In this document: positions 1-45,754 of the stretch, piece after piece | Layout of the letters: the number at the start of each line of letters is the position of its first letter | How positions within the stretch are numbered: the first letter of the stretch is position 1 | IMG/VR virus record: IMGVR_UViG_3300015370_000003 | Coordinates: 1 to 45,754 of that record | Length of the DNA stretch: 45,754 bases | Strand: one strand, 5' to 3' | From: a virus | Taxonomy: Duplodnaviria; Caudoviricetes | Translations under genes and position numbers: made by a program | The notes under the pieces: model-generated | What the model was told of the DNA's origin: nothing | Databases searched by the model: none | What the model saw: only the letters and a program-made list of their open reading frames with translations

Positions 1-123
1 AAGGAAAAAACAAGCCGAACAAATAAATAATATATAATTTTATGTTAAATAAGTGGATTAATACAATTCAATGCGGGGATTCCGAAGAATTATTAAAACA
101 ACTGCCTGAAAATTCAATAGACT
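1..123. repeat. Terminal direct repeat / circular assembly overlap (copy at 45632-45754)
   Basis: Bases 1-123 are identical to 45632-45754; the end of ORF 45282..45668 and the start of the MTase run through the join. Confidence 0.95.
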
Positions 124-2708
124 CTGTTGTTTGCGATCCTCCTTACGAACTGGGATTTATGGGTAAAAAATGGGATAACACAGGAATAGCTTATAGGGTA
201 GAATTATGGCGCGAATGTTTAAGAGTGTTAAAGCCTGGTGGACACTTATTATCCTTTGGAGGCACAAGAACCTATCACAGAATGGCAGTAGCTATTGAAG
301 ACGCAGGGTTTGAGGTGAGAGATATGATTGAATGGGTATATGGTTGCTTGTCAGAAGATACAGAAATATTGACTGAAAGTGGCTACAAGCCCTTGCGTAA
401 ACTCACACAATATGATAGAATAGGGGTATATGATATTACAAACAACATTTACAAATGGGAAAGACCGCAAAGGTATAGTGTCTATAAAGTCCACCAAGAT
501 ACCGCTTACCGAATTAAATCAGATTACACAGACCAAATTGTCAGTAGAAACCACCGTTGCCTTGTTGAACGAGAAGGAAAACTTGTATTCATTACCGCAG
601 AGGAACTCAATGAAGTGGAGTATATGCCGACATTGTCAGAAGATTTTTATTCATTACAGGAAAACTCAAATAGGAAACTATTGCTCAAAGAGTTGTTGTG
701 GAAAGGCAAAGGATTGGCTAAAAAACTATTCAGCAAATGGACTGGGGAAAAAATGTCCGAGCAAAGGATTGAAGTTAGAAAAGAACCCAGCTTGGAAAGG
801 TGGAGTAACTTACTGGAGGAAACACGGAAACTACAAGCCGATAAAATATGTGAGGTGTCCGAAGGAGTTTTTACCGATGGCGAGAAAAGATGGATATGTA
901 ATGGAACATCGTTTGATAATGGCTCAATTCTTGGGAATATGTTTAGAGAGAACCCAAGTAGTGCATCATATCAATCACGACCCACAGGACAACCGACTGG
1001 AAAACCTGATGTTATTTCAATCAAACAAGGAACACAAATTACACGAAGGGCGAGAGTTGAGAAAATTGAATACTCAGGCATAATCTTTTGCCCGACTGTT
1101 TCAACAGGGGCTTTTATTGCTCGTAGAAATGGGCAAGTGTTTATTACTGGGAATAGTGGCTTTCCAAAAAGTTTAAATATCGGGAAAAAAATAGACCAGT
1201 TGCAGGGGAATGAGAGGGAAATAACTGGAGAAAATCCTAATTATAGACCAGTATCAGGCAAAGAAGGATATTTAGGCGAAAGTAATTTTAGACAAACAGA
1301 TGGAATGAGTATATCCACCAAAGGAACTTCCGAATGGGAAGGCTGGGGAACTGCGACCAAGCCCGCACACGAACCTATCTGTATGGCACGAAAGCCCCTA
1401 TCAGAAAAGACAGTAGCCGAGAATGTTCTTAAATGGGGAACAGGTGGAATAAATATAGATGAGAGTAGGGTGGGGACAGATGGAGGAACTGCAAAAGGAA
1501 CTTTTCCAAATGAAGATAGTAATGGTATTTATGGCAACGGATTTAATGGTGCTTGTGAAATAAAAGATATTGGTATGGGTCGCTTCCCTGCCAATTTGAT
1601 ACTTTCAGCAGATGAAGACGGACAAGTCAGTGAAGAAGTAAGAGAGTGTTTTCCTGAAACTAATACTCACGGAGGCGGAAAAGTTAAAATACAAAAAGGG
1701 CATTGGTTAAAAGGTGGTTATATTGATTATGATAAGTTAAATAGATACCAAAACGACTCAGGCAACGCCAGCAGATTTTTTCGGGCTATTCCACAAGTGG
1801 TTGACTATAATGATTTTTTAATATACAATAGAAGTATATTAACTAACATTAAACAACTATGTGGACAACACTCAACAAAAAAGAAAACAGATATTATTTT
1901 GGATGGCGTAATAAAGGAAGCCGAAAAGTTTATACAAGACGCAGAGCTTCTTATATTTGGGAACAGCAAAATGGAAAAGTTCCTGACGGATACTGCATCC
2001 ACCACAAAAACCTTGATAGCACAGATGACCGAATTGAAAACCTTGAATGTATTACCAAGCTGGCTCATTATGAAATTCACGGAAGATTACGAGAAGACCA
2101 TAAAATTATTAAAGGAATTGAACACCGAAGATGTCAAAAATGCCGAGAGTATAAACCACTTAATTGCTTTCAAAAGAGAAATGCTGGAACTTATCAGGGA
2201 TATTGCAAGGAATGTAGTTATGGGGAACTCCGAAAATGGCAAATTGAAAACAGAGAACGAGTCAACGCTTACGCCAGAGAATACCAACGAAAACATCAAA
2301 AAGAATATAGGAAAAGAAAAAAACTTTAAATCAATAATATATCAAGCAAAGGCAAGTAAGAGCGAGCGGAATAAGGGGTGTGAGGGGTTGGAGGAGAAAG
2401 TAAAAGTGTTCAATGGGCAATCTGACAAACCAAGTGAAGATATGAAAGATGTAGAGAAAAGATTTACTACACTGCCAAAAGCCAACAACCATCCGACCGT
2501 AAAACCAATCGCCCTTATGGAATACCTTATCAAAATGGTAACTCCTAAAGGTGGAATAGTATTAGACCCCTTTGCAGGTTCAGGCTCAACATTAGTTGCC
2601 TCTAAACAAAATGGTTTTCAGTATATTGGAATAGAATTAGATTTTGAATACTGTAAAATAGCGGAAGCAAGAATTAAAAGCATTAAAAAACAACAAACTT
2701 TAATATAA
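42..2708 (+). CDS. DNA amino-methyltransferase (N6A/N4C, beta class) interrupted by an intein and a second in-frame insertion
   Basis: N-terminal DPPY motif; C-terminal HPTVKP...VLDPFAGSGST; the typical phage MTase segments WVYG/SGFPKS and ASRFF/YQAKAS are each split by an insertion. Confidence 0.95.
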   Translation: MLNKWINTIQCGDSEELLKQLPENSIDSVVCDPPYELGFMGKKWDNTGIAYRVELWRECLRVLKPGGHLLSFGGTRTYHRMAVAIEDAGFEVRDMIEWVYGCLSEDTEILTESGYKPLRKLTQYDRIGVYDITNNIYKWERPQRYSVYKVHQDTAYRIKSDYTDQIVSRNHRCLVEREGKLVFITAEELNEVEYMPTLSEDFYSLQENSNRKLLLKELLWKGKGLAKKLFSKWTGEKMSEQRIEVRKEPSLERWSNLLEETRKLQADKICEVSEGVFTDGEKRWICNGTSFDNGSILGNMFRENPSSASYQSRPTGQPTGKPDVISIKQGTQITRRARVEKIEYSGIIFCPTVSTGAFIARRNGQVFITGNSGFPKSLNIGKKIDQLQGNEREITGENPNYRPVSGKEGYLGESNFRQTDGMSISTKGTSEWEGWGTATKPAHEPICMARKPLSEKTVAENVLKWGTGGINIDESRVGTDGGTAKGTFPNEDSNGIYGNGFNGACEIKDIGMGRFPANLILSADEDGQVSEEVRECFPETNTHGGGKVKIQKGHWLKGGYIDYDKLNRYQNDSGNASRFFRAIPQVVDYNDFLIYNRSILTNIKQLCGQHSTKKKTDIILDGVIKEAEKFIQDAELLIFGNSKMEKFLTDTASTTKTLIAQMTELKTLNVLPSWLIMKFTEDYEKTIKLLKELNTEDVKNAESINHLIAFKREMLELIRDIARNVVMGNSENGKLKTENESTLTPENTNENIKKNIGKEKNFKSIIYQAKASKSERNKGCEGLEEKVKVFNGQSDKPSEDMKDVEKRFTTLPKANNHPTVKPIALMEYLIKMVTPKGGIVLDPFAGSGSTLVASKQNGFQYIGIELDFEYCKIAEARIKSIKKQQTLI
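393..421 (+). promoter_or_regulatory. sigma70-type promoter inside the intein coding sequence, upstream of nested HNH-1
   Basis: TTGCGT(393-398)-17 bp-TAGAAT(416-421) with extended -10 TG; ATG at 430 lies about at the predicted start site. Confidence 0.6.
430..1083 (+). CDS. HNH homing endonuclease overprinted in the +1 frame of the intein (start 430 or 610)
   Basis: CRHC...YCSKSC Zn finger, KNPAWKGG motif, GYVMEHRL...VHHINHDPQDNRLENL HNH core; lies entirely within the intein. Confidence 0.88.
   Translation: MILQTTFTNGKDRKGIVSIKSTKIPLTELNQITQTKLSVETTVALLNEKENLYSLPQRNSMKWSICRHCQKIFIHYRKTQIGNYCSKSCCGKAKDWLKNYSANGLGKKCPSKGLKLEKNPAWKGGVTYWRKHGNYKPIKYVRCPKEFLPMARKDGYVMEHRLIMAQFLGICLERTQVVHHINHDPQDNRLENLMLFQSNKEHKLHEGRELRKLNTQA
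1782..2327 (+). mobile_element. In-frame insertion (~182 codons) without intein motifs, carrying nested HNH-2; boundaries approximate
   Basis: Separates ASRFF from KSIIYQAKASKSER; contains a promoter and an HNH ORF whose stop (2327-2329) coincides with the right edge. Confidence 0.75.
1801..1829 (+). promoter_or_regulatory. sigma70-type promoter for nested HNH-2
   Basis: TTGACT(1801-1806)-17 bp-TACAAT(1824-1829), about 30 bp before ATG 1859. Confidence 0.75.
1859..2329 (+). CDS. HNH endonuclease overprinted in the +2 frame of the MTase
   Basis: YIWEQQNGKVPDGYCIHHKNLDSTDDRIENLECI HNH core; C-terminal CQKC...YCKEC Zn finger; A-rich leader like other genes here. Confidence 0.88.
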   Translation: MWTTLNKKENRYYFGWRNKGSRKVYTRRRASYIWEQQNGKVPDGYCIHHKNLDSTDDRIENLECITKLAHYEIHGRLREDHKIIKGIEHRRCQKCREYKPLNCFQKRNAGTYQGYCKECSYGELRKWQIENRERVNAYAREYQRKHQKEYRKRKKL

Positions 2709-2740
2709 TAAATAAAACTTAATTTTCCGCTATAGTTAGC

Positions 2741-2783
2741 TGTGGATAACTGCCTTGCAGTGTATTATATTAGCTGGTATAAT
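2741..2783 (+). promoter_or_regulatory. sigma70 promoter with adjacent DnaA box
   Basis: TGTGGATAA (2741-2749); TTGCAG(2755-2760)-17 bp-TATAAT(2778-2783), extended -10. Confidence 0.75.
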
Positions 2784-2805
2784 ACTAATATCAAACAATA
2801 AAAAT

Positions 2806-2940
2806 ATGAACACACCAAATAAAGTTTTCCGAATTTCAGACGCTACATTTAAGCAGTTGAAAAAACTAAAAAAACAAAATAACTCTGAAACTTGGGACGA
2901 TTTCTTTAAAAAATTGATAAAACAATTATGCAAATCTTAA
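2806..2940 (+). CDS. Small ribbon-helix-helix-like regulator (44 aa)
   Basis: KVFRISDATFKQLKKLK...TWDDFFKKLI pattern; first gene after the promoter; ATG 2806 preferred over TTG 2755. Confidence 0.55.
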   Translation: MNTPNKVFRISDATFKQLKKLKKQNNSETWDDFFKKLIKQLCKS

Positions 2941-3094
2941 CTTGGCGCGGTATAAAAAACTTTGACGCTCGGCAACAAAACAAAAAGTTCTTTGATAAAA
3001 TTATAAAGGTCGGCAACGAAATTCTATTGCTTGCATTAATAGCAGGCGAAATTTCAATAATTTACGAATTTATAAAAAATTATTAAAAAACAAT

Positions 3095-3490
3095 ATGACA
3101 AACAAAGAAAAACAAATTGAGTTTCAAAAAAAGTTTGGAGGTGAGATTAAAGGTGATTGGCTGGTTTTTATCGGTGATTTGGATTGCTCTAATAATCAAT
3201 TAACATCCCTACCTGACAATCTTAAAGTTGGTTGTAGTTTGTATTGCTCTAATAATAAATTAACATCCCTACCTGATAATCTTGAAGTTGGCGGTTATTT
3301 TGATTGCTCTGATAATCAATTAACATCACTACCTGATAATCTTGAAGTTGGCGGTGGTTTGTATTGTTCTGATAATCAATTAACATCCCTACCTGACAAT
3401 TTAAAAGTTGGCGGTGGTTTTGATTGCTCTAATAATCAATTAACATCCCTGCCTTATAATCTTGATGTTGGCGGTGAAATTTATAAATAA
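3095..3490 (+). CDS. Leucine-rich repeat protein (5 x 20 aa)
   Basis: Repeats such as LDCSNNQLTSLPDNLKVG; 60-bp DNA repeats at about 3178-3477. Confidence 0.85.
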   Translation: MTNKEKQIEFQKKFGGEIKGDWLVFIGDLDCSNNQLTSLPDNLKVGCSLYCSNNKLTSLPDNLEVGGYFDCSDNQLTSLPDNLEVGGGLYCSDNQLTSLPDNLKVGGGFDCSNNQLTSLPYNLDVGGEIYK

Positions 3491-3500
3491 AAAAAACAAT

Positions 3501-3704
3501 ATGATAAAACAATTTGAAGAATTAAAAAAAGAATTAATCAAAATTAACAACGAAACAATTTTAAAAATTAATTTACTTTTTCGTGAAACGGAGGCAGAGC
3601 TAAAAAAACAAATTGAAGTATTGGAAGAACTACAAAAGCCGACAGATGAGGAAATGCTTGACTATATTGAAACACATAATCCGGAGTTCGAAACTAATAA
3701 CTAA
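3501..3704 (+). CDS. Hypothetical coiled-coil protein
   Basis: ORF with the recurring AAAAAAACAAT-ATG leader. Confidence 0.6.
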   Translation: MIKQFEELKKELIKINNETILKINLLFRETEAELKKQIEVLEELQKPTDEEMLDYIETHNPEFETNN

Positions 3705-3716
3705 AAAATAATTATG

Positions 3717-3787
3717 TGCAACGGAGGGGGATTGAGATTAGGAAGGTTCTTTCATAATTGTCCTTTCTTAATCTCGCCTCCATTGCA
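3717..3787 (+). ncRNA. Long intergenic hairpin, putative small RNA
   Basis: TGCAA..GGAGG..GAGATTAGGAAGG pairs with CCTTTCTTAATCTC..CCTCC.TTGCA; loop contains TTTCATAATT. Confidence 0.5.
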
Positions 3788-3795
3788 AAAAACTT

Positions 3796-4524
3796 ATGAA
3801 AAACGAAACAACAAAAAGCGAAAAATCGCAAAAAAAAGAGGAGAAAAAAACTATTGATTTTTCTAAAATTTATCAAGAATTAATAAAAGCAGTTGAAAAT
3901 TTACCAAAAGAAGCAATAGAAAAAGCAAAAAAGGAAATAACAAGAAAAGGATATGACACGACTGGTTATCAATATCAATTTTTAGTTAATGTTTTAAATG
4001 AAACAATAGGTATGGATAATTGGGATTATGACTACGAACTGAAAAAAGAAATTGAGGGTAAATGGGCAAATGGAAAAAGTTTTTGGGAAATAACAGTTGA
4101 AATGAAAATTGAAATTTATGGAAAAAAAAGAAAATGCGTAGGAGGTCATAAAGCAGAAATGTATTCTGACGCATATAAAGGCGCAATAACAAATTCATTT
4201 AAAAAAACATTAGGATTTTTTGGAGTAGGTAAAAAGGCTTATGAGGGAACAATAGATGAAGATTATTTGCCTGTTCCGAATGAAACACAAAACACAGCGC
4301 CAAAAGCACCAGTAGTGCCGATAGCGCCAAAAATTTCACCGTTAATGGAACTAAAAGCAAAACTTGTTGAAATAGGCAAAGCAAATAAAAGAGAAATTAA
4401 AGACGAACGAATGGCGCTTGAATTATTGGAAGTTAAGACTGGAGTTAAGCCAAAGAAGTTTGCTGATATGACAGACGATGATATTTCAAACTCATTAGAT
4501 GTTTTAAAAAATATTCCTTTTTAA
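3796..4524 (+). CDS. Rad52/Rad22-family (Sak-like) ssDNA annealing protein
   Basis: YQFLVNVLNETIGMDNW...AYKGAITNSFKKTLGFFGVG pattern; recombination-module context. Confidence 0.75.
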   Translation: MKNETTKSEKSQKKEEKKTIDFSKIYQELIKAVENLPKEAIEKAKKEITRKGYDTTGYQYQFLVNVLNETIGMDNWDYDYELKKEIEGKWANGKSFWEITVEMKIEIYGKKRKCVGGHKAEMYSDAYKGAITNSFKKTLGFFGVGKKAYEGTIDEDYLPVPNETQNTAPKAPVVPIAPKISPLMELKAKLVEIGKANKREIKDERMALELLEVKTGVKPKKFADMTDDDISNSLDVLKNIPF

Positions 4525-4537
4525 TAAAAAAAACAAT

Positions 4538-5140
4538 ATGGAAAAAAAATTAAAAATAGAAAAAATAGAATTATATTATTATAAAAATAATGAAAAAATA
4601 GTAACTGATATTAATAATACAGAAACTTATCCAGAAAATATTTCTGGTGATGTAAGTGGAATTTTTGGTAATGTAGGCAGAATTTCTGGTGATGTAGGCG
4701 GAATTTCTGGTAATGTAAGTGGAATTTTTGGTAATGTAAGCAGAATTTCTGGTAATGTAAGCAGAATTTTTGGTAATGTAAGCAGAATTTCTGGTGATGT
4801 AAGTGGAATTTTTGGTAATGTAAGCAGAATTTCTGGTGATGTAGGCGGAATTTCTGGTAATGTAAGTGGAATTTTTGGTAATGTAAGTGGAATTTTTGGT
4901 AATGTAAGCAGAATTTCTGGTGATGTAATTGGAATTTTTGGTAATGTAAGCAGAATTTCTGGTAATGTAAGCAGAATTTCTGGTAATGTAAGCAGAATTT
5001 CTGGTGATGTAATTGGAATTTTTGGTGATGTAAGTGGAATTTTTGGTGATGTAAGCAGAATTTCTGGTGATGTTGATAAATGCGTTATAACAGAAAATGA
5101 TCGCAAAAAAGGAATAAATATTAAAGATTTAATTCAATAA
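4538..5140 (+). CDS. Heptapeptide-repeat (I[SF]G[DN]V[SGI][GR]) solenoid-like protein
   Basis: About 21 tandem 21-bp units at 4640-5074. Confidence 0.75.
   Translation: MEKKLKIEKIELYYYKNNEKIVTDINNTETYPENISGDVSGIFGNVGRISGDVGGISGNVSGIFGNVSRISGNVSRIFGNVSRISGDVSGIFGNVSRISGDVGGISGNVSGIFGNVSGIFGNVSRISGDVIGIFGNVSRISGNVSRISGNVSRISGDVIGIFGDVSGIFGDVSRISGDVDKCVITENDRKKGINIKDLIQ
4640..5074 (+). repeat. 21-bp coding tandem repeat
   Basis: Unit approximately ATTTYTGGTRATGTARGYRGA, contiguous, no unique spacers. Confidence 0.95.
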
Positions 5141-5150
5141 AAAAAACAAT

Positions 5151-5630
5151 ATGGAAAAAAAATTATACAAAATCAACAAGGAAATACAAGATATAATTAA
5201 TATTGAAGATGATTTTGCGCGTGAAGCGGCGTTAAGCAATTGCAAACTATCACTTGAAGCAAAAGTGTCTGAGTTGGCAATGGAAATTAAAGAAAGTGAA
5301 ATGTATGTCAGCGGAATTGATGAAGCCATTGATCGCCTTAAAAAGCAAAAAGAATGGTTTATCAATCACAAAGAAACGATTGAAGAAGATATAATAAAGT
5401 CAATGCAGAACAACGGAATGAAAAAAGTTATTTTTAATAATTTCATTATATCACTTGGCAAAACTCCACCAGCAGTCAATATTGAAAACGAATTGCTTAT
5501 TCCTGACGAATATTGGAAGACAAAAGAAATCAGGACAATTGATAAAATAAAAATAAAACAAGTATTGAAAAATGGAGAGGAAATTGAAGGCGTAATATTA
5601 ACTCAAAGTGATAAATTAAACATAAAATAA
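5151..5630 (+). CDS. Siphovirus Gp157-like protein
   Basis: Coiled coil followed by KTPPAVNIENELLIPDEY...IDKIKIKQVLKNGEEIEGV. Confidence 0.8.
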   Translation: MEKKLYKINKEIQDIINIEDDFAREAALSNCKLSLEAKVSELAMEIKESEMYVSGIDEAIDRLKKQKEWFINHKETIEEDIIKSMQNNGMKKVIFNNFIISLGKTPPAVNIENELLIPDEYWKTKEIRTIDKIKIKQVLKNGEEIEGVILTQSDKLNIK

Positions 5631-5631
5631 T

Positions 5632-5865
5632 ATGAAAATTGGAGCATTGTGGTCAAAACAAAATAAGGAAGGAAAAACTTTTTTAACAGGAGTTATAAAC
5701 GACATTTCAGGCGATATAAGAATAGTTATTTTTCCAAACGATAAGAAAACACAGCCAAATCAGCCAGATTATAATATTGTAAGAAGTAAGCCATTTGACG
5801 GACAAAAAGGAAAACAGCAAGAACAACAGCAAAATGATGTGGATGTTAGCGGAATTAATTTTTAA
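5632..5865 (+). CDS. DUF736-like small protein, possibly ssDNA-binding
   Basis: KIGALWSK...FLTG...NQPDY motifs and an acidic/aromatic C-terminal tail. Confidence 0.6.
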   Translation: MKIGALWSKQNKEGKTFLTGVINDISGDIRIVIFPNDKKTQPNQPDYNIVRSKPFDGQKGKQQEQQQNDVDVSGINF

Positions 5866-5870
5866 AAAAT

Positions 5871-6146
5871 ATGGACAACAAAACAAAAGAAATTTTAAGA
5901 GGAGAACTTGAAAAAATAGTTGAATTAGATAGTAATGGATTTATAGCTATCGGAGTTAAAAAACATAATGACGAAAAAAATAATATGGCTTTGTCTTTTA
6001 TTAGTAATGGATACACAATAGACGATGTGTTGGTGAGTATAATTAAAGGATATTTTTTACAAAATGAAGAAAATATAATATCAAAAAAATTAAAAATTAG
6101 TATTTTATTGAGAGAAGTTAAAAAATTGCTGAAACGGAATATATAA
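5871..6146 (+). CDS. Hypothetical protein
   Basis: ORF in operon with typical leader. Confidence 0.6.
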   Translation: MDNKTKEILRGELEKIVELDSNGFIAIGVKKHNDEKNNMALSFISNGYTIDDVLVSIIKGYFLQNEENIISKKLKISILLREVKKLLKRNI

Positions 6147-6265
6147 AATTTCTACTTATGTAGATATATAAAGGAAAAATCGGCTAAGGCTGATTTAATC
6201 CTTTGCTTGTGCGGGTAAGGCTGATTATTGTGTCAGCCTCCTGCACAGGAGTAAAAAACAATTAT

Positions 6266-6715
6266 ATGAAGATAACACCACAATTTGAGGCGAAAGTTGA
6301 AGACGGAAAACTTGTTTTTTCTGAATATGTTAAAATAAGAATGAAAGAATATCTGCAAGGATTAATTGGTAAAAAAATTGTATTCAGCATAAAAGAACAT
6401 AAAAACACAAGATCAGACAGACAAAATCGGTATTATTGGGGAGTAGTTTTGCAAATGTTATCAGAAGAAACAGGGCACAAAGCCGAAGAATTGCACGAAA
6501 TATTTAAAGAAAAGTTTGGTCTTAAAAATGAGATATATTTAAGCAACAAACAAAATGAAATGGAAATTGCAAATATAACTATAAGTACGACAAAATATAA
6601 CACAGCACAATTTGAGGAATATTTGGAGAAAATACGGAGGTGGTCGGCTGAATTTTATGAGTTATATATTCCTTTGCCGAACGAAGTTGATTTAAGTCAG
6701 GTTGAATATTATTAA
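6266..6715 (+). CDS. NinB/Orf-like recombination protein
   Basis: RSDRQNRYYWG...LHEIFK...STTKYNTAQFEEYLEKI...IPLP; ATG 6266 preferred over TTG 6203. Confidence 0.7.
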   Translation: MKITPQFEAKVEDGKLVFSEYVKIRMKEYLQGLIGKKIVFSIKEHKNTRSDRQNRYYWGVVLQMLSEETGHKAEELHEIFKEKFGLKNEIYLSNKQNEMEIANITISTTKYNTAQFEEYLEKIRRWSAEFYELYIPLPNEVDLSQVEYY

Positions 6716-6917
6716 AATAACTTAATACTATGAAATTAGCACAAAAAGCATTAAAACAATTCATTAATGATCAAAAAATCATACCTGAAAATTACGACCA
6801 AATAAAGACTTGGCTAAAAGATTTTGCTATTTATTTTGACGAGGGTTTTTATTTAGTTGACCATCTGGAAAAAAAGGATAGTTGCCTAACTCAAAATTAA
6901 CTAAAATAAATATATGT

Positions 6918-7103
6918 ATGGATAATACAGAAGAAACACTAAGAACTTTAATTTTTACAGCTCTTGGAGAAGAATCAGCTATTTTTATGAGCCAAGAAGT
7001 AAAAGGAACGGAAATCGTTATGCCATCGGAAGAACTTAGCAGAATTGGTGGAAAACTAGGGGATGATATTCTAAGATTATTTAAACCAGAGAATTATAAA
7101 TAA
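6918..7103 (+). CDS. Hypothetical protein
   Basis: ORF ending in the TAAATAACCCCCTAACA junction repeat. Confidence 0.5.
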   Translation: MDNTEETLRTLIFTALGEESAIFMSQEVKGTEIVMPSEELSRIGGKLGDDILRLFKPENYK

Positions 7104-7132
7104 CCCCCTAACAGGGAGTAATATATAAATAT

Positions 7133-7594
7133 ATGAAAAAAATAACAATTAAAAAATCAAGTAATGCAGATACAAGAACCTGCGACTGGACAAATGTTTC
7201 CAGAATAGAACTTTTAAGAAACAGCAAACAACATATTTTAGATGTAAGAAAGGGAATAAACTTTTTAATTGGGTTATTAAGAGAGGTTGGAAATAAACAC
7301 GATTTTACCAAAATAGATAATATAGATGAATTTTACGCAGATTTTCAAACTGGATTTAAGAAACAAGATTGGTGGAAAATGCACCAAAAAAAAGAACGCC
7401 ATCATTTCAATACAAAAAAGTATATTCAGAAAGATGTTAATTTAATTGACGTGTTAGAACAGTTAGTTGATGGCGTAATGGCTGGAATGGCAAGAAGCGG
7501 AAAATATCGTAAAGAAGTTCCAGACACTAAGCTTTTATTGAAAGCATACGAGAATACAGCGAAACTTTTATTAGATAATCTTGAAGTTAAATAA
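7133..7594 (+). CDS. HD-like metal-binding protein (DUF5662-like)
   Basis: H...HDFTK...H...RHH...DVLEQLVD pattern. Confidence 0.5.
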   Translation: MKKITIKKSSNADTRTCDWTNVSRIELLRNSKQHILDVRKGINFLIGLLREVGNKHDFTKIDNIDEFYADFQTGFKKQDWWKMHQKKERHHFNTKKYIQKDVNLIDVLEQLVDGVMAGMARSGKYRKEVPDTKLLLKAYENTAKLLLDNLEVK

Positions 7595-7886
7595 CCCCCT
7601 AACAAAAAATAATAAATAAATAGTATGCAAGTATATAACCAATGGCAAATAATACAAGGATTAGATGGGAGTTATGTTGTAAAAGATGGTAAATTAATCA
7701 AAATAATAAGAATTTCTTATTCTGAAAAATATTTTATCCAAACTGGCGAATGGGTAGAATATGAATTAGAAGATGGAATGATAATAAAATTTGGATAATT
7801 TGTAAAAGAGATTTATTAAGAGCGTTGGATTTTTTTGATAAAGAAAAAGAATCAATAGTTAAGTCAAGTAGAATATTATTAATTAA

Positions 7887-8210
7887 ATGAAAATAGACTT
7901 AAAGCCAGTAAGCATAAATGAGGCTTTTCAAGGTAAAAGATTTAAAACACAAAAATGCAAAGATTTTGAACAACAATTCTTTTTTCTTGCTAAAAAAAAG
8001 AAAATGATTAAAGGTATTGTTGAAGTTGAATATAAGTTTCATTTAAAAAATCATAAAATGGCTGATTATGATAATTACATTAAAATTTTACAGGACATGA
8101 TTGTTAAGTGTGGCTATATTGAAGACGACAGAAAAATATATAAAGCGACAATTTATAAAATTAAATCAAAAACTGATTATATAGAATTTAAAATAAAGAA
8201 ATTAAAATAA
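7887..8210 (+). CDS. rusA: RusA-like Holliday junction resolvase
   Basis: PVSIN...DYDNYIKILQD...IEDDRKI motif. Confidence 0.8.
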   Translation: MKIDLKPVSINEAFQGKRFKTQKCKDFEQQFFFLAKKKKMIKGIVEVEYKFHLKNHKMADYDNYIKILQDMIVKCGYIEDDRKIYKATIYKIKSKTDYIEFKIKKLK

Positions 8211-8221
8211 TTAACAGCTAT

Positions 8222-8287
8222 CTGCCGGCGGTAAAAATATCAACCTCCTTCATAAATTTATTGCCAAAATAAATTCACCGCCGGCAG
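8222..8287 (+). ncRNA. GC-clamped hairpin with anti-SD / anti-AUG loop
   Basis: CTGCCGGCGGT / ACCGCCGGCAG stem; loop contains ATCAACCTCCTTCATAAATT. Confidence 0.5.
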
Positions 8288-8316
8288 TTAAGTGTTCATT
8301 AATATAATTTTAGCCC

Positions 8317-8502
8317 AGCCCAGAACGGAATGACAGTCCGGAAAGACGGCTAGGCGTGTGGCGCGCTGAAGATTTAATTTAATGCTGATTAAACGCCAAT
8401 TAAGGTTGTAAAGTCCGTGCCAGCTTAATTGCTAATCGCAGGATACCGAGTTAATCAGGAATAATGTGTGCGACACTGCAATTTCGTGTTCTGTTCTGGG
8501 TT
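8317..8502 (+). ncRNA. Putative ~185-nt structured RNA
   Basis: Closing stem AGCCCAGAACGGAA / TTCTGTTCTGGGTT; internal GACAGTCCGGAAAGACGGC; CAATTAAG/CTTAATTG and CTGATTAA/TTAATCAG pairs; no long ORF. Confidence 0.5.
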
Positions 8503-8525
8503 AAGATTATATACAGGAGGCTAAA

Positions 8526-8708
8526 ATGCTGTGTGGAAGCAAGCAGTTTATACTTGAGGCGTTAAAGAAAAAGCCGGAGCAAAGATGTCAATGCGAGAAT
8601 TACAGTTGTTACGCTCTTTATATCAGAGGAGGCAAAGGCAATTATTGGTCTTTAGCAATATGGTCGCACGAAAAACAAAAAGTGGAACATAAATTAATGG
8701 AGGCGTAA
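8526..8708 (+). CDS. Small hypothetical protein, SD-led
   Basis: AGGAGG five bases before the ATG. Confidence 0.65.
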   Translation: MLCGSKQFILEALKKKPEQRCQCENYSCYALYIRGGKGNYWSLAIWSHEKQKVEHKLMEA

Positions 8709-8709
8709 A

Positions 8710-8889
8710 ATGAAAGAATTTGTAATAGTTTGCATTTATTGCAAAAAAATAATTGGCTGTTATCAAAATGAACACAAAAAAAGTTGTGATATGATATGTT
8801 TTCACGAAAAAAGAGAATGCCCAAAAACAAACAACATATCACACGGAGTTTGTGATAAATGTTATTGGGAGCAAGAAAATGTTAGTTAG
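8710..8889 (+). CDS. Cys-rich mini-protein (59 aa; below the ORF-track cutoff)
   Basis: Manual translation MKEFVIVCIYCKKIIGCY...SHGVCDKC; GGAGG upstream. Confidence 0.65.
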   Translation: MKEFVIVCIYCKKIIGCYQNEHKKSCDMICFHEKRECPKTNNISHGVCDKCYWEQENVS

Positions 8890-9088
8890 AATTTGCAGGG
8901 CTTGTCTTCGTCCTCTTGGATGTTGGAAAGACGGCAAAAATTATCAATGCAGAAAAGACGGCGATCATTGCTTGGAAGCGAATTGTTTTTGCCCGATAAC
9001 AAGGAATAATGGCGTGATGTATGGATATTGTGCAAATTGTAAACTTGAGGCTGAACAATTGTCAGATAATTGTAAAGAAGCGGTTTAA
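8879..9088 (+). CDS. Cys-rich mini-protein, likely paralog of the previous gene
   Basis: MLVRICRACLRPLGCW...YGYCANC; GGGAG upstream of ATG 8879. Confidence 0.65.
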   Translation: MLVRICRACLRPLGCWKDGKNYQCRKDGDHCLEANCFCPITRNNGVMYGYCANCKLEAEQLSDNCKEAV

Positions 9089-9146
9089 TCGTTCTTTTAG
9101 CAGTCTTTTTTTCAGACTGCTAACTAAAAATTAATTAATTAAATAT

Positions 9147-9380
9147 ATGAAAATGTTACAAAAAATAATAATTTATTTGTTTGAAAAATACGCTTATAAT
9201 TATTGGATTGAGAAAGAAGAAGAAAAAATAAAAGACTACATTGAAAAACACGGTTGCTCACAAGAAGAGTTTGATGAGCATTTGAAAGTATATTCAAGAA
9301 TAGAACTAGAAAAAGCTTCCAATCAGGCTTATAATCAAGGTTGTGTGGATATGATAGAAAAAAACTTAACTAAAAATTAA
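9147..9380 (+). CDS. Hypothetical protein
   Basis: ORF with typical AT-rich leader. Confidence 0.6.
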   Translation: MKMLQKIIIYLFEKYAYNYWIEKEEEKIKDYIEKHGCSQEEFDEHLKVYSRIELEKASNQAYNQGCVDMIEKNLTKN

Positions 9381-9540
9381 TTAAATAAGGAAATAAAATG
9401 AAAAATGAATATAAATACATAATGCGGCTTTATAATACTGAAAACAAAAAAAATATTCATTTTCAAATAAAAGAAGATTTTTGGAAAACAAAATCTAAAA
9501 AAATAGGAAAAATAATAAAAAATGCTATAAAAAAAATACA

Positions 9541-9840
9541 ATGACATTACAACAACTAAAAGAAGATGCAAATAAAGAGTTTGATAAAAAAATAAGAAAA
9601 AAAAACTATGGAGCTTGTTTTGAATGTTGCGATTACGAGAATATTATGAATAATATTAAAGACTTCATAGACTTTTTAATAATTAAAGCATACGAAGAAG
9701 GAAAGAAAGAAAATAAAAAATATGTTGATAAAATTTATTGTGTTTGTGTTGATTGCGGAATAGAAATTCCGTTTGGGGAAGTACAATGTAGCGAGTGTAG
9801 AATGGAAAGAAAGAAAGAAAACAGAAATAATAAGAAATAA
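9541..9840 (+). CDS. Hypothetical protein with C-terminal CxxC-CxxC
   Basis: CVDCG...CSEC. Confidence 0.6.
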   Translation: MTLQQLKEDANKEFDKKIRKKNYGACFECCDYENIMNNIKDFIDFLIIKAYEEGKKENKKYVDKIYCVCVDCGIEIPFGEVQCSECRMERKKENRNNKK

Positions 9841-9861
9841 TTTGCGAGATAAATATAAAAT

Positions 9862-10044
9862 ATGAGTAACTTCATCGCAAAAATAAAACACCCGGAAACA
9901 GGAAAAATCGTTGGAGCTGTCTTTATAGATAATTATTTTGGCGAGCATAAATATGGCGTTAAAATTGAGGGCGAAGTCGTTGTGCGAAAATTATTTGGTG
10001 ATTATTTAAAACTTTGCGAAGATTATAAAAATAAAAAAGTTTAA
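9862..10044 (+). CDS. Hypothetical protein
   Basis: ORF in operon. Confidence 0.6.
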   Translation: MSNFIAKIKHPETGKIVGAVFIDNYFGEHKYGVKIEGEVVVRKLFGDYLKLCEDYKNKKV

Positions 10045-10053
10045 TAAAAAAAT

Positions 10054-10932
10054 ATGGAGGATATAACACAAAAATTAATAAAAATTATTCAGCCGGTTAA
10101 AATCGGCACTAGAGTTTCACAAAATTTCGGCAAGCCTGCAAACGATTTTTTGGCTAAAAAGTATAAAGAATTTGGATTAGTTGATGCAAACGGTAATCCT
10201 TTTCATAATGGAATAGATTTTGCTTGCCCGTCAGGAACGCCGACATTTGCCGTAATTAACGGCAACACAAAGTCTTGCGGTTATAATAATACAGCAGGCA
10301 ATTATGTTGTTTACGAAACTGATACAATTCAAGGCGAAGGCTTCAAGTATAAATTGGAGTTTTTTAATTATCATCTTAAAAAAGTTTTTGTTAAATCAGG
10401 AAGTTTTGTGGAAATGGGGCAAAAAATTGCAGAAACAGATAACACAGGATTTTCAACTGGCGCGCATGAACATTTTGGCGCAAGATTATGGGTTATGAAG
10501 ACAATGGAAGGCAAGGATTTTTTCGTAAAATACCAAAATGATTATATGGGATATATCAACCCTGCTGATTTGTTTGTTGACAGAATAGGAACTTTGCCAG
10601 TTGATAAGTATTACGGAAGAGAAAGAAATTGGCTTTTAGAGTTTGCTTTTAGATTTGCTAATTTGCCGCCAAAAACAATCAAGATGCCATTTTTAATGCA
10701 AAGAGTTAAAGCGGGTCAATATGTTCATAGAAAATTGATAAACGCAGGTAGGAAGCCGCCTATTTTAACAGATAGAGAGTTAAACGCCTTGATATATGGT
10801 GCTTGGGATATTGACAGTGTTTTAGATCCGTCAATGTTTGCATTATGGGCGTATTTTTCAAATTCAGAATATATGTTTAAAAAACAAAATGGCATTAAAA
10901 TAACAACGCCATTAATAAGCGGAGGAATTTAA
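10054..10932 (+). CDS. M23-family peptidase, probable endolysin
   Basis: HNGIDF (HxxxD), NYHL, DNTGFSTGAHEHF (HxH), YINP. Confidence 0.85.
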   Translation: MEDITQKLIKIIQPVKIGTRVSQNFGKPANDFLAKKYKEFGLVDANGNPFHNGIDFACPSGTPTFAVINGNTKSCGYNNTAGNYVVYETDTIQGEGFKYKLEFFNYHLKKVFVKSGSFVEMGQKIAETDNTGFSTGAHEHFGARLWVMKTMEGKDFFVKYQNDYMGYINPADLFVDRIGTLPVDKYYGRERNWLLEFAFRFANLPPKTIKMPFLMQRVKAGQYVHRKLINAGRKPPILTDRELNALIYGAWDIDSVLDPSMFALWAYFSNSEYMFKKQNGIKITTPLISGGI

Positions 10933-10934
10933 AA

Positions 10935-11297
10935 ATGTTCAAGCGTTCAAAAGAAAACGAGGAGAAATATAAAAAACATTTAGCCAAACTTAAAAAAAAG
11001 TTAAATGGAAAGTGTCCATTTTGTCTTCTGGATAAATTACAAGTCAAAGTAGTTTTTAAAAATTCTATTGCCACTATTTTTGAAAATCAATTTCCATATA
11101 AAGATGTGAAAAGTCATCTTGTCGTAGTTGGTTCGCACACAGCAGATTATACTACATTGCTTGATTTTATTGAGGTTTATTTTAAAAAATATAAACAATA
11201 TAATATATATATCAAGCCGAAAGGATCTGTTTGTCATCCGCATATCCATTTACTGAAAGTTAAGAAAACAGATATTGAAAACATAAAAAAAAAGTAA
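10935..11297 (+). CDS. HIT-family nucleotide hydrolase-like protein
   Basis: CPFC...ENQFPY...HLVV...SVCHPHIH. Confidence 0.7.
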   Translation: MFKRSKENEEKYKKHLAKLKKKLNGKCPFCLLDKLQVKVVFKNSIATIFENQFPYKDVKSHLVVVGSHTADYTTLLDFIEVYFKKYKQYNIYIKPKGSVCHPHIHLLKVKKTDIENIKKK

Positions 11298-11308
11298 AAC
11301 ACATTTTT

Positions 11309-11647
11309 ATGGTTTACGTAAAAAAAGAAAAGCATAAAACAAAAAACATTTATTATTCATTGAATTTTCTCATCGTTTTAAATGTTGATAGTAAAAAATA
11401 TGTAGTTGGCACTTTTCATAGAATACAAGGAAAGTTTATATTTAAGTATATTGATAATCCATATATAATTTTTTTAAATTTTGACATTAAAAAGAAAAAG
11501 CATACAAGTGATGTTTTATGGCAGGAAATTGTTGACAGAGTTCCGCAAAAATACAGATTAGCATACCCCAAAAGACCAGTGGAGGAATTTTTATCACAGA
11601 CTGGTGGAAAAATAGAAACAGATAATTTTGAATTTATAAGTTATTAA
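11309..11647 (+). CDS. HipA N-terminal-domain-like protein
   Basis: VVGTF...FIFKY...DRVP...TGGKIETDNFEF resembles stand-alone HipA-N-like domains; recognised by eye. Confidence 0.4.
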   Translation: MVYVKKEKHKTKNIYYSLNFLIVLNVDSKKYVVGTFHRIQGKFIFKYIDNPYIIFLNFDIKKKKHTSDVLWQEIVDRVPQKYRLAYPKRPVEEFLSQTGGKIETDNFEFISY

Positions 11648-11649
11648 AT

Positions 11650-11997
11650 ATGAAAAATGAGATTTGTCTTGAATGCCAAAACTGTGGTAGAAAAACGCTT
11701 TTTAATGATTTGTCTTTATGGCTTGATAAGTTTACAGATTATTTTGATTTGATTGAATTTAATAAAACGGCAGAAGATATTTATATGATTAATTTTCCGG
11801 ATTATTTATTAATTGATATTAAATTAAAAGAAAAGTATAAAAAATTGCTTGAAAAGAAAAATCCTTTATACACAACGTATAAAATGAAAAACAAATATGG
11901 CAAATATGATAAATACGCCGAAACAATAAAAATAATTTTATATAAAAAAACAGTAAAAAAAGGAATTTATTTGTGTAATAAATGTAAAAATAGTTGA
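11650..11997 (+). CDS. Hypothetical protein with terminal CxxC motifs
   Basis: CQNC at the N terminus, CNKC at the C terminus. Confidence 0.55.
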   Translation: MKNEICLECQNCGRKTLFNDLSLWLDKFTDYFDLIEFNKTAEDIYMINFPDYLLIDIKLKEKYKKLLEKKNPLYTTYKMKNKYGKYDKYAETIKIILYKKTVKKGIYLCNKCKNS

Positions 11998-12019
11998 TAA
12001 AATTAAATAAATAATTAAC

Positions 12020-12050
12020 AAAAAAAAGAGAAAATCAATTCTCTTTTTTA
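12020..12050. terminator. Probable bidirectional terminator between convergent arms
   Basis: AAAAAAGAGAA..TTCTCTTTTTT between convergent ORFs. Confidence 0.55.
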
Positions 12051-12093
12051 TATGTTTTTTTGAATGATAAAATAGAAAAAATTAAAAGCAAAA

Positions 12094-12381
12094 TTATGAT
12101 TGACATACTTTTTTTTCTTTTGTTTTTTCTTTTATATATTTTCTACATTTGTTGCAAGTTTTCAGATTTTTATTATCTTTTTCTGTGAATTTTTTTCCGC
12201 ATCTGACGCAATATCCGATACGCAGTCTTCTTTTTTGTATATTTTTTCTGTTTATTTCGGCGCATTTTTCACATGTTTTTCTGTCTTGTCTTTTTTCGGC
12301 GTAAAAACATTGTGAACAAACACCTAATTCAAAAGCAAAGTTTATTAACTTCACTCTTTTTTCTTTTAGTTGTTTTGTCAT
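12094..12381 (-). CDS. Zn-finger-rich basic protein
   Basis: Four CxxC motifs. Confidence 0.7.
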   Translation of the reverse strand: MTKQLKEKRVKLINFAFELGVCSQCFYAEKRQDRKTCEKCAEINRKNIQKRRLRIGYCVRCGKKFTEKDNKNLKTCNKCRKYIKEKTKEKKVCQS

Positions 12382-12443
12382 AGTTTTTTATTTAATTAAT
12401 TAACTGAATAGCTTAATTTTCATTAAGCTAAACAGTCAAGCAA

Positions 12444-12608
12444 TTATTCAAATTCTGGTATTCCCGCCCACTCTCTCAATAAAACATCGCCCTCGTCAAT
12501 ATGTTCTGCTAAACTTTGCAATTCTGCTATCTCTCCACAACTGATATTTTCGTTTTTAATCTGTTTTCTTAAATAGTTTAGTCTTGAGTTGATTTTTTTG
12601 TTTGTCAT
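12444..12608 (-). CDS. Small hypothetical protein (54 aa)
   Basis: Manual translation MTNKKINSRLNYLRKQI...REWAGIPEFE; ATGA overlap with the upstream gene. Confidence 0.6.
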   Translation of the reverse strand: MTNKKINSRLNYLRKQIKNENISCGEIAELQSLAEHIDEGDVLLREWAGIPEFE

Positions 12609-12790
12609 AGGTATTTTTTTAGTTTGTTTTTTCTTTCAGTAATAAGTTTTTTGATACCAATTAAAGTGTCAGCCATAAGTCGGTTACTCGTTTCGTTGCA
12701 AAAGCTATCTATATCAAATATTATTGTGTAGTAGTAGCCGTTTTCGTTTCTACTTATAGTGTGTCCTTTGTAAGTGATTTCTTTTTTCAT
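12605..12790 (-). CDS. Small hypothetical protein
   Basis: ORF with the repeated leftward leader. Confidence 0.65.
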   Translation of the reverse strand: MKKEITYKGHTISRNENGYYYTIIFDIDSFCNETSNRLMADTLIGIKKLITERKNKLKKYL

Positions 12791-12852
12791 AGGTTTTTAT
12801 TTTAAATTAATTAATTAGCCTAAAGGCTTATAAAAGCCCAAAGGTCAAGCAA

Positions 12853-12993
12853 TTAAGTATTGTGTTTCATTTGACAATCTTTACAATAAATATATTCTGT
12901 ATTTGGTGGTAATTTCCAATCTTTAAACTCTTTTTTTAAATAAACAGTTTCACAAAATAAACATTTTACTTTATTATTTTTAATCTTTTTCAT
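12853..12993 (-). CDS. Small Zn-ribbon protein (46 aa)
   Basis: Manual translation with CLFC...CKDC. Confidence 0.55.
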   Translation of the reverse strand: MKKIKNNKVKCLFCETVYLKKEFKDWKLPPNTEYIYCKDCQMKHNT

Positions 12994-13099
12994 AAAATTA
13001 TTTAGTTAGCAATAGGATTATTTCAATTAATAAGTGAAGTAATACTATCAAAATACATGCTGTAAAATAACCTTTCCAATAGTTTTTATTCATATAAAT

Positions 13100-13273
13100 T
13101 TAATTTATTTGTAGTAAAAGTTCTTTGTATTCTTTTTTTAGTCTTAATCTTTCTTGTTTATGTTCTTTATCTATGTCATAACTTGTATCTGACAAAGTTT
13201 TTACTGCAATTTTTAATTCTTTAATAGCCTCATTTTTGGGCAATTTTAAAATCTGTTCTTTAAATGTTTTCAT
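13100..13273 (-). CDS. Small hypothetical protein (57 aa)
   Basis: Manual translation MKTFKEQILKLPK...; repeated leader. Confidence 0.55.
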   Translation of the reverse strand: MKTFKEQILKLPKNEAIKELKIAVKTLSDTSYDIDKEHKQERLRLKKEYKELLLQIN

Positions 13274-13292
13274 AGGTTTTTTTATTAATTAA

Positions 13293-13535
13293 TTATCTGA
13301 AGGTGGCTAAAAATAGCCACCTTCGTGTTTCAAGATTTCCCGATTCAGTTAAAAAATAAATTGTTGCTGTTCTAGGTTGTCCATAATAGTTTCCTATTTG
13401 TGGCGTTGTTCTTCTGTAATATCCTTTTTCGTAAAGATCATTGCCCGCTTTGCGATATTGATAAACAGTCTCATGCATTAATTCAATACATTGGTTTTTT
13501 GTTAGACCTAAATTTCTTCCTGTTTTAATTTTCAT
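13293..13535 (-). CDS. Small hypothetical protein
   Basis: ORF with the repeated leader AATTAATAAAAAAAATGTT-ATG. Confidence 0.65.
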   Translation of the reverse strand: MKIKTGRNLGLTKNQCIELMHETVYQYRKAGNDLYEKGYYRRTTPQIGNYYGQPRTATIYFLTESGNLETRRWLFLATFR

Positions 13536-13603
13536 AACATTTTTTTTATTAATTAATTATCTAATAAAGAGGCGTAAAAACTTTACGCCTAATTATCAAA
13601 AAA

Positions 13604-13777
13604 CTAATCTCTTATTGTCATTTCGGCATCTTTTGTTATATCACCATCAATTCTGACAATGTATTTTGTTTTATCATTTAGAGCACCCTCTTTGTGTTTA
13701 TTGTCGCATTTAATAAACGTGTCAAATAGATATTCTGCACCACCGGTTGTTTTGTGATAATACAATTTAATGTCCAT
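13604..13777 (-). CDS. Small hypothetical protein (57 aa)
   Basis: Manual translation MDIKLYYHKTTGGAEYLF... Confidence 0.55.
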   Translation of the reverse strand: MDIKLYYHKTTGGAEYLFDTFIKCDNKHKEGALNDKTKYIVRIDGDITKDAEMTIRD

Positions 13778-13840
13778 ACTTTTTAAAGTTATTTATTAAT
13801 TAATTAGCCACAAGGCTTTGCAAGCCCTGCGGTCAAGTAA

Positions 13841-14161
13841 TTAAACTTTAATCTTAAAATGTCCGTTGTCTGAATTGTCGCCGTCCATTTCATTTTTACC
13901 TAAATATAAATTGTTTTCAATCCGTTTTTCATCTTTTGTTATATGTCTAATAAAGTCCACCATAACTGTATTTGGCTCTAATCTGTCAATAGGATTAAAA
14001 TATGGATTTCCTTGCTCACTTTGTTCTTGTTTTAACTCTGCTAAATATTCTTTAGCCCTGTTTAAAAGATCTTTTCCGTCCCAATGACTGAACAATGTTA
14101 CGCTCTCGTCCTCGTCCTCTTTTGTTTTTTTAACAAAAGAAATTGAAATTCTGTTTCCCAT
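13841..14161 (-). CDS. Hypothetical phage early-type protein
   Basis: MGNRISI...LFSHWDG...GDNSDNG; repeated leader. Confidence 0.7.
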   Translation of the reverse strand: MGNRISISFVKKTKEDEDESVTLFSHWDGKDLLNRAKEYLAELKQEQSEQGNPYFNPIDRLEPNTVMVDFIRHITKDEKRIENNLYLGKNEMDGDNSDNGHFKIKV

Positions 14162-14194
14162 AAATTTTTTTTATTAATTAATTATATTTTTTAT

Positions 14195-14223
14195 TTGACT
14201 TTTTACTTAAAAATAGATAAAAT
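14195..14223 (+). promoter_or_regulatory. sigma70 promoter firing antisense to the leftward operon
   Basis: TTGACT(14195-14200)-17 bp-TAAAAT(14218-14223). Confidence 0.55.
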
Positions 14224-14254
14224 ATAAATAGGATTCGTTTTTGATTTTGTGGGG

Positions 14255-14288
14255 TGGGGCGGCTATATCTTCACATATAGCCGCCCCA
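14255..14288. terminator. Perfect 14-bp GC-rich hairpin (terminator or small-RNA 3' end)
   Basis: TGGGGCGGCTATAT-cttcac-ATATAGCCGCCCCA; no clear U-tract on either side. Confidence 0.5.
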
Positions 14289-14295
14289 TAAAGGG

Positions 14296-14586
14296 CTAAT
14301 TAACAAAAATTCTTGATCCGGACGACAAATCGTACATTGTGCGGTGCTGATATTTCCAAGCCTTAAACTCTGCAATTCTGCGATTTTGGCAAATTATAGC
14401 AATATCAATATACTTCCGCCCCCTTGCCTCCCAAGAGGTAATAAAGGCATCGTCAATATCTTCCATTTTTGCGATATTCATCAATCTTGTTTCTTGTAGT
14501 GGCGAATATTCACAATTTAGACCCAGATTTACCTGAAAGCCGGAGTCTATAATCTGATGTTTTCCGGTTTTTACATTCTTAAACAT
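14296..14586 (-). CDS. Hypothetical protein, SD-led
   Basis: GGAG upstream of the ATG on the minus strand. Confidence 0.65.
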   Translation of the reverse strand: MFKNVKTGKHQIIDSGFQVNLGLNCEYSPLQETRLMNIAKMEDIDDAFITSWEARGRKYIDIAIICQNRRIAEFKAWKYQHRTMYDLSSGSRIFVN

Positions 14587-14653
14587 TTTTTTGACTCCAT
14601 TTGTTAGGGGTTAAAGAACAGATTACAAGGGATTATCATAATCCCCTGAATAT

Positions 14654-14959
14654 CTATTTTTTAAAATTTTCTGTTTGGTCTAGATTAAAAACTTTTGCAA
14701 AGCCCAGCGGTATAGATACATTTTTTATTTTTTGTTTGCCTTTTTCATTTTTAACAGTAGTTTGAAAAGTGTTAAACCCTTTGAAGACTGAAATTGCTTT
14801 GCTTCCTTTTTTAATTTTTAGCCCTTTTTCTTTTGCCTGCAAAAAAGTCAGCCATTCATCAGATTTGAATCCGTTTTTAATTTTTGCGTTCTGTAACTCT
14901 GCTTGATTTCTGCCTTGATACTCATTCCCTGAAAAATAATTAAATTGAGTGTTTTCCAT
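14654..14959 (-). CDS. ArdC N-terminal-like ssDNA-binding (anti-restriction-type) protein
   Basis: NYFSGNEYQGRN...WLTFLQAKEKGLKIKKGSKA...VFNLDQT. Confidence 0.75.
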   Translation of the reverse strand: MENTQFNYFSGNEYQGRNQAELQNAKIKNGFKSDEWLTFLQAKEKGLKIKKGSKAISVFKGFNTFQTTVKNEKGKQKIKNVSIPLGFAKVFNLDQTENFKK

Positions 14960-15336
14960 AACATTTTTTTTATTAATTAATTATTTACAAGGGCTTATTT
15001 AAGCCCCTATTTAACAATCAATTAAAATTGCCAAGCCGACCAGAGAAAGCAGATTATTATACCGATATAACAGAGAGTTTCATATTTTGGCGTGGGATTA
15101 TTAATTTCCCGCCAGCCTTTTTGAAATTTATTCATAACATTTTTTTTATTAATTATATAATTGAATAGCGGAGAACAGAGCAAATGTGTAATAATATATA
15201 TGTATATTCACTTGATGACCTCCGCATATCTCGATATAATTAATGTATTCAGTTGTCAAATAACTTGTATTGCCTTGTTCACCGACCCAGTCTCATTTGG
15301 TAATATTGTGTGTTCTCTCTCTCTTTATCTATATAC

Positions 15337-15365
15337 ATCATACACCCTGCAATACAATATGTCAA
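15337..15365 (-). promoter_or_regulatory. Strong leftward sigma70 promoter
   Basis: Minus strand TTGACA(15365-15360)-17 bp-TATGAT(15342-15337); DnaA box TTATCCACA at 15416-15424. Confidence 0.75.
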
Positions 15366-15610
15366 TACCCCAGACAATATGTAAATCTACATAAATAATG
15401 CAATGCATTAAAAAGTTATCCACAAGCACACAAAAAACATTTAAAAGAAAAGAAAAGAAAAAGATAAAAAAAAAAGATATATAAAGATATACCGAACAAA
15501 ATACCGAACAGAAATTTAAGAAAAAAAAGAGAAGAAAGAGGTGTAAATACCTATGCAATACAGAGAAACACGCTTAGAACGCAATTTTAAGCCTCAAATT
15601 TTCGCTAAAT

Positions 15611-15639
15611 TTGATATATCATAATAAATAGGATAAAAT
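15611..15639 (+). promoter_or_regulatory. sigma70 promoter upstream of a putative ncRNA
   Basis: TTGATA(15611-15616)-17 bp-TAAAAT(15634-15639). Confidence 0.55.
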
Positions 15640-15654
15640 AATATAAATACTATA

Positions 15655-15850
15655 AAGACTAGCGGACAAGGCAGGCGAACCACTACACCCCCGCTAGCTG
15701 CCAATAATGTAGTGGATACCGGAACGGGCAACCCTCCGGCGATGATTAACCGGAACAGCATTAGCGGTTAATATTGAACCCAATCAGCTAATCAAGACTG
15801 CGAGGAGAGATATGCTGTGAGTTGTTTCCCATCAACACAAAGGGATTAAA
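15655..15850 (+). ncRNA. Putative multi-pseudoknot ncRNA
   Basis: GC-rich island with crossing helices CTAGCGG/CCGCTAG, GGCAG/CTGCC, CCACTACA/TGTAGTGG, plus CCGGA/TCCGG, TTAACCG/CGGTTAA, ACAGCAT/ATGCTGT. Confidence 0.55.
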
Positions 15851-15961
15851 ACAACAAAAAAACAAAGACCGAATAGGCTTTTTAACCTCACTAGCCTAAA
15901 AAATATTTTCCCCTTGACAAAAACGGTTAAATGTTAAACAATATAATAATAATTGTAATAT

Positions 15962-16417
15962 ATGCTTGACTTAGCAGAATATAACCTCACTATTAACCAA
16001 TATAAATTTATTAATATACTCTACCAGATTTTGCAAGGTAAAACCGAAAATATGTCTCTTGCTAAAATCGCAAAAAAAGCAGGTTATTCTGACGCCTTAG
16101 CCGATCAACCTTGTATTATTATACGCTCAAAAGGTATTCAAAAAGTACTCAACGATAAACAATTTTTACGCAAAATTAAATCAATTCGTGACAGAGCTGG
16201 AAACTTCATCACCGATGCAAAATTACAAAAAGCTAGCGCTAATGATCTAACAAAAATTATTGATACTATGCAGAGAAATGCAAATTTACTGCAAGGTAAA
16301 GCCACTACAATCGCAAAAAATAGCAATTTAAACGTAAATGTCAATGACCTGACGGCAGAGGAAATAAAAGAGATATTAAAGAGCAAGCTAAACAACACAG
16401 AGGCAGAAAATGGCTAA
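15962..16417 (+). CDS. Terminase small subunit (probable)
   Basis: HTH-like SLAKIAKKAGYS; C-terminal NDLTAEEIKEIL; directly upstream of TerL. Confidence 0.7.
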   Translation: MLDLAEYNLTINQYKFINILYQILQGKTENMSLAKIAKKAGYSDALADQPCIIIRSKGIQKVLNDKQFLRKIKSIRDRAGNFITDAKLQKASANDLTKIIDTMQRNANLLQGKATTIAKNSNLNVNVNDLTAEEIKEILKSKLNNTEAENG

Positions 16418-16453
16418 AACTAGACAAATATGTTTGTGGATAAACTGTTTTTA

Positions 16454-16490
16454 GTGTCGCACATTATTCATTGTGCGACACAATGAATAA
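16454..16490. repeat. Overlapping inverted repeats between terS and terL, flanked by two DnaA boxes
   Basis: GTGTCGCACA-N8-TGTGCGACAC and TTATTCATTGTG-N3-CACAATGAATAA; TGTGGATAA at 16435 and 16547. Confidence 0.85.
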
Positions 16491-16697
16491 ATAAATAGAC
16501 AAAAACAAGGTAATAATTGACAAAATAAGAATAAAATTGTGTAATCTGTGGATAAGTGGGGGGGTGTCTGGTTTCATAGGGGGGTATACATATATATAGG
16601 TAAGGTATTATGTTTAAAGGGTTATAAAGGTATCATGTTTAAAGGGAGGAGAAAACATTTAGGTTTTATATTTAATTTGATAAAATTAGTTTATTTT

Positions 16698-18260
16698 ATG
16701 ATAGAGATAGATAAGAATTTAAAGGAGAGATTGAAGTTATGGGAGATGGGAGATAGGAATGTAGGGGACAGGGAGATGATAATGAAGTTATGTAAGGAAG
16801 ACATAGGATATTGGGTTAACAATTTTATATGGACGTATGATCCGAGGTTAGAGGAGGGGGTGATACCGTTTATATTGTATCCGAGGCAGGAGAAGTTAAT
16901 AATGGAATTGGAGAGGAGTTTAAATTTGACAAGGGGGGGGAGTAAGGTGAACATGTTATTGGATAAGCCAAGGGGAGTGGGAGCGACATGGGCGATAATG
17001 GTATGGATATTGCATCATTGGTTATTTGATGATTTTAGTGTAAGGGTAGGGAGTAGGAAGGAGGATTATGTAGATAAGAGGGGAGAGCCGGACACATTAT
17101 TTAGTAAATTTGATTTTGTATTGGATAGGTTGCCTAGGTGGATGTTGCCAATTGGATTTGATATGGGTAGGCACAGGAGTTCAATGTTATTGGTAAATCC
17201 AAAGAATGGTAACAGTATAAGTGGGGAGAGTGCTAATATTAATTTTGGTAGGGGTGGAAGAAAGAGTGTAATAGTATTTGATGAGTTAGCCTTTTGGGAG
17301 TGGGCGAAGAGTTCATGGGAGAGTGCGGGAGAGGCGACAAATTTCAGATTAGCGATGTCAACGCCGCCTGAGAATGGTAGGGATTCGCATTGGTATAAGT
17401 TATTGAAGGGAGTGAGAGGAGAGGTTAAGGTATTTGAATTTGATTGGAGGGATGTTCCTACAAGGGATGAGAAGTGGTTAAGGGAGCAGAGGTTATCAAA
17501 GAGTGAGGAGGAGTTTGCGAGGGAGGTATTGAAGAGTTTTGAAGGGACGACGGAGGGCAAGGTATATGCTAAAGATTTGATATTGGCGGATATAGGGGAA
17601 TATAAGTATAATCCTAAATTGCCATTGTTTGTGTCATGGGATTATGGGTTGGACGGGGTGGGTTTGATATGGTATCAGAAGAATTTTGAGTTAGATAAGG
17701 TATATATAATAGACAGTTATTATAATTTTGATAAGGTAATAGATTTCTATTTTCCTTTTATAACAGGAGTTGTTGTATCAGGATTATTTGAATATACGGA
17801 AGAGGAGTTGAAGAAGATAAAAGAGCATAAGGAATGGAGGAGAGATATAATACATTATGGAGATCCTGATGTTAAGAAGCGTGATTTGAAGAGTGGTGAA
17901 CGCTTGGTTGATTATTTATATAATAGGGGAATATATATACAGCATGAGGAATGGAATGGAAGGACATGGTTGGATTTAAGGGAAAAGACCAAGTTATTAT
18001 TTCAACGATTATGTATAGATGAGAATAAGAATGAGACTTTATTATCTGCATTAAGGAATGCGAAATATCCCAAGAGAAGGGAAAATTCACAAGCGATAGG
18101 AGCACCGAAGAAGCCGATACATGATTGGAGTTCTCATTTAAGGTCTAGTTTGGAATATTTCGCAGATAATGAACCTGAATTTAATCCGATACAGAGTGTT
18201 GAAGAGATAAGGCAAATGGCTGCGCAAGAAGCTAAATTTAATAAATATGATATAATATAA
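16698..18260 (+). CDS. terL: Terminase large subunit
   Basis: LYPRQ Q-motif, DKPRGVGAT Walker A variant, VFDE Walker B, MSTP, VSWDYG nuclease Asp, HDWSSH; ATG 16698 preferred over GTG 16548. Confidence 0.9.
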   Translation: MIEIDKNLKERLKLWEMGDRNVGDREMIMKLCKEDIGYWVNNFIWTYDPRLEEGVIPFILYPRQEKLIMELERSLNLTRGGSKVNMLLDKPRGVGATWAIMVWILHHWLFDDFSVRVGSRKEDYVDKRGEPDTLFSKFDFVLDRLPRWMLPIGFDMGRHRSSMLLVNPKNGNSISGESANINFGRGGRKSVIVFDELAFWEWAKSSWESAGEATNFRLAMSTPPENGRDSHWYKLLKGVRGEVKVFEFDWRDVPTRDEKWLREQRLSKSEEEFAREVLKSFEGTTEGKVYAKDLILADIGEYKYNPKLPLFVSWDYGLDGVGLIWYQKNFELDKVYIIDSYYNFDKVIDFYFPFITGVVVSGLFEYTEEELKKIKEHKEWRRDIIHYGDPDVKKRDLKSGERLVDYLYNRGIYIQHEEWNGRTWLDLREKTKLLFQRLCIDENKNETLLSALRNAKYPKRRENSQAIGAPKKPIHDWSSHLRSSLEYFADNEPEFNPIQSVEEIRQMAAQEAKFNKYDII

Positions 18261-18264
18261 TTAT

Positions 18265-20241
18265 ATGGAATTGCAATATAAAGAGGAATATAAGAATAAA
18301 AAAGAACTTAGACCAAAATGGAGTAAAGAAGAAGAAAATTACAGATCTTTTTTAATAGACAGATTATTGAAAGCTGATAATCAAAGAAATCATGAATATA
18401 CCGAGCTTGATGATATGTCTTATGAAACTTACTATACGGAAAATTCAAAGGCTGCTAATGCTTATATTAGACCAAAAGACAATGCGGAAGATAAAAGAAT
18501 TACCACAGGCACAACTTTGGAGAAAGAGGCGACATTATTGTCGTCTATTTTAAATTACGATATTACGCCAATGATTTTTTCTTATAATGAAATAAATCAA
18601 GAAATATTTGGATTTGGAGATAAACTGCAAGATTTAATTAAAAAATCAAGGGAATTGGAAGAATATGATGAAATTAAAGGTTTGATTTATAAGGAGGGTT
18701 ATGACCAAGGAACTTGTTTTGTAGAGGAGATATGCCAAAAAAAATATGTAAATGAAAAACAAATTAAATCAGAGCTTAAGAATTTGGAAAAATTAAAATG
18801 GAAAAATGAAACTGTTTATAAAGGAAATGAATTAAAAACAAATTTATTTTCAGGACTTAAAATTTATCTTGGAAACTTCAGGGAGTTTTTTATCCAAAAA
18901 CAACCATATATCTTTACAGTTGATTTAATGTCAAGAGCGCAAGCTGAAGTTATTTTCGGACAATTTGATAAATGGAAATATGTGCCTAAAAAAGTAAGTA
19001 AATTTGTTCCTGAAACATTCGGATATACTGAGTATATGGATTTTACTATGCAGGAAATTGAACAAGATTGCGTGGAAATAGTTAAATATTATGATAAATG
19101 GGTTAATGAATATCAAATAATGCTAAATGGAGTTATGATGCTTCCTGTCGGATTTCCTCTAACAGTAGTATCACCAAGCGGAGAATATCCCATGGGAAAA
19201 CTTGATGTAGCGCCTATTTCAAGATATTTTGCCTTATCAAAGTCAGTTCCCGCTAAAACTAAAGTAGACCAACAAGTTTTGGATCACTTCCTTAGAATGA
19301 TGATTTTAAAAATGGAAAAAAGCTTCAATCCGCCAATGGCTAATAATACAAATAGGATTTTATCTAAAAATATTTTTTATCCAAGAACCATACATAATAA
19401 TATAGATCCGTCTAAATTACAGCCGATAGGCGATGTAAATGGACTTTCAAATGCTGAATTTAATATCTTCAGCTTCATTAAAAAGATTATTGATGATAAA
19501 TCAATATCACCTCTTTATTCGGGACAATCTGTTTCAGGAACACAATCAGCCACTGAAATAATGGAGCTTAAAAAACAAAACTTAATGAGGATAGGACAAT
19601 CTGTTTTAGGCGTTATTATGTTTGAAAAACAAATGTCAAATTTAAGGCTATATAATTTATTGCAAAATTGGACTGAGCCAATGTCAGAAAAATTTGATGA
19701 AGTCAAAAAAGCAATGAAGCCTATTTTTATGACACAATCAGTTGAAAGCACAGATGAAAACGGTGAATCAGTAACTAATGTCTATGAATTTAATGAAGAA
19801 GCGGCAAATACTAAAACACCTGAACAAATAGATGCTGAAAATAAAATAATGTCAGGAATTAAAAAAAGAAAAAAAATATACCTTAATCCAAAAGCCATAA
19901 AAGAATTTAAAGGTTCATTTTATATAAAAATGAACATACAAGAAAAAGATAAAGGCGATTTGGATAGAATGCTTTTTACTCAATCAGTAGGAGAAGGATT
20001 TAATTTATTTACACCACAAGCTTTCAATATGGCTTATCTTAAAGAACAATGGGCTATTAAAAATAAACTTGATCCGTCTAAATTGTTTGTGCAGCAACAA
20101 CCAATACAACCTATGACTGGAGAAGAAGGAGAAAACGGCGCAAATAGCGGAGCTACTTCTTCAAGTTCCATGTCGCAAATGCCGGAAGGAATAAAACAAG
20201 CGGTTACTAATCCGTCTTTAAAAGCTATGGCTATGTCTTAA
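18265..20241 (+). CDS. Portal protein (probable, podovirus-type)
   Basis: 658 aa directly after TerL; TQSATEI motif near the C terminus. Confidence 0.75.
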   Translation: MELQYKEEYKNKKELRPKWSKEEENYRSFLIDRLLKADNQRNHEYTELDDMSYETYYTENSKAANAYIRPKDNAEDKRITTGTTLEKEATLLSSILNYDITPMIFSYNEINQEIFGFGDKLQDLIKKSRELEEYDEIKGLIYKEGYDQGTCFVEEICQKKYVNEKQIKSELKNLEKLKWKNETVYKGNELKTNLFSGLKIYLGNFREFFIQKQPYIFTVDLMSRAQAEVIFGQFDKWKYVPKKVSKFVPETFGYTEYMDFTMQEIEQDCVEIVKYYDKWVNEYQIMLNGVMMLPVGFPLTVVSPSGEYPMGKLDVAPISRYFALSKSVPAKTKVDQQVLDHFLRMMILKMEKSFNPPMANNTNRILSKNIFYPRTIHNNIDPSKLQPIGDVNGLSNAEFNIFSFIKKIIDDKSISPLYSGQSVSGTQSATEIMELKKQNLMRIGQSVLGVIMFEKQMSNLRLYNLLQNWTEPMSEKFDEVKKAMKPIFMTQSVESTDENGESVTNVYEFNEEAANTKTPEQIDAENKIMSGIKKRKKIYLNPKAIKEFKGSFYIKMNIQEKDKGDLDRMLFTQSVGEGFNLFTPQAFNMAYLKEQWAIKNKLDPSKLFVQQQPIQPMTGEEGENGANSGATSSSSMSQMPEGIKQAVTNPSLKAMAMS

Positions 20242-20248
20242 ATTATTT

Positions 20249-20701
20249 ATGAAAATAAAAAAATACTTCAAAAAGCTTTTTTATCCGGCTAAATTAAAAG
20301 GAAAATTGAAAAAAAAAGAATTGGAAATATCTGAACTGGTAAAACAAATTAAATTTTATGAAAATAAATTTCAACGATTTTATGAGTTTGAGGCGGATAT
20401 TCTAGAAGCCAGAAAAAGCAATTATTACTTGGATAATTTAAACCCGGATAAACTTAGTGTTTTATTAGCAGAAGCAAGCGCTGTTTGGAATAATAAATCT
20501 TTTAAAAAAATACTTGATTTTTTGGCAAAAGAACAAGCAAGAGAAGCAATATTAAGATCTGCTGATAGCCAAATAAATACATTTCATAGGGCGGCTGTAA
20601 ATAATATCTTTTTAATATTGGATGAATTTGAAAAACTAAATAATATGTTTTTAGAATCTAAGCAAAAAGCTGATGATTTTGATAAACACGAAATAATATA
20701 A
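20249..20701 (+). CDS. Hypothetical head-module protein
   Basis: Position in the operon. Confidence 0.65.
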   Translation: MKIKKYFKKLFYPAKLKGKLKKKELEISELVKQIKFYENKFQRFYEFEADILEARKSNYYLDNLNPDKLSVLLAEASAVWNNKSFKKILDFLAKEQAREAILRSADSQINTFHRAAVNNIFLILDEFEKLNNMFLESKQKADDFDKHEII

Positions 20702-20714
20702 AATAGAAAACATT

Positions 20715-21239
20715 ATGTCAGAAGAATTACAACAACAAATTGAAGAAAAAGAAAATGAACTTCAAGCAGCCAAAGAAGAATTGGCTAAATTTAAAGACAA
20801 AGATTACAATTTTTCAGTTTTAAGAAAAAATATTGATGAAAAAAATGAAGAAGTTGAAAAATTAAGAAAAGAAATAGAAGAAAAAAATAAACTTTTAGAA
20901 GAAAGTAAAAATGAATTTACAAATAAAACCATTGAAATTTATGCAGAAGATTCACTGAAAGCTTTAGCGGGAGAAGACCAAGAATTGCAAGAAAAAATAA
21001 AACAAAATTACGAAAGAATAAAAGATGAAGCACTTACAAAAGAAGATGTTTTTAAAAAAATGAAAGATGCTTATGCAATGACTGTCGGCAGCCAAACAAC
21101 TGAAAAAAAAGAAGCTAATCCTTTGTTTACAGCTTATCAAACTATAAATAGAGAAAATAAAAAAGAGGAAATAAAACAAGAAACAGTAGATTTAGCAAAA
21201 GAACTTGGAATTAAACATATTTATGAAGAAAAAAAATAA
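20715..21239 (+). CDS. Scaffolding protein (possible)
   Basis: Acidic coiled coil ending in DLAKELGI; lies between portal and capsid. Confidence 0.55.
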   Translation: MSEELQQQIEEKENELQAAKEELAKFKDKDYNFSVLRKNIDEKNEEVEKLRKEIEEKNKLLEESKNEFTNKTIEIYAEDSLKALAGEDQELQEKIKQNYERIKDEALTKEDVFKKMKDAYAMTVGSQTTEKKEANPLFTAYQTINRENKKEEIKQETVDLAKELGIKHIYEEKK

Positions 21240-21251
21240 TATTAAAAATTT

Positions 21252-21776
21252 ATGCCTAGACCAAAAAAAAATATGACAAATGAAAATGTAAATGAAAAGG
21301 AACAAAATATAACAAGAGAAGAATATGATAAATTGTTAAAAGAAATTCAACAATTAAAAAGAGGAGAAATGCCTGTTTATGATCCGCAAGAAGAAGAAAC
21401 TTATTACACAGTTAGAATGTATAACGGATTTCCTATAATCGGATTTGAAAATGTGTTAATGAATGAATTAAAAAATAAAGAAGAGATAATTTTTTATTAT
21501 CTGGAAAATTGGGAAACAAAACAACAAGGTAAAATGGAATTTTTAAAGTATATTAATGATTTGAAAAAAGAAAAAGTAAAATCCATAAGTTCAAAAATAA
21601 AAGAAAAAGTTGAAATTCAAGGATATACCACAATAAAAAATGTTCCTGAAGGTTCTTATAAAACAGTTGATACTGGTATTAAAGTTCCATTGAAAGTAAT
21701 AACTCCACAAGTTATACATACTGTTCAATTTGAAAATGGCAAAAAATTAGAAATTAATAATGATTTTTTAAATTAA
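21252..21776 (+). CDS. Hypothetical protein
   Basis: ORF in operon. Confidence 0.65.
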   Translation: MPRPKKNMTNENVNEKEQNITREEYDKLLKEIQQLKRGEMPVYDPQEEETYYTVRMYNGFPIIGFENVLMNELKNKEEIIFYYLENWETKQQGKMEFLKYINDLKKEKVKSISSKIKEKVEIQGYTTIKNVPEGSYKTVDTGIKVPLKVITPQVIHTVQFENGKKLEINNDFLN

Positions 21777-21780
21777 AAAT

Positions 21781-22164
21781 ATGTTTAATAAAATGAAAAA
21801 ACAAAAAGAAAATAGATTAACAGTAGAACAAAAAAAAACATCAGATAAATGTTCAAATATAGCAAAAGATATTTTAAAAATGATTGCAAATTATGATAAT
21901 TTAACAATAGGACAATATAACCAGCATGAGTTTAATGAGGCATATAAAGATTTAATCCAAGAAATTAAAAAATATTTACTTACAAAAAATGTTTTATTGG
22001 AAGAAATTAAATTAATTAATCAATACTTGGAACAGCCGACATTGCAAATAAATCATATATTAAATGAGAATTTAAACAATTCGCTAAGACAAGCTCAAGA
22101 AAAACTTTGGAAAAAATCACCTGAAGATATAACTTATAATGACTTGGATAATATTTTAAAATAA
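21781..22164 (+). CDS. Hypothetical protein
   Basis: ORF in operon. Confidence 0.65.
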   Translation: MFNKMKKQKENRLTVEQKKTSDKCSNIAKDILKMIANYDNLTIGQYNQHEFNEAYKDLIQEIKKYLLTKNVLLEEIKLINQYLEQPTLQINHILNENLNNSLRQAQEKLWKKSPEDITYNDLDNILK

Positions 22165-22165
22165 A

Positions 22166-22687
22166 ATGGCAAATAAATCTTTATTAATAGGATGTGGTAA
22201 ATCAAAAAAAATAGAACTTGTTTTATATAATAAAAATCCAGATAAAATAATTACATTGGATATTAATAAAGATTGTAAACCTGATGTGTTATGGGATTTA
22301 ACAAAACACCCATTACCTTTTAAAGATGAAGAATTTGACCAAGTTCACGCCTACGATGTTTTAGAGCATTTAGCTTATCAAGGAGATTATGAATTTTTTT
22401 TCAAAGAATTTAGTGAGTATTGGAGAATATTAAAAAATAATGGCTATTTTTGTGCAAGTGTTCCTAAAAAAGAAAGTATTTGGGCTTTAGGTGATCCTTC
22501 ACATAAAAGAATAATAACAATAGAACAAATAATTTATTTGGAACAAAAAATATATGAACAATGCGGAAAAACAAAAATTTCAGATTTCAGATATATTTGG
22601 AAAAAGAATTTTGAAATTGTAGATGTAAATTTAGAAAATAAAGATTTAATTTATTTTGTTTTACAAAAAAAGTTTTATGAAAGATAA
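22166..22687 (+). CDS. Class I SAM-dependent methyltransferase (Methyltransf_11-like)
   Basis: LLIGCG, TLDIN, PLPFKDEEFD, VLEHL, WRILKNNG. Confidence 0.85.
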   Translation: MANKSLLIGCGKSKKIELVLYNKNPDKIITLDINKDCKPDVLWDLTKHPLPFKDEEFDQVHAYDVLEHLAYQGDYEFFFKEFSEYWRILKNNGYFCASVPKKESIWALGDPSHKRIITIEQIIYLEQKIYEQCGKTKISDFRYIWKKNFEIVDVNLENKDLIYFVLQKKFYER

Positions 22688-23465
22688 TTTAAAAATTTGT
22701 ATTTGTCTTGCTCATAATTATAGTAGTTTTGATAGAAATTTTGTTATGAGCTTACTTACCATGCAATCATATTTTTATGAATGGAGAAAAGAAGCTGGTA
22801 AAAATCATAGTTTAATGTTGATGGTTCATGGCGGATATTGTCTTGATAAAATGAGAAATGCTGTAACAATAGAGGCATTAAATAACAATGCTGATATAAT
22901 TTTATATCTTGATACTGACATGACCTTTCCTCCAAATACCATAGTAAGATTATTAAAAACATTGGAAGATAATCCTGAATATAAAGCAGTTTCAGGCTTA
23001 TATACTGCTAAAAAAGACCCTTATGTTCCGCAAATATTTAGTAAGTTTGATAAAAAAAGACAAAGATTTGTCCGTTCAGTAGCTTTTTGGCTTGATAATC
23101 CTTTTCCTATAGATGGTGCAGGTTTAGGTATTTTCATGGTTTGGGCAGATGAAATAAAAAAACTTGAAATGCCATATTTTAAATTTGTTGACAAGGGTGA
23201 GAATAAATTGATAAAATATGGAATGGGAGAAGATTTATATTTCTGTTGGAAATTAATAAATAACAATGTAAAAATAATATGTGATCCACAAACAATTTGT
23301 GGACATTTGGATACAAGACCCGTTGATTTGGGAAGCTATGTAAGAAAAAATAAATTGAAAATAAAAAATAACCAAATTTATATAACTAAAGAACAAGTTA
23401 AAATTCTTGAAAAAAAATCTAAAAAACAATTTGAACAAAAAGAAACTAAAATAAAATTTAAATAA
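22677..23465 (+). CDS. GT-A fold (GT2-like) glycosyltransferase
   Basis: MRNAV, ILYLDTDM (DxD), GAGLG, GEDLYFC, CGH. Confidence 0.85.
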   Translation: MKDNLKICICLAHNYSSFDRNFVMSLLTMQSYFYEWRKEAGKNHSLMLMVHGGYCLDKMRNAVTIEALNNNADIILYLDTDMTFPPNTIVRLLKTLEDNPEYKAVSGLYTAKKDPYVPQIFSKFDKKRQRFVRSVAFWLDNPFPIDGAGLGIFMVWADEIKKLEMPYFKFVDKGENKLIKYGMGEDLYFCWKLINNNVKIICDPQTICGHLDTRPVDLGSYVRKNKLKIKNNQIYITKEQVKILEKKSKKQFEQKETKIKFK

Positions 23466-23598
23466 GTAAAATTTGCGAGGCAACTAACCTCTGTAAAAAA
23501 GTTTATTACTTAACCCGAAGAGAAACTTCGTTAAAAACATAAGTAATGTAGGGATTCAGACCCTATTTTTTTGAATTTAAAAAACTAACTAAACTTTT

Positions 23599-24018
23599 AT
23601 GAAACCATTAAAAGACGGTTGGGCTATTAAATCATATCCAAAGTCTGCTTCCGTTACATTTACACAAGGCGACTTGGTATTTTTATCGGCTGGATATGTT
23701 TATACAGCAACAGCTCAATCTACAAAACATTTAGGAATTATCCTAGAGGCTATAACCTCAGGTGATAGTGATTTTGCGTCTAATACAGAAGTAAAAATCG
23801 CAGTTCCTGATGGATTAGCTTCAGAATTTGAAGCAACAGTAACAGGCACTTTGACATCAACCGATGTAGGCGCTCAATTTGATTTATCAACTGCTGGTTT
23901 AATCAATAAAGCAGGAACAACTTATAAAGTTGTTACTTGTGTTGGTTATAAGTCAGCAACAAAAGGTCGTTTTATTCTTAATTCTAATATGGTATTTGCG
24001 GACACAACTTGGGATTAA
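23599..24018 (+). CDS. Capsid decoration/cement-like protein
   Basis: Small Thr/Ala/Gly-rich beta protein immediately before the capsid gene. Confidence 0.55.
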   Translation: MKPLKDGWAIKSYPKSASVTFTQGDLVFLSAGYVYTATAQSTKHLGIILEAITSGDSDFASNTEVKIAVPDGLASEFEATVTGTLTSTDVGAQFDLSTAGLINKAGTTYKVVTCVGYKSATKGRFILNSNMVFADTTWD

Positions 24019-24053
24019 TCCAATTTGTTTGCACATATTAAATATTTAAATAT

Positions 24054-25064
24054 ATGTCATCTTATACAAGTTTATTATCGGTTGCTTCTTTGGATGTCTT
24101 TACAGATTTAATTACTAAAGACTTCACATATAATCAGCAAATGATTACTCCGATAGCTCAACAACTTTATATTGTTGATAACAGAGAAGCAAATTCAGGT
24201 GACCAAGTAAGATATGACGAAGTTGATACAGAAACTTTTGCTTTACTTAAAGCGGAAGGCGATGACGCTTCAAAAGTATCTGCTGGTGTAGGCTACAACA
24301 AAACAAATCAGGCGAAAAGAATTGCGACTGAAATTGAAATCACTTATGAAATGCGAAGATATAATAAGAAACCTATGATTGTTTCTTTAATGACTAATCT
24401 TTCACATTTTTGTCCGCAAAGACTTGAACTTGATTTAACACATAGAATAACTTTTGCCACTTCATCTACTTATGTTGATCAAGATGGACAAACAGTAACT
24501 GTTACTATGGGCGATGGTTATCCATTAACTTATGCTACTCATGATTTGGCAAATTCTTCTTCCACATACAGAAATAGAATTTCAGGAGATCCTGTTTTAT
24601 CACAAGGTTCTTTAGAATCAGCAGAAGAATTGGCAAATACAAATGTATTGTCAAATTTTGGTGAACGAAGAGTGTTGAATTTCAACACATTGGTTACAGG
24701 CGATGATCCAAACACTTGCAGAACAGCAAAACAAATAATGAATAGCACAGCAGATGTTGACGCAGCTCAATCTGGTGTTATGAATTATTACGCAGGATCT
24801 TATAGGCATATTAAATTGCCTTATTTGGCAACTACTGCCGCTGGAGCTTATGACAGCACAAAGAAAAAATGGTGGGGCATTTTCGCCATTGGAAATGGTG
24901 TTAATGGTTCTTGGCAGGCATATTTATCAATTTTTGAACCTAATAATTTGAAAACTCCTGAAGAGGATGTTCATAGCGATAATTATGTTTATGGTTCAAG
25001 AATGTCATATTGTATTACTGTTGTTTCAGGCAGAGGTGCAATAATGTCTTGTCCAACTACTTAA
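24054..25064 (+). CDS. Major capsid protein (HK97 fold, Mu gpT-like)
   Basis: 336 aa; GDGYPL...H, LVTG...AKQIMNS, LPYL...WW pattern; position. Confidence 0.75.
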   Translation: MSSYTSLLSVASLDVFTDLITKDFTYNQQMITPIAQQLYIVDNREANSGDQVRYDEVDTETFALLKAEGDDASKVSAGVGYNKTNQAKRIATEIEITYEMRRYNKKPMIVSLMTNLSHFCPQRLELDLTHRITFATSSTYVDQDGQTVTVTMGDGYPLTYATHDLANSSSTYRNRISGDPVLSQGSLESAEELANTNVLSNFGERRVLNFNTLVTGDDPNTCRTAKQIMNSTADVDAAQSGVMNYYAGSYRHIKLPYLATTAAGAYDSTKKKWWGIFAIGNGVNGSWQAYLSIFEPNNLKTPEEDVHSDNYVYGSRMSYCITVVSGRGAIMSCPTT

Positions 25065-25132
25065 TTAAATAATTTTACAGTTTATGCTTAAAAGGTGCGG
25101 TGGTGGAATTGTAAAGTTTAACTTATAATTTT

Positions 25133-26143
25133 ATGAATTATAATCAAAATGCGGGATATGGCAGAGCATTATTTAATGCTGTTCATTCTGCTATTCCGAC
25201 TTTCGGAAATATTTTCGTTGTTTTAGACCCAGATGATTATGATGAAGGTAATTTCCAACACATGCAAGAATTGTTTAGTGCAGACCCTGACGGAAGAGTA
25301 AGATTTTTTACTGATTTATCATTAGCTGAAGATGTAGCAGAATCTAATAATAATGATGTTATTGTTTTAGACGGCAACAGTTCTCATGCTTTGACTACCT
25401 TTATAACTAACGACAAAAATCGCTTACATTATATCGGTCTTGATTATTTAATGGGGATGAAGCGAAGAATAGGTCAGTCAACTAAAGTAACTATTGCAGG
25501 TTCAATATCAACAAACACATCAACTATAAGAAATACAGGTATTAGATGTTCTTTCAGAGGAATTAAATTTGATAGTTCAAACACTTCAACTTCAGCTCTT
25601 TGGGCTTTTGAAGATGGTGGAGAATTTACTTATTTTGATTCTTGTCATTTTGTAAGGTCTGCAATTTTAACAACTGCCACTGCCGCTGATTTATTAATGA
25701 ATGGTGATAGTTCAGAATTTCATAACTGTTCTTTTGGCGGAACTGCTTATAACATTACAGCAAACGGCAATAGACCTTGCGTTGATTTAAAAAAAGAACA
25801 AATAACAGGAAAAGTTTGTAGAGATGGTATTTTTGAAAATTGCTTATTCCTTAGAAGAAGCGGAGATGCTGATAATTCATTTATTTATTCAGCAGGCGCT
25901 ACAGATGTTGAAAGAATGTTGCTAGTAAATAAGCCTATTTTCTGGGCTGATGCAAAAAGCACTACAAATATGGACGAATGCGTAAGCGGTGCGGCTTCAT
26001 TAACAGAGGGTTCAATTTTGGTAATTGACCCTGTAGCGACACAAACTCCAGCCTCAATTTCAACTACAATAGGCGTATTTGTTGAAGGATATACTCCAGA
26101 TGCAACAGGCGCTGCCGCTGGTATTGCAATTCAATGCGCTTAA
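25133..26143 (+). CDS. Virion-associated beta-helix (pectin-lyase-like) protein
   Basis: Repeating FxxCxF strands (YFDSCHF, FHNCSF, FENCLF); follows the capsid gene. Confidence 0.55.
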   Translation: MNYNQNAGYGRALFNAVHSAIPTFGNIFVVLDPDDYDEGNFQHMQELFSADPDGRVRFFTDLSLAEDVAESNNNDVIVLDGNSSHALTTFITNDKNRLHYIGLDYLMGMKRRIGQSTKVTIAGSISTNTSTIRNTGIRCSFRGIKFDSSNTSTSALWAFEDGGEFTYFDSCHFVRSAILTTATAADLLMNGDSSEFHNCSFGGTAYNITANGNRPCVDLKKEQITGKVCRDGIFENCLFLRRSGDADNSFIYSAGATDVERMLLVNKPIFWADAKSTTNMDECVSGAASLTEGSILVIDPVATQTPASISTTIGVFVEGYTPDATGAAAGIAIQCA

Positions 26144-26344
26144 TAATTAACTAAAATATATGTCAGAAATAACAAGGAATTCTGATTTACTGGAAGAAGG
26201 TGTTGATGAATTTGCAGGAGTTGCAGTTGAAAAAAAAGAAAAAAGAGGTAGAAAGAAAAAATCAGAAAAATAAAACTTTATTAGGGGCAGAAGGGGGCGA
26301 CTTTTATGTCATCTGCCCCATAATACAGTTTTATAAATTATTAT

Positions 26345-26545
26345 ATGGAAGATTTAAAATATTATAATTCAAAATTAAATGATTTTGATAAATACAGTAA
26401 AGAATCAAGAGATATGGAATTTAGGGGTAATATATCTAGGGCTAAACAATGTAAAGAAAAAGCTGAAAATATAAAAAGAGAAATATCAAAAGTGATTCAA
26501 GTAAGAGAAAAAAACAATTCTAAATTTATCAAAAAATTTTATTAA
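26345..26545 (+). CDS. Hypothetical protein
   Basis: ORF in operon. Confidence 0.5.
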   Translation: MEDLKYYNSKLNDFDKYSKESRDMEFRGNISRAKQCKEKAENIKREISKVIQVREKNNSKFIKKFY

Positions 26546-26557
26546 TTTATAAAATAT

Positions 26558-28093
26558 ATGTTATTAGACGGAGTAAATAAACAATCGTTTATTTCAGATA
26601 GAATACCTTTACCGGTTGACGTTGTGGCTGATACTTCTTATGTAAATTCAATTACAGGAGAAACTGTGCAACTGTATTATTTTTCAAATGCTTTATTAAC
26701 TTGTGCAGCCGCTGGTGAAACAACTGCTTCAACTTGGGCTGCCTTAGCTGCTACTTCAACTTTTGAAATAGATATAAATTCACAAACTTATATTATTAAT
26801 CCTGATTTTACAGGTGATGCTTCAATGGCAAATGTAGCGGCTTCAATTCAAACAGCGTTACGAACAAAAGTGGCAAGTGTTACTTGTGCTTATTCAACAG
26901 ACCATTTTGTCATAACAACAGCTAAAGATGAAAGTGGAGATAATGCCGCAAATAATATTTCAGTATTAAGAAATCCAACTTCAAATACCGGAACAAATAT
27001 AGCGGGTGCTTCTTGGATGAATGGTTTATATGGAGCAGGAATTGTTACACAAGCAACTCCGACAACAGATGCAGGAGAAGCGGCAGGAACAGTTGTAATT
27101 GCTAAATTAGCTTATAGTGGTATTTTAGATACTTTGGGTGTTGGTATAGGAAATAAAGACGCAACTTCTTTGGCTTGGACAACAGGAACTGTTTTGCCAG
27201 CTAAATACATGAAAGATTGCCCTAAATATCCGATAGAGGATGTAACAAATAAAGAACTGGTTGATATTGCCTATGATATAGTTAAAAATTATTCTACAAA
27301 CGGAGAATGGTGTCTTGACCATAGGCTTGGTGTTATTTTCGGTAAAAAAGCGTCAACAGGCACTTCTGATACGGCAGCATATAAAGTAGCGACACAAACA
27401 ACAGGTGGCGGAACTTCAATATCTGAAAGCATAAATGTTGCAAAATATGGAAATGTAGCGGCAGTTAAAGATGATGCGGCTTATGCACCAGCTACACATT
27501 ATCCTGTCCCTGTAGCAGGTGTTGCTGATGAAGCTTCAACAGATTCAGTTGATGAAGGTGATTTGGGATATTTAAGAATGACACTTGATAGAAAACAAAT
27601 AAATGCAAGTGAACATATTGACGATGCGGCTTTAGCAGGAGGTAAATATACTACAGTAATGGGCGCAAGAGCCGATGAAGATGCAACAGATAGTGTTGAT
27701 GAAGGTGATGCCGGATATTTGAGAATGACTTTAGATAGATTGCTTTTATCTTCAAATTCAGCACAAACAGCAAATGGATTAACTCCGTTGACTGACGCTG
27801 ATGCGGATAACACAGCACAAACAATTAAGGGTTCAGCTGGTAATTTATATAATCTTATTGCTTATAATCCGAATACTACAATAGCTTATGTGCAGATATT
27901 TAATCACGCATCTCCAACAGTAGGCACAACAGCAGCAGTATATATTTTACCAATTCCGCCGAATGGAATTGCAGGTATTGAGCCTTCAGTGCCGATTACA
28001 TTTTCAACTGCAATAACTTATGCGGCGACTACAACTGCGACAGGAAGCGGAGATCCGACAACCGGATTAGTTTTGTCAGCAGCTTATAAATAA
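26558..28093 (+). CDS. Structural/fibre-like protein with internal duplication
   Basis: Ala/Thr-rich; TDSVDEGD.GYLRMTLDR occurs twice. Confidence 0.65.
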   Translation: MLLDGVNKQSFISDRIPLPVDVVADTSYVNSITGETVQLYYFSNALLTCAAAGETTASTWAALAATSTFEIDINSQTYIINPDFTGDASMANVAASIQTALRTKVASVTCAYSTDHFVITTAKDESGDNAANNISVLRNPTSNTGTNIAGASWMNGLYGAGIVTQATPTTDAGEAAGTVVIAKLAYSGILDTLGVGIGNKDATSLAWTTGTVLPAKYMKDCPKYPIEDVTNKELVDIAYDIVKNYSTNGEWCLDHRLGVIFGKKASTGTSDTAAYKVATQTTGGGTSISESINVAKYGNVAAVKDDAAYAPATHYPVPVAGVADEASTDSVDEGDLGYLRMTLDRKQINASEHIDDAALAGGKYTTVMGARADEDATDSVDEGDAGYLRMTLDRLLLSSNSAQTANGLTPLTDADADNTAQTIKGSAGNLYNLIAYNPNTTIAYVQIFNHASPTVGTTAAVYILPIPPNGIAGIEPSVPITFSTAITYAATTTATGSGDPTTGLVLSAAYK

Positions 28094-28110
28094 TTTAACA
28101 ATATAAATAT

Positions 28111-28890
28111 ATGGCGATAGCAATGCCTTATGTTCCGATGTCAGACGACGGAACAGTAATTAAACCATTGGTTACCACACGAAATGTCGGAGTATATAAT
28201 GATGTTTATTTTGTAGGAAGAAATGCTGCAAATAATGCTTGGATAGATATGTTTAAGTTAAATTCTTCTGACGAAATTGAATTAGGAACAACTTTAAATG
28301 TAGGAACAATGACTGTTGATGATGATAGCGGCGCGGTTGTAGTTCTTAATATGCCTGTTTCGGCTGACCCTGCTGACGGAACAGAAGAGAGTTTTGACTT
28401 TCAAATAGATTCAAATTCAATATTAAAACTGTATTCAGAAGCTGATTCAGCAGGAGCAGTTGATACACTGGAAGCAAGATTTGGAAATAATGTTGATATT
28501 TTGTGGCGCGCTTCAACAGGTGGTTGTAATCTAAGAACGGCAGAGGCGACTGTTAATGTAACGGCGGCTGCGAGCATAACAATAGCCTGCCAAGTGCCAA
28601 GTGGCGCAAGAATTATAGGCTGCCAAATAAGAGTTGACGCGGCTTTGGCGGCAGGTGAAACTTGGGACGCAGCTTATGAGACAGGCGCGACACAGGCGAT
28701 AGCAACAGCGCAAGCGGTAGCACAGAATACAAAAGTAAATAAGTATTTTGATACACATGCGGCAACTGATATAGCTTCAGCGGCAACAGATATTGCAATT
28801 ACAAAAAACGCCGGTGGAGCATTTACCGCGCAAGGAACTTTCAGGGGTATTATTTATTATATGGACAATACCGCAATGGCTAGTCTTTAA
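28111..28890 (+). CDS. Structural protein
   Basis: Ala/Thr/Asp-rich beta composition; position. Confidence 0.6.
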   Translation: MAIAMPYVPMSDDGTVIKPLVTTRNVGVYNDVYFVGRNAANNAWIDMFKLNSSDEIELGTTLNVGTMTVDDDSGAVVVLNMPVSADPADGTEESFDFQIDSNSILKLYSEADSAGAVDTLEARFGNNVDILWRASTGGCNLRTAEATVNVTAAASITIACQVPSGARIIGCQIRVDAALAAGETWDAAYETGATQAIATAQAVAQNTKVNKYFDTHAATDIASAATDIAITKNAGGAFTAQGTFRGIIYYMDNTAMASL

Positions 28891-28901
28891 TATATATTTT
28901 T

Positions 28902-29684
28902 ATGATAATAAAAAATTTTTGGAAACCGACATCAATTCCAGGACTTGTCTGGGGCTGGGACGGAAGCCTTACTTCGGCAGGTCTTGTCAGAGACTTATCG
29001 CCTTATCATAACGATGTAACTATTGAAGGCTCATATACTGAGAATGACACTATTGTCGGGAAGACTGTTACATTTAATGGAACTGACACAAGGATTAATT
29101 TAGGAGATGCGGCACAATATTCGTTTACGAATGACGCACAAGGCTTTACGATCGTGATGATATGGCAAAAGTTACAAACTGGCAATCCCGAGCCTTTAAT
29201 TTCAAAATACTCGGCGGCGGGAGTTACCGAATATATAGTTGGATCAATTTTGACAAGTAATAATCATTATTTTTGGGGTCTTGATACTGTTGCAGGAGGG
29301 TATAGGGGCAGATTTTCAGCTCCAGTTATTACAATTGACGGTATTTATCATTTATTTGTGGCGAGAAAAACAAACGGAACGGCAACGACTAATTTTGAAT
29401 TTTATTCTGATAATGTGCAGAAAGATTCCGCAAATTTCACAAACGGGAATTTTACGCAGTTAAGGAATACAAACGCGCCATTATATATCGGTTTTACTTC
29501 TTATGGCTTAGGCACAAATATTTACGCCAATGTCAAAATTGGGGCAACAGGACTTTATAATCGACCTTTAACTAATCAGGAACTTACAAATATATACACG
29601 ACTTTTGCAGCTTCACGAACAAGAGCTGAAACAGCACATAATTTAAAATTAAATACAGGCGGTCAAAGCATAAAAATAGAATAA
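28902..29684 (+). CDS. LamG/concanavalin A-like domain protein
   Basis: TFNGTDTRI...DGIYHLFV...LYIG...LYNRPLTNQEL. Confidence 0.75.
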   Translation: MIIKNFWKPTSIPGLVWGWDGSLTSAGLVRDLSPYHNDVTIEGSYTENDTIVGKTVTFNGTDTRINLGDAAQYSFTNDAQGFTIVMIWQKLQTGNPEPLISKYSAAGVTEYIVGSILTSNNHYFWGLDTVAGGYRGRFSAPVITIDGIYHLFVARKTNGTATTNFEFYSDNVQKDSANFTNGNFTQLRNTNAPLYIGFTSYGLGTNIYANVKIGATGLYNRPLTNQELTNIYTTFAASRTRAETAHNLKLNTGGQSIKIE

Positions 29685-29685
29685 T

Positions 29686-29886
29686 ATGAAATTATATTGC
29701 CCAAAATGTAATAAAACAACAAAAATATATTGTAAAGATGAAAAAGGAAATATTGCAATAGGCTGTATTGGAGTTTGCGAAAATGACAAGTGTGCAGAAA
29801 ATATTGAGAATGACAGACTTGCTAAATTAGAAAACAATACTTTTTTAAATTATTCTTTCTTAGTAGAAAAAGAATTTATTAAATAA
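29686..29886 (+). CDS. Small Cys-rich protein
   Basis: CPKC...C...C. Confidence 0.5.
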   Translation: MKLYCPKCNKTTKIYCKDEKGNIAIGCIGVCENDKCAENIENDRLAKLENNTFLNYSFLVEKEFIK

Positions 29887-29902
29887 ATAATTTGGAGGGG
29901 TT

Positions 29903-30136
29903 ATGGCAAATGGTCAAGACTATAAAATAGGCAAACTTTGCGGACAAGTTGAGTCTTTAGAAAAGAGATTTGACAGTTTTAAATTATCAAACGAAAAAGA
30001 CCACGATGAGATGTTTCAAATATTAGATGATTTGCGCGTTTGGAAGATAAAAACAGTTAGCAAGATAAGTGTAATATCAACATTTGTCTGCGGATTATTA
30101 GCACTAATTTGGCAAATTATAAAAATTAATTTTTAA
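29903..30136 (+). CDS. Membrane-anchored coiled-coil protein (holin/XhlA-like)
   Basis: Coiled coil plus a C-terminal hydrophobic helix. Confidence 0.5.
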   Translation: MANGQDYKIGKLCGQVESLEKRFDSFKLSNEKDHDEMFQILDDLRVWKIKTVSKISVISTFVCGLLALIWQIIKINF

Positions 30137-30140
30137 ATTT

Positions 30141-30341
30141 ATGAAAAACGGATTTAAAGTTGAGTTAATGCTTAAAAAAGGAATTAAGTATTTTGCAATT
30201 TTTCTTTTGCCTGTATTAATTGACACATTCATAGTTGAATATCCACAATGGTCGCAATTAACAATAGGCGGTTTGCTTGTAATGGTGGCTAATTATTTGA
30301 AGCACGCAGAAGAATTTAAAATTCCATTTTTAGACAAATAA
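30141..30341 (+). CDS. Holin-like two-TM protein
   Basis: Two hydrophobic helices, charged ends, 66 aa. Confidence 0.6.
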   Translation: MKNGFKVELMLKKGIKYFAIFLLPVLIDTFIVEYPQWSQLTIGGLLVMVANYLKHAEEFKIPFLDK

Positions 30342-30391
30342 AAAATAAATAACAGTTAAGCAATGGACTTAACACAAAAAACTACAATTTT

Positions 30392-30565
30392 ATGGAAAAA
30401 AAATTAGAAGAATTATCAAAACAATTTGAAGAAAAAAAACAAGAAATTATTAAAAAGGAAAAAGAAATTCAGATATTGCAACAGCAATGTATGGAATTAA
30501 GAGGAGCATACAAAGAATTTAAAAAGTATATTGAAGAAAATAAAGAAACAAAAAAGAAAAAATAA
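30392..30565 (+). CDS. Small coiled-coil protein (57 aa)
   Basis: Manual translation MEKKLEELSKQFEEKKQE...MELRGAY. Confidence 0.55.
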   Translation: MEKKLEELSKQFEEKKQEIIKKEKEIQILQQQCMELRGAYKEFKKYIEENKETKKKK

Positions 30566-30618
30566 TTAATTAATAAATGCGCGGTTATTGAAGCCAGCGC
30601 AAAAAAGGAGAACATTTT

Positions 30619-30969
30619 ATGACTATGTTTGAAAAAGCCTATGATGAGGCTAAAAAAACATTTGAGGAGAAAGAAAAAGAGCAAGTTAAAAAAATGGTAA
30701 CTGAACTTTTAACTAAAAGAGAAAAGTTATCAAAAGAAAAAGAAGAGATTGAAGAAAAAATCAGAATTATCGGCAAAGAGTTGGAAGATTTAAAAAACGG
30801 AAAAATTGACAAGATTAAGGAAAGACACGAAAAATCTGATGTAGCGGAACAATTAATGCCGTTCAGGTTTATTGGTGATTGGGGAAATATACCAAACTAT
30901 TTTCCAGGCACTTACGATGTAACTTGTAATTTTAATGGACAAGAATTTAGAAAAATATTTTATTTTTAG
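30619..30969 (+). CDS. Coiled-coil hypothetical protein, possibly SD-led
   Basis: AAGGAG upstream; followed by a TTAGCAGTCT hairpin. Confidence 0.65.
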   Translation: MTMFEKAYDEAKKTFEEKEKEQVKKMVTELLTKREKLSKEKEEIEEKIRIIGKELEDLKNGKIDKIKERHEKSDVAEQLMPFRFIGDWGNIPNYFPGTYDVTCNFNGQEFRKIFYF

Positions 30970-31026
30970 TTTATTTTCTTAGCAGTCTATCACTTAGACT
31001 GCTAAATAAAGTAAATATAAAAAAAT

Positions 31027-32451
31027 ATGAGTAGCAAATTATTACAAACGCCTCAAATAATAGAAATTATAGGCTCAACTATTAGGATTAAACATCCTGA
31101 TATATCAGGTTATACAAGAACGGAGATAGTCTCTCCTTTTACCGCCGCTGGAACAACATTAACAGTTTCAGATAATAATGATTTAGCAGATAATGATTGG
31201 TTTATTTTAGGTGAAAAAGGAGATGCGAAAACAGAAGAATGCGATGTTAATGGAGCAGTAACAAGAGGAACTTCAATAACCATTACAAACACAACAAAAT
31301 TCAGCCATGAAATACATACGCCAGTTACTAAAATATATGAAAGAGGTATAAAGATATATGGTGCTGCTACTGATGGTGGTGCTGGAATATTAATAACTTC
31401 GGTTGACGCAAAAACAACCCCGATTGCTGATGCTGTAATGATACAGTGGGAAAAAAATTATACAGAATATACATTAATAAGCACAGATACAACTTATGCT
31501 TATTATTTTGTTAAATTTACTGATGGAACAACAGATAGTAGTGCAAGTGATTATGTGGCGGCAACAGGTTTAACTTATACAACAGCAGAAGAAATAATAA
31601 AAGGAGCATTGAAAAAAGTTCATGCTAAAATTGACGAAGATATTTCAAGAGAATGGTTGCTTGATGTTTTTAATGATTGGCAAGATGAAGTTTCACATTA
31701 TATTACAAATAATGCTATAAGCAAGGATTGGTCGCATGAAATTTTTGATGAAAGCACCTTAACAATAACTGAAAATGAAGACACTTATGCTTTATCAGGA
31801 TTAACCGCTGATTTAAAATATATAAACTCAAAAGAAGGTATTTTAAATGTTAGGCTTGGTTCTTGCCCATTGGCATATAAAGACATAACAGAGTTTGATA
31901 AAGATAGATATGGAGTTGTAAAAACAACATTAGCGTCAGATATTACGGCAGGAGATACCTCAATTACTTTGACGGATAGTTATGAATTTGCAGAATCAGG
32001 CACAGTTTCTATCGGTGAAGATACTATCACTTATACTGCAAACGCAGAAGCGACTGGTGTATTAAGTGGTTGCACAGGAACAGATAACGACCAAACAACT
32101 GGAGCATCTGTTTGGCAAGGAACTTCACCGGGAAAACCGAATTATTATACTATTTTTAACGGAAATTTAATTTTAGATATTCCTCCAAATAGCGATTATG
32201 TCGGATACAAATTAAAAATAAAAGGATTAAGAGCTTTACCTAGAATAACATCTTTAAGTGAAGCGACTTTGATACCTTTTACTTATGTAGGAAAATATTA
32301 TATAGCGGCTCAAATAGAATATGAAAAAGGAAATGACACAAACGGAGATAGATTAAATGGTTTATATATGAAATATATGGAGCAAGAAGCATATAAAGAT
32401 AAACTACAAACAATGGATACTTTTACTTATTATAATGGTATTGATATATGA
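31027..32451 (+). CDS. Head-tail adaptor-like virion protein with extra beta domains
   Basis: Helical segment EEIIKGALKKV...LLDVFNDWQDEV, GKPNYY, TLASDITAGDTSITL; precedes the nozzle-like gene. Confidence 0.5.
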   Translation: MSSKLLQTPQIIEIIGSTIRIKHPDISGYTRTEIVSPFTAAGTTLTVSDNNDLADNDWFILGEKGDAKTEECDVNGAVTRGTSITITNTTKFSHEIHTPVTKIYERGIKIYGAATDGGAGILITSVDAKTTPIADAVMIQWEKNYTEYTLISTDTTYAYYFVKFTDGTTDSSASDYVAATGLTYTTAEEIIKGALKKVHAKIDEDISREWLLDVFNDWQDEVSHYITNNAISKDWSHEIFDESTLTITENEDTYALSGLTADLKYINSKEGILNVRLGSCPLAYKDITEFDKDRYGVVKTTLASDITAGDTSITLTDSYEFAESGTVSIGEDTITYTANAEATGVLSGCTGTDNDQTTGASVWQGTSPGKPNYYTIFNGNLILDIPPNSDYVGYKLKIKGLRALPRITSLSEATLIPFTYVGKYYIAAQIEYEKGNDTNGDRLNGLYMKYMEQEAYKDKLQTMDTFTYYNGIDI

Positions 32452-33911
32452 CACCTGTAAATTTTTTACAATTCATAAATGGTTTATATACTGATGTCGG
32501 TATTTTATCTGTTCCACAAGATGCTTTATATATTCAAGATAATGTCATTACTACATATAAGCTTGGTTCTTTATTAAAAAGACCGGGATATAGAAATATA
32601 GGAAGTGCGTTACAAACAAATAAATCAATAACTGGATTATTTAATTTCAGACAAACCGCTTCAACACAAAAAATGTTAGCTACTGTTGATGATGCTACTT
32701 CTGATGATACGCAATTATTTTATTCAACAGGAAGCACTTGGAATGAAATAACAGGAGCAGAAACAGCATGGGCTAATAAGGCTGGAATTAATGTTGAAAT
32801 GGAAAATTTTATAACATATTGTTTTTTTGTAGGGTATGGATCAACTGATGGATTTTTACCGGTAGCATCATTAACAAATACAACATTTTCCACAAGCACA
32901 AACGTAACAAATATGCCTAGTGCTAAATATATTAAAAGATATAGGGATAGATTATATATAGGTAATTGTGATATTTCAGCGACAGGTTATCCTTATAGGG
33001 TATATTACAGTTCTGTTCCGTCAGGAGCTACAATTTCTTGGACAGTAGCAACTGATTTTTTTGATGTTGATTATTCAGAAGTAATAACAGGGTTAGGTGA
33101 AAATTGGGATAGGCTTATAATATTTACTGAATATTCAGCATATATGTATGATCAAAACTCTAAACAAAAAGTTTGGGATGTCGGTTGTTCAAATAATAGG
33201 ACAATTAAAAATTCAGGTGCTTATATGCTTTGGGCTAATAGAGATGGAGTTTGGATTTCAACTGGTGGCAGACCAGAAAACATAGCAGGAAGAGTTATTG
33301 ATTTTATAAGAAATTCAAACATAACAAATGCTTTTGCTGAAGTAGTAGATGAAGAATATCATTTATATTTAGGTTCAGTTACTGTAAATGGAGTTAGTTA
33401 TAGTAATTGCACATTGATTTTTAATATACCGACACAAACTTGGAGAGTTCATGAATATGCAGATACAATGACAATATTTGCTAAATATTATGCTTCTGGT
33501 ATTAATCATTTATGGATGGGAGATAATACTGGTGATGTTCACGAGCTTGGAAAATATACTGATTCAACATTATTAACAAGTGATGATGGAACAGTAATAC
33601 ATAGTTGGTTTCAAACAGGAGGACTGCATTTTGGTTCGCCTTATTTAAAAAAACAAATAGGTAAAATTATTGCTTATTCAGATAGAGCGCAAAATTTAAT
33701 ATTAAAAGCTAGAGTAATAAACAGAAACACACAATCATTAACACCATTTGTAGAAATAGGAATGTTAAAAAAATATATTAACGAATTACAATTTAATCAA
33801 AAAAGCGGACATATTTTACAAATAGAAGGTTCTGAAATGGGTTCAAATCCATACTGGTCTTTTTATGGATTTACCGCAAATATTGAAATAGATGGACAAT
33901 TTAAAAATTAA
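32448..33911 (+). CDS. Tail nozzle / DNA stabilisation-like beta-propeller protein
   Basis: GSLLKRPG, YRDRLY, RVYYS, DVGC...TI motifs typical of podovirus nozzle proteins. Confidence 0.65.
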   Translation: MTPVNFLQFINGLYTDVGILSVPQDALYIQDNVITTYKLGSLLKRPGYRNIGSALQTNKSITGLFNFRQTASTQKMLATVDDATSDDTQLFYSTGSTWNEITGAETAWANKAGINVEMENFITYCFFVGYGSTDGFLPVASLTNTTFSTSTNVTNMPSAKYIKRYRDRLYIGNCDISATGYPYRVYYSSVPSGATISWTVATDFFDVDYSEVITGLGENWDRLIIFTEYSAYMYDQNSKQKVWDVGCSNNRTIKNSGAYMLWANRDGVWISTGGRPENIAGRVIDFIRNSNITNAFAEVVDEEYHLYLGSVTVNGVSYSNCTLIFNIPTQTWRVHEYADTMTIFAKYYASGINHLWMGDNTGDVHELGKYTDSTLLTSDDGTVIHSWFQTGGLHFGSPYLKKQIGKIIAYSDRAQNLILKARVINRNTQSLTPFVEIGMLKKYINELQFNQKSGHILQIEGSEMGSNPYWSFYGFTANIEIDGQFKN

Positions 33912-33916
33912 TTATT

Positions 33917-35743
33917 ATGCCAATTATTGAAGAACTTGGGTTCAATTCAAATCATCGTAAAGAGATGAGAATAGATGATGAAATAGTTGAAGTTAATCAG
34001 ACTTTTCCTGATATTAGTTTTCCAAATAATAAAATTAAAAGTTTATCAGTTGAAAAATTAATTTCAGGAACTATAAAATCACAACAGATTACTCTTGATA
34101 TTGTAGATGGCGAGGGTGATATATATATTGCAGGAGGAACATTTGATGCCGCGACTTGGACAGCTACAGGAGGATTTATTTTAGGCTTAGATGATTCTGA
34201 TTCAAATGTAGAAAAGTTTTTTATCGGAGATGCGACAACTTCAATAGATTGGAATGTAACCACAGTAGATACTTTAACAATAAAAGGGGTTATAACAGCA
34301 ACATCTGGAAGCATTGGAGGTTGGACTATAAATTCAGATTCATTAACAGCTTCATCAGGAGAAGTTGGAATATCATCAGCAATTACGGCAGGTGATGATA
34401 TAAGATTTTGGGCTGGAGATGCGATCCCTGCGAGTGCCGAGTTTAGAGTATATGAAAGCGGAGCGGTAGTCGCTTCAAGCATTACTGCGACAGGAACAAT
34501 TAATGCTCAAGGCGGATATATAGGTGCTGCGTCAACTGCATTAGCGATTGAAAATGCAGGATTAAATATAGGTAATACAGGTTCAATTAGAGGTGGTCAA
34601 ACTGCTTATGATACTGGTTCGGGCTGGTTTTTAGGATATAGTTCTTCAGCATATAAATTAAGCATTGGTGATGGAACATTAAATAATAGTTTAAAATGGG
34701 ACGGAACTGATTTGTATGTTAAGGGAACACAATTATTATTTAATGATGTTTTTGGAAGTGGAAAAGATGGTGATGTTACTATATCGGCAGATACGACACT
34801 TACATCTGATATGTTTTATGATAATTTAACTGTTGATGTAACAAAAACATTAAATACAGGAGGATTTAGGGTGTTTGTAAAAGGAACACTTACATTAAAT
34901 GGAACTATTGCAAGAAATGGAAATGCAGGTGGAAATGGTGGTTCTGCTGTTGATATAAATGGAGGAAGCGGAGGGACTGGAGGTGCTGCTTTAGCAGATG
35001 GTTCAATAAAAGGAACTATTGCAGGAGTTAATGGTGGTCAAGGTGGTGCTGGTGGAGGTAATAATCCAGGTAATTTTGGTGCTGCTGGATCTAATGGTAA
35101 CGATGTGGCAAAATCTTTAGGTGATAATGGAGTAGTAGGAGTTTCTGGCGGTAATGGTGGTAGATCAGCTACATTTCCTGCTGGAAATCCAGGAGGAAGT
35201 GGTGGAGCAGGGGGAACTGCTGGTTCACAAACAGGAACTGTTTATAATCAACCATATAGCATTGTTCCTGCATATAATTTATATGATGAGTTACCTGCTG
35301 GAGATTATTTAAAATCTTCTGCTGGTTCTGGTGCTTCTGGCGGTGGCGGTGGTGGCGGAGGTTCTTCGGGTTCAGGTGGTGGAGGTGGTGGAGGTGGAGG
35401 ATCTGGTTCTCCAGGTGGAATTGTATTTTTATTTGCTAAAACAATAATTGGTTCAGGAACAATAAGTGCAGTTGGTGGCAATGGAGGTAATGGAGGAGCA
35501 GGAAGAGATGGGATAAGTGGAAATGGCGGTGGAGGTGGCGGCGGTGGGGCTGGTTCTGGTAGTTCTGGAGGTGTTATTATTTTTGGTTATAATTCTAAAA
35601 CTGCCATAACAGTAAGTGCTGCTGGAGGCTCTGCTGGTAATGTCGGTAATTATGGCGCAGGGGTTGGAACTGGCTTAGTTGGTGTGGCAGGAACAACAGG
35701 AAACGCTGGCAACACAGGAACAATAATTTATTTACAAGTTTAA
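33917..35743 (+). CDS. Tail fibre/spike with glycine-rich C-terminal domain
   Basis: SGSIGGWTI motif; FGSGKDGDVTI followed by long poly-Gly tracts. Confidence 0.7.
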   Translation: MPIIEELGFNSNHRKEMRIDDEIVEVNQTFPDISFPNNKIKSLSVEKLISGTIKSQQITLDIVDGEGDIYIAGGTFDAATWTATGGFILGLDDSDSNVEKFFIGDATTSIDWNVTTVDTLTIKGVITATSGSIGGWTINSDSLTASSGEVGISSAITAGDDIRFWAGDAIPASAEFRVYESGAVVASSITATGTINAQGGYIGAASTALAIENAGLNIGNTGSIRGGQTAYDTGSGWFLGYSSSAYKLSIGDGTLNNSLKWDGTDLYVKGTQLLFNDVFGSGKDGDVTISADTTLTSDMFYDNLTVDVTKTLNTGGFRVFVKGTLTLNGTIARNGNAGGNGGSAVDINGGSGGTGGAALADGSIKGTIAGVNGGQGGAGGGNNPGNFGAAGSNGNDVAKSLGDNGVVGVSGGNGGRSATFPAGNPGGSGGAGGTAGSQTGTVYNQPYSIVPAYNLYDELPAGDYLKSSAGSGASGGGGGGGGSSGSGGGGGGGGGSGSPGGIVFLFAKTIIGSGTISAVGGNGGNGGAGRDGISGNGGGGGGGGAGSGSSGGVIIFGYNSKTAITVSAAGGSAGNVGNYGAGVGTGLVGVAGTTGNAGNTGTIIYLQV

Positions 35744-35744
35744 T

Positions 35745-35993
35745 ATGTTTATATTAGTTGATAAAAAAACAAAAGAAATAAAGTTATCATCTGTTGGAAA
35801 AATAAAATATAACAGCAATATTTTTGACTTAATTGAAGTTAATGATGAAAAACTAGATGGCAATACTTGTATATATAAAGATAACAAAATAGAAAAAACA
35901 AAAATTATATCAAATAAGGATATAGCTAAGGAAATGATTGACAATGCTAATTCTGTTAAAGATATAAAAGAAATACTTAAAAAATTATTATAA
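35745..35993 (+). CDS. Small protein, possible fibre chaperone
   Basis: Position after the fibre gene. Confidence 0.45.
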   Translation: MFILVDKKTKEIKLSSVGKIKYNSNIFDLIEVNDEKLDGNTCIYKDNKIEKTKIISNKDIAKEMIDNANSVKDIKEILKKLL

Positions 35994-35997
35994 TAAT

Positions 35998-37944
35998 ATG
36001 GCAACAAAACCTCAATCAATGGCGGACATTGATAAAATAATACAAGAACAGAATGAACAATGGCAAAACACAATTAACAAAATAAAACCTAACCAAAGAG
36101 GCAATTTTTTAGCTGATGTTCAGTCTGGAAAAGTAACAACAATACCAGGAACAAACATAAAAGTTAGATATAAAGAAGGTAATAAAGTTAATTTGCCAAA
36201 TGGTGGATCAACAGGAGAAGCAGGAGGATATTATGTTACAACTCCTGATGGTCAAGAAAAATTGGTTTGGAGTGGTGGAGGTTCAAAAAATTACATTTTA
36301 TCAGCAATGATAACTGCTGGTTTGGGGTTAGCTGAAGGCATAGGTTTTACAGACTCTGCGGAAACACAAAGAAGACAAGTTGCTAATTATTATGGTGTTA
36401 AATATGTTTCGTGGATAGAGAGTGAAAAAAAATCAACAGTAACAGATGAAACAATGGCTGAAGATAAAGGTTTTGGTGTTTTTATTAATGCAGGAGGAAA
36501 ACCAGTTGGAGCTGAATCAGAACAACAAAAAAAAGATTTTCAAGAACTTGGGTTCAAGGAAATAACAGGAGATAATAATGCTATACAAGAAGCTATAAAA
36601 AATCCTGTTCCTCCGTCTAAAGCACAGCCTCCTGCTACGGCGACAACTTCATTAACAGAAACAACTCCCACAATAAACTTTAAAGACGGATTATCTGATG
36701 CACAAAAAAAAGGAATAAATGATTTAGTTAAAAAGCCAGTTACTGACTGGAGTTCTACTGATATAGCAAATTGGAATTATGCTACAAATAATCAAGCATT
36801 ACCAGTTCAAGGAACTGTTACAGGCAATAAAGGAATTTATAAAGGAAAAGAAGGTTTAAACTTAAATGCAAATGCTGTTAATGAATTATTTTCACAATAT
36901 CAAGGAAGAGATGCTACAAAACAAGAACTTGATTATTGGTCAAATAAAAAAGTCGGTGATTTGGAAGATACCCTTGCTAAAACTTCATTTTTTGATAAGC
37001 CGATTGCCGATAAAATAAGGGAGCAAATGATGATGCAAGGAAAAACATATATATCAAATCAGGCAGAGTTGGAAACTTTAGCTAAAAGTGGAGGTTTATC
37101 TGAAGAAGATATTACAAGAATAGGCGGTCAAACAGGAATGTTATTTGCGCCCACAGAAACAATTAACAAAATAACAAATATAGGCACAACAGGTGCAACA
37201 AATACAACAGATACAACAAATGAAACAGGAACGACAAATGCTACAGGCACTACAGGGGCTACAGGTTCAACAGGTAATGCAGAAGATGATTTAGCTGATT
37301 TTACAGCAGACATACTTGGAGATCCGAATGCCAGTGATACTGAAATTTTAGATGCTTTAAATAAAATAAAAGAGGGTCAAATTGATCCATATTATAAACA
37401 AATAATAAGCCAAGCCCAAAATGATGTTGTAACTGCTATAAATAGACAATATGAAGATAGAATAAGACAACTGCAAACTGAATCATATAATTTAGCTGAA
37501 AATATTGCTTCAACACAAAAGACATTAGAATCACGAGGAATGACATTTTCAGGTGAAGCTATAAAACAATTAGGAACATTGTCTGCTTTTGCAGCTCCAA
37601 GACCAGAAAGCGTAACACCTACACAACTTGGACAAGCGGGACAACCATTAACAATGACACCTGAACAAATGGGATTAGAGGGTGATGTTAATATGCAAAA
37701 TAGACTTTTTGCTGAAGGTTCAAGGTCTAATTTTAATAGAACTTTAGAAGATATTGGTAAAGAAGCATTAAGAACTTTAGGAACTACAGGAGTTGCAGGA
37801 TTAGGATTACCAGAACAAGCGTCTGGAACAACACCGACAACAGGAACTTTAGAATATGATTATGCAAATCAATTACAAAATACTTATCAAAACTTACAGT
37901 CGCAAAAAGATACATTAAATCAATATCAAGAAACATTTTTATAA
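35998..37944 (+). CDS. Internal virion/ejection protein (probable)
   Basis: Gln/Thr/Gly-rich; first of three large terminal genes. Confidence 0.55.
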   Translation: MATKPQSMADIDKIIQEQNEQWQNTINKIKPNQRGNFLADVQSGKVTTIPGTNIKVRYKEGNKVNLPNGGSTGEAGGYYVTTPDGQEKLVWSGGGSKNYILSAMITAGLGLAEGIGFTDSAETQRRQVANYYGVKYVSWIESEKKSTVTDETMAEDKGFGVFINAGGKPVGAESEQQKKDFQELGFKEITGDNNAIQEAIKNPVPPSKAQPPATATTSLTETTPTINFKDGLSDAQKKGINDLVKKPVTDWSSTDIANWNYATNNQALPVQGTVTGNKGIYKGKEGLNLNANAVNELFSQYQGRDATKQELDYWSNKKVGDLEDTLAKTSFFDKPIADKIREQMMMQGKTYISNQAELETLAKSGGLSEEDITRIGGQTGMLFAPTETINKITNIGTTGATNTTDTTNETGTTNATGTTGATGSTGNAEDDLADFTADILGDPNASDTEILDALNKIKEGQIDPYYKQIISQAQNDVVTAINRQYEDRIRQLQTESYNLAENIASTQKTLESRGMTFSGEAIKQLGTLSAFAAPRPESVTPTQLGQAGQPLTMTPEQMGLEGDVNMQNRLFAEGSRSNFNRTLEDIGKEALRTLGTTGVAGLGLPEQASGTTPTTGTLEYDYANQLQNTYQNLQSQKDTLNQYQETFL

Positions 37945-37952
37945 TAAAAAAT

Positions 37953-39284
37953 ATGGCAAATAGAGATTTAACAAAAGAACAGGAAGCAGTCAACCTGTTT
38001 ATACAAAATCAAGGTAAAAAACCTATTAGTTCAGAAGACTGGAAACAAATTCATACAATGGCTTACGGATCTGATTTACCTGCTGAATTAAATTCTTTAC
38101 CAATGTATTCTACGCCAACAGTAGAAAACACAGTTCCTATAACAAATGCTAAAGCTTTAAATTATATGGGTTCTGATATTTCAGATACCGCATTAAGTCA
38201 AGCTAAAACAGAGGCATCAAGTTATAATACTTCAAATTTTTTAGACAAAGTTAAAACAAGACTTCAGGAAAAATTTAAACCTGAAAGCGAAACTTTAGGA
38301 TTAGGAACTTTTGCGTCAGGACTTGGAGCGCTTGATCCGACAGGTGTTAATTTGGGAATGCAAGAGCAAAGCAATAAATTTATCAGAAATGGAAATTTAG
38401 CATTAAAAGCACTTTCAACCGCAAACGATATTTATTCTGAACAAGCGACTTTAGCAATAAATAATCTTAATTATTTAACCGGATTAAGGTCTGATTATGA
38501 TACAAAACAAAAAGAAACAGAAAATGAGTTAAAAAATTTGGCTTTATCTATTGCAGAACAAGGACAAAATGTTCCACAAGAAATATTAGATTTATTACCT
38601 AAAGACCAACAAGCGGTTTTTGCAGGTTTAGGAAAAATTTATAAAAATGCGATAGAAGAAGAAAGATCTTATGCAGAATCTTTAACTGAAAATAAAAATA
38701 ATTCTGTTATAGGAAACAAAATATATAATGACCAACCTGATAATATAATTAATTCAACTGCTAAAAATATTGCTGATGCCATAAAACAAGTAGAATCTAA
38801 TGGAAATTATAAAGCTTCTGGTGGTTCAGGAGAATATGGAGCATATCAATTTATGCCTGCTACGTGGGAAAGTTGGAAAAATCAATATTTAAAAGAAGTT
38901 TATGGGACATCAAACATGAGTTTTGGGATGACACCTGAAAATCAAGATGCAATAGCTATTTGGAAAATAAATAAACTATTAAAACAAGGTTATACTCCTG
39001 AAGAAATAGCACTTATTTGGAATCATGGAAGCGCTGAAAGAGTAAAAGGTATTAATTCTTATGGAGTAGCTTATGATAGTGGAGCTTATGCTGATAAAGT
39101 AATAGGAGCATTATCTCAAATAATGCCAAAAGAAGTGGAAAGTGTAATCAAATTTACACAAACAGAACAAAATAAATTAGCACAAGCAAATTTAATTAAT
39201 GCACCACTACAAGAACAATTAGATTATTTATATGGTAAAAAAACAAACACTTCTAAATCTTTAACTGATGATTGGGAAAGTTGA
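37953..39284 (+). CDS. Ejection protein with lytic transglycosylase (SLT-like) domain
   Basis: IKQVESNGNY...GEYGAYQFMPATW...ENQD...WNHG. Confidence 0.8.
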   Translation: MANRDLTKEQEAVNLFIQNQGKKPISSEDWKQIHTMAYGSDLPAELNSLPMYSTPTVENTVPITNAKALNYMGSDISDTALSQAKTEASSYNTSNFLDKVKTRLQEKFKPESETLGLGTFASGLGALDPTGVNLGMQEQSNKFIRNGNLALKALSTANDIYSEQATLAINNLNYLTGLRSDYDTKQKETENELKNLALSIAEQGQNVPQEILDLLPKDQQAVFAGLGKIYKNAIEEERSYAESLTENKNNSVIGNKIYNDQPDNIINSTAKNIADAIKQVESNGNYKASGGSGEYGAYQFMPATWESWKNQYLKEVYGTSNMSFGMTPENQDAIAIWKINKLLKQGYTPEEIALIWNHGSAERVKGINSYGVAYDSGAYADKVIGALSQIMPKEVESVIKFTQTEQNKLAQANLINAPLQEQLDYLYGKKTNTSKSLTDDWES

Positions 39285-39298
39285 TAAAATAAAAAAAT

Positions 39299-42200
39299 AT
39301 GTTAATAAAAACAATATACGATTCATTAAAAAACATTAAAGAAAATCCTTTAACAAATTTAATAAATGCCGCCTCTAAAGGTGTTAATTTGTATTATGAT
39401 GCAAAAGAACAAGAAAAAATAAGTAAAAAAACTGTTGCTAAAAAATTAAATGACTTATCTACAAAAATGAATAAATCTTTTGCAACTTATGATACTAAAA
39501 TAAAAGAAGCAGAGGAAAGTTTTTATCAAAATCATCCAATATATTCAATACCTAAAAAAATAAATTCTTCAATAGCTAAAAAAGGAACATCTGCTGTTAT
39601 TAATTATTTAAAAGACAGTTATAACCAATCTCAAATAGTATCTAATGCGTATAATAAATATGGAATGGATACTACAAAATATAATGAAGAAGAATTATCA
39701 GCTTTAACTAATACTTTATTAGGAGCTGAGATGACTGGTGGATTAAGTGGTGTTAGCAATAAAATAGGTCAAAAAATAGCTGAAAAAATACCACAAAAAA
39801 TGAATGCCTTAGAAAAACTTAGGAATATAAGTAAAAAAGCTGAAGAATTATCAGAAAAAAAACCAATTAAAGCAAGCGAAAAAATAAAAAATATATATTT
39901 AAATTTTCAAGAAAAATTTGTAAATAAATGGGCGAAAGTGGAAGAGTTGGAAAAAAATATTTACAAACAAGCAGGATATGATTTAAAAAATGTAGATTTA
40001 AAAGTAAAAAGTGGATTGCAATTATATGGTGGAACGCCAGGTAAAATAAAATATGATTTAGATAATTATACAAAAAAAATAGGCTATGCCTTAAAAGACA
40101 GAAAAAATTTTGATGATATATTAAAATTAAGAAGAATTGAAAGTCGTATTAAGGCTGATAAAAAAACTGGTGATTGGACAATAGAGGATGTTAATGAAGC
40201 AAAAAAACTTTTATTTGATGAATTGGGAGAAAAAAAATATACAGAACTAAATAATTCTGCAACTGCACATAATATATATTTTGATAATTTATTAAAAGAA
40301 GTAAGAGATACTGGAATAATAAGTAAGGAGTCTTATGATGTGATAAAAAAGTCTAACGATTTTTATGCCCCATTTAAAGTATTAAAAAAAATAGAAGAAG
40401 TAGAAGAAAAGCTTGTAAAAGGGCAAACTGAGTATTTAAGTTTAGGGAAACAAGATATAGTTAAATCAATAAAAGGAATAAAAGATTCTGATTTTGCAAT
40501 AGAGAATGTTTTAAACACTTCAATAGAAAAAATAGCAAACACAAGAAGAATACTAGAAAAAAATAAAGCTATAAAATCGGTTTATAATTTAAAAAACATT
40601 GAAAATGGAGAAAGTATAATAAAAAATTTAAAAAAAGGGGAAGAAATACCTCAAGATTTTGATAAAATTAGTTTTTTTAATGAAGGCGAAAAAATAGATT
40701 TTATTGTTCCGAAGGATATAGCAGATATTATGAAAAATATTGATGGTGAACAAACAAATCTTGTAGTAAATCTTTTAAGACAAGCTTCACGACCATTAAA
40801 AGCAGGCGCAACTGGAACAAACATTGTGTTTGCTGTAAGTAATTTAATCAGAGATACTATAACCGCAAAAATAGTAAGTAAGCATGGAGTTAATGTAACA
40901 GATCAATTAGCTTCTATTTTCCATTTAATTAAAAAAGATGAATTATATCAAAATTGGTTAAAATCAGGAGGTGGCTTTGAAACATTACAAAGAAGTTTAA
41001 ATAATAGTGAAAAAATAATAAAAGACCTAGAAAGAGAAGCTAAAAAGGGTGGTGTTTGGAAAAATATAAAAAATCCTATAAAAAATATTGAAGATTTTAT
41101 ATCAGCATCAGAAACAATAACAAGACTTGCTGTTTTTAAAAAAGCATTAAGAAAGGGGGAAACACTAGAAAAAGCAGCATTAGAATCAAGGGATATACAA
41201 GATTTTTCAAGAATGGGTCAGTGGATGAAAACAGCAAATGTTTTATCTGTTTATTTGAATGCGATGGTTCAAGGAACTTCAAAAATGATAAGGGCTTTTG
41301 GAGAAAGACCAATAAAAACAAGTTTAAGAACAATGAAATTAGTAACTTTACCAACAATAGGTGTATATGTTTGGAATAATAATTCTGAAGATAAAAAAAA
41401 GCAATTTGATAGAGTTCCGACATGGGAAAGAGATATGTATTATATTATTACTACTGGTAAAAAAGACGATAAAGGTGATGATTTATATTTCAAAATACCT
41501 AAACCAAGGGGTTTCCACATATTATCAGCAATAGTTGAAGATTCTTTGTCTTATGCTAAAAAAGAAGATACTCGTAGTTTTCATGATATAGTTAATTTAT
41601 TTACAGGAGAATATGTGCCTGGATTAGCTTCTTTAAATCCAGCATTAAAAATTCCAGTTGAATTAAAATCAAATTATGATTTTTTTAAAGACAGAGAAAT
41701 TGTTCCAGAATATTTAAAAAATAATTCTCCTGAAAATCAATATGATGAAAATACAAGTGAAATAGCAAAAATAGTTGGTAAACTTGTTAATTATAGCCCT
41801 ATGAAAATTGATAGTATTATAAATAGTTTAGGCGCTGGAACAGCAAACCAAATTTCAAGGTTAATAGATTATGCTGTAAAAGATGGCGATGAAGAAGCAT
41901 TAGAGGCGTTGAAAAAAACATTTAATCCTTTTAAAGGAAAAGGTTATGGTGGTTATGGTAGTTTAGCTTATAAAAAAGAAGAAAAAGAAATACAAAGTTA
42001 TGAGGAGGAGGCTTCTAATCGGTCTTTTAAAAATAGAGAAAAAGCTAAAGAAATTTATAATAAAATAAAAGACTTTCCCATGGAAGAACAAAAAAAATAT
42101 TTAGAAATGCTTGAACAAAAAGGAGAAATTGATGATGATATTTATAAAAAAATGAAGTCTATTAGGGCTGGAGAATATTTGGAAGGATTAGATTATAAAG

Positions 42201-42376
42201 TAAAACAAATACCTATTAAAGAAAGAGCAAAATATATATGGGAAAAACTACAAGACTTTAATGGTGATTCACAAAAAGAAAAAGAGTATCTTAAAACTCT
42301 TGAAGATAAAGATATATTAACATCAGGAGTAATGTCAGAATTACTTAAAATAAGAGAAAATGAAAGAGGTTATTAA
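39299..42376 (+). CDS. Large ejection/polyvalent protein (LPD38-like C-terminal region)
   Basis: NLIRD, DFSRMG, YLNAMVQG, VPTWERDMY, FKIPKP, NYDFFKDREIVP, SPMKID motifs. Confidence 0.7.
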   Translation: MLIKTIYDSLKNIKENPLTNLINAASKGVNLYYDAKEQEKISKKTVAKKLNDLSTKMNKSFATYDTKIKEAEESFYQNHPIYSIPKKINSSIAKKGTSAVINYLKDSYNQSQIVSNAYNKYGMDTTKYNEEELSALTNTLLGAEMTGGLSGVSNKIGQKIAEKIPQKMNALEKLRNISKKAEELSEKKPIKASEKIKNIYLNFQEKFVNKWAKVEELEKNIYKQAGYDLKNVDLKVKSGLQLYGGTPGKIKYDLDNYTKKIGYALKDRKNFDDILKLRRIESRIKADKKTGDWTIEDVNEAKKLLFDELGEKKYTELNNSATAHNIYFDNLLKEVRDTGIISKESYDVIKKSNDFYAPFKVLKKIEEVEEKLVKGQTEYLSLGKQDIVKSIKGIKDSDFAIENVLNTSIEKIANTRRILEKNKAIKSVYNLKNIENGESIIKNLKKGEEIPQDFDKISFFNEGEKIDFIVPKDIADIMKNIDGEQTNLVVNLLRQASRPLKAGATGTNIVFAVSNLIRDTITAKIVSKHGVNVTDQLASIFHLIKKDELYQNWLKSGGGFETLQRSLNNSEKIIKDLEREAKKGGVWKNIKNPIKNIEDFISASETITRLAVFKKALRKGETLEKAALESRDIQDFSRMGQWMKTANVLSVYLNAMVQGTSKMIRAFGERPIKTSLRTMKLVTLPTIGVYVWNNNSEDKKKQFDRVPTWERDMYYIITTGKKDDKGDDLYFKIPKPRGFHILSAIVEDSLSYAKKEDTRSFHDIVNLFTGEYVPGLASLNPALKIPVELKSNYDFFKDREIVPEYLKNNSPENQYDENTSEIAKIVGKLVNYSPMKIDSIINSLGAGTANQISRLIDYAVKDGDEEALEALKKTFNPFKGKGYGGYGSLAYKKEEKEIQSYEEEASNRSFKNREKAKEIYNKIKDFPMEEQKKYLEMLEQKGEIDDDIYKKMKSIRAGEYLEGLDYKVKQIPIKERAKYIWEKLQDFNGDSQKEKEYLKTLEDKDILTSGVMSELLKIRENERGY

Positions 42377-42564
42377 TATTGAAAATAATCACCTCTTGAC
42401 CATTCTCCAGAAGTAAGCGAATTTAAAATAAAATAAAGAAAAAAAGTGAATAATATAGCTAGTATTATATGTGATACTTCTGTATAAAACTCTTTTCTTT
42501 TATTTTTTTTATCAAGTTTTCTCCCTGGTTCACTTTCCATTCTTAGTTTTTGTAGTGCGTTCAT
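42373..42564 (-). CDS. Small membrane protein
   Basis: One hydrophobic helix. Confidence 0.55.
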   Translation of the reverse strand: MNALQKLRMESEPGRKLDKKNKRKEFYTEVSHIILAILFTFFLYFILNSLTSGEWSRGDYFQY

Positions 42565-42630
42565 ATTTTTTGCATTAAAGGTAAAATTACATGTGGTAGA
42601 ACAAAATAAAAATAAATTATAATTGTCATA

Positions 42631-42867
42631 TTATTTTTCGTTTAATACTTCTTTAATAGTTTTTCTTAGATCATCGTGGTTTATTTCTTTTGATGTTTTG
42701 CATTTAACTAAAGTAACAATATTTACTGCTACAGCGTAAAGAACGCAAATTATACCCCAACCGACAGCTGCGTCATAATCGTATTCATCGCAAAAAACAA
42801 TCATTAAAATAAAACCAAGAAAATTTAGAACAAGTCCGATAATGGATAAAACTTTTAGTGTTTTCAT
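42631..42867 (-). CDS. Small two-TM membrane protein (possible superinfection exclusion)
   Basis: Two hydrophobic helices; has its own leftward promoter. Confidence 0.6.
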   Translation of the reverse strand: MKTLKVLSIIGLVLNFLGFILMIVFCDEYDYDAAVGWGIICVLYAVAVNIVTLVKCKTSKEINHDDLRKTIKEVLNEK

Positions 42868-42974
42868 ATTTTTTAATTAATTTATACAAAAAATTCGTCT
42901 TTGATATAAGCTCACTTTGGCAGAAAACTTATAAGCAAAAACGAATTATCTGTGCCAAAGTGATTTATATATAC

Positions 42975-43035
42975 ATCATAGCAAAACTTATCCACAATGT
43001 CAAGCATTGCAACTTTCATAGAAACGGCGTATAAT
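42975..43035. promoter_or_regulatory. Back-to-back divergent sigma70 promoters with a DnaA box
   Basis: Minus: TTGACA(43003-42998)-17-TATGAT(42980-42975), with TTATCCACA at 42988-42996 in the spacer. Plus: TTGCAA(43007-43012)-17-TATAAT(43030-43035). Confidence 0.8.
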
Positions 43036-43041
43036 ATAATC

Positions 43042-43110
43042 AGGTTAAGAATTTTTTCATACATTTTTCGGAAAGGAAGTTTGCCACGCTCGGTGGCGGC
43101 TTCCTTTTTG
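43042..43110 (+). ncRNA. Putative ~70-nt small RNA with intrinsic terminator
   Basis: Starts after the 43007-43035 promoter; ends AAAGGAAG..GCCAC..GTGGC..CTTCCTTTTT; no ORF. Confidence 0.6.
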
Positions 43111-43269
43111 TTTGTGCTATAAAACGCTCAAAATTGACCGTAGCGAAGCGTGATACCCGTGGCGCGAATAATGTGATAAACAAGTAGTATACTTACAAGG
43201 ATTATAGCTTATAAGTATATTACTGATGATTATATTGAAATATAATCGTTTTTTTGTTGTAATATAAAT

Positions 43270-43422
43270 ATGACATTACCAGCATATAAAAACGGAAAAG
43301 AAACTTATGTGTTAAATCCGACAACAGGAGTGGCTTATGTGATTAAAGACGATAAAATCATAGGCAAGAAAAGAAAAGTGAAATATGAAAAAATTAATTC
43401 CACAGTCAAAGAAACTTATTGA
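43270..43422 (+). CDS. Small hypothetical protein (50 aa)
   Basis: Manual translation MTLPAYKNGKETYVLNP... Confidence 0.4.
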   Translation: MTLPAYKNGKETYVLNPTTGVAYVIKDDKIIGKKRKVKYEKINSTVKETY

Positions 43423-43537
43423 CGAAATGGTTAAAGCCGGCTTTCCCATTTGTTTATCCAAAGGCGATTGGTCTGGCGATCATTTAAGACATTGCAATTC
43501 TTGCATTAAATTTTATAAAAAACAAAGTGTTAAGTAA
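43385..43537 (+). CDS. Small hypothetical protein (50 aa) with C...H..HCxxC
   Basis: Manual translation MKKLIPQSKK...HLRHCNSC. Confidence 0.45.
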   Translation: MKKLIPQSKKLIDEMVKAGFPICLSKGDWSGDHLRHCNSCIKFYKKQSVK

Positions 43538-43545
43538 AGTTAAGT

Positions 43546-43608
43546 TACCGAGTAATACTCGGTATGTGCATAATTTTTCTTGACACGACTTTAAATGTTT
43601 GGTATAGT
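43546..43608 (+). promoter_or_regulatory. Replication-operon promoter with operator-like palindrome and DnaA-box variant
   Basis: TACCGAGTA-A-TACTCGGTA (43546-43564); TGTGCATAA (43565-43573); TTGACA(43580-43585)-17-TATAGT(43603-43608). Confidence 0.75.
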
Positions 43609-43731
43609 GAATATGTAAGCAATTTGCTTGCGAACGGAGAACTATCAAAAAAGACTTTGATTGGTGGGTAACGAGTAGGCTTCGGCTGAAAGTTATTCTC
43701 CGTTCAAAGTCTTTTTTTATTATTATTAGGT

Positions 43732-44211
43732 ATGAATATCGAAGAAAGCTTTGACTTTGAATTTAAGATAGAGAAAGAAAATAAAGTTTTTATTTATTTT
43801 CTTTTTAATAATGAAAGTTTGGTTTATATAGGTAAAACTATAAATGGTTTTAGTAGACCTTTCTCTCATTATGATAAAATTTTTAACAAAATTAAAGTTA
43901 TTTTTTGTAAAAAAGATGAATTAGATTTATTAGAAACGAAATATATTTGTAAATATAAACCCCAATATAATAGGGCGATCTATGAATATATAAGTTTAGA
44001 AAATATTAAAGAAAAAAAATTAAAACCAATGAGAATAAAAACAACTTGCAGTGAACTTTCAAAATTAATGAAAGAGTTGGATATAGAAATTTTAAATTAT
44101 AATGGTAAATGTGTAATTAAAAAAGAATTTTTATATAAAATAATTGAATATGCAAATAATTTTATAAAAAATAATAAACAAAAAAACTATGGCACAAAGA
44201 AGAATGTTTAG
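43732..44211 (+). CDS. GIY-YIG-like nuclease domain protein
   Basis: FIYFL...VYIGKT...R...H...LETKYICKYKPQYN. Confidence 0.7.
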   Translation: MNIEESFDFEFKIEKENKVFIYFLFNNESLVYIGKTINGFSRPFSHYDKIFNKIKVIFCKKDELDLLETKYICKYKPQYNRAIYEYISLENIKEKKLKPMRIKTTCSELSKLMKELDIEILNYNGKCVIKKEFLYKIIEYANNFIKNNKQKNYGTKKNV

Positions 44212-44962
44212 TTTAAAGGTTGTTGATACAGACGAGTTTTTAGATATGGGTCAAGGTTCGCAACTTTTATATTTTCATCTTGCTATGAGAGCAGATGATG
44301 ACGGTTTTGTTAATTGTCCGAAAAAAATACTTAGGTTTGCTGGTGCAAAAGATGATGATTTCAAAGTTTTAGTCGCAAAACAATTTATTATACCATTTCA
44401 AAACGGTGTAATAGTTATAAGACACTGGAAAGAGAATAATTATATACAATCAGACAGAAAACAAAAAACAATTTATCAAGAAGAATTGGCTAAATTAAGC
44501 GAAGATAACAACGGTGTATACAATTTGGATACAGAATGTATACAAAATGTATCCAATTTGGATACAGAATGTATACAAAATGTATCCAATTTGGATACAC
44601 AGGTTAGGATAGGAAAGGATAGGATAGGAAAGGATAGGATAGGAAAGAATAATTGCGAAAATAAAATTTTCGCGGGTTCTGATATAAATAAAATTTTAGA
44701 TATTTTTTATAAAATTAATCCGAATATTAAGTTTAACAATTTAACAGAACGAAAAGCCACAGAGCAATTAATACAAATAATCGGAGATACCGAACAGACA
44801 ATATCTGTTCTTAATTGGTATTTTTCAGTATATACAGAGGAGTTTTGCCCGATAGCAACAACGCCAGCAATGTTTTTAAGGAAAATAAGCCAAATAAAAC
44901 TTTTCGCACAAAAAAAACGACAAAATAACATAAATACTGAAAATAAATTTATACAATTATGA
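44189..44962 (+). CDS. Phage replication initiator (replisome organizer)
   Basis: MAQRRMFS...FLDM...QLLYFHL...ADDDGF...IRHW..NN; internal iterons. Confidence 0.88.
   Translation: MAQRRMFSLKVVDTDEFLDMGQGSQLLYFHLAMRADDDGFVNCPKKILRFAGAKDDDFKVLVAKQFIIPFQNGVIVIRHWKENNYIQSDRKQKTIYQEELAKLSEDNNGVYNLDTECIQNVSNLDTECIQNVSNLDTQVRIGKDRIGKDRIGKNNCENKIFAGSDINKILDIFYKINPNIKFNNLTERKATEQLIQIIGDTEQTISVLNWYFSVYTEEFCPIATTPAMFLRKISQIKLFAQKKRQNNINTENKFIQL
44515..44647. repeat. Iteron-type replication origin within the initiator gene
   Basis: 33-bp unit CAATTTGGATACAGAATGTATACAAAATGTATC about 2.4 copies (44521-44599), followed by purine-rich TAGGATAGGAAAGGA repeats. Confidence 0.8.
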
Positions 44963-45264
44963 ACAAACTAACAAAAAAACAAATGTGCCTTGTAATGCGT
45001 AATGGAATTGAAATTTTAATTGATGAAGACAAAACTGAAAATTTTAAAAAAATTCTATTAAACACAAAGGAACACAAATTTATCGGCATTGATGAAAATA
45101 TTATTAATACCGCTGATTTATCTGGTCTTTTTAGTCCTTTGGTAATGGAAGAAAAAATAAGAAGAAAACGAGGCGAATTTAAGTGTGCTTGGGGTAAATG
45201 GCACGTAACCGAAGATGATTGTAATTGCCGAGCTGAGGAATTGCGAAAAAAATATATGGACTAA
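44959..45264 (+). CDS. Hypothetical protein after the initiator, C-terminal C..H..CxC
   Basis: ATGA overlap with the initiator. Confidence 0.65.
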   Translation: MNKLTKKQMCLVMRNGIEILIDEDKTENFKKILLNTKEHKFIGIDENIINTADLSGLFSPLVMEEKIRRKRGEFKCAWGKWHVTEDDCNCRAEELRKKYMD

Positions 45265-45281
45265 TAATAATTTATAAAAAT

Positions 45282-45668
45282 ATGGAAAAACAATTTTTCA
45301 CTTCATCAACAGAAAAAGAACAAAACGATTTTTGGCGAAAACAAATTAAATTTTACAAAAAAACTTATTCAAAAGAAATTGTAAGGTGTGAGGCTTTGGG
45401 ATCATTAATGTTTTATTGGGAAAAACAAATGTTAATTGAAAATCAATGTATTGGCAAAAAAGGAATATTGCTTGACGGTTTTATAGTATATGAAGAAAAC
45501 AAGTCCGGAGGATATAGTCAAATTTACAAAGGATTTGAAAAAGACAAAGCAATAAGAGCAAAAAATGAAACAAAAAACTCTGTTTTGCGCGAAATACCAA
45601 TAATATACCAAAGTTATTTTGATTATTTGGAAAGGAAAAAACAAGCCGAACAAATAAATAATATATAA
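45282..45668 (+). CDS. Hypothetical protein
   Basis: ORF directly upstream of the MTase across the circular join. Confidence 0.6.
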   Translation: MEKQFFTSSTEKEQNDFWRKQIKFYKKTYSKEIVRCEALGSLMFYWEKQMLIENQCIGKKGILLDGFIVYEENKSGGYSQIYKGFEKDKAIRAKNETKNSVLREIPIIYQSYFDYLERKKQAEQINNI

Positions 45669-45754
45669 TTTTATGTTAAATAAGTGGATTAATACAATTC
45701 AATGCGGGGATTCCGAAGAATTATTAAAACAACTGCCTGAAAATTCAATAGACT

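Follow-up and report, generated by a model that had tools for sequence, protein, structure and literature searches.

The DNA methyltransferase gene at the start of our window (the whole stretch of 45,754 nucleotides of Caudoviricetes DNA analysed here) is interrupted by an intein-like insertion whose +1 frame encodes a zinc-finger/HNH nuclease, and this raises the question whether one piece of DNA encodes both a splicing and a homing protein. In the reading that we favour, with a probability of about 0.72, it does: a self-splicing intein shares its DNA with a separately translated +1-frame HNH nuclease that homes to the junction WxYG/SGFPK (the slash marks the insertion point), with a history proposed below. 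Coordinates of the features are presented in Table 1.

Table 1. Features of the interrupted methyltransferase gene (positions in the window).
Feature	Position	Strand	Basis or remark
N6/N4 DNA methyltransferase gene, 888-aa precursor, two insertions	42..2708	+	PF01555 E 1e-35; phrog_67 E 1e-69
N-extein, C-terminal residues WVYG	42..344	+	WxYG joined to SGFPK in empty alleles
270-aa intein: Cys1, block B SRNH (His70), block F Cys249, terminal Thr-Gly-Asn	345..1154	+	invariant residues; Hint fold
N-terminal splicing region, aa 1-100	345..644	+	confident fold in model
Candidate internal promoter TTGCGT-17-TAGAAT, extended -10 TG	393..421	+	predicted; 8 nt 5' of ATG 430
+1-frame gene, 217 aa: N-terminal extension, C4 zinc finger, HNH nuclease	430..1083	+	
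60-aa N-terminal extension over splicing domain including block B; modelled hairpin and two helices	430..609	+	pLDDT 72-92
CxxC...CxxxC zinc finger (C66, C69, C85, C89 of +1 protein)	625..696	+	invariant, 21/21 aligned
Intein-frame filler, aa 109-225	669..1019	+	pLDDT <50, predicted disorder; pNN/pSN 0.76-0.77, weak selection
HNH_3 core (H179-H180, N188, N192; H202 immediately downstream)	907..1020	+	profile match, conservation
C-terminal splicing region, aa 232-270	1038..1154	+	confident in model
Ser+1 nucleophile, C-extein	1155..1157	+	Ser 125/126, Thr 1/126
Second insertion, 182 aa, intein-free read-through, same methylase, SRFF / KSIIYQ junction	1782..2327	+	HNH_3 E 1.7e-13

The intein and its insertion site

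The interval 345-1154 is free of stops and encodes 270 residues that begin with C1 and end with TGN, placed between WVYG and SGFPKS, as the initial annotation had claimed, and all 120 homologues listed (of 830 found) have C...GN borders at this same site. Residues C1, H70, C249, T268, G269 and N270 are unchanged across the 120 relatives. Profile searches of the two frames gave weak intein matches, both under the cut-off (Hint_2, E 0.006; TIGR01445, E 8e-5), and an HNH_3 match in the +1 frame (E 5e-10). The AlphaFold model of the intein has block means of 86-97 for residues 1-100 and 91-95 for residues 231-270, while residues 109-225 are disordered, and the model resembles intein/Hint structures, the top one being AceL NrdHF (6zgq, E 1e-6). 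The insertion is in frame at a conserved methylase site for which empty alleles exist. Judged by site, residues and modelled Hint fold, it is likely a class 1 intein, for which splicing is predicted. The penultimate residue is Gly instead of His in all 120 relatives; this is a known variant, since one phage class 1 intein that has Gly in this position has been described to splice completely (PMC5050341).

Two other assignments were rejected. Class 3 inteins (WCT triplet, no nucleophile at position 1) do not match, as Cys1 is retained and the position checked, two residues after the block B His, is occupied by Cys, Val or Ile and never by Trp; Cys249 of block F and Thr268 of block G are invariant. 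The element is also not a canonical bifunctional intein: the profile search found no nuclease in the intein frame, in agreement with the earlier claim, and the middle of the intein is predicted to be disordered. A group I intron need not be invoked, since the host frame is open, under selection and carries a Hint fold. The second insertion in the same methylase contains another +1-frame HNH gene (1859-2329), and several unrelated HNH inserts recur across the methylase gene family.

The nuclease gene in the +1 frame

The +1 frame is open from 427 to 1083, and its gene stops 24 codons short of the end of the intein. HNH_3 active-site residues are intact and the catalytic columns are 98-100% conserved in the 120 relatives. 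A starting set of 240 loci was reduced to 126 distinct complete inteins by removing 67 at other sites (among them one methylase allele with a stop in the extein), 30 incomplete or truncated and 17 duplicates. Most of the incomplete sequences end with their contig, and L094/L095, L130, L152, L205 and L246 break inside the intein; L158 is an additional deletion intein, and L201, a complete one, has Asn at +1. An intact +1 HNH is present in 120 of the 126, although these were picked by their splicing blocks alone, which bears out the zinc-finger/HNH protein proposed for this frame. Five of the remaining six are shorter inteins with in-register HNH remnants and the sixth (L275, 167 aa) is devoid of any. 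A PDB sequence search with the +1 alignment gave no match, nor did Foldseek with the structure of the +1 protein; in a VIA comparison of the +1 protein, I-HmuI occupies the top row (Z 4.9, rmsd 5.8, 78 aligned residues), with all Z values below 5. A POTRA/eL22-like fold for the N-terminal extension appeared in low-Z rows only and was not accepted as an assignment.

Stop codons in the +1 frame are absent from intein codons 146-236 of the 120 relatives where 261 are expected, so that the accumulation of stops which could have spoken against the nuclease gene is not seen, while control regions hold 228 (195 expected) and 213 (207 expected). Codons 47-88 contain a single stop against 233.7 expected, and again one against 118 when 63 sequences less than 70% identical are taken; the +1 frame over these codons is open in 121 of 123 inteins at the methylase site as compared to 2 of 59 scoreable sister inteins elsewhere. 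The frame-specific substitution test on 29 disjoint pairs gave pNN/pNS values in the HNH core of 0.07 for the +1 frame and 0.76 for the intein frame, whereas over codons 30-88 the values are 0.21 and 0.10, both purifying; the +1-frame controls gave 1.31 and 0.74, and the control set against the N-terminal extension gave 1.28. The absence of intein-frame stops (0 against 888 expected) is circular, as the set had been preselected for an open frame; a fair test is provided by the 80 loci chosen by their HNH alone, 78 of which keep the methylase frame open through the HNH. These comparisons uphold the earlier proposal of two overlapping proteins and confirm, by sequence criteria, an intein whose homing endonuclease lies out of frame, with an intact, selected nuclease reading frame in an open host frame.

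The start codon of the +1 gene, for which the initial annotation had offered 430 or 610, is likely the ATG at 430, kept in all 61 short-class relatives. In each of these inteins Tyr29 is encoded by TAT preceding a G, against a TAT share of 59% in the exteins that flank them (for 37 representatives, P is about 1e-10), and a TAC(C/A)AT nucleotide motif is fixed 5' of the starts (43/45 against 21 expected). As a main start, 610 was rejected: its ATG is missing from the close relatives L082, L163, L165 and L166. The ATG at 610 has GAGGA upstream and could serve as a minor start. With the start at 430, the second frame overlaps the splicing domain and not only the middle of the intein. About 60 codons are thus truly dual-coding, as the gene begins inside the N-terminal splicing region, and the earlier description of the intein frame as read-through filler holds for residues 109-225 but not for this N-terminal overlap. 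From sequence and model, residues 109-225 are the sole filler, kept open though nearly unconstrained.

Signals for separate initiation vary among the relatives. An AAGGAG-type Shine-Dalgarno site lies upstream of ATG29 or ATG47 in many of them (19/61 in the short class), but the window has no well-placed site at ATG 430 and in several long-class inteins no ATG with such a site is apparent. The candidate promoter in the window would give a nearly leaderless mRNA. Its motif occurs in 15 of 42 short-class relatives that are without a Shine-Dalgarno match, against 1.1 expected, a comparison in which the motif was picked post hoc, the sequences are related and the window site scores 8/12. A generic promoter scan listed no site ahead of 430; generic promoter counts over codons 1-28 are mildly raised (31 against 19.5 and 15 against 12.6).

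Alleles with and without the intein

The intein is matched by 830 protein clusters, yet it is patchily present in the methylase family. Comparison of alleles with and without the insert, retrieved by their N-extein, found 77 of 79 to be intein-free, the majority having an uninterrupted WxYG/SGFPKS, and the intein in 2 (about 2.5% of the methylase-family alleles in this one sample); 74 of the 79 have neither the intein nor an HNH insert. Among 14 proteins, inteins are 88-94% identical despite N-exteins that are only 69-86% identical. Judged from these sequences, the signs of horizontal spread are present, namely an intein more alike than its exteins and patchy alleles. Among 50,697 records, the complete element was found in no cultured phage, and the metagenomic LR756508 (484 kb) is the sole record that holds the intein and the +1 HNH together.

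Members of the same HNH family are also found outside inteins. In 26 of the 80 HNH-picked loci the HNH forms a bare insert, in the same frame, within the GFPK...GTALKP loop, which is the next loop of the methylase and lies about 15-25 codons downstream of the intein site; none of 98 scoreable intein alleles carries a loop HNH as well. The HNH of the intein L030 is 71% identical at the DNA level to the bare insert L021, and its start lies after the splicing region, across which the +1 frame is closed. Trees of the HNH (FastTree and a 48-row subset, 95-133 columns, modest supports, unrooted) reject a single split between bare and intein-borne copies (p-AU 0.002; p=0.105 without L006). The rejection depends largely on this one sequence. 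The interleaving could equally result from gene conversion that links bare copies with intein-borne ones, so that the direction of capture proposed below is tentative.

A mycobacteriophage methylase intein carries a LAGLIDADG nuclease according to Gosselin et al. 2023 (PMC9957025). In the Starcevich gp66 intein the LAGLIDADG is in frame and the +1 frame is full of stops; this intein occupies the same site (WLYG/C...TGN/SGFPKS), and its C-terminal splicing region is 47% identical to ours over 53 residues. The methylase site is therefore known in four states, namely empty, mini-intein, in-frame LAGLIDADG and +1 HNH.

Proposed homing, alternatives and known systems

Comparison of the relatives establishes the two frames and the selection on them, and shows that the start codon is conserved, where the element is inserted and that its spread is patchy. 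In the mechanism that we propose, the intein likely splices out by the class 1 route (Cys1, His70, Asn270, Ser+1), restoring the methylase, and the zinc-finger/HNH nuclease is likely translated independently from ATG 430, the separate initiation probably depending, according to lineage, on a Shine-Dalgarno site or on a promoter within the splicing domain. The HNH is predicted to home to the intein-free allele, cutting or nicking it near WxYG/SGFPK so that the insert is copied in; its likeness to I-HmuI suggests a nick and not a double-strand cut.

As for the history, a bare +1 HNH insert would have maintained a stop-free methylase frame and would probably have recognised the conserved region already; both properties would have pre-adapted it for the neighbouring intein. 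The captured HNH would take the place that the in-frame LAGLIDADG occupies in mycobacteriophage alleles, and its start may afterwards have shifted upstream into the splicing domain. Whether the alleles represent a living series in the assembly of a homing intein, from the bare insert through recent capture with a start beyond the splicing region (L030, L060) to the overprinted N-terminal domain with its own start and promoter, can be proposed only tentatively, and we hold it to be somewhat doubtful.

A different reading, which we regard as unlikely, is that the HNH is a selected passenger sheltered by the intein, with its target elsewhere, and that the intein moves by co-conversion or never. 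The persistence of intein-free family members (26/80) fits such a passenger, free-standing phage nucleases are described as often cutting hundreds of bases away (PMC2988022), and deleted mini-inteins are known. However, both forms of the HNH are no more than about 25 codons away from a single conserved motif, they were never found together in a scoreable intein allele, and the similarity that exceeds that of the exteins extends over the entire intein, beyond the HNH. Domestication, in which methylase and HNH would work as a pair to the advantage of the phage, in modification/restriction or in phage competition, has quite a low probability: the nuclease is indeed nested in a methylase gene and strongly selected, and several unrelated HNH inserts are found repeatedly among these methylase genes, but the nuclease is absent from 74/79 alleles, is exchanged between divergent methylases, is lost through deletion and has a homing-type architecture.

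The HNH could also be made without initiation of its own, as a fusion through +1 ribosomal frameshifting from the methylase/intein frame. The +1 frame is open far 5' of the zinc finger (the last stop lies at or before codon 45 in 118/120), and the window and several long-class inteins are without a good ATG preceded by a Shine-Dalgarno site. Frameshifting requires neither an ATG, nor a Shine-Dalgarno site, nor a promoter motif, and so the ATG fixed through synonymous codon choice in 61/61, the Shine-Dalgarno sites at normal spacing ahead of lineage-specific ATGs and the promoter-like motif fixed upstream count against it and make it improbable, if marginally less so than domestication. Finally, the weak intein profile scores might suggest that the open +1 frame is due to chance, assembly error or the amino-acid composition of the intein; this is refuted by the stop-codon and substitution tests with their internal and natural controls and by over 100 distinct sequences that share this layout, and we give it next to no weight.

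The general layout, an out-of-frame intein nuclease, is already published in preprints of 2025-26, and a hidden HNH in the form of the ShiLan domain. Gosselin, Arsenault and Gogarten (bioRxiv 10.1101/2025.01.02.630785) describe non-canonical inteins of actinobacteriophages, in which frame 3 encodes an endonuclease VII-like nuclease; the hosts are DNA polymerase, minor capsid, terminase and thymidylate synthase. As described there, these inteins share with our element a contiguous intein, a separate same-strand nuclease ORF, an unstructured in-frame middle and the proposal that a free-standing nuclease invaded; in contrast, ours has an HNH_3 with zinc finger in the +1 frame of a methylase and its ORF crosses block B. 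The dnaX intein of cyanobacteria, whose LAGLIDADG is out of frame (Phillips, DeSimone and Gogarten, bioRxiv 10.64898/2026.09.14.751524), is similar: its frames overlap, dN/dS depends on the frame, a Shine-Dalgarno site precedes the second ORF, and empty, mini and full alleles coexist. It differs in being a chromosomal LAGLIDADG element whose ORF is said to lie over the disordered part between the splicing domains, and its donor was not found, whereas here an intein-free form of the nuclease is present in the same gene.

The initial annotation had also mentioned alternate-frame endonucleases as reported for some actinobacteriophage methylase inteins. An out-of-frame HNH does exist in mycobacteriophage methylases, namely the ShiLan domain (Arsenault et al. 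2025, PMC11855218), but as described it is not an intein, and the methylase intein carries its LAGLIDADG in frame. Our element has in common with ShiLan the methylase family, an out-of-frame HNH, zinc fingers and an open host frame; ShiLan lies in frame 3 after GWGTALKPS, and the two HNH are 38% identical over 91 residues. With a splicing domain, the +1 frame, another site and this identity, the +1 HNH was not assigned to ShiLan. The bare inserts and the second insertion of the window are ShiLan-like but differ from it in frame and site. In collaborative homing, as reviewed by Edgell et al. 2010 (PMC2988022), a composite element arises when a nuclease that is already adapted to the site of a splicing element recombines into that element; that account concerns group I introns and intergenic nucleases, whereas here the element is an intein and the donor an overlapping gene in the host gene. 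What appears to be new is the deep overlap with the splicing domain and the occurrence of the same nuclease, elsewhere in this gene, as an insert free of any intein.

Methylase-only gene calling overlooks a nested nuclease of this kind. Dual coding has a compact natural example in the 60-codon stretch, where a conserved splicing domain and a further selected protein are both encoded. How inteins came by their nucleases has until now been debated on the basis of rare examples that lack a donor, and a site with four states and a close intein-free HNH relative a few codons away makes cross-cleavage among alleles testable. If the alleles are indeed a living series, collaborative homing of an intein and the birth of a domain atop the coding sequence of an enzyme active site would both become directly testable.

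Anatomy and distribution of the intein

The DNA is a 45.7-kb phage contig whose two ends overlap, and its features are collected in the table below. Scores of the intein profile matches lie under the cut-off, and the structural model, built from a 43-sequence alignment, resembles known intein structures on structure comparison. Residues 1–100 and 231–270 of the model are confidently folded while residues 109–225 are disordered, in keeping with the initial annotation, which had read the middle of the intein frame as filler; no recognisable folded domain is found there. Cys1, His70, Cys249, Thr268, Gly269 and Asn270 are unchanged across 120 intein sequences, and Ser or Thr occupies the +1 position in 126/126. 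The class 3 Trp is missing, which excludes class 3 splicing and makes the class 1 route likely. A penultimate Gly is tolerated for splicing in a phage intein, according to PMC5050341. At one relative locus (L201), a complete intein with an intact +1 HNH has Asn instead of Ser at the +1 position and may be splicing-incompetent.

Features of the phage DNA (positions in window coordinates)
Feature	Positions	Remarks
N6/N4 DNA methyltransferase gene	42–2708	
Intein	345–1154	270 aa, stop-free; Cys1 to Thr-Gly-Asn, flanked by WVYG and SGFPKS
Candidate promoter, TTGCGT-17-TAGAAT	393–421	ends 8 nt ahead of ATG 430
+1-frame HNH gene	430–1083	frame open 427–1083; matches HNH_3 (profile search)
Second read-through insertion, intein-free, same methylase	1782–2327	
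Promoter-like TTGACT-17-TACAAT	1801–1829	within second insertion
Second +1-frame HNH gene	1859–2329	HNH_3, E 1.7e-13
Small repeat protein, leucine-rich-repeat-like	3095–3490	among early genes
Small repeat protein, 7-residue ISGDVSG/IFGNVSR repeat	4538–5140	among early genes; minus strand also open, 4627–5106
Terminase large subunit	16548–18260	

Protein clusters matching the intein number 830, and the insertion site is the same in 120/120 of the matches listed. Its spread is patchy: of 79 alleles retrieved with only the N-extein as query, 74 have no insert of either kind, 2 have the intein and 3 have an HNH insert without an intein. Inteins 88–94% identical to that of the window sit in N-exteins only 69–86% identical (14 proteins). 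Mycobacteriophage Starcevich gp66, of the same methylase family, is interrupted at this very site by an intein in which LAGLIDADG motifs stand in the intein frame and the +1 frame is closed; LAGLIDADG is also the nuclease type given for the mycobacteriophage methylase intein in PMC9957025. A long-class intein with its +1 HNH occurs in a 484-kb uncultured phage (L404; LR756508).

Selection on the second frame and its overlap with the splicing domain

Fetching loci with the splicing blocks alone gave 240: 143 hold a complete intein at the methylase site, of which 126 are distinct, a further 67 belong to other insertion sites and 30 are incomplete. The HNH core is unbroken in 120 of the 126, with catalytic columns 98–100% conserved in these, so that the accumulation of +1 stops in homologs, which would have spoken against the initial annotation, is not seen. 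Each of the remaining six is a shorter intein; five retain in-register HNH remnants and one (L275, 167 aa) has none. In the deletion mini-inteins (L117, L158, L200, L203, L204, L229) the two frames are still in register, and pieces of the +1 gene flank the gap. In a comparison of 29 disjoint pairs, pNN/pNS for the HNH core is 0.07 in the +1 frame, against a pNN/pSN of 0.76 for the intein frame, and the codon position with the most variation changes from third to first. Conversely selected by HNH alone, 78/80 loci keep the methylase frame open across it. Judged by these patterns the second frame is real and strongly selected, and the chance that it is an artefact is negligible.

On its upstream side the open +1 frame reaches well beyond the zinc finger. 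Intein codons 47–88, a stretch that includes block B, contain 1 +1 stop where synonymous codon use predicts 233.7 (1 against 118 in 63 sequences less than 70% identical), while control codons 1–28 and 237–270 have 228 against 195 and 213 against 207. This stretch is open in 121/123 inteins at the methylase site versus 2/59 scoreable sister inteins elsewhere, and over codons 30–88 both frames are constrained (intein frame 0.10, +1 frame 0.21; pooled controls 1.28). Most sister inteins of the L253–L319 loci, including L253, start with CLSEDTE, end with ITGN, occupy the site VPTRVGFQ|C and have a closed +1 frame; their host is presumably a class III ribonucleotide reductase. The N-terminal extension of the +1 protein is modelled as a hairpin and two helices (pLDDT 72–92), for which a search returned no firm structural match.

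The start had been placed at 430 or 610. The former is the likely one, as the Tyr29 codon reads TAT with a G after it in 61/61 short-class inteins (<300 aa), creating the ATG at 430; the ATG at 610 is missing in several close relatives and was dropped as the main start. In many inteins of the long class an ATG preceded by AAGGAG lies at codon 47. A Shine-Dalgarno site occurs in 19/61 short-class inteins, and the lineage of the window is without a well-placed one. Codons 17–18 are held as TAC(C/A)AT in 43/45 (about 21 expected from codon use), often 18 nt downstream of TTGACN. The pattern of the candidate promoter recurs in 15/42 relatives lacking a Shine-Dalgarno site against 1.1 expected, although the motif was picked post hoc, the sequences are related and generic promoter counts are only mildly raised; it is therefore a lead, which would give a nearly leaderless mRNA.

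Intein-free relatives and further hidden HNH genes

The 80 loci picked by HNH comprise 52 in inteins, 26 bare +1 inserts, that is, without intein, one placed between two pieces of methylase that differ in frame (L047:2557–3072) and one antisense to the methylase (L070:2839–3558); the last two are possible split-gene and inversion states. Bare inserts occupy a variable loop, GFPK...GTALKP, with likely starts about 15–25 codons downstream. Their would-be +1 residue is Gln or Met in 5/22, as expected without splicing, and the loop insert accompanies an intein in 0/98 scoreable intein alleles. Bare and intein-borne forms are interleaved in unrooted HNH trees, and a topology that groups the 20 bare HNH apart from the 28 intein-borne ones is rejected (p-AU 0.002), a result that depends on the bare L006 (p 0.105 after its removal), whose DNA is 76% identical to window 706–1018. 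The intein HNH of L030 is 71% identical to the bare L021 and starts past the splicing region, over which its +1 frame is closed; L060 has the same layout. These data fit capture of a pre-adapted nuclease, as in the collaborative homing model (PMC2988022), with later extension upstream, and gene conversion between the two forms would look alike. We rate such an evolutionary series as somewhat less likely than not.

With its second HNH, the methylase gene of the window carries two hidden nucleases; relatives of the second one occupy the corresponding gene region in L013/L118 (57–61%) and P0098. More HNH genes, read in the +1 or +2 frame, lie in the downstream part of methylase genes or just past them (L091, L093, L098, L124, L147, L148, L163, L324, L372, L048), which makes this methylase family a hotspot for nucleases encoded out of frame.

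Proposed homing and comparison with known systems

We favour, with a probability of roughly 0.7, a reading in which the precursor splices to restore the methylase while the HNH, initiated on its own, would cut or nick empty alleles near the intein site, repair then copying the insert. The sequences themselves show the anatomy, the selection, the start codon, the insertion site and the patchy spread, while splicing, separate initiation, the target and the direction of capture are inferred. The HNH might instead be a passenger with a distant target, which we consider unlikely. That it is made as a frameshift fusion would suit the lack of a well-placed Shine-Dalgarno site in the lineage of the window, and seems very unlikely next to the ATG at 430 fixed in the short class; a domesticated nuclease, in keeping with the strong selection on the HNH, is rated marginally lower still beside the patchy spread.

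Out-of-frame nucleases are described for inteins that actinobacteriophages carry in other host proteins (bioRxiv 2025.01.02.630785), for a dnaX intein (bioRxiv 10.64898/2026.09.14.751524) and for methylase inserts that are not inteins (PMC11855218; PMC12613952). The literature read, drawn mostly from outside subscription journals, held no +1-frame HNH in a methylase intein, no ORF through block B and no relative of the nuclease lying intein-free within one and the same gene. The arrangement is of a recently described kind, its concept already in print, to which the depth of the overlap and the existence of a sister form without intein are the additions; these two make it more than one further example.

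Follow-up and report, generated by a model that had tools for sequence, protein, structure and literature searches.

A likely non-splicing homing cassette with a hidden HNH gene in a variable loop of a phage DNA methyltransferase

Introduction

Homing nucleases that lie within genes are normally accommodated by RNA or protein splicing, or else by a split of the gene. The closest described system is the ShiLan domain, a hidden HNH gene within the mycobacteriophage methylase gene gp65, as presented in the available text of two papers (PMC9957025; PMC11855218). In that of the latter, plain read-through of such inserts was proposed in 2025 from about ten mycobacteriophages, with no experiments (PMC11855218).

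Here we describe an insertion in a methylase gene of a viral DNA stretch of 45,754 nt (IMG/VR record IMGVR_UViG_3300015370_000003), referred to as the window. Judging from sequence analysis, the insertion is likely a mobile, non-splicing homing cassette in a variable methylase loop, and it is likely translated through as a 182-residue passenger.

Results and Discussion

The host methyltransferase gene and its first insertion

The host gene (42-2708, + strand; 888 aa including both insertions) encodes a beta-class N6-adenine/N4-cytosine DNA methyltransferase that matches PF01555 (E = 1e-35), is assigned to phrog_67, and has relatives including DpnA, CcrM, and M.RsrI. Its DPPY (135-146), HPTVKP (2490-2507), and FAGSG (2571-2585) motifs are all encoded on the + strand. 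The first insertion (345-1154, +), which constitutes a separate finding, is intein-like and runs from C102 to N371 with a Ser at +1; it occupies the position of the ShiLan gp65 intein and looks like inteins with an out-of-frame homing endonuclease (bioRxiv 10.1101/2025.01.02.630785), with an HNH gene of its own at ORF 430-1083 in the +1 frame (HNH_3, E = 5e-10). Hint_2 matched this first insertion only, and weakly (E = 0.01, below the cut-off). The methylase sizes in the original prediction were right, namely 618 aa without the intein and 436 aa without both insertions.

Anatomy of the second insertion

The second insertion (1782-2327, +) comprises 546 nt, or 182 codons, and encodes a passenger peptide that is predicted to be helical. 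Our analysis confirmed the earlier description of about 182 codons with zero methylase-frame stops between ASRFF and KSII-YQAK, consisting of a promoter match, a leader, and an HNH ORF (1859-2329, +) in the +2 frame. The HNH stop codon does sit at the right junction, where TAA (2327-2329) overlaps the Phe-Lys codons, and in 23 of 23 filled loci no more than 28 nt separate this stop from the conserved Tyr codon. Empty alleles read ASRFF-KSII-YQAK, and because the pattern ASR[FY]FKSI[IV]Y is seen in them (19 of 80 viral loci), the net insert is fixed at 546 nt. The insert is found at the ASRFF-KSII site in all 23 filled loci examined.

At the DNA level, agreement between the window and the KSII-type empty allele breaks off at 1770 and returns at 2325, where the host sequence restarts as F-KSII-YQAK (2325-2351, +); empty-type contigs join at 2324. 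Since the divergence starts at 1770, the left SRFF copy (1770-1781, +), with the codons AGC AGA TTT TTT, may be part of the element. AGn codons for both S and R occur in none of the 19 KSII-type empty alleles and in 4/60 empty alleles overall. A second (S)RF(F) copy seems to come with the cassette, so that the host motif flanks it on both sides. Recoding of the left copy is present in the window's clade and is not universal, as L084, L089, and L094 have ordinary codons; in L086, six of the seven codons of the left copy (SRFFKSI) are unlike the commonest empty-allele codons, with the residues unchanged. A literature search for natural recoded target copies returned engineered gene-drive and general review papers only.

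Upstream of the HNH gene lies a predicted sigma-70-type promoter (TTGACT-17-TACAAT; 1801-1829, +) with a 10/12 match, whose -10 hexamer encodes Tyr-Asn in the host frame, and an A-rich leader (1830-1858, +) separates it from the HNH start. A region-wide promoter scan was not above chance (5 found vs. 4.5 expected), so the support for the promoter comes from homologues: a match of at least 10/12 is present in 11/22 homologous leaders vs. 1/106 control windows, a strong match being absent from 11/22 leaders. No Shine-Dalgarno match was identified in the leader, like the starts of the same phage's other genes.

The methylase frame is kept open across the insert

The open methylase frame across the insert is not due to chance. 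Approximately 7.0 host-frame stops are expected in the window insert and none is seen, none of 4000 synonymous shuffles was stop-free, and neither was any of the 47 blocks taken as controls from this phage's other genes. As for the homologues, the insert is in phase and without host-frame stops in 23 of 23 filled loci, with a bias toward open frames at the seeds for the 11 non-window loci that came from host-frame seeds. Summed across the HNH genes of these 23 loci, there are 0 host-frame stops vs. ~107 expected, the loci being related and hence not independent in this expectation; their DNA ranges from 26% to 64% GC. The leaders contain 0 host-frame stops vs. 35 expected (18 loci). They come in 12 distinct lengths between 17 and 89 nt, and the ASRxx anchor stays in frame in 22/22 loci with a left flank. 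Stop-forming codons are avoided (GTA 1/53, ATA 16/130) relative to other genes (GTA 122/353, ATA 275/497) and other AT-rich HNH genes (GTA 21/59, ATA 69/123). In three of the 23 copies (L089, L094, and L095), the HNH frame is interrupted by a stop, and the host frame is still open.

It is conceivable that read-through was selected to avoid polarity or aberrant products, the insert-bearing enzyme itself being dead or weak, and this would agree with the host-frame dN/dS of 0.5-1.2 within the insert and with the ShiLan paper, the available text of which describes that methylase as non-essential. However, the methylase is back in phase at the right junction in 23/23 loci, which would be of consequence only if the enzyme requires its C-terminal SAM-binding half, and the Arg to the left of the insert and the Tyr and Lys to its right do not vary among 81/81 aligned proteins, filled ones included. 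We give such a dead or weak enzyme very little probability.

Search for splicing and other means of removal

The possibility of a group I intron, raised in the original prediction, is not borne out by model searches: neither group I nor group II models matched the window or 13 homologous loci, and Rfam found nothing but one tRNA in the same set. Alternatively, the insert might leave the RNA via an unknown intron, or ribosomes might bypass it between the repeated Phe codons, as the motif repeated at both ends would allow. We regard this as highly improbable, for selection for an open, in-phase frame would then be pointless. Moreover, only 77 nt precede the HNH ORF and none follow it, and no conserved RNA structure was found (fold z-score -0.83; consensus fold -12.3 kcal/mol over 624 columns, with two-sided change in 4/38 pairs); the T4 gene 60 gap, 50 nt in the available text, is far shorter than the insert. 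Neither ribosome bypass nor precise excision at the DNA level would call for a passenger free of stops, and both were rejected on this ground. Among sequencing runs, none that is confirmed as RNA was found to contain this DNA. Two runs labelled RNA-Seq were considered as splicing evidence and set aside; they are probably DNA, in the form of contigs, and their joints correspond to empty DNA alleles.

Removal at the protein level needs the open frame equally. The passenger might be translated and then removed or cut, by unrecognised splicing or loop proteolysis, while the halves stay together; the methylase family tolerates being in pieces, as it is split at other loop positions in L084 and ShiLan gp65/gp67, and in L087 a Ser begins both motif copies. 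By contrast, the intein blocks are absent, as originally noted: the insert has no Hint match, its ends are not conserved, no terminal Asn or His is common to the 23 loci, and the residues before the right-hand Tyr vary widely. The predicted fold is also helical rather than the beta fold of Hint. Overall, protein-level removal seems very unlikely, and translation through the insert is the reading that we prefer.

The passenger peptide and the tolerance of the loop

That the region is a normal methylase domain, another possibility that had been named, is contradicted by its absence from most alleles. Searched against Pfam, the passenger gave nothing below E = 0.097, and PHROG and the Atlas (at 0.9) were likewise without a match. 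The spacer at this site is 0 or 4 residues in 68/72 scored viral loci, and the lengths found are 0, 4, 14, 28, 45, 47, 49, 145, 153, 166, and 174 residues; in P0011 the spacer is an in-frame HNH-like domain (HNH_2, E = 0.001, below the cut-off). In the AlphaFold model of P0002, the core has a pLDDT of mostly 85-98, and the passenger is modelled as five long helices of lower confidence between low-confidence linkers. The left ASRFF copy has a pLDDT <50, and the model therefore does not reveal which of the two motif copies lies against the core.

The host frame of the insert is enriched in Glu, Leu, and Gln and depleted in Arg and Gly. Four-fold sites of the HNH frame, which are second positions in the host frame, diverge by 0.21 vs. 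0.26 for two-fold sites, the corresponding values in the flanks being 0.63 and 0.37. A more elaborate reading, which we consider doubtful, is that the off-frame passenger is a new protein domain that arose by overprinting, its folded helical form being the result of selection, and that the cassette is a natural home-and-rescue element with a recoded copy of the motif that it interrupts.

The HNH nuclease

The HNH gene encodes a protein of 156 aa from an ATG start (HNH_3, E = 1.7e-13), with an intact beta-beta-alpha metal core (core residues H48, H49, N61, H70, and H74), two CxxC pairs, and a basic C-terminal helix; H48, H49, N61, and H74 are invariant across 35 HNH sequences. Its structure was predicted with a pLDDT of 93, and the top Foldseek match was I-HmuI (1u3e), a weak match that is not significant (E = 0.043, TM 0.39). 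Kinship with the SBP zinc finger was rejected; the HNH-profile sequence search gave weak PDB matches only, which we took as CxxC resemblance. The HNH frame is under purifying selection, with a dN/dS of 0.20-0.40 in 13 of 16 window pairs, three pairs being saturated.

Among the 14 full-length relatives from HNH-frame searches, 13 are embedded at the same methylase site, and L106 is the lone free-standing one, with its shadow frame closed. Five weak partial matches (L117-L121) were also obtained in the HNH search. An HNH scan with a single query gave three partial matches only, a genome scan with query A2 gave no match, and annotated phages contained distant HNHs only, none covering 80%.

Spread and proposed homing

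The patchy spread of near-identical cassettes in divergent hosts points to lateral spread, with filled hosts partly clustered. Across the N-part, middle, insert, and C-part, the window is 47/51/90/83% identical to P0002 and 76/49/91/73% identical to P0003, flank divergence being inflated as the comparisons take in variable loops. Third-position difference between L091 and L093 is 0.04 in the insert vs. 0.58 in the flanks, and a contig from run X23 has 38 differences from the window over 1760-2350, its flanks being unlike. A single clade of filled hosts is rejected (p-AU = 8.5e-5; 19 filled, 58 empty). In the larger host tree, which omits L086, L093, and L084 (too few columns) and L095 (a near-copy), filled hosts cluster beyond random expectation (7 changes; 0/500 shuffles as low), suggesting that much of the inheritance is vertical; clustering was not seen in the smaller first host tree, with 8 filled rows only. 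Repeated loss could account for part of the patchy spread.

Least probable of all, in our view, is that the methylase has a domesticated partner in the HNH, acting in a restriction-modification-like role or as a competition nuclease, rather than being host to a homing element. The two do travel together, and the purifying selection on the HNH and the clustering of filled hosts on the tree also favour such a pairing. Near-identical cassettes are nevertheless found in widely differing methylases, most alleles are empty, the HNH has stops in 3/23 copies, and unrelated HNH genes occupy the same methylase site in L018, L029, and P0011.

The original prediction of a homing element tolerated by read-through is thus supported, none of the outcomes named against it holding in the computational tests; we infer homing, transcription, and a working methylase. 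For the homing cassette, we propose that the predicted promoter would yield a short mRNA for the HNH; in co-infected cells, the HNH would nick or cut empty alleles close to the ASRFF codons, and repair would then copy the cassette. Nicking-based homing is the likely mechanism; I-HmuI and T4 MobE home by nicking or cutting, according to the available text of PMC2988022. Alternative codons in the second motif copy might protect filled alleles from re-cutting. The long mRNA would give the 618-aa enzyme after intein splicing, with the catalytic core still folding.

An independent lineage at another site in the same enzyme family provides quantitative support for read-through, which rests on purged stops, a phase kept over many leader lengths, and a host frame that outlasts the nuclease. 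Natural empty and filled alleles and the compact cassette allow a direct test. Annotation can easily overlook hidden nucleases of this kind and mistake the passenger for part of the methylase.

Comparison with known systems

The resemblance to ShiLan that was first suggested holds for the design and the host family, whereas the insertion site and the nuclease differ. The window methylase and ShiLan gp65 belong to the same family (BLASTP, E = 2e-32). Both inserts have the +2 offset, an open host frame, the stop at the right junction, and a patchy spread; neither shows signs of an intein or intron, and in both, going by the available ShiLan text, the host motif is repeated at the protein level on the two insert ends. 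However, ShiLan inserts at TALKP/xEP, 134 residues upstream of ASRFF, and is empty at ASRFF, and of the two nucleases the HNH core alone aligns (19/57 identical; pairwise E = 1e-4). The window HNH has a 77-nt leader with a promoter match and an ATG start, whereas leaderless translation from a GTG start 18 bp in is proposed in the available text for the ShiLan HNH; a comparison of stop avoidance with a null expectation does not appear in that text.

Pacc40 gp60 likewise has an out-of-frame nuclease-like ORF in an open methylase frame (PMC11855218, available text). By that paper's description, rather than by sequence comparison, it is a divergent methylase with the insertion at another site, and its nuclease has free-standing relatives, the window counterpart of which is L106. 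Inteins with out-of-frame or antisense endonucleases (bioRxiv 10.1101/2025.01.02.630785) also keep the nuclease off-frame and the host frame open, but they excise the passenger by a splicing domain that the window insert lacks. The free-standing T4 mobA in gene 60 and Aeh1 mobE in nrdA (PMC2988022) and the intron-borne I-HmuI similarly place an HNH of the I-HmuI/HNH_3 type in a coding region; mobA and mobE break the host frame and I-HmuI needs a group I intron, whereas the window has a continuous frame and no intron core. Overall, the cassette fits the ShiLan-type class of hidden HNH genes, all five class features being present, and it represents a lineage of its own, with a new insertion site, of a design that was itself published in 2025.

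A Methylase Gene With Two Insertions

The window is a complete virus record of 45,754 bases, with terminal repeats and terminase and replication genes. Its first gene (42–2708) encodes an N6/N4 DNA methyltransferase of 888 aa with intact DPPY and FAGSG motifs, whose relatives with solved structures include DpnA, CcrM, and M.RsrI. This gene carries two insertions, and the coordinates and sizes originally given all proved correct on re-examination. The first (345–1154; C102–N371) is intein-like and carries an HNH gene of its own, read in the +1 frame (ORF 430–1083, likely start 610), consistent with published inteins that carry out-of-frame nucleases; a similar arrangement occurs in the homologous loci L084/L097 and L030. 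The second (1782–2327), our main finding, is open in the methylase frame and contains an HNH_3 gene in the +2 frame (1859–2329; E 1.7e-13), whose stop codon overlaps the Phe-Lys codons where the host sequence resumes. Elsewhere in the window, 3095–3490 and 4538–5140 encode two small repeat proteins, one leucine-rich-repeat-like and the other with 7-residue G[ND]VSxIx repeats.

Junctions and Motif Copies

From a scan with the host region preceding the insert, the best 80 viral loci out of 595 were taken, and in 72 of these the spacer between the ASRxx and YxxK host motifs could be scored. It is absent in 52 loci, four residues long in 16, and longer in the others (14 residues, n = 1; 145, n = 2; 174, n = 1). 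Homologue alignment, which had been proposed for fixing the junctions, gives a net insert of 546 nt, as defined by 19 empty (insert-lacking) loci reading ASR[FY]FKSI[IV]Y, the type nearest to the window. At the DNA level, the window diverges from the empty allele from position 1770 and matches it again from 2325 onward.

The host motif is duplicated in most filled (insert-bearing) alleles. The left copy, A[SA]R[FY], is present in 22/22, and the right copy has Arg at the matching position in 18/23 by our own count; in the window, Phe alone is retained on the right. L087 has ordinary codons in the right copy and alternative ones in the left, and in the left SRFFKSI of L086, six of seven codons are unlike the commonest empty-allele codons while all residues are unchanged. 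Such recoding is not universal, as the left copies of L084, L089, and L094 use ordinary codons. Some empty alleles (among L004–L052 and L122) have a four-residue spacer between ASRFF and YxxK (KSII here, PVFR in the mycobacteriophage ShiLan), which could be the scar of an earlier insert.

Selection for an Open Host Frame

The host frame is not open across the window HNH gene by chance: 4,000 synonymous shuffles gave a mean of 7.0 host-frame stops and no stop-free sequence, and none of 47 control blocks, each 156 codons long and taken from other genes, was stop-free. Our filled set of 23 loci comprises the window, 11 loci from host-frame seeds, 10 from HNH-frame seeds, and L016 from the host-region scan, after removal of L092 (a duplicate of L084) and of L097, L099, and L100 (copies or near-copies). 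All 23 lack host-frame stops across the HNH gene vs. ~107 expected in sum, the loci being related and the single-locus chance of a stop-free frame reaching 0.22 in GC-rich ones. The left anchor is in phase in 22/22 loci with a left flank, across 12 leader lengths (17 to 89 nt), and the leaders of 18 loci contain no stops vs. 35 expected. Homologous inserts in this set are in phase and stop-free, and the frequent methylase-frame stops that would speak against the original prediction were looked for and are absent.

Among full-length loci reached via the HNH frame, 13/14 are embedded at the ASRFF site; the HNH of L106 is free-standing, and its shadow frame is closed. L089 has an HNH stop at codon 5, and L094 and L095 have late HNH stops, yet their host frames are open. 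Stop-forming codons are rare in embedded HNH genes (GTA 1/53, ATA 16/130) and avoided relative both to other genes and to nine other AT-rich HNH genes, each of which has 11–26 stops in the corresponding frame. A profile of the passenger, the 182-residue host-frame peptide, retrieved 20 longer proteins, all with PF01555, and the passenger lies at the ASRFF site in 18/19 of those examined (the remaining one was unparsable), in a set biased toward open frames.

Splicing

Rfam searches for an intron, including a group I covariance match, found none in window positions 1–3200 or in 13 homologous loci, the predicted fold of the insert RNA is no more stable than that of shuffled sequences (z −0.83), and the consensus fold across homologues is weak. 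The insert outside the HNH ORF leaves too little space for a ribozyme core. The second insertion has no Hint-domain match, and insert ends vary among filled loci, in agreement with the earlier claim that splicing motifs are lacking. A non-splicing hidden HNH insertion in this methylase is well supported.

A Tolerant Loop

Solved relatives place the insertion site between the catalytic and SAM-binding halves, in the target-recognition region of beta-class enzymes. The ASRFF site accommodates spacers of 0 to 174 residues, unrelated in form; L018 and L029 have a different hidden nuclease-like ORF there, and the related methylase P0011 has an HNH-like zinc-finger domain fused in frame (residues about 310–450). 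In the model of P0002, whose insert is 90% identical to that of the window and which lacks the intein, the methylase core scores mostly 85–98, while five helices scoring about 48–72 make up the passenger, flanked by linkers under 50; the left ASRFF copy also falls in a stretch below 50.

The passenger is not strongly conserved, as host-frame dN/dS within the insert is 0.5–1.2. Four-fold vs. two-fold site divergence is 0.21 vs. 0.26 in the insert and 0.63 vs. 0.37 in the flanks, and the passenger is enriched in Glu, Leu, and Gln and depleted in Arg and Gly. There are hints that more than stop avoidance may have shaped it, weakened by locus relatedness and A-rich codon bias.

The HNH Nuclease and Its Predicted Promoter

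The HNH frame is also under selection, with dN/dS of 0.20–0.40 in 13/16 window pairs (the other three are saturated). The protein belongs to a wider family (59 matches), and all of 35 sequences compared retain its catalytic His and Asn residues together with four Cys. Its structure model (pLDDT 93) most closely, if weakly, matches the fold of I-HmuI (E 0.043).

A promoter match of at least 10 of 12 is found in 11/22 leaders vs. 1/106 control windows; all 11 have a spacer of 17 and a −10 hexamer phased so as to avoid a host-frame stop. The filled allele L110, which lies on a contig of 5.4 kb from a Candidatus Omnitrophota genome bin, has the perfect consensus TTGACA-17-TATAAT and, ahead of its HNH start, the Shine-Dalgarno match AGGAGG. 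No such Shine-Dalgarno match occurs in the window HNH leader, nor in most of 18 gene starts inspected in this phage. Window gene starts, e.g., 3095, 4538, and 5151, have A-rich AAAAAACAAT-like runs upstream instead, suggesting a host that dispenses with Shine-Dalgarno sequences.

Mobility and Distribution

The insert is patchily spread. Compared with P0002 or P0003, the window insert is 90–91% identical and the preceding host region 49–51%. At third positions, L091 and L093 differ by 0.04 within the insert and by 0.58 in their flanks; for L088/L090 the values are 0.13 and 0.55, variable loops being counted in the flanks of both pairs. A contig from sequencing run X23 matches 1760–2350 with 38 differences and has flanks unlike the window; the 33 differences listed create no stop in either frame. 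In a host tree of conserved columns from 19 filled and 58 empty alleles, the filled state requires seven changes and a single filled clade is rejected (p-AU 8.5e-5), while filled alleles nonetheless cluster beyond random, and therefore both descent and lateral transfer likely spread the insert.

Proposed Mechanism

A long transcript would likely yield the 888-aa precursor, from which the intein would then splice out, probably leaving a 618-aa enzyme from which the passenger protrudes as an appended loop. A short mRNA encoding the HNH protein likely starts from the predicted internal promoter; during co-infection, this protein would nick or cleave alleles that lack the insert, and repair would copy the cassette into them. 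The anatomy of the insert, selection on both reading frames, and the patchy distribution are shown by the data, whereas transcription, cutting, homing, and enzyme activity are our inference, and we regard the mechanism as a whole, read-through passenger plus homing, as quite probable.

Related Insertions and Splits

This methylase family appears to be an insertion hot spot for cassettes of this kind. Two hidden +2 nuclease-like ORFs occur in single methylase genes of L018 (2379–3002 and 3666–4115) and L087, the first in L087 (1594–2106) lying at the ShiLan-equivalent TALKP/HEP site with the host motif again repeated at both ends. Other loop positions hold further long in-frame inserts (L093 686–1243; L055 3560–4147; P0012, P0013, P0014, P0022, P0028, P0032), those of L093 and L055 with an HNH in the other shifted frame. 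L002 has a deleted allele (2915–3421), in which the methylase N-terminus runs into the final segment of the passenger at PEN, a short motif shared between them, so that the catalytic half is missing along with most of the HNH. The methylase also occurs in pieces (L084 3–4128; L122 4786–8059; P0005, P0007, L018), with two splits in L084, each by a free-standing HNH gene. Split halves have a recurrent short tail (like YILKDNTPKDDIEEIKHLLSI) at the end and another at the restart, which may be docking helices; in ShiLan, the division between gp65 and gp67 falls at a comparable position.

Comparison With Known Systems

Our literature search, with subscription journals mostly outside its coverage, found no publication on the ASRFF site or lineage; related work includes PMC9957025, bioRxiv 10.1101/2025.01.02.630785, and PMC2988022. 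In PMC11855218, the ShiLan domain of gp65 is described as having an HNH in the +2 frame, an open host frame, no splicing signature, and first 11 residues that resemble the downstream flank, and a tolerated loop is proposed, without experiments. The predicted ShiLan-type likeness holds for the design and for the methylase family, gp65 even having an intein at the identical site, but not for the insertion site or the nuclease. Since the gp65 insert lies 134 residues upstream of the window site and the two HNH proteins are alignable over the core alone, the window insert works as ShiLan does but is a different element, and it offers a clean test case for homing without splicing, a principle itself already published.
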